Assembly: GCA_964016885.1 (NCBI GenBank)
Contig: OZ024748.1
Span: forward strand, 14,880,001 to 14,944,000
Length of the DNA: 64,000 bases
Source of the DNA: Eledone cirrhosa
Lineage: Eukaryota
Direction: 5' to 3'
Within the stretch, counting starts at the first letter, position 1; each line of letters opens with the position of its first letter. The translations under genes and the position numbers were made by a program. This document shows positions 1-64,000 of this stretch, in pieces. The notes below the pieces were generated by a model, which was not told the DNA's origin, did no database searches, and was given only the letters and a program-made list of their open reading frames with translations.

Positions 1-69
1 CATTATATATATATATATGTGTGTCTTATGGTAGCTAAGATGCTTCCATAGGCGGTATGCCGGTTGAGC

Positions 70-111
<42 letters not shown>

Positions 112-482
112 TGGCTGCCAACTCGTTTTCAAGTACGGCCACTACTTTATATCCATGTAGGAGAACCCCTACCGATACGCTGAACGAGTGTGAATTTTTA
201 GTCCAGCCAGCGACTTGAAAACTCTGGTACAAACACTACACTTGTGACAATTATTGACACACAGTGCTGGGCCCATGGTACCATGTGAGGACAATTGCAG
301 AGAGATCTCCAGATATAAAGCAATGCCTGTGCCGTGAAGCTTTTATAGTGAGCAAAGGCACTGCACAAAGCCAGTCCCACTCTCTTAACCAAGATGATAT
401 TTAACAAAAAGTAAAACAAGTCAACATAAACACATACGTACATATTTATATATATATATATACATACATAAACACATACGTG

Positions 483-528
<46 letters not shown>

Positions 529-605
529 CATACATACATAAACACATACGTACACACACATATATATATATATACATACATACATACATAAACACATACG
601 TACAA

Positions 606-642
<37 letters not shown>

Positions 643-1197
643 TATATATATTGAGACACATATATAGTGTAATAGATATTTTTTTCCTCTATTCACTAAT
701 ATAAAAATAATTCAAATATCCTCTTTGAAAGTACTTTAGTCTTGTAACACCAACACACATTCACCACTTCCACCCACCCACCCTCTCTCTCTCTCTCTCT
801 CAATATACATAAACATGATATTGTGTTATATTATATATTTTTATATATGTATATTTGTATATCTATTTTATATTGTTAGGTATATTTCCACATAACTATT
901 CTTTGCCCAGCAAGCATCATGAAATGGAATATGGTTTTCAAAAATCTTTCATGACTCTTGAAAGCGGATATATATGTACTAGATAATACAAATATATGTG
1001 TATGTTAGTGTGTGTATGTGTACAAGATAATACAGATAAGTGTTAATGTGCGTGTGTATGTGTACAATACAAATATATGTGTGTGTGTATGATAACGTAG
1101 AAAACAAATGTGTGTGCGCATGTGTATGTATGAGAATATACAAAAAATGTAACAAGACCAGAATACATAAGTGTACTTAAATAAAAAAAAAATTATT

Positions 1198-2135
<938 letters not shown>

Positions 2136-2325
2136 GTATATGTGAACTGTGTAAATAACAATTCTCAATGCTTTGATATATACACAAGGTTTTTTTGTAA
2201 ACAAAACCACCTAGTGGGATATAGAGAATGATACATTTTATTTTTAATGGTATATTTCAAAGTCCCACTTCATATATTTGTGTGTCTAATACATGTATAT
2301 ATATATATACATACATGTATGTGTG

Positions 2326-2368
<43 letters not shown>

Positions 2369-2408
2369 CTTGGAACATGGACGTTAAACGATGATGATGA
2401 TGATATTT

Positions 2409-2454
<46 letters not shown>

Positions 2455-2841
2455 ATATATATGTGTGTGTGTGTGTGTATATATATAATACATACATACA
2501 TGTATATATACACACATCTATACATGTATAACCCATACATACATTTGCACATGTATATATATATATGCATACTTTTTTAAACAGAGTATATTTTATGTTG
2601 CATACATAATTGCTCATACACAACCACCAAAACACACACACCCAGCAAGATACACATCCACATACACGACCATATTGAAATGAAACAGAGAGTAGAATCT
2701 ACTAATACCCATTGATCCACTCCTAATAATCTCACAGAACTCAATAACACCCACTCACAGTGATAAACCTGTCCAGGTCAATCTATACAGTTGAAGACAA
2801 CTCCACCAGAGAATCCTTCTTAACAATATATACACACAATC

Positions 2842-3320
2842 ATCATCTTCATCACCATCCCCCGTTTGACATCCATTTTCCCATGCTAACCTTCCTTAGA
2901 TAAGTTGTTCCATTATCAGACAAGCCAGGTCAGATGACCATGACTTGCTCATACAGAACTGATTTTGGCATGGTTTCTACAGCTGGATAACTTTCTTAAC
3001 AATGAACACTTTACAGTGTGGGCTGGTCGCTTTTTGTTGTAACACCTACACAATCACTTTACAGTGTATGCTGGGTGCTTTTTGTCATGAATTCTATATG
3101 ACCACTTTACAGTGTGGGCTGGGTGCTTTTTATTGTGACACCTACACAACCACTTTACAATGTGGACTGAGTACTTTTTGTTGTGACACCTACAGGATAA
3201 TTTTACAGTGTGGGCTAGGTGTTTTTTGTTGTGACAACCACTTTACAGTGTGAGCAGTGTGATTTTTATCTCAACACCTGCAGAATCACTTTACAGAGTT
3301 GACTGAGTGTTTTTTGTTGT
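2842..3320 (-). mobile_element. Diverged RTE-tailed SINE fragment whose ~49-bp internal unit is expanded into a tandem array
   Basis: (CAT)n tail near 2842-2858, TTTCTACAGCTGGAT motif near 2973, then about 6-7 units like ACCACTTTACAGTGTGGGCTGGGTGCTTTTTGTTGTGACACCTACACA (3005-3320). Confidence 0.85.
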
Positions 3321-3469
3321 GAGTGTATATACACAATATATCTGCTCCTTTACTGAATCCCTCAGAAAAATCAACAACTCAATATTAAACCTTTTGTTAA
3401 CAGCCAGTGCAAAACTGCTTTTAATTTTATGAAGTAAATCCATCCATTTTAAGAGTGTCTTCTTTTTCT

Positions 3470-3606
3470 AAGGAGGCAAGTATAAAAGCCAAACTCTTTA
3501 CTTTCAATTGAGTATTCATGCCAATCTTTACCTATGGTCATGAATCTTATGTAATAAATGTAAGAATACAATTGTGAATAAAAGGAGCGGAAATGTGGTT
3601 CTTCCA
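3470..3606 (+). pseudogene. Degenerate RTE-clade LINE ORF fragment (region downstream of RT)
   Basis: Manual translation KEASIKAKLFTFN*VFMPIFTYGHESYVINVRIQL*IKGAEMWFF matches the RTE pattern AKLSIYxSIYVPTLTYGHExW...RIQAAEMxFLR; two stop codons. Confidence 0.7.
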
Positions 3607-4440
3607 TTTTAAAAGCTTTCTATTAAAATTATAACCTTCCAAAATAATTTTATATCAGAACCTTTTATTAACTTAAGAGAAAAATATTTCCTCAATAATA
3701 AAATATTTAATAGACGTCTTAAAGTCAGAAATAATTAATTCAAATATATACCAGTTTGTACAAACTGCCTTTGGTTCTATGAATCAAAGCCACTAATTTT
3801 AAAAGGTACCAATTGAAATTAAAACATAATTATATATTAGAAGCATGAAAGTCATTACCTTAATAAGGAAATAATTAATAAATTTAGTAAATCTCTCCAA
3901 ATTCCTCATTGATTGATTCAGATAAATGTAAGTTTAACCGTTGCCACCAGGGAAAGCAGATTTTAATTGAAGATGATGATGATGACAATGTATTTCATTA
4001 GAGATATTGTACCAAAACGGTCAGATTGGTGATAAATAGACAGATTCGTAGCTATTTTGTTTGTAATGGTTTAATTTCTGAACACTTACCAGCTTCTATT
4101 AGTCTTTCTACACACACATATGCACACAATTATAAGTACAGCTAAAATAAATTGACGCTTGAAAATTAAATAAAGTTACATGTACATACATACATAATTT
4201 GTATATATATATATACACACACACACCCATACATATATATATATACATATATAAATACATATATACACATACATATCTTTACATCCAGCTGAAGAAAACC
4301 AGCCAGAAACAGTCCAATATGAGTGAGATACGCTCAACCGACCCAACTTGCCGCAAGTGGAACAAGCCTGTCTAACTCATGCTAGCATGGAAGATAGACG
4401 TTGAACTATGATAATGATGATGGTGGTGACGATGATGTAA

Positions 4441-4478
<38 letters not shown>

Positions 4479-4596
4479 CTCATAATGTAGGAGGTGAGTT
4501 TTATTGTAGCACAATAAAGCAATGCAAATATCGGATAAGTTGATTTAACACTTCACTGCTCGCAAGTGTTTTTTTAAGCTTCATATCATGTCACCC

Positions 4597-4667
4597 TATT
4601 TTATCTGATGAGGACGCAAATATCATTCCATGATGATATTTGTTTTTGAAATGCGCATAATAAAATA
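4597..4667 (+). ncRNA. Minimal type I hammerhead ribozyme motif (PLE pLTR type)
   Basis: Stem I TATTTTAT/ATAAAATA, CTGATGA at 4605-4611, stem II CAAATATCAT/ATGATATTTG with a decayed base, GAAA at 4648-4651, palindromic ATGCGCAT as stem III, predicted cleavage after A4659. Confidence 0.8.
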
Positions 4668-4677
4668 CATGGAACTC

Positions 4678-4716
<39 letters not shown>

Positions 4717-5060
4717 CTCAGAATATAAAGAACCATAACTATATGCAGCAAGGCGTTTTGTGTGACACTCAAATGATACTGCTAATCCACTTACCTTTCT
4801 AAAATACATATCACTCCCACAAGCCAAGAGGTACAGTCTCTTGCCCCAGATATTTCACCCACAAATATTTAATACCACAAAATATTATATCATACTTTTA
4901 TGTTTCTGTCTTTGAAAAAGCATTTTTTCTCTGCTAAATGTTTATTTTCTTATACACATGCACACACATGTAAATTTACACACATAACTATAGGCATGCA
5001 AGCTCCCATATTAGAATAATTGTGTGTAAATATTTTATTTGAATATATATATATATATAT

Positions 5061-5395
5061 GGAGGCACATGGCTTAGTGGTTAGAGCATTGGCCTTGCAA
5101 TCGAAAGCTTGTGAGTTCAATTCTCAGACTGAGTGATGTGTTGTTTCCTTGAGCAAGACACTTTATTTCACATTGCTCCAGTTTACTCAGCTGTAGAAAT
5201 GAGATGATAGAGACTGGGTTCCCTATCATTCCACTGTAAAGTGGTCGTGCAGGTGCCACGGCAAAAAAGCACCCAGCACTCACTGTAAATGAAGTTGGTG
5301 TTAGGAAGGGCATCCAGCTGTAGAAATCAAGCCAGAATCAGTTCCCGTCCCACCCTTGCAAGCAGGGAAAAGCGGACGTAAAATGATGATGATGA

Positions 5396-5398
<3 letters not shown>
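5061..5398 (+). mobile_element. Full-length SINE family A: tRNA-like head, CORE-like box, RTE-type tail (tail type 2)
   Basis: A box TGGCTTAGTGG, B box-like GAGTTCAATTC, CCTTGAGCAAGACACTTT, AGGAAGGGCATCCAGCTGTAGAAA, tail CCCACCCTTGCAAGCAGGGAAAAGCGGACGTAAA then (ATG)n; flanked by (TA)n; near-identical copies at 12266, 54273 and 58653. Confidence 0.93.
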
Positions 5399-5462
<64 letters not shown>

Positions 5463-5764
5463 AAGGAAGTATGTTTGGAATGTGGCAAGTGATGTTTAGA
5501 ATTGAAATAGAAGCTTTCGCTGTAATATTTTTTCTACAATATAGTCTAATAATGGGGCTTATAACTCCATAGAAGAGAAAAAGTTTGGTATCATCATGCA
5601 TGCTGATATCCATTGTCTTCAGTTCAATGGGTTTATACTTCCCATTATTCAACTATATTAAAGTAAAAAATATTACCCCAAAACCTTTCAATGTGTGTCT
5701 GCGCGCGCACACACACACACATATTCACCTAATATTTTATGTACAAAGCGATTTTAAATGCACA

Positions 5765-5848
<84 letters not shown>

Positions 5849-6091
5849 CACAAACACATATATACACACACACACATATACACACACACACATATATATA
5901 TACTTATATGTATACATACATATAATGCAGACATTACGTATTGATGATATATACACACATGAGATATACATCTAAACACATACATATAAATGATGCAAAC
6001 AGACAAATCACAGAAGTGCCTTTCTCTATATATACAGACCATATATGTATAATACAACACTATGGGATTATTCTTTGTTATAGTTTAAGTT

Positions 6092-6156
<65 letters not shown>

Positions 6157-7058
6157 GCACATAAATGTGTGTGTATAAATATATATATATATATATGCAC
6201 ATCCACATGTATGGAAATTCAATCATGCACATATGTACATTCACAAAAATTACACAAAAGCCTGTGTATTTTGTATGTATAATAAAGACATTTATGCAGG
6301 CATAAATGTCCAAACACACACACCCACACACACATACATATACACATACTCATGCATATATACACACACTCACACAGACAAGTCTTTTACACACAACAAA
6401 TGTTTTGTATGTGTTCTGAGAATGTAGGGTGAAATCTACATTAATGGTGAGAGGGGGAGGTGGGCGAGAAATAGAAAGATGGGGTGGGGATGAGAGAAAG
6501 GGAGAGATACAGCCAAAGAAGGGAGACCAGTTGGCGCCAATGTTTGGTATTGACTTCTGAAAATAAGTATACGAAAGAATAAAATAACCATTCTCATGTA
6601 TGGTAGCCCTACTAATGCATAGAGAGGAATGAAAACCTATATGAGCAAGGACAGATGTCTAGGAATTGGAAAGAATTCTAGATTCTCCTCTTCCACCATT
6701 TACTTGTTTCCATATAAAATATAGCAATGATTTCCTTCCATATAAAATGTAGCCATTGGTACAATTTATTGTTGATTGTAGGTGTTTTTTACATTAATAA
6801 ACTGTTACAAAGATTATAGACTCCGCTTTGCTATGTATTTCAAAAACACCCCCCGGCCCCCAGCAAAAAAAAAAATATATATCATCATCATCTCCATTTA
6901 GCATCCATTTTTCCATGCTGGCATGGGTTATACGAACATATATATATATGCACATCATTATAATCATCATCTTTTTACGTCCACTTTTCTTTGGTTGCAA
7001 GATACATATGTATATATATATATACACACATATATGTATATGTATATATGTGTATATA

Positions 7059-7092
<34 letters not shown>

Positions 7093-7227
7093 AAACTTGG
7101 AGAGATTATGCCAAACTGCTTGAACTTGCGGTCGAATCTCCACCTCATTAATATATCCACTCTGCACCCCACCATGCATCAATTTCTACTATGATATGCA
7201 GTCTTCCTGGTCTTTGCACTGTAGACA

Positions 7228-7284
<57 letters not shown>

Positions 7285-7384
7285 TATAGTGATTGTAGTT
7301 AAGGACGGGAGTGATTATGATGTCTAATGATAGTGAGGATACTCTTATCTCTCTTCCTTCTCAACACCCTCTCTCCTCTCTCTA

Positions 7385-7460
7385 TTTTCTGAAGAAGGAC
7401 TACCATCCGAAACCTTTAGACTCTTGCCTAATGCTATTAAGAATAATACTAATATAACAT
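7385..7460 (+). ncRNA. Degenerate minimal hammerhead motif in a PLE pLTR remnant
   Basis: CTGAAGA at 7389-7395, GGA-CTACCA-TCC hairpin, GAAA at 7409-7412; downstream sequence resembles the copies at 39760-39830 (-) and 49640-49705 (+). Confidence 0.55.
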
Positions 7461-7640
7461 TATTTATTGCATTGTTCTTCTTTAGTAGAGTTTATTTTTT
7501 CATTTTCTTGTTGACTTTATAAATCTGTATGTATGTTAGAGTAAATATTGTGCATGCATGCATACACACACATGCATACATATATGTTTTACATCTGACT
7601 TTTTTGTTTACAAAATTTTTATAATAAACCCCACCAACCC

Positions 7641-7686
<46 letters not shown>

Positions 7687-7835
7687 ATAGTGCGTAAAAA
7701 CAATATAGCTTAAAAATAAAATAGGTCACTATGGTAATCTTAGTCATTATAACAAGAACAACAACAACAGTGATAAGTTTTATTTTGATTTCACTTTATA
7801 CTTTATAATAGATCAAACAGTTGCTATGATTCTAC

Positions 7836-8152
7836 ACCACCAACACAATCATCATTATCATCACTACAAGCAACACACAGTACCACCACCACCAACAACA
7901 ACAACAACAACACCATCATCATCATCACTACAAGCAACACACAGTACCACCACCACCAACAACAACAACACCATCATCATCATCACTACAAGCAACACAC
8001 ATTACCACCACCACCAACAACAACAACGACACCATCATCATCATCACTACAAGCAACACACATTACCACCACCAACAACAACAACAACACCATAATCATC
8101 ATCACTACAAGCAACACACAGTACCACCACCACCAACTACACCACCACCAAC
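7836..8152. repeat. ~60-bp compound minisatellite of (ACC)n(ACA)n(ATC)n
   Basis: About 5 units beginning ATCACTACAAGCAACACACAGTACCACC. Confidence 0.9.
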
Positions 8153-8459
8153 CTCACTGTCTTATTTTTCATTCACATTCAATTTCATCCTATTGTGTTG
8201 TATTTTGTTTCATTTTAATAGCTATGTACATGTTACTGTTTGTGACTTGTTGCTGTTGTTCTTGTTGCTGTTGTTCTTGTTGCAAATCTTCTATTGTGTT
8301 TGTAATTGTATTTTTTGTTGTTGTTGTAATAAAAGAAATCATTATTTTTTTGGAGTTTGTTTTTGGTTGTTGTTAATATTCTATTGTTAGTTTACCCCCA
8401 CCTAACCCCTCCTTCCTTTCATTGTCTTCATGTAATGTCTGGATATGTCAACTTGTCAA

Positions 8460-8882
8460 TTAACAACAACAACATTACCATTTCCAACCACTGCCACCAT
8501 CAACCAACAACAACAAAAAAAACATTATTACCTATAATCACTACCACCAATGCCTCCACCACCATTAACAACACTACCACAACCAACACTACCACCACCA
8601 ATTCTACCACCACCTCCAACAATGACACCACCACCAACAACAACAAAACATCGTCAGCACTACCACCAACAACAACAGCACCACCACCAACAACAACAAC
8701 AGCACCACCAATAATACCAGCACGATCAACAACACTACCACCAACAACAAAAACAACTTCAACACTACCAGCACCACCACCAACGCCACCACCACCAACA
8801 ATGACGACAACACCACCAACAACAACACAACTACCAACAACAACACCACCAACATTACAACCACAACCAATATTACCAAGCA
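8460..8882. repeat. Degenerate (ACC/ACA)n triplet tract
   Basis: C/A-rich triplets; produce the Thr/Pro-rich ORF 8357-8932. Confidence 0.85.
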
Positions 8883-9416
8883 AATGCTGCCACATTTTCC
8901 ACAATAGAAACCGACTGACTCAGCAAGATTAGATTATTTTATCTGTTTTTTATACCCCCACCCCCACACACATACTTATTTATTTATTTACTTAAATATT
9001 TATTTGTTTCCTACTACTTCTCATCCCCCCTCACCTCCTTTTATTTAAAAAAAAATAATTACAAAACATTTCTTTAGAGTTGCAATTTTTGACACAAGAT
9101 TACAATATTTTTTCTCCCCTCATCTCCTTCAGTGGTTGTGATCGGGGATAGAGGGGGGAGAATGAAAAAGGAATTTGCTTTTAAAGATATTAACAATTGA
9201 TTGCACCATTTAATCCTTCCAACAAAACTCATTTAAGAATAATATAATACAAAACTATCTTTTATTCTTCGTAAATTTCTTTATTTCTTGCTTTTTATGT
9301 TTTTTGTGTCTTTCAAGAAATTTTAACTGGAATTAAAATCAAGTTAGTGTTCTTTTTAATTAAAAAAAACTCAATAAAATAGTTGTTGAGTCTTAAGTCA
9401 GCCCAAGGCTATAGTA

Positions 9417-10050
9417 TCATAGTTTCCAACCTATGATCCTTAGGGTCCTGGGGACCAATGATACAAATTCAAAATTTCAAGTATTTTGTTGAAAATATAA
9501 CATGCAAATGATATTTGGTATCCATTAGTTTCTAAAAAGTATGAATAATATTCTTTACTATTTCAAGAACTTTGTTAAAAACATAATATATACACACTAT
9601 TGAGTGTTAAAGATAAATTCTGTTCTAAGCAGAAGGCTCATTAGGCTAGTACTTATCTTTGGTTTCTTTGCTGTTAAGCAACTGAGAGTACAAGACTCTC
9701 CCTGGACAAGATGCCAGTCTATTGCAAACTTAATTCCCCAACTACTGCTGTTACTCTCAGCGGATTGTACTGAAACAACATGAAATAAAGTGTTTTTTCT
9801 CAAGAACACAATGTAGCACCTTGTCTAGGAATCGAACTGATAACTTTATGATCGTACATCAAGCATCCTAACAATTAGGCCATGTAGCTTCCCACTACTG
9901 GGTATTTCTTTAAATATAAACATTTATATCTTTTGATTATTATTATTACTGTATAATAATCTGGGTAGAGAAGAACTGTAGCATGGAGATCAGGGAAAAA
10001 TTCATTTAAATAAAAGAGGTCGTTAGTAGGGAAAAGGCTGGAAACCATTG
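9417..10050. mobile_element. hAT-like MITE interrupted by a SINE
   Basis: Imperfect 15-bp TIRs TCATAGTTTCCAACC / GGCTGGAAACCATTG (Charlie-like); 8-bp TSD CTATAGTA (9409-9416) / CTGTAGTA (10051-10058). Confidence 0.65.
9605..9893 (-). mobile_element. SINE family C nested in the hAT MITE
   Basis: Reverse complement matches the copy at 59411-59693. Confidence 0.8.
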
Positions 10051-11846
10051 CTGTAGTAAAAAAGATTCACCTAGATCAAAACCCAAATCATGGTGCTTCA
10101 AATCAAACTTCTCAACCACATAGTTACACCTATATCGATTAAGAGTTTGTAATTCCATTCTTTTTAGTTGCCGAATTTCAACATTAGGTGAACTTCAATA
10201 CTTTTGATGCCAAACCATCTGAAACTATATATTTTAAATTGTTTATCATCATCATCATCACCATTTAACATCTATTTCTCCACATTAGCATGGATTAAAT
10301 GAGTTGTCTCATTGTGAGACAAAGTCAGATGACCACGTCTTCCTCACACAGAAATTATTTTGGCTTGTTTCTACAGCTGGATGCCTTATATTAATCTAAA
10401 AATGTCCCACCATAATTCTATGTGAAAAACATTATCAAGATATGTTCCAAATGCCAACTTAAAAATGAGAAAGTTATTTATATTATTAAATCCCTCCAGA
10501 TTCTTAATTTTCAAATTTATAGGCAGTACCTTTCATTAAAAATTTGAAAATGAAATGTAAATTCACATCTCATATATATGTAGCTTTAACAGGCCTCCTA
10601 CAGGGCAGTGTCTCATTGGAAGTTTCTTGGATATTTTAGTGATAGGTTCCTCAGTCTTATCATGAAAAGCAACATTAAATGAATCATCTTGCTCAAAAAG
10701 ATGTGTTGCCTCTGTCAAGAAATTGAACCTATGTCCAATGTTTATGGGTCAAACATGCTAACCACTATGTTTATGGGTCAAACATGCTAACCACTTGCAA
10801 TGAAGGGTGACGAGTTTCATAACATTGGTTAATAGCTGGCTTGCTTGTATGATATAAATCCCTTATTGATATGAGATTAAAAATATGGTGGAAAATAAGA
10901 AGGATATGTTGAAAGATTAAAAGATGAAAATTAAAACTAGCTTCTTAAAAAGCTGTAAATATCCGAGCTTAGAAATTCAATTACCTTATGAAGAGAATAA
11001 AACTAAATTACCAATTTGAAATAAATTAATTTAAAAAATATGTATTTAACTGCAACATATCGCACAGCTGGGATTTCAATATAAATTAATTACAGTTGAT
11101 GTTGTTATATAATAGGTTATATAACTATTCTTAATTGCTATAGTAATCATTGAGTAATAATGTAATTATGACTGTCTTTTGTTTGTCTTTAACCATTTCA
11201 TTAATATATATCGAATGAAAGACACACTTTATAACTTTTGAATCATTTTGAAAATAATCAAGAATTTTGAAACATTTAGTAATATAAGTTATAAGTAACT
11301 TTTTCATTATTAAGCTGGTATTTGGAGCATTCCTAGTTCAAATCCTACCTCCTGCAAGAAGATAGAAGCAGCAATGGAAAGACCAATTGAAGCATTGCTT
11401 CTTTGGTCTCATCTGATGATTGTCCCTTTCTGTTTCTTTATTTGGAGATTAACATAAAGGATCTTACAAAATGATGTGGAATTAGTGCATAGTTAACCAG
11501 TACAGTAAGTGGAGGTACTAATGTGGTAGCTTACTGCATAATAGTAAGAACTTGATACAATACCAATCAGTACAGTGATTGGAAGTGCTAATGAGGTACC
11601 TGACAGCACAATACTGTGGACTTTGTGGTGCAATGTCAACTAGGACATTGGATGGTGGTACTAATAAGGTAGATTACAACACAACTGCCTTCAAACAAAT
11701 ATATATATGTATATATCTATATACATAAAGTTGTAGTTCCTATCTGCTTGTTTATATGTTCATGAACTCCTCCTATGGTTTTAGAGATAGACGCCCCCAT
11801 AACCATATATATTCTGAAACTACATTGCCCAGGGTACTTGGTACAT

Positions 11847-12184
11847 TCATCATCATCATCATCACCGTTTTACGTCCGTTCTTCCACGCTAGCATGGCTT
11901 AGACGGGTTGTCCTGCTGTGGGCAGTGGCCGGTTGGCTGACCTTGACTTGCTCATATGGTAACGGATTCTGGCTTGATTTCTACAGCTGGATGCCCTTCC
12001 TAACACCAACCTCATTTACAGTGAGTGCTGGGTGCTTTTTTACCGTGGCACCTCCACGACCACTTTCCAGTGGAATGATAGGGACCCCAGTCCTATCATC
12101 TCATGTCTACAGCTGAGTAAACTGGAGCAATGTGAAATAAAGTGTCTTGCTCAAGGAAACAACACATCACTCAGTCCGAGAATT
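11847..12184 (-). mobile_element. SINE family A, 5'-truncated, tail type 1
   Basis: Same body as 5061-5398, but the tail reads AAGCCATGCTAGCGTGGAAGAACGGACGTAAAACG then (ATG)n on the minus strand. Confidence 0.92.
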
Positions 12185-12208
12185 GGTGATGCGTTGTTTC
12201 CTTGAGCA

Positions 12209-12244
<36 letters not shown>

Positions 12245-12265
12245 TGTATACCACTAAGCCATGTG

Positions 12266-12592
12266 GAGGCACATGGCTTAGTGGTTAGAGCATTGGCCTT
12301 GCAATTAAAAGGTTGTGAGTTCAATTCTCAGACCGGGTGATGTGTTGTTTCCTTGAGCAAGACACTTTATTTCACATTGCTCCAGTTTACTCAGCTGTAG
12401 AAATGAGATGATAGGGACTGGGGTACATATCATTCCACTGCAAAGTGGTCGTGTAGGTGCCATGGCAAAAAAGCACCCAGCACTCACTGTAAATGAGGTT
12501 GGTGTTAGGAAGGGCATCCAGCTGTAGAAATCAAGCCAGAATCAGTTCCCGTCCCACCCTTGCAAGCAGGAAAAAAGCGGACATAAAATGAA
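12266..12592 (+). mobile_element. SINE family A, full length, tail type 2
   Basis: Near-identical to 5061-5398. Confidence 0.93.
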
Positions 12593-13000
12593 ATTATATA
12601 TATATATATATATATTAAGTCAATTGTTTGAATTACAATTGTTTGAATTACAAAGCTTTGAGAAGATATAGTTAATGTAAAGAATGATGTTGGCATGCAC
12701 GGATTTGCCATAAAATAGGGTATAAAATGTTATAGGCAGTTTTATAGAATTTCTGCATATGAGGACATTATTCTTTATATACATATATATATATATATGT
12801 ATCATCATTATCATCATCATTTAATATTCACTTTCCCTGCGAGCAAAGGTTGGACCAATCTACAAAGAACAAGTCAGTAATAAAGCAAGGCCACTGAGTG
12901 CTTTTTGTCATATATATAGTTTGTTTGAATGTGATCACAATGATGATGATATATATATGACTATATCTATACACACACACACACACACACACATATATAC

Positions 13001-13035
<35 letters not shown>

Positions 13036-13116
13036 TATATATACATATATATACATATATACACATATATATATACATATATATATATATATACACACAC
13101 ATATATACACATATAT

Positions 13117-13159
<43 letters not shown>

Positions 13160-13719
13160 TACATATATATACACACACACATATATACACACACACACAC
13201 GGCTATTCTTCCTCTTCCTTAAGGACTGATAACATTTCCTTTGTTTCAGGTTTGGCAAGTACAATGTTACATTAATGTCATGTGTTAGTAATCAGGTTTT
13301 CATTAAAACGTTAGTCAGCTGATCTGATTCCTTTCTCAATAAGTGGATCGTTGTTTCTTTTAATACTTTATATATATATTTATTAATTTTTACTTCTGGC
13401 ATTCTACCTTTAAGCTAAACAGTAATGTTCTATAAATGTAACTTATGATTAACTAACTTCAATATAATCTCTTTGAATGTCACCATAGCACACTTAAGAT
13501 GTTGATATATGAGTGTGTGCATCATCATCATGTAATGTTCATTTTTCCACACTTGCATGTCATATTATGAGATAAGTTAGGTTCAGGGCGAGTCCCTAAT
13601 ACGATCACCACTATACAAGATGGTCTGCATACATTTTGACATGTGACCAACAAAAGCACTTTACAGTGTGCAATGGGTGCTTTTGTTGTTATGGCACAGA
13701 TCAACATATATTCGTGTCA

Positions 13720-13750
<31 letters not shown>

Positions 13751-13751
13751 C

Positions 13752-13970
13752 AGTCCACGCTGTAATGTGGTCGTGTAGGCAACACGGTAAAAACCTCCCA
13801 GCCCCACACTGTAAATGTGGTTGGTGTTAGGAAGGGCATCCAACTGTAGAAAACCCGCCAGACAGTCCTATGCGAGCAAGACAACCACTCTTGCCTCAAG
13901 TGGGAAAACCCCCGTCCAAACCCATGCAAGCGTGGAACACGGACGCTAAACCTGATGATGATGATGATGA
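13752..13970 (+). mobile_element. RTE-tailed non-autonomous retroelement or SINE 3' part, tail type 3
   Basis: AGGAAGGGCATCCAACTGTAGAAA, then CCCCGTCCAAACCCATGCAAGCGTGGAACACGGACG and (ATG)n; two more copies in tandem at 57491-57887. Confidence 0.88.
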
Positions 13971-13971
13971 A

Positions 13972-14108
13972 GTTTATCTCGGGTTCAATCAGGGATCACC
14001 ACAGTAAGTAAGGTACTCAATACATAGCAGAGTATAAATATTTAATATAGAAATGGCTTCTACGCGACTAGAACAGCTTCATTTGGGAGAAATCATCAGG
14101 AAGCTTCC
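13972..14108 (-). ncRNA. PLE pLTR remnant with a minimal hammerhead motif
   Basis: Minus strand reads GCTTC-CTGATGA-TTTCTCCCAAAT-GAAG-CTGTTCTAGTCGCG-TA-GAAGC; stem I GCTTC/GAAGC; homologous to 36398-36533. Confidence 0.65.
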
Positions 14109-14206
14109 TTATATGTGTATATATATATATATATATATGCTCATGTAATGTCTATTTTATCAGTTGGAATGGGTAGGACTATGCAAAAAATAATTCTACT
14201 AGTAAT

Positions 14207-14510
14207 AGCCTCTGATTTAGGCACAAGGCCAGCAATTTTTCGGGGGAGGGGAAAGTCGATTAAATCGACCCCAGTGCATGAATGGTACTTTATTTTATCG
14301 ACCCTGTAAGGATGAAAGGCGCAGTTAACCTGGGCAGGATTTGAAATCAGAATGTAATGTTGTCTGATGCTCTATAGATACTGCCATCTCACATACTACA
14401 ACTAATAATAATTGTTTCTACTTTAGGCACAAGGCCAGCAATTACCCAGTACATTACTGGTACTTTATTTTATCAACCCCATAAGGATGAAAGGCAAAGT
14501 TAACCTCGGT
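14207..14510 (-). mobile_element. Two tandem copies of SINE family B (tRNA-like head, Meta-domain-like core, ATT-rich tail)
   Basis: GGCACAAGGCCAGCAATT...GGTACTTTATTTTATCGACCC...GGATGAAAGGCAAAGTTAACC motif, repeated many times in the window. Confidence 0.88.
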
Positions 14511-16046
14511 ACAACTAATAATAATAAAAGCTGAAATTAATGGTGCAAGCAAGATTAATCTGCAACAACTAATCGTATACCATCATGAAACTCTGAGCAC
14601 CAACAAAAACATATGCTTAGTTGTCATGTATTTTAATATAAAGCCCCTCTACATGTATACATTGAATTGCCACACAGTCAGTGGGAACCAAAAACCATGT
14701 GATTATGATACAAACTCCTTAACCACCATGCAGCCATATTTGCACCAATATTTATTTATTCATAGCTTCCCATTTTTATAGTTTCAATCATTCTTTCTAG
14801 ATTTCTATTTTATTTCTTCATAGATTCATGTTATTTATTTTATTATTCTACTATTTTCTTAATTCCGTTTTCTCAGAGAAAATATTGTTCTCTGTAAAAG
14901 ACAGTTTTATATTTATAGGGTGAGATCCATTGACAGTTAAAAGAAAGAACTGGCGAGACAATAGTTTGAGGAAATTGGATACCGAAACAGTATTTAAAAA
15001 GCAACAAAACACTTCACAAAGACAAACAAAAAATGAAAAGAAAAGAAACCCACCCCCAAAAAACTTATGACATGAATTGTTCACAATAATATATTATTAT
15101 TGTTGTTGTTGGTGCAACCATTACTATTATCATTATTGTTATTGTTATTATTATTATTGTTGTTGTTGATGCTATTATCTTTCATGTATTCTTTTTGTGT
15201 GTTAGCAGCAAAGACCATCATCACTATCTGATCTATTGCTAACAATGGTTTAACTGTACTGTGTGTACTACTAGTATTATTAGAAAAGGTAATGCGGTGC
15301 TTTAGAAGAACAAGAAAAAAATAAGAAAAAATAATGGTAAAACGGTAGGGGGAATGAGAAACACAAAAATCACAAAACAGAATAAAAAAAAAGAGTCTGG
15401 GTAGAGGAACTGCCTCTGAAGTGAGAAAGATATATATATATATAGAGAGAGAGAGATATATACACACACACATAAACATACATATGAAGATACAAATATA
15501 TATATACTGTATATATATATATACACACACATACATATTAAGATACAAATATATATATATATATATATACACACATACATATGAAGATACAAATAAATAT
15601 ATATATATATATATACACACACACATGAATCTGTTAGAAGTTATAATATATCTCATAGATTGTTATATATAATTAGTGATGCACAACTGACAAATAGGTT
15701 GAAGATAATCAGCAAATGAGTGAAGTGGCATCGTTAGATTGTCTATTGATAATGATATCATAAAAATTATCCCATGCAGTTGTAGTAGTAGTAGTAGTAA
15801 TAGCAGCGTCGCACTAGAGAGAGAAAGAGATCACTATTTCACACATAGGCATAAAGCTCTCTAAAACAAAACAAAAAAGATTAATTTGTGGAGACAAAAC
15901 AATGATTTTTACACTTCTTATAAAAAAAATTCTTCTTCGTGTTATATATTCCTAGGTGCATTACAGACAACCATATGGAAATTGTGTGTATGCGTGTGTA
16001 TGTTCTGGGTTTGTTATTGTTTCATTTTTCACTAATACAAAGATGT

Positions 16047-16300
16047 AAAGGCGTTTGACTTAGTGGTTAGAGAATTGAATTTGCAGTCATGAGTTTGCGA
16101 GTTTGATTCCCAGAGTGTACAATGAGTTATGGCCTTGAGCAAGACATTTTATTTCATATTGCTCTTTCTGCCAAGATTTGCAACAGGTAAGATATTAACA
16201 GCAATGGAAAGACCAAAGGAAGCAGTGTTTCTTTTGTCCAATTTTACGAGTTCCATCCCACTCAGTAAACAAATGATGTCTGGGATCTTGTCGATTGATT
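16047..16300 (+). mobile_element. SINE family D (shared tRNA/CORE-like head, different body)
   Basis: Head plus CCTTGAGCAAGACA, then AGCAATGGAAAGACCAAAGGAAGCA, also seen near 11370 and 36692. Confidence 0.65.
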
Positions 16301-17059
16301 CCCTAATAGAGATAGAGAGATTGTTTCTAACACAGAAACAAAACATTCTCATTGTAAATTAGACAAGAAATAGATAATTATGTATGTATTGTCTGTATGT
16401 ATTTGTGTAGAATATTTTTTTCCATTCATGGAGCTTATAGTCCTTATTATTTGAGTATTTTCTGTAGTAAAACAAATACGGTAAAAACTTCTACTTCTAA
16501 TTCAATTTTTGCCCACAGACTTCTAAGCACATGAATTTTGTTCACACACATAAAATATATATATATATAAAATTGGATACACACACATTATTTTTTACTG
16601 TACTTAGGGCTGATAAATAAATATATGTGCACAAACGCACACATATATGTAAAATAAAAAGATGTATTATGTCATAAATCTTTACATTATTTCCTAGACC
16701 ACATGTCGATGTGAAAGACAGCAAACTGTAGATAAGACAAAGTTGGTGTCTAACACTAATTTAACTTTACATTCTTCCTCCTACATATTCTGCACCAACA
16801 CATATACCTGTGTGTCAATGTGAGTGTGTGTTATCATCATCATCATCTGTCTAACATCCATTTTTCCATGCTAACATGGGTTGGCATGTGTAATTTTAGC
16901 ATATACACACACACACACATGCATACACGTGTAATATTAGTGTATACATGTGTGTGCATGTATATATATATATATAAATATATATATGTAATTATGCATG
17001 GATACATGTGGGTGTCCTTGTTTATATCCGTGTTTTCTTTTACTTTGTCTATATCTCAT

Positions 17060-17210
17060 AACTTAGCAATTCAACAAAAGGAATTGGATAAAATATGTAA
17101 CAGGCTTCAAAATGTATAGTACTAGTATTGATATAATTTATGGAATCCCTTCAAGGTGGTACCCCAGTATGGCCCAAGTCTCCTGACAAACTATTATAAG
17201 AATAAAGAAG
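17060..17210 (+). mobile_element. Diverged 3' part of a further SINE-like family (G)
   Basis: CTTCAAGGTGGTACCCCAGTATGGCC motif; related segments near 26820-26880, 27240-27350 and 44200-44310, all on +. Confidence 0.55.
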
Positions 17211-18091
17211 TAAACATTTAAATGGCAGACATTCTGAGATTCCAAAGTGTCCTTTATTTATAAAATGAAACAGAAAAAAGAAAATGTATTCGAATATATT
17301 GTGATACAACAAAACATTACTCAAATATGTCTGCATCTAATTTAGATATTAAATAACATGAGGAAAGTATCTTTCTTTGAATTTAACATTTAAATCTAAA
17401 CCCATTTTGCCACATTCCGCTATAATATTCAAAACTATTCACCTCCCAGGGACTGTGGAATTGCTTAAGAGGAGGTTGGCTGATAAAAAGAAGCAAAGCA
17501 TGCGTATGCAAATACATACATACCATGTACATATATATGTGTATATATTAACATATATATGCATGTATATTAGAGGCGTTAAAATACTGAAATACATTTT
17601 ACGCTGTACCTCACTATTATTTTTTCATGGAAAGTTGTTTTTTATGAGGGCAGGGGAGGTCATAAAATCACGCACCCAAATACACACACCCTTTGCCCCA
17701 TGGTTAGGAGGTCCCTGACTGCTCTCACAAATGTTTATTTTTTCACCTTAATTATCTTGGTTCAGAAAATCTACTTGCCATTACTTAGTCTATTTGTCTT
17801 TCATTAATTCTAAGTATTCCTTTCAAAGTATCACCAAACATACCTCCTATGACACATCAGTATACAACTACTACCACAACTACCACTCCACCATATAACT
17901 GGAAGCTCGTGAATAAAAGTAATTTAGCCTTTAGAGTCTTTAGTCACCAATTACACTATACTGTGGGCATAAAATTTATATCTGATACCCCACATATTAA
18001 TATAACATATATAATTGTTTCTACTTCTGGCACATGGCCAATTATCCCAGTGTATTACTGGTACTTTATTTTATCGACCCCGTAAGGATGA

Positions 18092-18490
18092 ATACTACAC
18101 AGATATAATAACCTACAGATAAAATGTTAAACAGATATAATACCCCACAGATATAATACCACACATAATATCCTACAGATATAATACCCCAAAAATATAA
18201 TACCACATAGATATAATACCCTACAGATATATTGTCACAGATATAACACCACACAGATATACCACACATATAAAATACCACACATATATTATGCCCCACA
18301 GATATAACACCACAAAGATATTATATCCTACAGATATAATGTCACATATATAAAACCACACAGATATAATGCCCCACAGATATAATACCACACAGATATA
18401 ATACCACACAGATATCAGACCTTATAGATATAAGACCTTATAGATATAATAACCGATAGATATAATACCCGATAGATATAATACCACACA
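18092..18490. repeat. ~16-18-bp minisatellite (ATACCACACAGATATA)n
   Basis: About 20 diverged units seen directly. Confidence 0.92.
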
Positions 18491-18675
18491 ATGAAAAAAA
18501 TTATATCTGACTCTAAAAAAATCACACAGGAGAAACTTAACCTTTTAGCAACAATACAATATTTCTAATGAAAAACATTCTATTTTAATAAACTAATGAA
18601 GAATTTTCAGAGATTTACTAAAATTATTAACTATGTCATCACTTAAATGGTAACTTACCATATTGTTCTTATATA

Positions 18676-18815
18676 TAATTATTGTTTCTACGTTAGGCAC
18701 AAGGCCCGCAAATACTCAGTGTATTACTGGTACTTTATTTTATCGACCCCGTAAGGATGAAAGGCAAAGTTAACCTCGTCGAGATTTGAACTCAGATTGG
18801 CAAGGGCCGTAACTT
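18676..18815 (-). mobile_element. SINE family B fragment
   Basis: Matches 51031-51222; another fragment at 18012-18092. Confidence 0.85.
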
Positions 18816-21059
18816 ATATATAATTATGTTCTTATATATAATTACGTTGGAAGATTTTAATTTAAATAAGAACCCTTTAATATGAGTGGTTTTGTTTCAC
18901 AGAACAAGTAGTAACCAACTAAAGGGCTAAGCATCTATAGAACCCCTGGCTAAAGATTCATTTTGATATGATATATGACATGATACCTCGGCTCCCACGT
19001 GGCTCAGTATGGCCAGAGATAGGAAGCAGTGGAAGTCAACCAGAGAGGGGTTCCTCCAACAGGGGTGGGAAGGCTCTAGATTTGGGTTGTAGTAAAATAA
19101 AAAAATTTGTTTATATTCCTTTAATTCTTGTGGGGTCCCTGACAACAGCTTAAACAGACACACCCCTATCTATCATTGCCACCACATTTCTAAACAAAGT
19201 GAAAGTGTTGAAGTAAAGATAATTTAGTATTTAGTCATTAACTACACTATATCATGGGGAAATGGAGAAGGGGTTGATTAGATTTAGATCTGATGCTAAA
19301 ATAATGGTAGTCTTTCATTTATACATTTTTATAAAAATAATTTCTAATATAACCACCCACCCACATACACACAATATATATATATATACACACACACACA
19401 CAAATATATAATTACCTACAGTGACAATATATATATATACATGTATGTATGTATATATATATTTATATATATATATATATACAGATACATACACACAAAT
19501 ATATAATTACCCACAGACATAATATATATATATATATATATATATGTGTATATAAAAATACATAATTACACACTCACACAATATATTAGTCCACACACAA
19601 TATATGATATATGTGTTTCTACAATAAATATCAGACATAAAAAAAGCCCACACAACAACAGTCCCTGTCTACCCACCACCTCTACCACCAAAATGCAAGG
19701 AATTAGTCTTAAAAAGTAACTAAGTAACATTTGCTATGTTAATGGCTAAAGCGTCATTAATAGAGTTTATGCAACTCTTAACCAAAAAGCAAAAACACAA
19801 TCACACCGAACAACAAGATGGCAGCATGCCAACTGCATTTTTTGCCTCTAAGCAAACAAATATTCAGCTATCATGTTTCAATATCCTTCAATTCTAGCTC
19901 ATAAGTGGATCTATGTTTAAACATACTTGACATATTCTCTCTCTCTCTCTGCAATCATATTGGCTTTCAGCTAGTTTAGACTAAGGATCAACATACACCA
20001 TACATCATATGACTCTTGGTGTGATGGTGCGATTATGTGTGTGATGGTGTGACACTGTGTGTGTAGTGGTCTGATTTTATGTGTGTGGAGATATGACAGT
20101 TTACCAGTGTGTAACTGTATGCCTGGCTTCAATGCACGAGCAAATATGCACTGTTACACACACACACATACACACTTACACATATATATTGAAGCTCTGC
20201 TTGAGTACTGACCAGTGTGTAATTACAGCACAAACCTTGCTAGCAGGGAAAGCAGACATTACAATGGCGATATGTATGTATATATTATATATATGTATAT
20301 ATATACGTAAACATTGTAAACCAATTCCCCTTTCTATTGCAATAAGATTTGAAGAATTTCTTCTTCATTGAAACTAAATTAAAATTAGAAAATGAGGAAA
20401 TTTGTTTCTTAATTCAAAAGGAAAGGAGTTTTACATTATCTCAATTCTATGTTTCTGTACAAACATTAATAATCTAACGAGAAATCAACTAATTATATGA
20501 AAAGAAATATATCAATTAAAGAAATAAAATTAAATTTACTTCATCTATTCTGCCTCTCCCTTCCACCGCTTCAGTATTTCATTATTTGAAAAATTACACA
20601 TCTGAAAAACCTACACATAATTAATTTGAATTCTTTTCTTCCACTTCAAATAAACCTTCATTAAATTCTATAAAAACAAGAATGATTTGTAATTTAGGAA
20701 CAAGGCCCGCAATTTGGAGAAGAAAGTCACAGTTGATTATATTGATCTCTAGCCCATAGCTGGTACTTTATTGTAATGACCCCTAGAAGGATGAAAGCAG
20801 CACAATTGAGCTTCTCATTTAGAATGTAAAGAAGAACAATTTCCACATGCTCTAACAATTCTGCCAATCTACCAACCTTGAAAACAATAGAACCTGGCTG
20901 ACAATTGTTGCTGTTGTTGTTGTTACTGCTTAATCCAAAATTAATCCTGGTGTGACATATATCATCAAAGACATTCTAGTCAGGACCAACCTGTCTTATT
21001 TAAGCTGCTTGTAAGACTACATTATCTAATTCATTCTTCCTAAATTTTCTAAACCTCAT

Positions 21060-21545
21060 TTAACAATACAAAAGACTCTTTGTTTTAAGATGTTTATATT
21101 TATATAAAAACCTTAAAACCTTCCATCATAATTTTATAAATTATACCCCAGACGCCAACTTAAAGAGAATGGTATTATAAAATGTCTCCAAATTCTTTAT
21201 TATTTTCAAATTTATTTGAAAATCATACATGGTGTCTTTCATTAGTAATAAGGTAACAAATGTGTAACAATGTTTATATTTACCCCAAAAAATTCGATCA
21301 TAAGTTTATGAGAAATTTTTATAAAGATTTGTTCTAAACAACACTTAAATGATGACAAAATCAGTTACATTACTAAATCACACAAAATTTTTAAAGTGAT
21401 TTGAAAATAAATACATAGCATTTTTTCTTTAGAAATATAATAGTGAAATTGCTTAAGTGTTTATCTTTATGTAAAACCTTCCAGCATAATATTATGTAAG
21501 AACATTTGTTAAGTTATGTTCCAAATACCAGCTTAATAATGAGGA
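21060..21545 (+). mobile_element. Tandem degenerate copies of an AT-rich piggyBac-like MITE
   Basis: Repeated motifs ACCAGCTTAATAATGAG, AAATTCTTxATTATTTTCAAA and GTGTCTTTCATTAG shared with 50595-50831. Confidence 0.6.
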
Positions 21546-21565
21546 AATTAGTCATGTTCTTCATT

Positions 21566-21876
21566 CATCATCATTTAACGTCCATTTTTCCACATTAGCA
21601 TGGGTTAGACAAGTCAGATCAGATTATTGTGTGTTGTTCATACAGAACTGTCCCTCGCTTAGTTTCTATGGTTGGATACACTTCCTAAAACCAACCACAT
21701 TTACAGCGTAAACTGGATGCTTTTTTATCATGGCACCAGAATGACCACTTTGCAGTGTGGACAGGGTCCTTTTTATCATGGCACCAAAACGACCACTCTA
21801 ACGTGTGGACTAGGTGCTTTTTATCATGGCATGAAAATAACCACTCTACAGTGTGGACTGGGAGCTTTTTTGTGTC
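21566..21876 (-). mobile_element. Diverged RTE-tailed SINE with about 4 tandem internal ~47-bp units
   Basis: (CAT)n plus TTAACGTCCATTTTTCCA tail; units like ACCACTTTGCAGTGTGGACAGGGTCCTTTTTATCATGGCACC. Confidence 0.8.
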
Positions 21877-22460
21877 AATAATTTGAAAAATCATAGACTG
21901 TGTCTTTCATTATAAATATGGTAAGGAAAAAGTTAATAAGAAGAAGGATGGCTGAAGGTGAATATAAATATCAACAAATAGACAACAAAGCTGAGATTCA
22001 AAAGATATTTCTTGCATTGTAGTAGTGGACCAAATACTAACTGATAACTACAATAACAACCAAGATGATGATAATGATGATGGTGATGATGATGATGATA
22101 ATAATAATAATAATATGTTATGTTCCTCCAATTTAAAGAGCTCTATGTAACAATGTAGCAATTCCTTCAAGGAAGAATTCCTGCTGAGTAAGAAATGAAA
22201 TTAGGAATTAACTGCTGTGTTCAGAAAATAATATATAAATATAATATATATATATATACAAATATATATACACATACACATATATATAAATATGTATATA
22301 TATATATATATATATATGAAAAGGGGGTAAGTTTGTAGAAAAAAACAGAGGTTATAGAAAAAAGGTAAATAAATATATATATATATACACATGTATATAT
22401 TATATACTCATACATATATGTATAGCAGACAGACAAAAGGGGTGTATAGTTATCATTACA

Positions 22461-22548
<88 letters not shown>

Positions 22549-23149
22549 GTGTGAAAAATGTTGCCTCTCATCCTTCTGAAATTGATAGAGTAAAGTATCA
22601 CTAAAGAATTAGAATTTATATATAAGTATTCCCCTCTACATAAAACTGCAGGATTTTTGCCTAAAATTAAAATCATTATGTGTCACTTTGAAAGGTGTGG
22701 CATATAAAAGTTAGCTTGTTGAAAGATTTGTGAGAATGGTGAACATGACCTGAGCAAATGGGGCTGCTCTGATTATACAGCTCTAGAAAAGAGGAGGACA
22801 ACTGCAATAGTGGACTTGCCCCAATGGTCATGGTGAAGATTTCTTTTTGTGTGCTTTCTCCACAAGTGACCTCGGAGATCTTCCTCCCCTATTGGGAATT
22901 TGTTTTGTTTGTTTTGTTAATATAAAAAAAAAAATGTTATAACTTTTTTTATGCACGAAAATCGACACTATCGTCCTGTCCTATTTTTATTGTTTCCATA
23001 ATGTGTGCGGCTAATAAAGAACTTACTATTAATATTATTATTATCACCATCACCTTGAACTGAACACCAATAAACTGAGGTGAATTTTTGGCAAGTTCAA
23101 CTATGACAGATATAATTAACATAGTAGTGTATCCAGTAATAACCTTGGA

Positions 23150-23207
<58 letters not shown>

Positions 23208-23454
23208 ACGTGAGCTTCCACGTATATAAATGTAAGCACCCATGAACGTATAAATAAATGCCAAGAATTTAACTCGTATTCAACATAATCGAAATTGGTG
23301 ACTCAAAGTAAGATTAACTATGTAAAATATATTTGGTATAAATGTACTTTTGTAGAGGTAAATCAACACACACACATACAAATAAATTCACTTCATATTT
23401 GTTTCTAGATGTCAAACCATACATGTCGATGTGTGTGTTGATGTATGTGTGTGC

Positions 23455-23490
<36 letters not shown>

Positions 23491-23585
23491 ATGTGTGCAT
23501 GTAATGAAGTAGGAGGCAATGATTCTATATATTATTAAATTCACTTTACATTTATCATTTATTCCTAGATGTGAAAAGCAGTTTA

Positions 23586-24702
23586 TCTATATATATAAAA
23601 CTGAGGTTGTCTGTCTGTCTGTCTACTAAAACCGTCGGCACACATCTCCTCCTAAATCGTACGTCCAAATTTCGGTGAAATTGCTACACTCATAGATGAA
23701 GGTCTGGCGGAGACATCGGTCAAAAACATTTTCAAATCGACCCACGCCAAGTGCAAAAATCGAATTTGTAATGTATTGATTTTTCAGTTCAAATGTATAG
23801 AGGTGAGAGACGAGTTATTTCCCTTTTATGGCGTCATTTGCTTATCTATTTATGTTACGTATAAACGACGCGGTGGACCGAGAAGAGCAATTTCATGCAA
23901 AGACAAGACCAAGTTTATGGTGTAAATGGAGTCGTTAGACTAATATTCTATTTAAAATAACAGAATGATTTCCAGCCCCGGAGTTTAAGAATGATGTAAA
24001 TAAATTTGTAAACGAAAATGACAGGTTATTAAAATAGTTGTTTCTACTTTTGGCACAAGGCCAGCAATTACTCAGTACATTACTGGTACTTTATTTTATC
24101 GATCCCGTAAGGATGAAAGGCAAAGTTAACATCGACGGGATTTTAACTTTGCCTTAACATAGTAAAAGTAAATAGTGAAGATTTATGCCAGTACATACGT
24201 ATGCGCCGACGAACATACACATACATACGCACACACAAATACATACACACACACGTGCGCGTGTGTGTGTGTAAACTTTATGCATTTCTACAGTATTTTC
24301 ACCAAACTTAAGACATAGGTTACTTATGTACTCAGGATGGTCATGGGCACTTTCATTTTTCCAGATATTGATTATAGGGCCTCCCGGCGGATAACCCCCT
24401 TTAACCACTTCCTTGGAGTCGACTGAAGCACTGCAGTGCAATGCAAAAAAACGTCATAACTTCTGGAGTTCGCAACCGATTTTCACAAAACTTGACACAT
24501 GAGCTACGTTTGTACTACAGATAAATGTGAACACTCAGAATTGGCACATATTGAGTAGAGGACCCTGGGGGCAGGAACCCCCTTTTGGAAAAAGCGGATG
24601 ATTTTGTAAAAGTATAGTTTTCGAAGCAGCACTGAAGTATTGACATAAATGGTATACATAACTGCTATTTAATACCCGAGCAAAGCCAGGTACCTCTGCT
24701 AG
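23586..24702 (+). mobile_element. Non-autonomous Helitron
   Basis: Inserted between A23585 and T24703 with no TSD; 5' TCTATATATATAAAA and (CTGT)n; imperfect subterminal hairpin ACCCGAGCAAAGCCAGGT (24674-24691); 3' CTAG; CpG-richer than its flanks; contains a nested SINE B at 24035-24150. Confidence 0.85.
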
Positions 24703-26272
24703 TGTATATATATAATTGCATACACACACATATATATATGCATACAGACATGCATGTATATATATATATACATACATATACAGTGATGTAGACATATTTA
24801 TGTAGCATCATATGTGTTTCTGTGTGTAGCTCTGTGAGTGTTTGTTTGAGTGTGCATGTTTGTAGGATGTGAGGTTAATTTTATGGATAAACGATCACAT
24901 TTATTGTTAGTTCAAATTTAACAAGAGGCATTGCTTTATTCAACACTTATTAACATATATATATATCGGTCTATGAGACTGATAAAATACTAATTTCCCT
25001 CACTCCAATGTGGTTGGCTCATAATCATAAGGTCATGCGTTTGTTTGAATCTTATCCTTGAGCAAGACATTTCACTTCATGTTACTCCAGTCCATGTATC
25101 TTTAATTTAAAAGACAAGCCTATTTACATAATGTATTATACCAAATCTCTCAAAATTCAGATAATAGTACATGGCTGTGGAACATTCAGCCATTGGCACT
25201 TTAAATATTGGGCAGGTTGCTATGTTCTAAAAACCACAGATAAGTTACAAATAATTCTTTGCATGCTTCAAGCTGGTAAAATATATATGCTAAAATTTTG
25301 ACTACAAATTAGTCAGGAACCTCAGTGAACCAACATTGTCTGAAATTTAAACTTAAAAAATAAAAAAACATATCTTAAGGGACAGTCATGGTTCTAACTG
25401 ATTAGATGGAGAAGACATCACCCTGGACAATGTCAGGGTAAATCTGCTGGAACAATCTCTCCACTTTGTGGGGCTCGCACTTGTGTGTAGTAGCTAGCTC
25501 CACTCTAGAAGCAGGGAGCAGGGATGTGGTCAATGGACCAAGAATGCTGGAAGTTTCCCCGTGTCACAGTCTCAACCACAAACCTATCAGAGTGTGGCTG
25601 ATACTTGGACAGTTTGCTCTCTTTGGACTGCTGGGCAGCAAGTCCTAGCAAGTGGAACACTCATGTGGGAATACTAAACATGAAGAAGGTAATCCAGCTG
25701 TAAAAGTTAATAAAAACCATCCCACTAATAACTAAAGTAAAAATCACCAATACAAGTGAAAAAAAAAAAAATTATCCTATCAATAGAAACAAATAAACAA
25801 AAACATACATATTAAAATAAATATAAAATTTCATGTTTACCCTGAATTCAATTTAAAAAAAGGAGGGAAAAGAAGGAAGTGTGTAAACTATTAAACTAGT
25901 GAAATATTAATAACATATTCTGGTTCATTATTGACGAGTAGGAAAATATTTAAAGAGATGTGAACTGTAGGAGGTGTGATTACTGTCTATTTGAGATATT
26001 AGAAATTAGTTTTACAAATACTGCACCTAGATAGACATGCATTAAATGATATTTACTCAGGATGTACACACAGATAGAAAAACAATTTATAATTTATCAC
26101 ATACTACAGCTACCATAATCATCATCATCATCCAAGCAATATGATAGATGTGTGGGTGAGTGTATGTGTATATATATATATATAAATATATGTATGTGTG
26201 TGTGTGTGTGTGTGTGAGTATATATATATATATATATACATACATATATATGTATATACATATGAATATATA

Positions 26273-26318
<46 letters not shown>

Positions 26319-26324
26319 CATACA

Positions 26325-26365
26325 TGAAAAGGCTTGCTGAACACATAAGCTGAAACCGTCTAGCA
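26325..26365 (+). ncRNA. Possible truncated hammerhead remnant with an A8 core
   Basis: TGAAAA-GGCTT...AAGCT-GAAA-CCG-TC; the 5' end runs into a microsatellite, so position 3 and stem I cannot be read. Confidence 0.35.
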
Positions 26366-26432
26366 TTGGTGTCGAGATTTCACATATCTATATTATATAT
26401 ATATCATATATTATAAATATATAATATATATT

Positions 26433-26467
<35 letters not shown>

Positions 26468-26569
26468 CATATATTATGTATATTATAAATATATAATATA
26501 TAATATATATAATTATATATCATATATATATAATATATATTTTATATAAAAATAATATTATTATTATTG

Positions 26570-26720
26570 ATGAGGTTAACTTTTCCTTTCATCCTTACGG
26601 AGTTGATAAAATAAAGTACCAGTCACACCCTGGGGTCGATTTAAACGACTTTCCCCTCCCTCAAAATTGCTGGCCTTGTGCCTATATAAGAAACCATTAT
26701 TATTATTATTATTATTATTC
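26570..26720 (+). mobile_element. SINE family B fragment (rare + orientation)
   Basis: GGTTAACTTTTCCTTTCATCCTTACGG...GCTGGCCTTGTGCC followed by (ATT)n. Confidence 0.88.
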
Positions 26721-27925
26721 CATTTTTAAGCCTAACTTAACTAGCAACTACACAACCAATCATTTTCTCCATATATTTTATATATATACAGTATATATAT
26801 ATATATATATATATACATATGTTTGTCTAAACTCCTTCAAGTTAGTGCCACAGCATGGCCACATTCTGAAACCATTAAAAAGAAGGTAACATATGAGAAG
26901 AGAAGACAAAAAATAAAAGAGGTAAACAATAAGTTATATACTTACAAACTAGTGTATACTTATTCGTAAAACATAATCTTAGAAATATGCCAATATCTAT
27001 ACATATATATATGACATATCAAATAAATGTTTTCTCATGTATATTTTCCAAGGGAGCAATTACAATATAGTTGTTCCCTGTTGTAGTAGACAGAAGGATT
27101 TTGAAGTTTCACAAATATTTTAGCAGTTATGATAATAAAGTAGAGTAAAAATAAAACAATAAAATAGAATAAATAGAATTTTTAAAATAGGCTTGAATGT
27201 AATATGTGTTTGTATATGTGTTTCTGCCCTATAATATAGCAGTCCACAACAAAAAGATTGATAAAATTAATACTTGGATCAATGTGATCGACTAATTCGA
27301 GGCTGAGACCCAGCTTGACCAAAATCTAAGAAAGCACCAAAAAATATAATAAATCAATAAATAAATAAATAGGGGTGGGGTCTGAAGAAAATTAATAGAA
27401 AATAAATGTATGACTATATCTCTAAAGTTTATGAAATAAAACTTAACAAAAACAACAAGGTAAGTAACTTAATCCCTTTTTATAAAAAATAAATAGAAAA
27501 AAATGGCATATTTTTATTTATTTTTTTTTGTTTTTAGTCTGACACTCCCATCATCATCTCCTCCCTCTGTCCCTAGTGCCAACAACATCTACCAACCGAT
27601 ATATTGCGATGATATTGCAATGATACTGCGTAATAATCCTTCTCCCATGACCACACCTCTGCTATTATCTACTCTTATCATCCAGAAGTTCTCCATTTTC
27701 CTTTTCCTCCCACAGTCGTAAATCTGAGGAGGAAGGCAGGCAGCCAGTATCTGTTAGTATATTCTACTACCAAAAACACTGTGAATCCCATCAGAATAGT
27801 TTTAACTTTCTCTCTGCAATTCTGCTCACACAGATATGTTTGTAAGAAGATGAAAGAAATTTTACCCTCTGTTTTTATATCTTATATTCATCGTTTATCT
27901 AGACAAATTATATCATCATAATTTT

Positions 27926-28074
27926 ATCATCATCATCATCATTTTACGTCCGCTTTTCCCTGCTTGCAAGAGTGGGACGGGTCTTATTCAGCACAGCATC
28001 TCTCCACTTGTCACGGTCCTTCGTCATCTCCACCGTGAGCTTCAGCGATCTGAGGTCTGTTCTCACCACCTCCG
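27926..28074 (-). mobile_element. RTE LINE (family 2) extreme 3' end
   Basis: Minus-strand translation AEVVRTDLRSLKLTVEMTKDRDKWRDAVLNKTRPTLASREKRT* followed by (ATG)n. Confidence 0.88.
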
Positions 28075-28531
28075 CATACATGTATGTGTATGTGTGTTTG
28101 TGTGTGTGCGTGTGTGTTTATTTACTATATATATAATGTGTTGTTGCACAAGTGCATGTGTGCATTGAAATATATACATACATACATACACTCAAGTAAA
28201 TGTATAGCTATGCAATTTAGAAATTTTCATTCCATCCACCTGGTTTCTGGTTTGATCATACTGCTGCATGGTATCTTAGGCAGTTGTTGAGCTGGCCACT
28301 AATTAGTGTATCAATCTGACCTGTAGCTTACCAGTTCAATTAAGATATGTGGAATCAGCACCAGACTTTAAAATATGTATGTATCGGCACTGAGATTGGC
28401 CTCTAGCCATAAAACGCTGTCTTCAAAATATTTCATTTAGTGGTAAGAAACTGTCAAGAGAGCTGGACAGCAGAAGGTCTTTAAAGAAGAAACCCCGCTC
28501 AAGCGAGTGTTTTGGCCCTGAATCTAAAAGC

Positions 28532-28565
<34 letters not shown>

Positions 28566-28572
<7 letters not shown>

Positions 28573-28927
28573 GTGAGGTTTTTTTTTACAAAATGAAAAG
28601 TAACCGAGGTGTCCTACACGAGTGAAAGTATAAAGAAAAAGAGATGAAATCGAAAATGCAACTGAAGTCTTATTTTTTTTTTAAATATATATATTTATTT
28701 GGTTCCTTTACCGGTTTCGCAGTTCTTCTGCTTTTCAAAAGGCGAGTTGAGATGGAGGGTCTGTGGTTTTTCTCACAGGTTGTTTTTTCATATATGAGTG
28801 TTTGAATTTCTTTTTACTTGAAAAAAGGAGGCTCACGAAGGCTTTTTTTTGGAACCAAATAAATATATATATTTTTAAAAAAAATAAGACTTCAGTTGCA
28901 TTTTCGATTTCATCTCTTTTTCTTTAT
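28566..28927 (-). mobile_element. PLE pLTR with an inverted partial arm, embedded in (TA)n
   Basis: 28633-28706 is inverted at 28851-28926; homologous to 55692-55990; contains the hammerhead at 28705-28742. Confidence 0.8.
28705..28742 (-). ncRNA. Minimal hammerhead motif with a U3-A8 variant core
   Basis: Minus strand CCTT-TTGAAAA-GCAG-AAGAA-CTGC-GAAA-CCGG-TA-AAGG: perfect stems I and II, palindromic ACCGGT stem III. Confidence 0.78.
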
Positions 28928-29185
28928 ATATATATATATATATATATCATCATCATTATCACCATTTACTGTCTTATTTTCTATGCTTGCTTGGGTCAAA
29001 GGGATCATCCATGCTATAAGGCAAGTCTGGCCATTTAGCCATTTTTTTTACAGCTTGATGTTCTTCCTAACACCAACCACACACACATATGTATATATAC
29101 ATATTCAATATGTCTGCCATAACACATATATCTGTCTGCTAAACATTTGTCTATCTTCTATGACTATTTTGATCCCTGCATGTGG

Positions 29186-29475
29186 ATGCACACGGCCTAG
29201 TGCTAAGGGTGTTGGACTTAAGATCATAATGTCATGGGTTTAATCCATGGACTGGGTTCTATGTTGTATTCTTTAGAAAAATACTTTATTTCATGTCAAT
29301 GCATGATACTCAGCTGAAAATGAGTACCAGCAATAGTTGAGAATTTAACATTGCAATTGACTAATGCCATGTCCAGGCGGGAGTCTTGTACTCTCAGTCA
29401 CTTAATGCCATAAACAATGGGATAAGCACCTCTCCTGATGTGCCTCCATGCTCGAGCCAGATTTGAAACTTTTTT
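29186..29475 (+). mobile_element. SINE family C, diverged
   Basis: Colinear with 59411-59693. Confidence 0.8.
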
Positions 29476-30400
29476 AGTTGTAGTAATAGGTGACTATAAA
29501 ATGTTACTGCGAAGAAGGGCACTTGGCCATAGTTCAAAGAGGACCCTCATCATGAATATGATTATAAACTTAACTCCTGCTTTTACATGGGAAATTGTAC
29601 TAAAACAGTAAAATACTTGTTATGTTGATGTTGTTGTTTGTTTTAAATGGCTAAAATGTCTCATCTGCATTGTAATGTTCTTATCCAGTGAGATAAAATA
29701 CAATTAATTGTAAAAATAAAAAAAAGGAATATTTCACAGTTCTAACCTCTATCAGAGTAATTAGTTGCAGAGAGATTGTTGAGGAGAAATAATTTGGGAT
29801 TTCTGGTGAAATATTAAACATAAGAGAATAAACAACTTGTATAGACACCTCTTAAAAAATCCTGAAGTATTCTCTTTCTTCTGTGAACTTAATCTTTTGT
29901 TGATTGCCTGTCAATCTGAACTAAGATTGGCTGTCATTCAAGTGAATGTTTCAGTATTCATTTTAGACAAGAGGCTTCACATAAAACTACAATAATGTTC
30001 TAAATTAGAACCCAGATATATATATACCAGATAAAATCTGTATCAGATAAGTAGCTTTCTCAGAATGGAATGGTACAATATCCTCTCTAGTGCAACTTTA
30101 CTAGTCTTAATATAACAACAACAATGTTGCAATGAAAAGCACAAAAACCTGACTAGTTACTAAGTTCACGAGTTTGACATTGAAGAACTATTCCTGCACT
30201 GGTTTCTAAATGGCCTCCTTTTTTCTCATACATTCTCTCTTTTGTTTCAACCCTTTTGATACCCAACTACAAGAAACTGCTCTTACTTTCATATATTACA
30301 ATAGAAGCAAGATTTGAACACCAATGATTTTACAATTCTGCTAATCATCAACAACAACACCCTTTGTGTGCTTGCACAAGAGTATATATATATATATATA

Positions 30401-31962
30401 GCAAAGTTCACATCCACTCAGACAAAACTGGAAATCTATACCACATGGATATTGATAATTACAATGAGTTCATTTATATAGAACACAGAAAAATTTATAA
30501 AAAAACAAATAATGCGGCTCTTACCAATATCAACAACAAAACATACAACATAGTAAATAAACACAATATTGAAGACAGAACTGAACCTTTGGCACTGAGA
30601 AAAACACACTTTAACCTGAAAGATCACAAATCTAACTTTAACTCTAATCCTTCTATAAGACTTATATGCCCTTCCAAATCTGACATTGGCATCATTAGTA
30701 AAACATTTGTAGATAGAATCATCCCACAATTAAGAAAACATGTTAATTTACGACTCTGGGAAAACACATCCCAAGTAATTAACTAGTTTACTAATATTAG
30801 AAATAAATCATCTGCTTCATGTGCATATTATCATGCACGCTAGACAAATACTACTGGAATTTCAGAATTTTAGATAGAATCATCCCACAATTAAGAAAAC
30901 ATGTTAATTTACCACTCTGGGAAAACACATCCCAAGTAATTAACTGGTTTACTAATATTAGAAATAAATCATCTGCTTCATGTGCAATATTATCATGCAC
31001 GCTAGACAAATACTACTGGAATTTCAGAAGGAATACTGGATCAGAAATACATATAGTAATCTCTTCGATATTACTATGGGCTCTAGTGATTCTGCCCAAA
31101 TTACCGATCTTGTGGGCCCCTTTCTTCTATTTAACATAAATTCTTCTTTTCCCCACCTTAAAGGTGGTTTATATCGTGATGACTGTCTTCTTCTTTCCAC
31201 TAATCTTAGCTTATCAGAAATCGAAAAAATAAAAAAAACTTATTAGAACTTTCCTCAAAGACTATTACAATCTCACTATTACATTTGAAAACACCAGTAA
31301 AATAGTTAATTTCCTAGATATAAATTTAGACTTATCTACAGGTATCTACGAACCTTACCATAAACCTAACCAAAACTTACATTACATACACTCACAATCC
31401 AATCATCCTAGATCTATCCTTAAAAACCTAGCATATAATATCTCACTCAGAATCTCTAACCTTTCATCTAACCAGGATGTATTCGATAAAAATGCGACCT
31501 TTTATAACGAAGCTCTAGCTAGAAGCGGCCACAAAAACAAATTAGTCTATATACCTTGCACCAATAATACTGCAAACATACAACCCAATATTACCAACAA
31601 ACACCAAATGAAAAACCCACACATAAATGCCACTCACACTACACCCCAAAATACCAATCTAAAACTTAATTTCTCTACCACTTCTCACATAAAATATGAC
31701 TTTCATAAAACCATTCATCCTAATACTCCAATATATGTTAACAACATTACTAACAAAATTCCTAATAATCAGACTAAAACACCTAAATCAGTTAATCTAA
31801 CTAAACCTATATATAATAAATTCACTAATAGTAACTCTCTGAGTAAACATCCTGATACATCGTATAAATATAAAAAACAATATCGAAGCCATAATAGACG
31901 GGTTACTTGGTATAATGCTCCATTTAATCTACAAATTAAAGATAATATCCCTAAAAATTTTA
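30401..31962 (+). pseudogene. Penelope-like retroelement reverse transcriptase fragment (inactive)
   Basis: Motifs SDKTGNLY, LKDHKSNF...IRLICPSKSDIG, FDITMGSSDSAQITDLVG, GLYRDDCL, VNFLDINLDL, SNHP and VTWYNAPF; stops and frameshifts, internal duplication, no GIY-YIG domain visible. Confidence 0.92.
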
Positions 31963-32024
31963 GTAGTGACTACCATGACTGAACCTTAACCATCTACTAT
32001 GTCAGAGTATGCCATGCATCATCT

Positions 32025-32091
32025 TATTTTATCTGATGAGGACGTACTGTTGAAGTTAACTCAGTACCTCTGAAATATGTATAATAAAATA
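32025..32091 (+). ncRNA. Minimal hammerhead motif just downstream of the PLE RT
   Basis: TATTTTAT-CTGATGA(32033-32039)-GGACGTACTG...CAGTACCTCT-GAAA(32072-32075)-TATGTA-TA-ATAAAATA; same architecture as 4597-4667. Confidence 0.8.
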
Positions 32092-32230
32092 TACTTGATC
32101 ACAAGAATATCTATTTTGTTAATATTTTGAAATTAATATTAATAACTCCGGAAAACCATAGCTGTTGAGTGCTTCCAATCTATTGTAAAACTTATTCTTT
32201 GATTTATTCATTGAACCTTGTTTAACCTTT

Positions 32231-32262
<32 letters not shown>

Positions 32263-32266
32263 ATAT

Positions 32267-32298
<32 letters not shown>

Positions 32299-32784
32299 AT
32301 ATATATATATTATATATATATATTGTATATATATATATTATATAAATATAACACCATATATATGTGTTTACAGATATATATGGTGTAAAAACAATAGTTT
32401 ATAAGGTATTTTATATATAAGAGCCTATAAACTATTGTTTTTACACAATATATATGTGTAAATACACACAAATATCATCATTGTCATTTGACATATTTTG
32501 GACAAATAAGTTATTACTTAATCGGAACTACTGCTCTCCAAGACAGGTCAGAGGACTATGTCTTTCTAAGTGCATTCCATCAGGATGCAGCTCTGAACAC
32601 TAACCCGCTTGTAGATTGTGTTAAGTGCATCTTAATATGGCACAAGCACTAGTGAGTTGGTCACATCCTTAATGTAGCTGAAATGCCCTATCTTGCTTTG
32701 TGGTTAACTGTGAAACTATAGAGGTATACTACATTTGAGTAAACTACTTTGTCATTTATTCAGTTTTGAGTTTATGATACATTT

Positions 32785-33080
32785 ATGATTTACAAAATAA
32801 GTTAAATTTTACAAACAAAACCATAATTTTAAAATAAGTCAGATTTTACAAAAAAAAAACAAAACTCAAAATGTATATAATTTACAAAATAAGATTTTAC
32901 AAACCAAAACCATATTTTACAAAATGAGTCAGATTTCATAAAAACAAAACAAAATATACATTTATAATTTACAATATAAGATTTTACAAAACAAAAACAT
33001 AATTTACAAAATTCATCAGATTTTACAAAAATAAAATATATATATGATACACATATATAATTTACAAAATAATTTAGAAT
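32785..33080. repeat. Degenerate AT-rich minisatellite
   Basis: Recurring TTTACAAAATAAG...AGATTTTACAAAA units about 40-50 bp apart. Confidence 0.8.
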
Positions 33081-33515
33081 GTACAACATAATCTAATGGC
33101 TGATTGCATGAAAAATAAATCATAAACAAAAAAAATTAGGATGATGAATGACGACATTCCTTGCAATTAATCATCTTTTGAAAGGTTGAACCTTAAAAAA
33201 AAAAAATACAAAGGAAAACAATTCATGTCAAACATATTTTGGAACAAAGTTTATAAAAGTAAATTTATGAATAAAAAAAAATATGTTTGTGTATAATGTG
33301 CAAGAGAATAATTAAACAAATATTGTTTTAATCTTCATGGATTAAAACACAAAAGAGTAATTTTGATTTTAATTTTAAAACAAAAACATGTTAATTTTCT
33401 TAAGAACAGATTTACAAACATATTTACCCATTTTTTACCAGCTTGGTCAAAACTAGCTTTGGTTCTATGAAACAAAATCTTTCATTTTAAAGGGTTTCTA
33501 TTTCAAACATATTAA

Positions 33516-33735
33516 CCCTTTTTATATTTTTATACCAGCTCTGGTTCTATGAAACAAAACCACTAAAGGGTTTCTATTTCAATTAAAACCTTTTGGCATA
33601 ATGTTTGTATAAGATATATATTTTCTGTTAGTATCTTAATAAAGAAATTATCAATAATTTTTGCGAGTCCCCCAAAATTCTTCATTAATTAATTGAAATA
33701 GAATATATTTCATTAGGGATATGATTGCAAAAAGA
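33516..33735 (+). mobile_element. piggyBac-like MITE (second subfamily)
   Basis: TTAA|CCCTT start, AAAGA|TTAA end; GGTTCTATGAAACAAAACCAC motif also near 3770 and 53410. Confidence 0.6.
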
Positions 33736-33845
33736 TTAAACAAACATTCCTTTATCATTTGTGGAATAAAACAGAAAAAATATATTTCTTTTTTAACATT
33801 TAAATAAAACTTTACAATCTTCTAAAGAACATTTTATAAATATAT

Positions 33846-34505
33846 TAATAATGGTTTCAACATTTGGCACAAGGCCAACAATTTGAAAGGAATAGTAAAG
33901 TTGACTAAATCAACCCCAATGTGTTACTGGTACTTTATATTATCAACCACATAAGGACGAAAGGCAGATCTAATCTCAGCAGGATTTGAACTCAGAATGT
34001 AAAGGACCATAACTCTAACAATACTCCCAATCCACCACCCTCATAAGCATATCACGAATGATTTCTAATCTAGATCATGGCCATCGATTTGTCAGGAGAG
34101 AAAAGCCGATTACATTGGGCTCTGTGGGAATCTCATACTTTATTTTATTGACCCTGGAAGAATGACTGGCAAACATTAATCTCAGCAGGATTTGAACTCT
34201 AAATTGCAGTTTATATAAAAGACCATGTACTATTCTGCCTGACTTTCTAAAGATTCTGCCAATCTGCCACCGTTATATAAATATTAATAATTGTTTCTAC
34301 TTTAGGTACAAGGCTAGTAGTTTTGGGGGCTGGGAGGGGAAAGTCAATTAAATCAACCCCAGTGCATTACAAGTACTTTATTTTATCAACCCTGTAAGGA
34401 TGAAAGGCAACGCTAACCTCAGAAGGATTTGAACTCAGAACGTAAAAGGTCGTAACTCTATGCCACGAAGCATGATGTCAGATGCTCTACCTATACAGTC
34501 AATCC
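33846..34505 (-). mobile_element. Three head-to-tail SINE family B copies
   Basis: Three successive ...GGATTTGAACTC... units with family B bodies. Confidence 0.85.
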
Positions 34506-35038
34506 ATATTGAGGGATGTGCATTTTTTTTTTTGTTTCATCTGTTTAGCAGAACGCATTTGACTACTTATTTAATTCTGCCTTCCTTGCAAATACATAAT
34601 TTATTTAAAGTAGGGCACATAGTTTGACTTGACAAGTATCACAAATGAATTATAGTTAGGGTATGGTCCTAGGGAATAGGATTGCTAAAGTAAGTGTAAA
34701 ACTTACTTTGAGTCATATGTTATTTTTCAATTCAGTTTACTACGAATCAATGACGTACTACCAATTGTACATCAAATACTACTATATATCACAGTCTTCT
34801 TTAGTCCCTCCCCCCCAAACCAAATTTCATTCACAAACCATGGGTTAATGAAAGGCCATACTAGAAGACACCCATGGTGACATGCAGTGTGTCTGACTCA
34901 GAAGCACATTGTTGTGAAGCAAACTTCTTAACCGCACATTATCCCCAGCCATGTATCTATCTATTTATATATATATATATTTATCTCTCTCTATATATAT
35001 ATCTATATATATCTATCTATATACATACACGCACACAC

Positions 35039-35074
<36 letters not shown>

Positions 35075-35149
35075 GTGGTCCCACCCTTGCAAGCAGGGAA
35101 AAAATGGACGTAAAATGAAATGATATAGATATATATGTGTGTGTGTATG

Positions 35150-35189
<40 letters not shown>

Positions 35190-35407
35190 TATATATATTA
35201 TGCAGCTTCCTTCACTAGAGAAAACTAAGACATTTTTGAAAATACATCTTGTGTTTTTTTCATCAATTTGATAAAAATATCCACTGACACATGCAGGCAT
35301 GTTTCCCTCACCAACATTTGCAGGAACATTTCATTCAACTTACTTTCAGTTATCTCTCAGAAATAACAATGATAATCAGACCCCATGAATCTCTCTCTCT
35401 CTCTCTC

Positions 35408-35443
<36 letters not shown>

Positions 35444-35513
35444 CACATACAAACATATGTATATACATAGATATATGTACATTCATACATGCATACATAT
35501 ATACATATAACTC

Positions 35514-35559
<46 letters not shown>

Positions 35560-35792
35560 AGGGTTTAGCATAAGATGCAGAATAGGGAGGGGAGGGACTA
35601 AAAGATAATGTTTGAAGTCTCCTGTAAAAGCCATTCAACAGATGTGATGGCTATGAAAACAAACTGCAGGAAACTAAAGCTGTTAAGTCTTTTCAACATA
35701 CTGTATTTGATTTTATTTGACTTCTCTTTTACATTAAGTTCTTTAAGTATGTGTGTGTATATATGCATGTTTATATATATGTATATAGGCAA

Positions 35793-35840
<48 letters not shown>

Positions 35841-35947
35841 ATATATACATGCACATACATATATATATATATGTATATATACATGCACATATATATATGC
35901 ATATATATATATATATGCATACATATATACGTGCATACATATATACA

Positions 35948-36000
<53 letters not shown>

Positions 36001-36333
36001 AAATAATATATATATAAACTTATCTGAGTGACATTTGAGCTACTAGAAGACACAGGATAAATGAAGATAAACCCTTCCTAACAATGAACAAATATTTATC
36101 ACCAGAGATTGAGAAGAAATAAAACAACAATACAAATAAAAATATAACAACAAAATTCCCAAGCATTGACAAATACAAAACAGAAAAGATTAAATAGAAA
36201 TTTCAAATCAACTGAAGTGATATGTGAATGTGTGGAGAAGATAAGAATAGAGAAATCTTCCCTATTGCTTATCTAAAATTCTTCTGAAGTTTAAAACTGA
36301 AGTTAATTTAGCTTTTCTCTCAACAGATGGTGG

Positions 36334-36370
<37 letters not shown>

Positions 36371-36397
36371 TATATATATATATATACATATATATAT

Positions 36398-36533
36398 CCC
36401 AGTTCTATTGAGGGTAACCACAGTTAGTAAGGTACTCAATACATTAGTAGAATTTAAACATCAAGTTTAATATAGAAATGGCTACAACAGGACTAAAATT
36501 GTTTCATTCAAAAGGAATTATCAGGAAAGCCAT
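36398..36533 (-). ncRNA. PLE pLTR remnant with a degenerate hammerhead
   Basis: Minus strand CTGATAA-TTCCTTTTGAAT-GAAA-CAA...TTG-TA; homologous to 13972-14108 including AGGTACTCAATACAT. Confidence 0.55.
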
Positions 36534-36541
36534 ATATAAAT

Positions 36542-36760
36542 AAGGCACATGGCTGACTGGTTAGAGACCTGGATTCACAATTGTGAGGGTGTCAGCTCGA
36601 TTCCTGGACCAGGCAATGCGTCATGTCCTGAGCAAGCCACTTTATTTCACGTTGCTCCTTCTACCTAGAGTTGCGACCGATAGATAGTATTAGCAATCAG
36701 AAAGACCAACGGAAACATTGTTTCCTCTGTGGGATTTGACGAAAGTTGATCGACTGTTGA
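36542..36760 (+). mobile_element. SINE family D
   Basis: tRNA-like head, CCTGAGCAAGCCACTTTATTTCAC, and a body shared with 16047-16300. Confidence 0.7.
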
Positions 36761-37447
36761 TATATATATATGTATATATATATCCACCATTTGCTGACTT
36801 ACAAAACACTAGGAAATTTTGAAATTTAAAAATATATTTGCCACATTGCAGATAACAATGATAATAGTTCAAAAACTGTAATAATCATTGAATAAATCAG
36901 GTAAAAAACACCATCCAACACCACAAAAATTGTCAGGAAATCTCTGTGGTAAGAAGCTGTAGTAGAGGAAGAGGTAGGCTAATGTAGACCTGAGTGGAAG
37001 GGGTGGTGAGAGTTGATCTCAAATCACTGATACTTAAAGAGGTAATGATGAAAAGGACCTGTCCAACCCATGTGAGTGTGGAAAAATGGACGTAATGATA
37101 ATGATGATGACTGTAAATGCTTCAAGGAGAATGTGAACAAATCTAAACCAAAGTCATGTTATCTATGATGTCAAGCAAATATTAATCTTAATCCTACATT
37201 AAACTCTCCCACAAGACTACAACATCAGCCCTAAATTAAATTCAAACATGCCCTTCAAATCCAAACCTGTGCCTACTCAGCCAAACAATAGTCAACTTGT
37301 GCCAAATACTGGTATGATAGCGATCAGTGTTGGACTTAGTTATAAGCTAAATACGCTATAGCTTAGGGCCACACACCCTTTGGGGCCTGAATTTAAAATA
37401 TATTTTTATTTTATCATTAGTTTATACTTTTTAGCATTGCATTATCA

Positions 37448-37492
<45 letters not shown>

Positions 37493-38310
37493 TATATATA
37501 CATACATATATATATACATATATTGTGGATTATCTCTCTGTTGACCTCTCGCCATTGGTCTCCATTCTCTGAGGCGTTTTTGCCCATCGCTGTCTTTGAC
37601 ACCATTTTGCAGTTTTAACGGCTGTTTTAGCGATATTTTTCATTTTTATACACACACACATATATATTATATAATTTTTCTTAGATGGCCTTTGTTTGAT
37701 GAGACTTTTTGAGGCAGTCATCTATGGTCAGATGCTTTTATTCATGTCCAATCTTACTTGCCTTTGCCTCTTTTTTTTTTAAACTAAGCTACTTATATCA
37801 ATCCATCAAGCTGAACGAATTATTGTTCATGTAGGACATAAAAAAAATGTCAGTCTGCCCAATTGGTGACAATGCAAAGTAATGTGGAGACAAACACAGA
37901 TGAATGCATGTGTATCTTTTATGAGTGTAAATCAACAAAGGGTACAAACAATGAAAACATTGGCTAGAAAACAGCCACAAATTCTGAAGTCTCTATCAAT
38001 TATTTTTTCCTTAAAAAAAACTAAAACATTCACTATGCATTATATATTGTGTATGTGTGCACATTCAGTTAGTGTTTGGCTGTTTTTATATACAATATAT
38101 CATCAACATCTTCCAAAATTCACCTATGATAATGTTATATAGCACACGGAGCCAGTCAAACTAAATATATATATATATATATATACATATATATATTATA
38201 TATATATATATATAAATATATATATTATATATATATATATATAAATATATATGTACATACATATATATGTATATACATTTGTATATTATATATATATTAT
38301 ATATGTATAT

Positions 38311-38344
<34 letters not shown>

Positions 38345-38633
38345 TTGTATATTATATATATATATGTGTGTGTATGTGCATCATAATATTTGCAACAATA
38401 TATAACATATGTATACATTTTAAGGACATTTGTAGACTGTTCTCACACAGCAAGCAAGTATTAATCAATATGGTAGAATATATTTGTTATATTAATACAG
38501 ACTACTACTACCACCACCAACACCAATAATCCCATATTTACATAAATATCTAGTAAAGTACCTTAAGCACCCTGTGAACAACCATGTATGTCAACTGTGT
38601 AAGTCTCTTACAAAGGAAATAATACACGCACAT

Positions 38634-38666
<33 letters not shown>

Positions 38667-39025
38667 CTATAATCACCAACTGTCCACATATACCATTAAA
38701 GTATTATAGTTGTTTGAACCCAGATTTTTCTATAGAACCATCACACAATGCCATCAATAGGGAAAGACAGTTCTGGAATAGTGTAAAAAATAACCCTTAC
38801 TGATGTAGAATATTCTCGAATCTTTCATCAGAAAAATGCATTAGTAGAACAACATTGTTATCAAAGCTGCCTCTAAACATAAACAGAATCCAACAGAGCT
38901 GATGTCATCTGAGATGAGAGCAACAAATAGAAAAGCAATAATGCTGTTGTGGAAATCTGTTGTTTAATGGATATGAAGATCATATGTAAAGTCAATGACA
39001 AGGCTGAATGACACAACGACACAGT

Positions 39026-39262
39026 GATGGCACATGGCCCAGTGGTTAGAGTATTAAATTCACAATCATAAGATTGAACCAACAACAGTGTGAAGGTACA
39101 TGGCACAGTGGTTAGGGTATCGAATTCACCATCATAAAATTGAGCCAACAACTGTGTTGAAGGTACAAAGCCCAGTGGTTAAGGTGTTGAACTCATGGTC
39201 AACCCCAGGACCAGGCAGTATGTTGTGTTCTTGAGCAAGATGTTTCACTTCATATTGCTGTT
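39026..39262 (+). mobile_element. SINE head with the A-box half triplicated
   Basis: GAAGGYACATGGCxCAGTGGTTAG-like units at 39026, 39092 and 39159, then TTCTTGAGCAAGA. Confidence 0.75.
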
Positions 39263-39759
39263 CTTGAAAGGATTGGATCTCTATCATTAAAACACCTAAG
39301 AAACCTCCTATGAGATATAATTTCATAGCAGGTGAGCTAAACCTTAAAATGTGTGAGCTGTAACAAAAGATGTATGTCTGTGCATCAGTGTGAGAGAGGG
39401 CAGGGGGAATAGTGAGATAAAACTAAGGCCCATATAATTCAAACACAGGAGAAACCATCAAAGCAAGCCAGCTAAACTTGCATAGGTGTGAGCTGTAACA
39501 ACACCATACGTGTGTGTGACATTTCTCTAGGAGTAGGTCACATATAAAACCTGCGACTTAATTTGCATCCAATGATGTAGATAAGTTGTTCTTTTTGGGC
39601 AAATGCATTTGATGTTAAGAGAGTGGGATTGGCCCCATGCAAAGCCTTTCCTCACAATTGAGTTGCAGTCATCATCATGGATGGATTGATGGATGTATGC
39701 ATGTGTGTATCTAAACAAAAATAAATGGAAACAACAAAGCAAACAACACTGAATAAATA

Positions 39760-39830
39760 TATTAGTTTAACACTTGATGTAGTAGGAAAAGATGCTTTAC
39801 ATCTCGGTCAAATAGTTGTTCATCAGAAAA
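39760..39830 (-). ncRNA. Degenerate minimal hammerhead in a PLE pLTR remnant
   Basis: Minus strand TTTT-CTGATGA(39820-39826)-...-GAGA-TG-TA-AAG; downstream sequence resembles the 7.4-kb and 49.65-kb copies. Confidence 0.5.
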
Positions 39831-40098
39831 TAGAATGAGAAATAAAGGTTGAGCTAGAAAGATAGAAAAGGAAGCAACAGAGAAAAGATTTTGAGAAAAT
39901 ATGTGTGTATTCATTCTGAGAGAGAGAGATAGAAAGTTGTTGCTGTTGCTTATATATATATATATTGTGCACTTCTTATTAGACCTCCACCTGAAAAACA
40001 CTTTAACAGTCGTTGTGAATGATTTGTATGAAAATATTTGATTAACATACCTTTACATATACTTGTCTACTTATTTCCAATATATATATATATAATAT

Positions 40099-40181
<83 letters not shown>

Positions 40182-40519
40182 CAGTTAACATTTAAAGAAA
40201 GTATTGATGACATTCTTAGCTGTACGCTAAAATCTCTATAGATAAATGTCTGTTTATTGAGATCTGGCAAATTCTGACTGGAATTTCTGATTGAGATAAA
40301 ATATTTATAGCAAAATGAAATGAATAGTAATAATGATAATATATATATATAATTTGTGTATTTATTTTTTGTCTTGGATGCTGGAAATATTCCAAATGAC
40401 TATTTAGAAAATAACACATTTCACGTAAGTTTGCAAATTCTTTATCTTTCTCTCTCACTCACTCTCCTGTATATATAGAGATATATATATACATACATAG
40501 ATATATATATATATATATA

Positions 40520-40780
40520 TCATTGTCATCATCATCATTATTTTACATCCGCTTTTCCCTGCTCGCAAGGGTGGGACGGCTCCTTTTCAACACAACATCT
40601 CTCCATTCGTCATGGTCCTTTGTCATCTCCTCTGTGAACTTCAGTCATCTGAGATCAGCTCTTACCACCTCCACCCATGTCTTTCCTGGTCTTCCTCTAC
40701 AGCGTTTTCCTTCCACTGAGATTTCTTGGCACTTCTTTACCCAGCGGTCATCTTCCATGTGCATCACATGTCCATACCAA
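40520..40780 (-). mobile_element. RTE LINE (family 2) 3' fragment
   Basis: WYGHVMHMEDDRWVKKCQEISVEGKRCRGRPGKTW...; tail type 2 plus (ATG)n. Confidence 0.92.
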
Positions 40781-40795
40781 AACATATGTATATGT

Positions 40796-40826
<31 letters not shown>

Positions 40827-42017
40827 TACACATGTGTGTGTGTGTGTATGCATATAGCTACCATAATTTCTACATATTCTCCATAAGGTGAGCTCACCAG
40901 CATGTATAACACCACGTCTATGGGGACCATTTGCAGCCTACTTTAAAGACAAAGGATGATGGTATTAGTAATGCATCCAGTGACAGGTAAACTCAATGTC
41001 CATGTTGGGAAACAGTGTGACAGCTTCCTTTGAGCAAATGAGGAATATGGGTATGGTACAAAAATATCTGAAGGGGCCAAGGGTTCTATATTTCTACAAT
41101 ATTCTCAATTTAACCATCTGCAATACAAAATTCAGGAAGCCAGCCAGCCACTTGATCACAGGGTTCATACAAGCTAAATAGTCTTTGTTCTCACCAGGAA
41201 GCAAGATAAGTAAATGGTCATGAATGCCAAGACCTTACCTGGGGAAGAATTTACCTCCCAGTATAGATCTGATGCTTCAGCTATTCTAAAGGAATGACAA
41301 CTTTCCTAGTGTTAATGCCAAGATAAAATGCAGTTGGTAGAGTGGGTTCATATGTCAGAACCATCCCCTCTCCATCCTGCTCATCTGGGGTCGAAAGCTT
41401 CACTCTTGAGTACTGACTGGTCTATGACAACATGTCCAACCCTTCCTAGCAGGTAAAACAGATGTTAAACAATGATGGTACACACATACACATAAATATA
41501 ACAGCTTGTTGACTCAAATTGTAAATATGAAATACTTTCCATTTATTTTTTATTGTGTTGGCATTTATTTATGAATTGAAGAGTTCATATATATGTATAT
41601 GTGTATGTGCGTATATATATAAAGAGAGAGGTAAGTGTGTGTGTGTGTGTGTGTATACATATATATATTTACACATACATATATTAAAATAAAAAAATTG
41701 TACAGTAGGCATTTTTTCATCAATGGAATGGTAAGTTTTATCAATCATACATTAAATGTGAGAGAGTTCTGAGAATATTATCTAGAGAAAAGGATAATCA
41801 GTTCCATTTGGCATTTTATTTTACACCATTTTGATTTTGTCATATAAACACAGAGAGAGAAAGCAAGAGATTATATGTATATATAATATATATATATATA
41901 TACACACACAAATACATATACATATATAAACAAATGCAGCAGATTTTGCAGTATGATGTTGAAAAATTATAGCAGGAGTGGTGTAGACTTTCACTTGCTT
42001 TCAGAATCATTTCATTA

Positions 42018-42058
<41 letters not shown>

Positions 42059-42994
42059 TATTATTTTCTCTATTTCTCTCTATTGGAAATTACATCCTCA
42101 TTATTGGCCAAAGAAAATTGGCAAAGATAATATGATAATCTCAAAGAATTTCCATAGACTGATCAAACTCTGTGAATTGGGGACGTAATTATCTTTTCCA
42201 GAATGTCTACTTTTGTTGTTAGGAGGAGCTGTAATAATCCAGTTTTCATGCAGCTAGACATTTCTGATTGCAAAAATAAAAACATACAAAGATAACACAA
42301 CAAAAAGAAAAAAAGAACCAAAAAAATAAAAAAAAATAAAACCAAAATAAAATAAAAAAAATAAAACCCCGGCATAGATGATGGAAGGAGATAAAAGATC
42401 TTCTGCTAGGAGATGAACAATTAATAGAACATTGGCATCAGAAATGTTAGTCTTATTATAATATAGCTCCTATAGAACTTATTGAATGGCAGTAATAGAT
42501 CTGGCCAATCCTAAATATTATTGATTATTTTCTTTGCCACTAAACCATACATATGACCAACTCTCTGATTGACTGGCTGTAAGCTAATTTACTAGTAATT
42601 TTATTTTATTCATCACATAAAACCAAATTAAACTTATTAACCTTTGAGGCACAACAGATACTTAATTTGAGGTTAGAAAATTGAGATAGGAACTGAACAA
42701 TTTTGACACATTTTTCACTGCATTTTCACGACACTTCCGTCAAATAAAACGTATGCTAGTGTCAGATATGTATTAATGTGCTAGGAAGTAGTTGCAATGG
42801 TCTAACAATATGTTTAAAATGTATATTCAATTAAGACAAAACAGTGAGTAAAAACCCAAATCATTCACTAATAACACTATCTCATGTCCTTTGATGGATG
42901 TTAGCTTATGGTATAATAGATGGGTGTTGGCTTATGGTATAATAGATGGATGTTGGCTTATGGTATAATAGATAGAATTCTAAAAATAAGTCTA

Positions 42995-43270
42995 AAGTTT
43001 GTCTCGAGTCCGGAAACTCATCAGACCTGTGCTTATCCTGGTTTCCATGTTGTTAAACAACTGAGAGTACAAAACTCCCTGAACAGGAGGAACTCTATCA
43101 GAGGGTTAAAGTATGTCTCCAGTTGCTGATACTGGTTGCAACTCCTGACAGAAGGAGCAACATGAAATAAAATGTTGTGCTCAAGGACATAATGCATCAC
43201 CTTCTCTGGGAATCGAACTCACCAACTCATGATTGTTCATCCAACTCTCTAACCATTAAGCTATGTGGCT
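42995..43270 (-). mobile_element. SINE family C, diverged
   Basis: Reverse complement colinear with 59411-59693. Confidence 0.75.
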
Positions 43271-43879
43271 TGATGTATTCTTATATACACTTGTTAAATT
43301 AAATAATTATATGAGGAGACATGGCAGTGTAGTTAATGAATTCGCTTGACCATCATATGCCTTCAGTTTCTTCTTTTCTGTCTGACATTTTTAGTTAACT
43401 AATGCTTTTTGAGTGAAATTTGGATGACAGAAACATTATAAGAAGCCTATTGAGTATATGCATATAAGTATATATGTATGTGCTTGTTTGTGTGTGTGCA
43501 TGTATGTGTCTATGTTTCAATTTGTCACTATGTCTGTATGTCCTGTATCTTAGCAAAATTCTTAGCATCAGGTAGAATAACTTCATCACCAACAAAAAAG
43601 TCCATCAACAAACCCACCACCACCAACGTGTGTCTAACACCATGTGCAAGTGTCAACTTGGCTAATTGGGGCACAACACATGAATCCTAAATGAAAGACA
43701 TACTAATCAACTCTTGTATTGGTACCCCCACCAATAACGTTTGACTAACTTTATGTGCAAGTGTTGATCTGACTGGTTGGGATATGTCAGAGACATGCTA
43801 ATCAGGTCCTCTATTGGAACAAGGAGATGAGGACGTCCCAGCATGAACTGGTGGTAGACAATCAACAGGGACTTGAAAC

Positions 43880-44148
43880 CCATCAACAAAAGTTGGAATG
43901 ATGTATTGATAGATTCTACTAACCATGGTCATTGGAGCACTTTAGCTGCCTCATGTGTTTGAAGATGCAGGAGCATCTAAGCCTAAGTCACACAAAAGCA
44001 TGCACACACATATATATATGCACACATAAACTCATCTGAAAGCCATCAACAAAAGTCAGAATGATGTATTGATAGATGTAACTAACCCTGGTCATTGGAG
44101 CACTTTGGCTGCCTCATGCATCTCAAGACGCAGCAGGAGCTTCTAAGG
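43880..44148. repeat. Local direct duplication (~100 bp, 163-bp offset)
   Basis: CCATCAACAAAAGT...GATGTATTGATAGAT...GGTCATTGGAGCACTTT...CTAAG at 43880 and 44043. Confidence 0.9.
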
Positions 44149-44572
44149 ATAATTAACTTAGCAGTTTAACAAAAATTAAAATGAAAAAAAAAAAATCAAT
44201 AAAGTATGTACCAGACATGACAAAAATAAGTACTGGTTTATATATAATAGACTAAATAAAGGTGATGCCCCAGGATCGATGCAGTGTAATGACTGAAATC
44301 AATAAAAAATAAAATAATTTGTTAAATTAAACAATGGTGTTATTTATTTATTTATTTTGTTTCTAATTTCATCTGATTCCTAATCAAATAAATGACAAAA
44401 GTAAAAAAAAGAAAAGGTAAATAGAATTTTTACCTCTTGAAATTGCTTCCAATAAAGAGTTATTCAGTGAAAGTTCCTAAATAAGTGCTAGTGATTACTG
44501 CTGAATATGTAAAATTCCACCTTTCCAATGATCATCATCATTGATATATATTATATACGTACATATATTTCG

Positions 44573-44613
<41 letters not shown>

Positions 44614-45373
44614 CTCACATACACATATATATATAAACATACATACACACACATATATCAAATATATATCAATATAAGACAATTTCTAGTAGCAATACCA
44701 CAACAATTATGATGATTCTATGATTCTCTAGACATAAGTATGGTTTTCTCTAAATGTTGTTCTCTTTCTCGAAATACTTCCACATACTACAACCCTCACT
44801 GATCTCTTCTTCCAACATTATAAATCTTACTTTAATGAGATGATAAAACAAAACTTTTAAAAATATTTTTTTTATTTGATGGCTACTAGCTTAATGGTTT
44901 CCCATATTAAATTGTTTTATTTTTCCCATTTTTATTCTTTTTTGTGATTCCATTCCTTAGAAGATTCCGTACCATTCATCACTATAAACAATTTTGGTAA
45001 TTTGGAACCAATATCTTGACCATATAGCAGCAAGAAAATGTACTCAATTATAGTCTATTTCTTTTTGTGTTGTTGTTGTGCTTGTTGGTATTTATAGTAG
45101 TTTTATTTTTATATTGGCACATGAGAGAGAAATAAATAAAAGCTGAAAATACTGGCAGCACTACTAGCATCAATGGCAGGGTAGGGGTGCATGGTGGTGG
45201 AGTGGAGGGGAGGCAAGGTGAGGCGAGGTGAGTGTTAGATGATATAAATTTAACATGGGTCACTATGTTGGAGATAAGTTAAGTAATTACTATCATTAAA
45301 AGGATACTACTAGACTTCTTATTACTACTACTGCCGCTCTGCTTTACCACCAAAGTACCAAAGTACACACACA

Positions 45374-45491
45374 AATAATAATAATAATAACAATGATGAT
45401 GATAATAATGAAGACAATGGTGATGATGAATAATGATAAAAACAATAATAATAGCAATGATGATGATAATAATAATTGTAATAACAATAAA

Positions 45492-45541
<50 letters not shown>

Positions 45542-45605
45542 TAATAATAATAAAAATAATAATAAAAAAAAAAAATAATAAAAAAATAATAATAATGATA
45601 ATAAA
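45374..45605. repeat. (AAT/GAT)n triplet microsatellite
   Basis: Seen directly. Confidence 0.95.
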
Positions 45606-46117
45606 GAATATAAAGCAAACCAGAAAAGCAATGAGAAGAAATCAATGATATTGCAAATTGCTGGGATGAAAGAAGAAATTGCCAAATGCTACGAGATTGA
45701 TTGTAGTTCAATTGCAAATGATTGGAAATAAAATGGTATAAAAACATGAAAGAGGAACAAAAAAATAAAATAAATAAAAATAAATAAATAAAGGAAGAGC
45801 AACAAAAGAACAAAAAGACAGAGAAAGGAAGAGGAGGACGAGATATTTACCGATTCTTCTCTGAGAATGATTAAGAGATAAGAATGAGGAGTAGCTAAGT
45901 TTAAAAAGTTGAGAAATACGGTAAAAAGAAAAGAAAAGAAAAAAGATGGGAAGGAGGAAAGAGAAGAGAAAGAGAAAAGAAAAGAAAGATAAAAGGAATA
46001 TAATAATGACCGAAGAGGCTGAAATAAGAAATTTATTGATTAATATTATCCTGAATATATATATCTATTCTATAAAGTGGAGTTTGGAGTTCACACACCA
46101 AAACAATCAGGTCTTGC

Positions 46118-46246
46118 TTATATATATATATATATATACACGTATGTATATACAAATATATATATATATATATACGTATGTATATATATATATATACGTA
46201 TGTATACGTATATATATATATACGTATGTATATATATATATATACG

Positions 46247-46284
<38 letters not shown>

Positions 46285-46464
46285 TGTATATATATATATA
46301 CATATATCTATATATGTATATATAAATATATATACGTATATGTATATATGTATATATATATATATATATATATACGTATATGTATATATGTATATATATA
46401 TATACGTATACGTATATGTATATATGTATATATATATATATACGTATACGTATATACATATACG

Positions 46465-46510
<46 letters not shown>

Positions 46511-46621
46511 CATACGTATATATATATACATACGTATATATATATATATATACGTATATATATATATATATATATACGTATATATATATATATATATATA
46601 CGTATATATATATATATATAT
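46118..46621. repeat. (TA)n array with TACG interruptions
   Basis: Seen directly. Confidence 0.96.
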
Positions 46622-46622
46622 G

Positions 46623-46880
46623 TGAAGGCGCATGGCTTAGTGGTTAAAGCATTGGGCTTGCAAACGAAAGGTTGTGAGTTCAATTCTCAGACCGGGTGAT
46701 GTGTTATTTCCTTGAGCAAGACACTTTATTTCACATTGCTCCAGTTTAATCAGCTGTAGAAATGAGTACCGGCCTGCCCGCCCAGCCAGTGGGATGGCGT
46801 TATCTTATGGCTAAAACAGCACGACGTGCTGTGACCAGCAGCGCCTATTGGCACCCGACAGACTGGTCGGTCAAGGTGAT
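46623..46880 (+). mobile_element. SINE with a family A head and a different GC-rich body (E)
   Basis: Head near-identical to 58653; diverges after GAAATGAG near 46766. Confidence 0.85.
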
Positions 46881-46899
46881 ATATATATATATATATATA

Positions 46900-46941
<42 letters not shown>

Positions 46942-46947
46942 AAAGGT

Positions 46948-47325
46948 GATGACACACGACCGTGACCTCTGGTGTCACGCAGTAATACAGAGTACCCAAC
47001 CTCCCATCGGCACAAGCCGAAGCTGAAGCATATAGACAATATGCCACACACCCTCCCACTGGAAAGTGGTCGTGGAGGTGCCATGGCAAAAAAGCACCCA
47101 GCCCACACTGTAAAGTGTACGTGTAGGCATCATGGAAAAAAAGCACCCAGCACTCACTGTAAATGAGGTTGGTGTTGGGAAGGGCATCCAGCTGTATAAA
47201 TCAAGCTAGAATCAGTTCCCGTATGAGCAAGACAAGGTCAGCCGACCAGACACTGCCCACAACAGGACAACACATCTAACCCATGCTAGCATGGAAGAAC
47301 GGACGTAAAACGGTGATGATGATGA
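46948..47325 (+). mobile_element. RTE LINE (family 1) 3' end with a long SINE-like 3' region, copy 1
   Basis: Matches 47546-47910; ends in tail type 1 plus (GAT)n. Confidence 0.9.
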
Positions 47326-47329
47326 TATG

Positions 47330-47910
47330 TGAATTTGAGAGAGACTGAGCATAAGAGGAATCAAATGCTGTGTGCAGGAGAGGCGGTTGCGCTGGTATGG
47401 ACATGTGATGCGTATGAAGGATGACAGCTGCATAAAAAGGTGCAGAGCACTAGAAGTTGATGGAAACCGCGGAGTGGGGAGACCCAAGATGACCTGGGAT
47501 GAGGTGATAAAAGCCGACCTTACCCAACTACACCTCTCAAAGACAATGACACACGACCGTGACTTCTGGCGTCACGCAGTAATACAGAGTACCCGACCTC
47601 CCATAGGTACATGCTGAAGCATATAAACAAAATGCCCCCACACCCCCCACCGCAAGGTGGTCGTGGAGGTGCCACGGCAAAAAAGCACCCAGCCCACACT
47701 GTAAAGTGGGCGTGTAGGCGCCACGAAAAAGCACCCAGCACTCACTGTAAATGAGGTTGGTGTTAGGAAGGGCATCCAGCTGTAGAAATCAAGCCAGATC
47801 AGTTCCTGTATGAGCAAGGCATGGTCAGCCGACCAGACACTGCACACAACAGGACAACCCGTCTAACCCATGCTAGCATGGAAGAACGGACGTAAAACGG
47901 TGATGATGAT
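47330..47910 (+). mobile_element. RTE LINE (family 1) 3' fragment, copy 2
   Basis: ORF QERRLRWYGHVMRMKDDSCIKRCRALEVDGNRGVGRPKMTW...DRDFWRHAV, stop at 47617, then ~290 bp shared with the SINE A body and tail type 1. Confidence 0.93.
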
Positions 47911-48134
47911 GTATATATATGTGTGTGTGTGTGTGCATATATATATACATAAACACACACAGACACATGTATATATATATATAATCATCATAAACCATAT
48001 AGGCATTACCACCAAGCTTAAACCATTTTGATGGCTGCAAGTTAATCTTTTATATTTCTTCACAAGGTTATAGCTAGTCATACTTAATTTTGGCCAGATA
48101 TACCAATGTTTTTACTGGCCATGTAAAGAGAGAC

Positions 48135-48742
48135 ATGATGGTGATGATGGTGATTGTGGTAGTGGTGGTGGTGGTGGTGGTGGTTGTGGCTTTGGTGGTT
48201 GTGGTGGTGGTGGTTGTGTTGGTGGTGGTTGTGGCGTTGGTGGTTGTGTTGTTGGTGGCGTTGGTGGTTGTGGCGTTGGTGGTTGTGGCGTTGGTGGTTG
48301 TGGCGTTGGTGGGTGTGGCGTTGGTGGTTGTGGCGTTGGTGGTTGTGGCGTTGGTGGCGTTGGTGGCATTGGTGGTGGTGGTGGTGTTGGTGGTGGTGGC
48401 GTTGGTGGATTTGGTGGTTGTGGAGGTGGTGGTAGTGGTTGTAGAGGTGGTGGTAGTAGTTGTGGTGGTGGTGCTGGAGGTTGTGGTGGTGCTGGAGGTT
48501 GTGGTGGTGTTGGTGGTTTTGGTGGTGGTGTTGGTGGTTTTGGTGGTGGTGTTGGTTGTGGTGGTTGTGGTGGTGTTGGTTGTGGTGGTGTTGGTTGTGG
48601 TGGTGGTATTGGTGGTTGTGGTGTTGGTGGTTGTGGTGTTGGTGCTTGTGGTTGTGAAAAAGATGACGATGATGATGATGACGACGACAAAGGTGATGAT
48701 GATGATGATGATGATGATGATCATGATGAAGACGATGATGAT
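48135..48742. repeat. (GGT/GTT)n triplet array with 15-nt GTTGGTGGTTGTGGC subunits, flanked by (GAT)n
   Basis: Seen directly. Confidence 0.95.
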
Positions 48743-48817
48743 TTCATAAAAGGCATGAGATAAAAAAAGAATTTGATCCTTTCTTGATAACTTTACAAAA
48801 GTTAATTGATAAAAAAA

Positions 48818-49262
48818 ACTGTTTCTAATTTAGGCACAAGGCAAACAATTTTTTTTGGGGTGGTGGGGGTGGTGATTAAATCGATCCCAGTAAATTAATC
48901 GCGCTTTATTTATCAACCTTGTATGACTGAAAAGCAAAGCTAACTGTCGCTGGATTTGAACTCAGAATGTAATGGGGTGTAATTCGATACTGCAAAGCAT
49001 GTTTTCTGATAATCTACCAATACTGCCAATCCACTGCCCTTAAAATAATGGTTTATGATTTAGGCACAAGGCCAACAATTTTGGGAGGTGGGGAAGGTTA
49101 ATTAAATCAACCTCAGTGCATTACTTGTGCTTTATTTTATCGACTTCATAAGGGTGAAAGGTAAAGTTAACCTCAGCAAGATTTGAACACATTTATAAGT
49201 TGGGGTGGAACGTAAAGGGATGTAACTGCATGCTGTAAAGCATGTTGTATGATGCTCTATTA
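48818..49262 (-). mobile_element. Two tandem SINE family B copies
   Basis: Two GGCACAAGG...GATTTGAA units. Confidence 0.85.
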
Positions 49263-49639
49263 TTAAATGATAAAAATAAACACTATTTCCAATGTAAACC
49301 CTTTCATGTAAAATTAGTAAAACATCAAAAGAAAATAAATAATAGAAGAAATAAAAGAGAAATAGAGAAATAATACATACCAAACTGGAGTTGATTGATG
49401 AAACTTCTAATGTCATTTCCACAGATTATTGGGACAAATTATTTATAAGTGGGGGTGGGGGCAAATATCTGTACGAAGATGTTTTTTGGGGGGGATTTAG
49501 TTGGACAGGAACTGCAATAGATAGAAAGAAAAAACAATACAGTGTTGTGTTACATTTATATATGTATGTATTACATTATATATATATAAATATATATTTG
49601 ACATAAGAAAAAGATGATATATATTATATATTAGACATA

Positions 49640-49705
49640 AAAAAGGGACTAGAGTCTGAAACGTTAAGACCCTCTTCCTGCTATATCAAGCATTAACCTA
49701 ATATA
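49640..49705 (+). ncRNA. Truncated hammerhead/pLTR remnant (same family as 7.4 and 39.8 kb)
   Basis: GGACTAGAGTCT hairpin, GAAA at 49658-49661, CGTTAAGAC; the 5' core is lost. Confidence 0.4.
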
Positions 49706-49756
49706 TCCCTTCCATATACTGTACCGATTGTGTTGTTATTTCTGTTTACCTTTTAC

Positions 49757-49794
<38 letters not shown>

Positions 49795-49797
<3 letters not shown>

Positions 49798-50189
49798 GAA
49801 TTGTGGTAAGGAACCAGATGGACCATAACGCACCAGAGTACTCAATACTTAGGGTAGTAGAGTGGGAAATAGGAAAAAATGTATGACCCCGACAGCAGAG
49901 CTCAAGCTGTTTCGACGGCTATTTCTCGACTAAATTAGAATTTTTAGCCTGGTGAATAAATAGCCAAACTTGTCAAGGAGGTACTTCCTTATATGGGAAG
50001 ATTGTAGTTGTCAAGAGGATTGGTTAACATTTTTAACCATCCTCTTGACAACTACAATCTTCCCATATAAGGAAGTACCCCCTTGACAAGTTTGGCGATT
50101 TATTCACCAGGCTAAAAATTCTAATTTAGTCCAGAAATAGCCGTCGAAACGGCTTGAGCTCTGCCATTGGGGTCATACTTTTTCCTATA
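49795..50189 (-). mobile_element. PLE pLTR fold-back (~155-bp arms) in (TA)n
   Basis: 49869-50027 is nearly perfectly inverted at 50033-50189 with a ~5-nt loop; each arm has a hammerhead; AGTACTCAATAC motif near 49837. Confidence 0.85.
49881..49984 (-). ncRNA. Type I hammerhead motif with U3-A8 core and extended stem II
   Basis: Minus strand GTACCTCC-TTGACAA-G..GGCTATTT..GGCTAAA/TTTAGTC..AAATAGCC..C-GAA-ACAGC-TTGAGCTCT-GCTGT-C-GGGGTCATAC; GUC cleavage triplet. Confidence 0.75.
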
Positions 50190-50594
50190 TATATATATAT
50201 ATGACATAAAAAGGATGATGATGATGATATATATATTTTACATTGACTTTCTTTTCTCTGAGTTACATGGAAATCTTTTACATTCAGATGCCTATTCTAA
50301 CATTAATCCTTTTAGTTGCTTCTTACAACACACAGGAGTAAGAGGTGCAACTTATAGATGAGTATATATAGTAATTAAGTAATTTGTTTTCTAGGTGGAT
50401 TTGAGAAGTTAACAAATGTCACATTTGAAATAGAGCTTTTTATTGTATGTTATCACTTTGAGAGTATAGAAGATATTTTAATAGTACATTTGATACCATA
50501 TAAATGTTTGTAGATATAATCCATAAAACCTTTAATTTCGTTTGAGTTTTTACTTATTTTGTATAAACTTCAAATATCTAGAGTATATATTTAT

Positions 50595-50831
50595 CCCTTT
50601 TCATACTAAACCACTTCAAGCTCTCACTGGTTCTATGTTTTAAGGTGTTTATGTTTATCTTAAAAACATTCCAACAGTATTTTATGTAGAAAGTAATGTT
50701 ATGATCTGAACACCAGCTTAATAACGTGAAAGTTTGTTAGATTATTAAATCCCTCCAAATACCTGATTATTTTCAAAATAGTTTGAAAACCATAGGCAGT
50801 GTCTTTCATTAGAAATATGATAATGAAAGGA
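50595..50831 (+). mobile_element. piggyBac-like MITE
   Basis: TTAT|CCCTTT...AAAGGA|TTAA; many related copies (near 10.2-10.56, 11.2, 21.1, 52.2, 58.5 and 62.0 kb), some ending AAGGG|TTAA. Confidence 0.7.
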
Positions 50832-50909
50832 TTAAATATATACCTGAGGATGGAATGGAAGATTGAAAATGACATATATCAAAACTAAAGATTAGCCTTA
50901 TATACTTAA

Positions 50910-51325
50910 TCCTTTTTATACCAACATGCCTGAGACTACCGCTGGTTCTATGATAGTGTATATATTTAAATGTAAACCTTCCATCAAAGTTTATGTCAGA
51001 ACAAGTTAAGTAACTTTTCAAACAGCAGCTTAATAATTGTTTCTACTTTTGGCACAAGGCCAGCAATTACCCAGTGCATTACTGGTACTTTATTTTATCG
51101 AACCCGTAAGGATGAAAGGCAAAGTTAACCTTGGCGGGATTTGAACACAGAATGGCAAGGGCCGTAACTCTATACGTCAAAGCATGGTGTCCGCCTCTCT
51201 ACCGATACTGCCAATCCACTGCTTAATAATGGAGGAGTTAGTTATATTACTAACTTGCTCTAAATTCTTGAGTATTTTCAAAATGATTTTAAAATCATAT
51301 GTAGTGTTTTCATAAAAAATATGGG
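50910..51325 (+). mobile_element. piggyBac-like MITE carrying a SINE B insertion
   Basis: TTAA at both ends (50906-50909 and 51326-51329). Confidence 0.65.
51031..51222 (-). mobile_element. Full-length SINE family B with target-site duplication
   Basis: Minus-strand head GCAGTGGATTGGCAGTATCGGTAGAG, B box GTTCAAATCC; GCTTAATAAT repeated at 51028-51037 and 51221-51230. Confidence 0.92.
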
Positions 51326-54272
51326 TTAATATGTTTATATTTATCTAAAAACATTCAATCATAGTTTTATGTAAGCACTTTTGTTAAATTATTTTCCATA
51401 TACCAACTTATTATTAAATCAATCTAAATTCTTGATTATTTTGAAAATCATTTCAAAGCCTTAGATATTATCTTTCATTAGAAATATAGTAAAAATAGTG
51501 TTCACATTTTTTAATTTTTAAAAGCATTCCTGCATTAAAAATAGAATGCTGAATGGTTTAAAATGTCCTTTTCTATGCATAAACTACAAAAACCGCCCGA
51601 AAGAACAGAATGAACTTCTAAAGACAGACCAGATCAACATGTGGGAGATATCAAAGAATATAAGGGGGTGAAGAGGTGCGAAATGATTGATCCAGCTTAC
51701 TCATACTAAGAAAATCAGCAAGACAAAACATAATGAGGATAGGGGTGGAGGCACTGGTTACAAATCTATAGTTTGTTGAATGTACTTTTGATAGTCTTAA
51801 ACCAATGATGAATTTCAGCAAAAATATTTAAAGTTTTAAGCTAGTGCATGACGATATTTTAAAGCTACTGATTGGCAATACTTTAATGTGCATGGCACCA
51901 ATACAGTAACTGCACCTGCAAAGCTTAGAAGGAATATTGATCTTAACACTTTGATTACCATATTTATTAGAAAAGGCTCAGCCATCTTTAGACCTCAAGC
52001 AAGATGTTTGGATAACATCCATGAGCTTGGCTGATCTTGCTTGGGGACCCAGCCAGATCAGTTATAAATGGTTGCTTCTGACAGGAGTGTTTCAGGTCTC
52101 TGCCCCCCAAACCCTTACAGGAATAAGTGGGCAAAAAAGGAGGAGGGGGAGGCAGCCTAGCCTCTAATTTTTCAAATAATTTTGAGGTTAATCAAGAATT
52201 TTGACTGATTTAGTAATATAACAAACTGTGGAGCATAACCTAAATGTTATTATATTATGACAGAATATTTCTAGATACATATAAGCATTTCAAAACAGCC
52301 AGCTTTGTATCATAGAAACAGGATTGGTTCCAGACTGTTTGGTGGCCTAAAAGGGTTAATACTGAACACAAAATATTTTGAGATAATTGATCTATTGGGT
52401 TGTCATCTAAAGACATCAACTAATCATTTCCAGAGGTGACCTTGATGGGAACAAAACAGACTTTTTAGTTGTATCCCGAGACAGAGGGGGTGGGAAAAGA
52501 GGAAAAAAGAACATTGTTTTCTTTCAATTTCTAAGTTGGCAACTTAATAAAGTTTTGAGGAAAAGAAGCTTAGAACCAGGAAATGGAAATTATTATCTTA
52601 ATCGCGAAAAGAAAATTGCACCATATGTGGTTATATTGATTCTCAATGTGAAAATTAAAACTGTTTTAAAAATAGTTTTTCTTGCATGAGACTAAAAGAA
52701 GATTACAATATATTTCTCTGCAGAGATTTCACAATATGAGCTGACTGTCTCTTGTGTCTGCTTCCATGGCTAAATTAGAAGTTTATTTTAACTCCCTCCC
52801 TCACCATGTAGCAAGATTATAGAATGGCACTATGAGCCTAGAAGTGACATAGACACACATTTTTAACTCTTTCGATAACAAACTGCTTGAAATTGTCTTT
52901 GTTTCTACACTAGAAAAATGTTTGTTTTAACCCTTTTGTGATGGTATGTCTAATGAAATACATTCTAATTCATTTAATTGATGAAGAATTTTGATGGAAA
53001 TTCTAAACATGTTAAAATGGATAGTTTTGTTTCATAAAATCCAGGAAAATTTGTAAAATGGTTGTTGTTAAGAATGATATCCAGCCATAGAGATCGGGCC
53101 AAAATTGAAACATCTGAGTGAGCAACAGTTCTTCAACCAATCTAGAAAGACAGTAATTTCAAATAAGAACTTACCTATGTTGTAAAAACCACCCAACCCA
53201 TCTAGAAGGGCAGTCATTTCAGATAAGACTTATTGACATTGTAAAGACCAACCACCCAATCCATGCCAGCAAGAAAAGTAAAAGTATGAAAACCATGATT
53301 ATCGTTATAGTTTGACACAGGATTGATTTTAACTACATTTTGTTATACATGATAATAAAGCAAAATAATCTCTTTTAATCCTTCTGATAACACCAATTAA
53401 AACCAACTCTGGTTCTATGAATCAAAACCACCCATTTTATAGAGTTCCTATGTAAATTAAATCTTCCAACATAATTTTATATAAGAACCATATATTAAGT
53501 TCCTATCTTAGTAATGAAATAATAATTTTAGTAAATCCCTCAAAATTCTCCATTAAGTTTTTTGATACCAGCTCAGCCATAACTAGCTAACTCATGCTCT
53601 ATAAAATAAGACCACCCCTTTTAAAGTGTTAAAAATTAATTTAAAATCTTCCATTTTATATAAAAAGCATGTTTTAAATTACTATCTTAGTAATGAAATA
53701 ATTAATAATTTTAATAAATCCCTCAAAATTCTTCATCAATTAATTGAAATGGAATGTATTTCATTAGAAATATGGTCATGAAAGAGATAAACGAATATTT
53801 TCATTGAATTGTGTTCCATGTTTATATGGAAAAAAACTAATCAGCAACAGTATAAAAACTGAAACATAGCAACAATGTCTTCATATATTTGTACATTGTT
53901 ACATAACATGATCACATATACATACATTGTTACATAACAAAATTTCTGTTGTGAATTGTTACACAAGAGAATTTCTGTTGTTGTGTAACATGTACATACA
54001 TACACATTGTTACATAACAATAGGAATTTCTATTAGATATTGTGTTCAGAGAACATTTACTTTCGTTTTTTTTTTTTCTTCTGTTAACTTGTTACTTCAT
54101 ATTTGGATAATACTGAGGCTTGTTTCTCTCCCTTCAGATTCATCACGTTTGTCACCTGCCAAGAATCTCCTCTCACCAGAGAGAGAGATAGGCACACACA
54201 CAGATATACAGGCACAAACATACATGCATTCACCACATTTGTCAACTACCCAGATACTCCTCTCCACACACA

Positions 54273-54622
54273 ATCATCATCATTTTCATCATCATCATTT
54301 TACGTCCACTTTTCCCTGCTTGCAAGGGTGGGACGGGAACTGATTCTGGCTTGATTTCTACAGCTGGATGCCCTTCCTAACACCAACCTCATTTACAGTG
54401 AGTGCTGGGTGCTTTTTTGCCGTGGCACCTCCACGACCACTTTTGTAGTGGAATGATAGGGACCCCAGTCCCTATCATCTCATTTCTACAGCTGAGTAAA
54501 CTGGAGCAATGTGAAATAAAGTGTCTTACTCAAGGAAACAACACATCACCCGGTCTGAGAATTGAACTCACAACCTTTCGATTGCAAGGCCAATGCTCTA
54601 ACCACTAAGCCATGTGCCTTCA
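54273..54622 (-). mobile_element. SINE family A, full length, tail type 2
   Basis: Reverse complement near-identical to 58653-58991. Confidence 0.93.
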
Positions 54623-54964
54623 CAATATATATATAAATAAATAAATAAATATATATAAACACACACTCTCCACTTTTACCCCTACCACAAAGTGAGGTTA
54701 ATTCTACTTCGTGATGAAGGTTGCCATAAAAAATCCTTAAAAAGGGATGAAAGGAAACCAAATTAGAGATTTCATTACATAGCAAGTGTCCATTAACTTA
54801 AGAGAAATGCGATCTGTGGTCAATAAAACGCAGTCCAACAGAATAAAAGTCTCCCGTGTTAAGGATAAAAGTCTCCTGTGTGAAGGGTTAAGAGAAGATT
54901 AATAAAACTAACCCCTAATGAGAGGAAACCAGCCATTAATTCCTTATTGAAGTTCATTGTACAT

Positions 54965-55420
54965 CCACAGATGCAAAACCTTGGACATATAAGTATTATA
55001 TCCTGGAGTCATTAATGCTTTATAACTCTCACACCATCTTCCAGCTAACTTAAAAATTAGATGCACACCCTTAGGCACCTAATTAGAGTTGTATACTGGA
55101 GTCACTAGGTGGGTCTTACAATACACACCCTCATCAAGGTAACTTAACCCTTTGACACATAATCTGTGTTGTGTCCTGGAGTCACTTACAGCTTACACCC
55201 TCATCCAGATGACTTTACAGAGCATCCTCAATATTGTAACTTGGGAGCCACAGGATGTTTCACATCTTAAAATATACAGCTTCATGCAGGCAACCTAACT
55301 ACAAATGCAAAATCTTGAACAAATCATCAGTTTTGTATACTGGAGTCACTGGATGTTTCTTCCCTTGCAATGTAACACCCTCATCCAGATCCTTACAAAT
55401 GCTTGGAGCAATACATCCCC
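54965..55420. repeat. Old degenerate tandem repeat (~65-100-bp units)
   Basis: TGGAGTCA at 55004, 55097, 55177 and 55341 (GGGAGCCA at 55243), mostly followed by ACACCCTCATCCAG-like sequence. Confidence 0.75.
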
Positions 55421-55691
55421 AGACACAGCATTAGAAGGACTATGGGGGACAATCCATAATTTGTAGTAGGGTTTGTACTGCAAGAGCCCTTGGTATTGTA
55501 ACTCTTTTCACTCCCAAAAGAAAACAAAAAGAGGTGTTAGCTGACAAGAATTGTGCAATCGACACTCCAATCAGCCAATGCTAATGCCAATGGATTAAAG
55601 CGTTTGATGAGATGTACCAATCCAAGTTCGTTTTAGTAGTCAAATCGTTAATATTTACTGTGTGTGTATATATATATAAGGAAAAAATATT

Positions 55692-55980
55692 AAATCGAAA
55701 ATGCAACTGGAGTCTTTTTAAGAATATTTATTTGGTTCCTTTACTGGTTTCGTATTTCTTATGCTTTTCAAAAGTAGAATTGAGATGGAGGGTTTGTGGT
55801 TACCCCCCACCCCCCATCTCAATTCTACTTTTGAAAAGCATAAGAACTGCAAAACTGGTAAAGGAACCAAATAAATATTCTTAAAAAGACTCCAGTTGCA
55901 TTTTCGATTTCATCTTTTTTCCTTATACTTTCACTCGTGTAGGAGATCTCGTTTTTTTTTCATTTTGGGAAAAAAAACTC

Positions 55981-55990
<10 letters not shown>
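55692..55990 (+). mobile_element. PLE pLTR fold-back (~100-bp arms) with U3-A8 hammerhead motifs in both arms
   Basis: 55692-55792 inverted at 55810-55910; TTGAAAA core at 55831-55837 (+) and 55765-55771 (-); same family as 28566-28927. Confidence 0.82.
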
Positions 55991-56011
<21 letters not shown>

Positions 56012-56576
56012 CATACACAAACATCATATATATGTACAAACATATACACTATGCATGCATGTGTGCATATATATATGTGTGTGTGTGTGTGCAGATATAT
56101 GAATACCCTGAGATATCTAGAATCAAACAGCAAATAGAGAAAGGGGTGAGGAGAGAAAACAGTGAAGTAAATCAGAATATTTCAAAAGAAAGCATCTATG
56201 ACCTCACTGTCTAAATCTATGACATTACCATAAATATTTCAACATAGCCTACATCAATATCATTGGCACAGATTTGTATGGCAACCTATTTTAGTCATTC
56301 TATACAATATATCTTTGACTTTAGTTAACAGTTTAGTCTCTAGATTGAATAAATGAAATGAAAAGGAAATAGAATAAAATTTACAGTTCACACCTATGTA
56401 GGTTTATCTGGTCTCTTATGAGGTTGATTCTCAGTCACAGGTGGTTCCTTAAATATTTTAGTGATCGAGGCTCTTCAATCCTATCATTCACCTACCTACC
56501 TACACACACGCACACAGACATATATATACATACATACATATATATATATTTTACAGAAATATATGCATACACACAG

Positions 56577-56828
56577 TACACACTGTAAAGAATATCCAGC
56601 CCACACTGTAAAGTGATTGTGTAAGTATCATGACAAAAAGCACCCAGCACACACTGTAACTATGGTTGGCCTTAGGAAGGGCATCCAGCCGTAGAAAAGC
56701 AGCCAGAAACTAATATGAGCAAGACAGAGTCAGCCGTCCTAACTTGCCTTTAAATGGGACATACCCATCTAACCCATGCTAGCGTGGAAGGTAGACGTTA
56801 ATCGATGATGATGACGATGATGATGATG
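56577..56828 (+). mobile_element. Older RTE-tailed SINE 3' part (tail type 1-like)
   Basis: AGGAAGGGCATCCAGCCGTAGAAA and AACCCATGCTAGCGTGGAAG followed by (GAT)n. Confidence 0.85.
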
Positions 56829-57155
56829 ACACACACATTTTTGTTTCAGCACACACCTATGCTGGTTTAACTGGCCTCCTATGAAGTTGCATCTTAAAGA
56901 AGATTCTTTGATATTTTAATGATAAGGGCTCCTCGTTTTATCCTAACAAACAGCATTAAATGATGTGATTTGTTCAAGAACACAGCATGGTGCTTGGTCC
57001 GGGAATTGAGCAACAACCTTACGATAAACACCTTTAAAACTATGTCATGTGGCTTCAATATAATATAGCTCAGCCTAATAGAAGTTCATGGAAATACACC
57101 CTCAATTCATAAACTTCTGTCTTAAAAAATATTAAATAATTCAATCATAGATATG

Positions 57156-57270
57156 TACGAAGGTGAGCTGAAATATTTATAGGCTCACTATGGAAGATTG
57201 ATGCTAGTGTTGTGAAATCTTGCATCAAGATTTATTTCAGCTCTTCTAATTAATAACTGCATTGTTGAAA
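57156..57270 (+). mobile_element. Possible Tc1/mariner terminal remnant
   Basis: TACGAAGGTGAGCTGAAA resembles mariner TIR starts (TA-CGAGGG...); no second TIR found. Confidence 0.3.
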
Positions 57271-57490
57271 AATAAATCTCATTTGATCATTTCACGAGAA
57301 TATCTTGGTCAGTCAAATGTTGTACTATGTTTCAGTCAAATGTTGTACTACGGACATATGGTCAGAATCATGAAACCATATATACATAGTACAAGAAAGA
57401 ATTGCTGTATGTGTACATGTGTGTGTATATATATATATATATATGCATACATATATATACGCACACACATATATATATATACATATATAC

Positions 57491-57887
57491 GGTGTTAGGA
57501 AGGGCATCCAACTGTAGAAAACCTGCCAGACAGTCCTATGCGAGCAAGACAATCACTCTTGCCTCAAGTGGGACTACCCCCGTCCAAACCCATGCAAGCG
57601 TGGAACACGGACGTTAAACGTTGATGATGATGATGATGATGACAGCTGTAGAAAACGCGCCAGACAGTACACGCTGTAATGTGGCTATGTAGGCAACACG
57701 GTAAAAACCTCCCAGCCCCACACTGTAAATGTGGTTGGTGTTAGGAAGGGCATCCAGCTGTAGAAAACCCGCCAGACAGTCCTATGCGAGCAAGACAATC
57801 ACTCTTGCCTCAAGTGGGAAAACCCCCGTCCAAACCCATGCAAGTGTGGAACACGGACGTTAAACGTTGATGATGATGATGATGATG
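57491..57887 (+). mobile_element. Two tandem tail-type-3 RTE-dependent elements
   Basis: Both near-identical to 13752-13970. Confidence 0.9.
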
Positions 57888-57953
57888 ATATATGAATACA
57901 TATATATATATATACATACACATATATATATACATACAATTACACACACAAAC

Positions 57954-57988
<35 letters not shown>

Positions 57989-58652
57989 CATATATAATTA
58001 TACATACATAACATACATACATACATAACACACATATTATACATACAATTACACACACATAAAATGATGATGATGTATATATATACATATATGATTATAC
58101 ATACATAACATACACACACACATATATATAAATACATATATATACACACACACCAATATATTTATATTTATACCTTAGCATTTTTCTGTTGGTAGAATCC
58201 AGAAGAAAAGAAAAATGAAGTAGTGAAGTGGAACAAAGAATGATCCGAATATTTCCTCTTTCATTGATTTCTGTCCCAAAATAGGGTTGGATTTTCTATA
58301 ACAGTAATCTTCAATGTATTATCCTAGATATACACTCATTAATAGAGTCTAATGAACTACTAAAGCCACCTTCACATGATTCAAGGTTGACATTATCGTC
58401 TCTCATATTTTACTATTAACTCATTCATTCTTTCAAGAAAGAGACAAAAAAATGAATCTAATACCAGCCATATCAGTTTTAGAGTAATAGATATATCCTG
58501 ATAGTCTTTTGGCAATAAAGCTAGATATATTAGTAAACCCTCCAAATTCTTGATTATTTTTTAAATCATATGGAAATCATATGCAATGTCTTTCATTAAA
58601 AATATGATAGTGAAAGGTGTGTGCATATGTATATATATATGGATATATATAT

Positions 58653-58991
58653 GGAGGCATATGGCTTAGTGGTTAGAGCATTGGCCTTGCAATCGAAAGG
58701 TTGTGAGTTCAATTCTCAGACCGGGTGATGTGTTGTTTCCTTGAGCAAGACACTTTATTTCACATTGCTCCAATTTACTCAGCTGTAGAAATGAGATGAT
58801 AGGGACTTGGGTCCCTATCATTCCACTACAAAGTGGTCGTGGAGTTGCCACGGCAAAAAAGCACCCAGCACTCACTGTAAATGAGGTTGGTGTTAGGAAG
58901 GGCATCCAGCTGTAAAAATCAAGCCAGAATCAGTTCCCGTCTCACCCTTGCAAGCAGGGAAAAGTGGACGTAAAATGAAATGATGATGATG
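58653..58991 (+). mobile_element. SINE family A, full length, tail type 2
   Basis: As 5061-5398. Confidence 0.93.
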
Positions 58992-59009
58992 AAAATGATA
59001 TATATATAT

Positions 59010-59372
59010 ATCTTCCCTAAGGGCGAGATAAAATGTTGGTCGTTTTTACTGCTGCTATTTCTAGTGGCAGGACATTGACCTTTCCGCCCTTGCCTTCTAT
59101 CTTTACACACGTCACTAGACAAGATTGTTTCCTTATCATCCACTCTCATCCGGGAACAGTTCTGTATGGCGCCAGTTCGTGATTTGAACTCAGGAATTTT
59201 ATATTCTCCGAGTGAGAAGAACCCTCTGACGAAATTCTCCTTCTCAATGAAGTTCCGCATGGATTATCCATTTCTTTGAGAATTGAAACCGCGCGGTAAG
59301 GGTAAATATAGTAAGTACAGTAAACTTTTTAAAATTTATTTTTAAACTTTTTCTCTATTTGCTAAACCTTGA
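59010..59372 (+). mobile_element. Probable PLE pLTR or retrozyme-like unit inserted in (TA)n
   Basis: CpG-retaining ~360-bp island bounded by (TA)n on both sides, containing an intact hammerhead. Confidence 0.65.
59221..59303 (+). ncRNA. Intact type I hammerhead ribozyme motif
   Basis: ACCCT-CTGACGA(59226-59232)-AATTCTC...GAGAATT-GAAA(59285-59288)-CCGCGCGG-TA-AGGGT; predicted cleavage after GUA at 59298. Confidence 0.9.
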
Positions 59373-59410
<38 letters not shown>

Positions 59411-59413
<3 letters not shown>

Positions 59414-59693
59414 GGCACATATCCTAGTGGTAAAGGTGTTGGACTTACAATCATAATGTTGTGGGCTCGATTCCTGGGTTGTGTGCTGTGTTCTTGAGCA
59501 AAACACTTCATTTCACGTTGCTCCAGTATACTCAGCTGAAAATGAGTACCAGCAATAGCTGGAGGTTTAACCCTGTGATGGACTGGCGTCCTGTTCAGGA
59601 GGGAGTCTTGTACTCTCAGCCACTTCACGCCATGAAACCGGGATAAGCACCGACCAAATGAGCCTTCTGGCTTAAGACAGATTTTAGACTTTT
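59411..59693 (+). mobile_element. SINE family C, full length
   Basis: tRNA-like head, TTCTTGAGCAAAACACTT, AACCCTGTGATGGACTGGCGTCCTGTTCAGG segment, ACTTTT-type end. Confidence 0.88.
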
Positions 59694-60547
59694 TAGATAT
59701 ATATACACACACACATGCACACCCCTTTATTATCATATTTTTAATGAAAGACATTGCATATGATTTCGATAATATATACATATGTATATGAAGAAGTGCA
59801 ATGAAGTTTTTTACTGTATATTGCCCAGTTACATGTCTTTCGCAGATGATTGAATTGCCAATGGGTGACACTGAACCAATCCTCTGCAAACGCACATAAC
59901 AAGTTGATACACAATAAAAAACTTAATACATGTAAATGAAACTTCATCGTTCTTCCTAATATATACCCTCTGCCTGTGCATCAAGTTCTAGTGCACATTT
60001 CGGTACCATCACCAGTAATTCTCTGAATTCCATACATTATTTTATATCAAAGGACCAGTAATGCACTGAGTTATTGCTGGCCTTGTGCCAAAAAGTAAAA
60101 ACAATTATTTTATATCAAAGCTTTTAAGTATGATCCAAACATCAACTTAATAATGAGCAAGTCAGTTATATTTCTAAATCCTGTTTCTGATGATATCTTG
60201 TTTTCTTGAGCTTACAAATATAAACATTGAAATGAAAACAAATGATAAAGCATGTTAACTGATGAGCTTTAAACATAAACTATATATTATTGTAAAGATG
60301 TCTCCTAGATTATCATCTATTTCTCTGACAAATATTAGCACAGTTTTGTTTCAGCGCTTATAACAAGATATATGAAATAGAATGAACCTCCGTTGGTTTC
60401 CAAAATGAGTGATCCAGTTGTTTAATCAATGGAACAGTCTTATTGATATGTGTGTCTTGAACATAACTACATATTAATGTAAAGATCATTCATAGATCAT
60501 GAATTATCTCACTAACAAATATTGGCATAATATATATATATATATAT

Positions 60548-60614
60548 ATAGTTATGTAATAAACAACATAAGGCAATTATTCCATTTGCCTTATGTTGTT
60601 TATTACATAACTAT
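60548..60614. repeat. Perfect 29-bp inverted repeat with 9-nt loop
   Basis: ATAGTTATGTAATAAACAACATAAGGCAA / TTGCCTTATGTTGTTTATTACATAACTAT. Confidence 0.92.
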
Positions 60615-60686
60615 TACATAACTATTAAGCTCTGTTACCTACATAGAGCACTCTTTTTTCCTGGACTTTTCCGACGGAATTACTTC

Positions 60687-60717
<31 letters not shown>

Positions 60718-60834
60718 TATACACACACATATATATATACACACACATATATATATACACATATACATATATATATATACATATACACACACACACACAC
60801 ATATATATACATATACACACATATATATATACAC

Positions 60835-60884
<50 letters not shown>

Positions 60885-60903
60885 GTTTTCATACCATTTT
60901 ATA

Positions 60904-61150
60904 TGAAGGCATGTAGTTTAGTTGTTAGGGTGTTCAACTCATGCTCAGAAGGTTGTGAGCTCAATTCTTGGCAACATGTTGTGTCCTTTGACACAATACT
61001 ATATTTCCCATTGTTCTGGTCCACTCAGATAGCAAAGTTATTATAAAGAGCATAGCCTGTCTAGTCCCACAGTTTCACTCTTAAGCTCCCTGATAGATAT
61101 GTTTATGATACATGTATCTGTGGAATACTCAACCAAGCCTGTTTGCGAAA
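60904..61150 (+). mobile_element. Diverged SINE (shared head, body F)
   Basis: tRNA-like head; TACATGTATCTGTGGAATACTCA motif, similar to a segment near 25168. Confidence 0.6.
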
Positions 61151-61429
61151 TTAATAATGTAAGTGGTTGAGCATTCCACAAACACGTGTACCTTTAAATG
61201 AATTCTCAAACTCTCTCCAGGTTTAACCACAGTTGATTTTTTCCCAAAAAGAGTGAGAAAAGAAGACGAATCAATGCCAGAACTTAACTATTTTATTTCC
61301 CAACAAAAGGATGAAATTCAATTTTGACTTGGGCAGGATTTGAACTCAGAGTGCAGAGAGCCAGAATAAATATTGCAAAGCATTCTATCCAGTCCTCTAC
61401 TAAATATGCTAAACTACTATCTACATTTT

Positions 61430-61705
61430 ATCTAGGATTCTTCTTCTTTGTCCACTTATTCCTGGGAGGGTTGTTGGGGCAGATCTTACTGAAGCACATC
61501 TTCCATTGGGTCCTGTCAGAATCAACCATCTCTAATTGATCCGACTGAATCTCCAAGCGAGACCAGCTGAGTTCATGTATGTTATCCAATTGTATTGCTT
61601 GGGGTCTACTCTTGGGTCTACTACCAGTTGGGTTTTGCCTGCATAATCTGTTCAGTGATCCTTTCCTGAGACATTCCAATCACATGTCCATAAACACAGC
61701 TTATG
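61430..61705 (-). pseudogene. Old RTE (Expander-like) LINE C-terminal fragment
   Basis: YGHVIGM (frameshifted) followed by PTGSRPKSRPQ...IHELSWSRLEI...DRTQWK. Confidence 0.75.
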
Positions 61706-62007
61706 AAAATCACTGGTATATCCACAGTGGCAATCCACAGAAAACCTAAGTGAAAGGAAGCCACACTTAAGTTGTATATAAGTTTTTTGATTCTGTCAAG
61801 ATATCTTCATGTTGAATCCATAGAACTTATGTAGAGAAATATATTGAAATGATGCTTAATTAATGCTCTTTTATTTCCAGTGTCATACTACTACTAACTA
61901 CTAATCCTAATCCTGCAGCTGCTCATGATGCTTCCAATACATTCACTGCCACCACCAGATGGGTTAGTATGGGTTAGTATTTAAAACATTCTAAAACTAT
62001 CTTTTAA

Positions 62008-62291
62008 CTTTTTCCCTACCATATTTTGTCAATGATTTTGTCAATGATTTTGTCAATGATTTTGAAATAATATTGAAAATAACCAAGAATTTAGAGGGAT
62101 TTAGTAATATAACTAACTTTCTCATTATTAGGCTGGTGTTTGAAGCATAATTTAACAATGGTTCTTACATAAAATTATGATGGGAAAGTGTTTAGATAAA
62201 TATAAACACTTTAAAATAAAATAAACAGTTTTGTATCGTAAAATGGGAGGGGAGGGGGGGGGGGATTTCATGAGGTATTGTATCAGAAGGG
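62008..62291 (-). mobile_element. piggyBac-like MITE
   Basis: TTAA|CTTTT...AAGGG|TTAA; internal motifs match 50595-50831 in reverse. Confidence 0.7.
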
Positions 62292-63069
62292 TTAAAGTGC
62301 TAGTCTAATAAAAACATTCTAGAATCATCCTTTAAATGATGTTGACAAATGATAGCAATCTTGGAGAGGACTGCCATCATGACCTCCAATATTATCTTTA
62401 AAAATATCAACTATAAATAGCAGCCATTTTCTCAACACTGCTGTTATCTTTGTAAAGATTCTTCCAGCTCATCAAACTCCCTCTCTCTTCTCACTTTCTA
62501 CCTGTTATCAGATATGAATTATCCTATAAACTGATTGAAAGGTCAGCTAAAGTCCAACATTAATAGGAATTTATTTTAATTGCTTTTATATATGAGTGTA
62601 TATATATATATATATATACTCACAGATGTATATATATATATATATATATATATACTCACAGATGTATATATATATATATATATATGTGTGTATTTGTGTT
62701 CTATGTATAAATATATAACTGACGTGCATACATACATTCACAGATACACACACATTTGTATATAGATAGATAGATACATACATACATAACCAATAGCTGA
62801 CACTTTAATGTCTAAACCATATAGTCTACACATTTATAACCCAAAGCCACACCCCACACAACAAATTAACATAATCCACCACCTCATAATTGCGAATCTA
62901 ACTCTCTAACCACTAAGCTTTGCACCATCAAACTAACACAACTTACATTACCCTTACTCTACCCAAACACAGCCCAACATTAAACCCCCTAAAATTAGTC
63001 ACACATTTCATATAACACATAGTCACCAACACAACAAATTAACACATCTTAGATTACACAACTAAAGTC

Positions 63070-63900
63070 TAAAGTCTGTCTCAAGCCAGGAGGCTTGTTA
63101 GGCCAGCACTTATCATGGTTTCAAGGCAGCATGAAGCGACAGAGTACAATACCCTCCTGGACAGGATGTCTGTCCATCACAGGGTTAAACCCCCAGCTAC
63201 TGCTGGTACACATTTTCAGCAACAGGAACTGAAATGTTTTGCTCAAGGACACCATACACAACCCAACCCAGGAATCGAACCCATGACAACATGATCATAA
63301 GTTCCAAGCCCTTATCACTATGATGATAGGCAAAGCTAACCTCAGAGGGATTTGAAATCAGGACATAAAAGGCTATGACTATGCCGCAGAGCATGTTGTC
63401 CAACATTCTACCAATCCACCACTAATAACTACTAATAATGATAATTTTTTTTTCTAACACAGTTCACGGTCAGGAATTTGGCGTAGCAGAGAGAAAGAAC
63501 AATTGACTACACTGACCTCAGTACATAAGTGGTACTTATTTTATCCAACACCAGTTGTATAAAAAGCAAAGTTGGCCTTGGTAATATATGAACTCAGAAT
63601 GCAAAAGAATAACGAAATTCTGCAAAACATTTTGTTTGCCATCGTACCAATTATGCCAAACAACAAAAAATAACAGAACTAACATAAACACAAGGCAGGC
63701 ATTTTTTTATGAGGATGGTGGGATTTTATTGACAACAGTTCTTAATTGGTACTGTATCATACTGATCCTGGATGGACAAAAGGGTAAGGTGACCTCAGCA
63801 GTATTCAAACTTATCACACAAAGAGCCAAAACTAAAAGCTGTATTTATAGAGGCATTTTACATCCAATGTTCTACCGATTCTGCCAATCAAATAGTAATA
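63070..63900 (-). mobile_element. Cluster of SINE C (63070-63320) and three diverged SINE B copies
   Basis: Family-diagnostic motifs, all in minus orientation. Confidence 0.75.
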
Positions 63901-64000
63901 ACAATGATACATTTTTCTGTCTCGTTGTAATTCTACTGTAAACCTGGTGAATCAAACTACCCATTGCTATATTCCCAACTTTTTTATTATATATATATAT

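What the first reader, a model, noticed from the sequence alone, without database searches (positions are those of the whole stretch)
49869..50189. ~155-bp fold-back encoding a second, unrelated U3-A8 hammerhead in each arm
Seen: core UUGACAA (49970-49976 minus; 50083-50089 plus), long two-part stem II, GAAA, 5-bp stem III with a GAGCUC palindrome in its loop, GUC site, and stem I pairing with GGGG. Stem III is ACAGC/GCUGU in the left arm and ACGGC/GCCAU in the right, which has lost the GUC, consistent with CpG decay. It shares no evident sequence with the 28.7/55.8-kb family, so U3-A8 cores occur in two lineages. Established: PLE insertions often carry inverted pLTRs. Inference: a read-through RNA would sequester the ribozyme in long dsRNA, a possible siRNA/ADAR substrate.
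Basis: partly seen in the sequence, partly recalled or inferred. Interest (0 to 1): 0.75.

Follow-up and report, generated by a model that had tools for sequence, protein, structure and literature searches.

The report
Head-to-head Penelope stub with variant hammerhead
This fold-back is one truncated, back-to-back insertion of a jumping gene (a Penelope-like element) present thousands of times in this genome, and each arm carries that element's predicted self-cutting RNA in an already published variant form, intact on the left and likely dead on the right; the less ordinary point is that most copies stop at one base inside the ribozyme, which likely marks where the element's RNA begins.

Summary
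The fold-back and both motifs are there (149 of 157 aligned bases identical). It is the 399-bp stub (49791-50189) of a multi-copy Penelope-like element with Hydra-clade protein motifs, inserted head-to-head in (TA)n; the left arm has 78 extra 'tail' bases. U3-A8 is fixed in the family (99 of 100 listed copies at each position; no C3+G8 match in the genome). The 28.7/55.8-kb family has a different, Neptune/Nematis-type ORF (23% identity), so 'two lineages' holds. U3-A8 in Penelope hammerheads, opposite-strand pairs, inverted copies and tails are all published, and this scan has noted the pattern many times in this genome and others. The right arm is degraded by CpG-type changes; neither arm shows an A-to-G editing footprint; cleavage and expression are untested. 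Family data add a mechanism lead: 59 of 62 head-to-head pairs join one long-ended and one short-ended arm, and 73 of 251 arms stop within 3 bases at an initiator-like TTAGTC inside stem II, likely the transcript start. This locus belongs to the rare class (16 of 251 arms) that reads past that point. Ordinary as a locus; modest interest as a family.

The parts
49791..50189 (.). Whole insertion: two 5'-truncated copies of one Penelope-like element joined head-to-head, no ORF left
   Evidence: Matches family copies at 94-96% over 230 bases; ends coincide with the family's two fixed 3' ends
49791..50028 (-). Left (long-ended) arm: reference 2626-2863, hammerhead region plus tail
   Evidence: blastn to natural copy L034:2785-5652
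49791..49868 (-).
   Evidence: in tandem copies L031 and L032 it runs on into the ORF
49887..49980 (-). Predicted type I hammerhead, intact: stem I CUCC/GGGG, core UUGACAA (49976-49970), G10.1-C11.1 plus long stem II, GAAA (49913-49910), 5-bp stem III, GUC with predicted cut between 49891 and 49890
   Evidence: Sequence; constrained fold -27.1 vs MFE -30.7 kcal/mol; cleavage untested
50029..50188 (+). Right (short-ended) arm: reference 2627-2785, ends 20 bases after the predicted cut site
   Evidence: 4456 exact matches of this end followed by TATA in the genome
50079..50172 (+). Degraded hammerhead copy: core intact (50083-50089), GCCGUC changed to GCCAUU, one stem II pair broken
50024..50036 (.). 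Junction of the two arms at a short AT-rich self-complementary word; 5-nt loop
   Evidence: four other insertions with different flanks have their centre at the same word
49927..49933 (-). Initiator-like TTAGTC inside stem II; A at 49931 is the base where most family arms stop (likely transcript start). Mirror copy at 50126-50131 (+), A at 50128
   Evidence: joints in DNA contigs land at 50127-50137 and 50168; initiator role inferred
49765..49790 (.). (TA)n target, left flank
50188..50202 (.). (TA)n target, right flank

Best explanation
The stretch is a protein-less stub of a multi-copy Penelope-like retrotransposon with Hydra-clade motifs, inserted head-to-head in a TA repeat, likely because the two cut DNA ends each primed reverse transcription at one of two fixed points of the element's RNA, and each arm carries the family's predicted U3-A8 hammerhead. 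Shown: family membership, ORF motifs in longer copies, two fixed 3' ends 78 bases apart, one of each end per fold-back, fixed U3-A8, decay of the right arm. Inferred: the endonuclease cuts both strands of (TA)n; one end primes at reference 2863, the other at 2785; both cDNAs run toward the RNA 5' end and are joined through short self-complementary words. Most stop at A2725, likely the transcript start; here both ran about 100 bases further, so the template was likely a read-through or circular RNA. The hammerhead likely serves the active element by cutting its transcript in the downstream repeat; in this stub it likely has no role, and any read-through RNA would pair it away.
For: 2123 first-look candidates, best 40 at 94-96%; 584 exact matches of the core-flanking pattern, 0 with C3+G8. 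Copies L034-L037 read [inverted short arm][ORF][repeat+tail]; L034 holds a 577-aa open frame with LYRDD, CNCPDRSTC, YIG and CNLCSEE, L031 has DKT; 793 homologues at E<=1e-20. End counts: 4456 short ends, 5815 long ends, 3027 read-through. In 180 loci taken from the first listed places on contig C1: 59 of 62 head-to-head pairs are long+short (p 6e-15), junctions differ from copy to copy; arms of a pair share 5 variants vs 0.86 expected (4 of 2000 permutations). Stop rate 0.23-0.27 per base at 2724-2726 vs 0.007-0.012 in 2733-2764. Against sister subfamily A2, 1 of 48 core/stem positions differs vs 9 of 46 others (p 0.006). Literature: inverted 5'-truncated copies and one-sided tails (PMC8557442), two RT start sites bounding the tail and both strands cut and extended (PMC11167929), U3-A8 and opposite-strand pairs (PMC4209133).
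Against: No cleavage or RNA data. The hammerhead fold is not the predicted MFE in any of 7 sequences tried (0.8-3.6 kcal/mol above it for five intact family sequences, 7.4 for the whole left arm, 13 for the right arm); an alternative pairs UUGAC of the core with GUC. No pile-up of arm ends at the predicted cut site (7 of 251 at 2765-2767), so cut RNA is not seen as a template. Only 36 of 87 family copies pass a strict intact-motif test. The two arms overlap, so one pass over one RNA cannot make both. Hydra placement rests on motifs, not on a tree. The A2 comparison uses 8 copies, and the 3' half of the motif may be conserved for promoter or RT-binding reasons.
Confidence: 0.8

Rival explanations
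1. Same element, but the second arm is made by fold-back self-priming: one cDNA folds on a short palindrome at its 3' end and copies itself, and the tail is lost when the intermediate is resolved.
For: The centre is a near-perfect hairpin at a self-complementary word reused in four other insertions; arms of a pair share variants; proposed for Penelope palindromes in PMC3846280 (passages).
Against: Many pairs have arms that do not overlap or do not mirror each other (e.g. L110 2839-2868 with 2724-2785; L149 2803-2868 with 2723-2785; long spacers in L003, L005, L014), which self-copying cannot give; the short end is fixed at 2785.
Confidence: 0.1
2. The pile-up of arm ends at 2724-2726 is reverse-transcriptase arrest at the folded stem II, or an RNA processing site, not a transcription start.
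For: The site lies in the 3' strand of the inner stem II hairpin; TTTAG also resembles a splice acceptor; a shoulder of stops at 2727-2732; the test for an extra cap-derived G was inconclusive (6 C, 5 G at 11 junctions).
Against: No arrest at the stronger outer stem II or stem III (0.007-0.012 per base); the edge is sharp and sits on a pyrimidine-A; no shared upstream exon sequence precedes the stops; family B has a similar edge at CAGATG about 40 bases before its core, outside any ribozyme stem (25 of 66 arms at two positions, biased sample).
Confidence: 0.25
3. The hairpin is a host-used double-stranded RNA (siRNA source or ADAR substrate) that regulates the ribozyme.
For: It would form a very stable 155-bp duplex if transcribed; unchecked scan notes report edited Penelope hairpins elsewhere in this genome.
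Against: No A>G or T>C change in either arm against the family majority; arms have decayed like other copies; thousands of such stubs exist; no host ORF was recognised among the 12 long frames printed for the window.
Confidence: 0.05
4. A MITE-like or retrozyme-like non-coding unit that moves as a whole.
For: Short, palindromic, TA-flanked, no ORF; same centre in four other places.
Against: Unequal ends, variable junctions and lengths, and continuity with an RT-endonuclease ORF in longer copies; no head-to-tail short units seen.
Confidence: 0.03

Closest known systems
Hydra clade of C-terminal EN+ Penelope-like elements, including Hydra-1_Obim (Craig et al. 2021, PMC8557442; section 11, passages, supplement parts 1-2 and search passages read)
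   Same: DKT, LYRDD, CxCx5C linker, CxxC and CxH around E and N, (TA)n target, hammerhead near the 3' end, inverted 5'-truncated copy, one-sided tail
   Different: All 26 listed Hydra hammerhead rows (25 families) have C3-G8, short stem II and 3-4-bp stem III (their search was for canonical cores); here U3-A8, a 56-nt stem II arm and 5-bp stem III with a 9-nt loop; tail 78 bases vs 30-40 quoted; RWG/RWR instead of RWK; unit about 3.0 kb
U3-A8 minimal hammerheads of Schistosoma mansoni Cercyon Penelope-like elements (Cervera and De la Pena 2014, PMC4209133; parts 1-2 of 4 read)
   Same: U3-A8 core in a Penelope repeat (about 1300 hits there), G10.1-C11.1, palindromic element in stem III/loop 3, pairs on opposite strands 100-700 bp apart
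   Different: Those lack a real stem III and need dimers; this one has a 5-bp stem III and could fold as monomer or dimer
Poseidon element PAc of Anolis carolinensis (Frangieh et al. 2024, PMC11167929; parts 1-2 of 4 read)
   Same: Two internal RT start sites bounding the tail, both target strands cut and extended, AT-rich target, uncleaved RNA as template
   Different: Other clade, C3-G8 core; no pairing of the two sites to the two arms and no 5' stop inside the ribozyme reported in the parts read
Natural U3-A8 hammerheads (Perreault et al. 2011, PMC3088659; passages read)
   Same: States that C3-G8 covaries to U3-A8 in several natural examples and that such pairs were shown active in vitro
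   Different: Not tied to Penelope elements in the passages read

Membership tests
Type I hammerhead ribozyme | Core N3-UGA-N7-N8-A with 3-8 Watson-Crick pair, and GAAA | tested here: met
   U3-A8 in both arms; of 100 listed family matches U3 99, A8 99, position 7 free (63 C, 33 A, 3 U, 1 G; hand count)
Type I hammerhead ribozyme | Stems I-III, A15.1-U16.1 and NUH triplet, left arm | tested here: met
   4-bp stem I with extension, G10.1-C11.1 plus 9-bp helix, 5-bp stem III, GUC
Type I hammerhead ribozyme | Stems I-III and NUH triplet, right arm | tested here: not met
   C-A mismatch at 15.2-16.2, AUU triplet, broken stem II pair
Type I hammerhead ribozyme | Active fold favoured; match to an Rfam hammerhead model | tested here: inconclusive
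   Fold 0.8-3.6 kcal/mol above MFE in intact sequences (the model ignores core tertiary contacts); no Rfam hammerhead hit
Type I hammerhead ribozyme | Self-cleavage after N17 | not testable with these tools
   No RNA run listed; needs an assay
Minimal metazoan PLE hammerhead (min-HHR) | Stem III absent or 1-2 bp, obligate dimer | tested here: not met
   5-bp stem III, hairpin -5.0 to -6.5 kcal/mol; dimer also possible
EN+ Penelope-like element | ORF with RT and C-terminal GIY-YIG endonuclease | tested here: met
   In longer family copies (L034 577 aa), read by motif; Pfam gave no hit; absent from this stub
EN+ Penelope-like element | Pseudo-LTR, partial tandems, inverted 5' copy, one-sided tail | tested here: met
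   L031, L032 tandems; L034-L037 inverted copies; 59 of 62 pairs with tail on one side
Hydra clade | DKT, CxCx5C linker, CxxC/CxH around E and N, no CCHH, (TA)n target | tested here: met
   HSDKTGN, CNCPDRSTC, CNLCSEE; LLNKK...CKH and lack of CCHH read by eye (my pattern for N..CxH was too long and missed it)
Hydra clade | RWK motif | tested here: inconclusive
   RWR in L031, RWG in L032
Hydra clade | RT groups with published Hydra RTs in a tree | not tested
   Published sequences were only read in the supplement and compared by eye
Non-LTR retrozyme | Non-coding short units in head-to-tail tandem | tested here: not met
   Family is continuous with a coding element
MITE | Equal terminal inverted repeats and a fixed internal structure | tested here: not met
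   Unequal ends, variable junctions

The most novel reading that the evidence does not exclude
The element's promoter fires from inside its own ribozyme (A2725, in stem II). The transcript then starts with only the 3' half of the hammerhead, is cut at C2765 by the full hammerhead in the downstream repeat, and so carries a 41-base terminal redundancy. Reverse transcription primed 61 and 139 bases from the cap makes strong-stop cDNAs (the common stubs), which must jump through that redundancy, as retroviruses do through R, to copy the whole element; this locus would be a double jumper. U3-A8 arose independently in at least two Penelope clades of this genome, perhaps starting from CpG decay of C7-G8.
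Probability: 0.2. Interest if true: 0.7.

Novelty: new member of a known kind. Interest (0 to 1): 0.33.

Why it matters
As a single locus it matters little: it is a decaying stub, one of thousands. As a family it gives a clean genomic record of Penelope integration, which is still poorly understood: two fixed priming points used one per arm, and a sharp upstream stop inside the ribozyme. If that stop is the transcript start, it locates the promoter, says which half of the hammerhead each RNA end carries, and gives a testable answer to how an element that primes near its RNA's 5' end makes full-length copies. It also extends the U3-A8 core to a clade whose listed hammerheads are all C3-G8, which warns that CUGANGA-only searches undercount these ribozymes.

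Tried and rejected
Rfam: no hammerhead model hit locally or among the 150 whole-window rows shown. Pfam: no family at cut-off for the ORF or three homologues. RNA: no RNA holder listed, so expression, small RNAs, editing and cut ends could not be looked at. Template ends at the predicted cut site: first suspected, rejected on the larger set (7 of 251 arms, no excess). Cap-derived extra G: inconclusive. The Hydra-type endonuclease piece beside family B in L090 looked like B's own ORF but B's real ORF is of another type. Fold-back moving as a fixed unit: rejected (only 4 other exact-pattern centres, different flanks and junction letters). Compensatory changes in stem I extension between subfamilies A1 and A2: none clear. 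A paper on 3-8 pair exchange was not held. Literature searches for U3-A8, Penelope hammerhead inverted, promoter, octopus and twin priming/strong-stop returned no listing that describes a start site inside a Penelope hammerhead; only listings and the passages cited were seen, so this is not proof of absence.

Full report
Observation. The two arms align with 149 identities, 8 mismatches and 7 gap positions, and the stretch folds as one hairpin far below shuffles (-262.8 kcal/mol, z -35.7). The 5' ends of both motifs point to the centre, so the arrangement is head-to-head. The left arm continues 78 bases beyond the mirrored part, and both outer ends sit in (TA)n; the insertion is 49791-50189.

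Family. A search of the own genome (3.0 Gb) with the left arm gave 2123 first-look candidates, of which 40 were scored, at 94-96% identity. Longer copies carry an ORF: L034 has a 577-aa open frame with LYRDD, CNCPDRSTC, YIG, CNLCSEE and CKH, and L031 has HSDKTGN; 793 database proteins match it at E<=1e-20, unnamed; Pfam gave nothing. These motifs are those given for the Hydra clade of Penelope-like elements in PMC8557442 section 11, and the N-terminal and RT parts resemble Hydra-1_Obim by eye; no tree was built. L034-L037 read [inverted short arm][ORF][repeat and tail]; L031 and L032 are partial tandems in which the tail runs into the next ORF. I number positions on the natural copy L034:2785-5652: core U3 2680, predicted cut 2765/2766, short end 2785, long end 2863.

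The core. A pattern leaving positions 3, 7 and 8 free matched 584 places; among the 100 listed, U3 was in 99, A8 in 99, and position 7 varied (63 C, 33 A, 3 U, 1 G, hand count). The C3+G8 version matched 0 places. Between the majority of 87 family copies and of 8 sister-subfamily copies, 1 of 48 core and stem positions differs against 9 of 46 others (one-sided p 0.006). That fits a selected ribozyme in the active elements, with the caveat that the 3' half may be kept for other reasons. Against: the hammerhead fold was not the MFE in any of 7 sequences, Rfam did not see it, and 36 of 87 copies pass a strict intact test. U3-A8 is a known natural pair, reported active in vitro (PMC3088659, passages) and found in about 1300 Schistosoma Penelope motifs, a paper that also notes opposite-strand pairs 100-700 bp apart (PMC4209133). 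All 26 Hydra rows in the supplement of PMC8557442 are C3-G8, but that search was for canonical cores.

This copy. Against the family majority the left arm has 8 substitutions and a 2-base insertion, the right 4 substitutions and a 1-base loss near the centre; none is A>G or T>C. The right arm's GCCGUC to GCCAUU is two CpG-type transitions; the left arm's A-U pair in stem III is also two. Family CpG positions are changed at 76 of 1152 (6.6%) against 540 of 17252 (3.1%). The left motif is intact on paper; the right is likely dead.

Second lineage. The 28.7-kb family has a minimal hammerhead UUGAAAA...GAAACCGGUA (45 copies in my scan), no significant nucleotide match to family A (best E 0.25), and an ORF with RYLDD, CGRSNCGTC and a CCHH-type endonuclease, 23% identical over 282 aa: a Neptune/Nematis-type element by the criteria of PMC8557442. 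So U3-A8 sits in two clades here. Two further U3-A8 candidates and several C3-G8 families turned up in fetched loci.

How the fold-back is made. Exact patterns counted 4456 short ends followed by TATA, 5815 long ends and 3027 read-throughs of the short end. From the first listed places on contig C1 I held 180 loci (L102-L281) and mapped 251 distinct arms; 59 of 62 head-to-head pairs join a long and a short end. Junctions differ between copies, some pairs do not overlap at all, and paired arms share more variants than shuffled pairs (5 vs 0.86). This fits priming from both cut ends at two sites of RNA from one source element, in line with the in vitro result for the Anolis element (PMC11167929), better than fold-back self-priming (PMC3846280). 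The centre of this locus lies at a short self-complementary word used by four other insertions with different flanks. The pairs were counted only where both ends matched my patterns, and the sample is from one contig.

The upstream stop. Of 251 arms, 141 stop in 2720-2732 and 73 in 2724-2726; only 16 pass 2720. The stop rate is 0.23-0.27 per base at 2724-2726 against 0.007-0.012 in 2733-2764. The commonest stop is the A of TTAGTC (TCAGTC in L104), which resembles the insect initiator consensus (recalled, not from a call); Penelope promoters lie in the repeat (PMC2377424, passages). Joints in DNA contigs land at the same place, 50127-50137, with one listed at 50168. There is no excess of stops at the predicted cut (7 of 251), and the extra-G test was inconclusive. 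I read A2725 as the likely transcript start (about 0.65); arrest or processing are the rivals. If so, the RNA begins inside stem II, and a cut in the downstream repeat would leave 41 bases repeated at both ends, which could serve a strand jump; this last step is speculation. Both arms of this locus reach 2626-2627 and so belong to the rare long class.

The dsRNA idea. Any read-through RNA would form the duplex, with the antisense arm made first, so the ribozyme would not fold (order is inference). No RNA run was listed, and there is no editing footprint in the DNA. Nothing marks this stub as used by the host.

Earlier scan notes (unchecked AI notes) describe the same long/short pairing in this genome, the Hydra assignment, U3-A8 motifs in at least 10 genomes and strong-stop-like stubs in another genome. 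I had the two fixed ends before reading any of them and the pile-up and clade from my own; they show the scan has met this pattern before and are not used as support.

Verdict. Real, correctly seen, and a new member of a known kind. Interest 0.33.

Noticed in passing
window 28570-28930 and 55670-55990: Stubs of family B, a Neptune/Nematis-type Penelope element with a minimal U3-A8 hammerhead; it too has two fixed 3' ends (62 bases apart) and an upstream stop near CAGATG about 40 bases before the core.
   Followed up: partly
window 59221-59303 (+): Canonical C3-G8 type I hammerhead (CUGACGA, 7-bp stem II base, palindromic stem III ACCGCGCGGU) in another TA-flanked stub.
   Followed up: no
window 30328-31979 (+): Decayed Hydra-type RT pieces (HSDKTGN; 28-48% identity to family A), a different family.
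   Followed up: no
L014:1018 (+), L060:422 (+); L055:1289 (-), L025:2726 (-), L004:2401 (+): Two more candidate U3-A8 hammerhead families (UUGAUAA with palindromic ACUACGUAGU; UUGAWAA with long stems), unrelated in sequence to A and B.
   Followed up: no
G000:C1:399273171-399360202: The same family-A fold-back recurs about every 28 kb, three full pairs and one more arm, likely a tandem segmental duplication.
   Followed up: no
L090:1686-2471: A family-B arm joined to a folded-back endonuclease piece of a different, Hydra-type element: a likely template switch between two Penelope clades.
   Followed up: partly
L077, L104, L045, L156: Sister subfamily A2 (82-89% identical) keeps the U3-A8 core and lengthens the loop III palindrome to UGAGCUCA.
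   Followed up: partly
window 48055-48700: Tandem array of 9-15-base GC-skewed units 1.1 kb left of the insertion.
   Followed up: no
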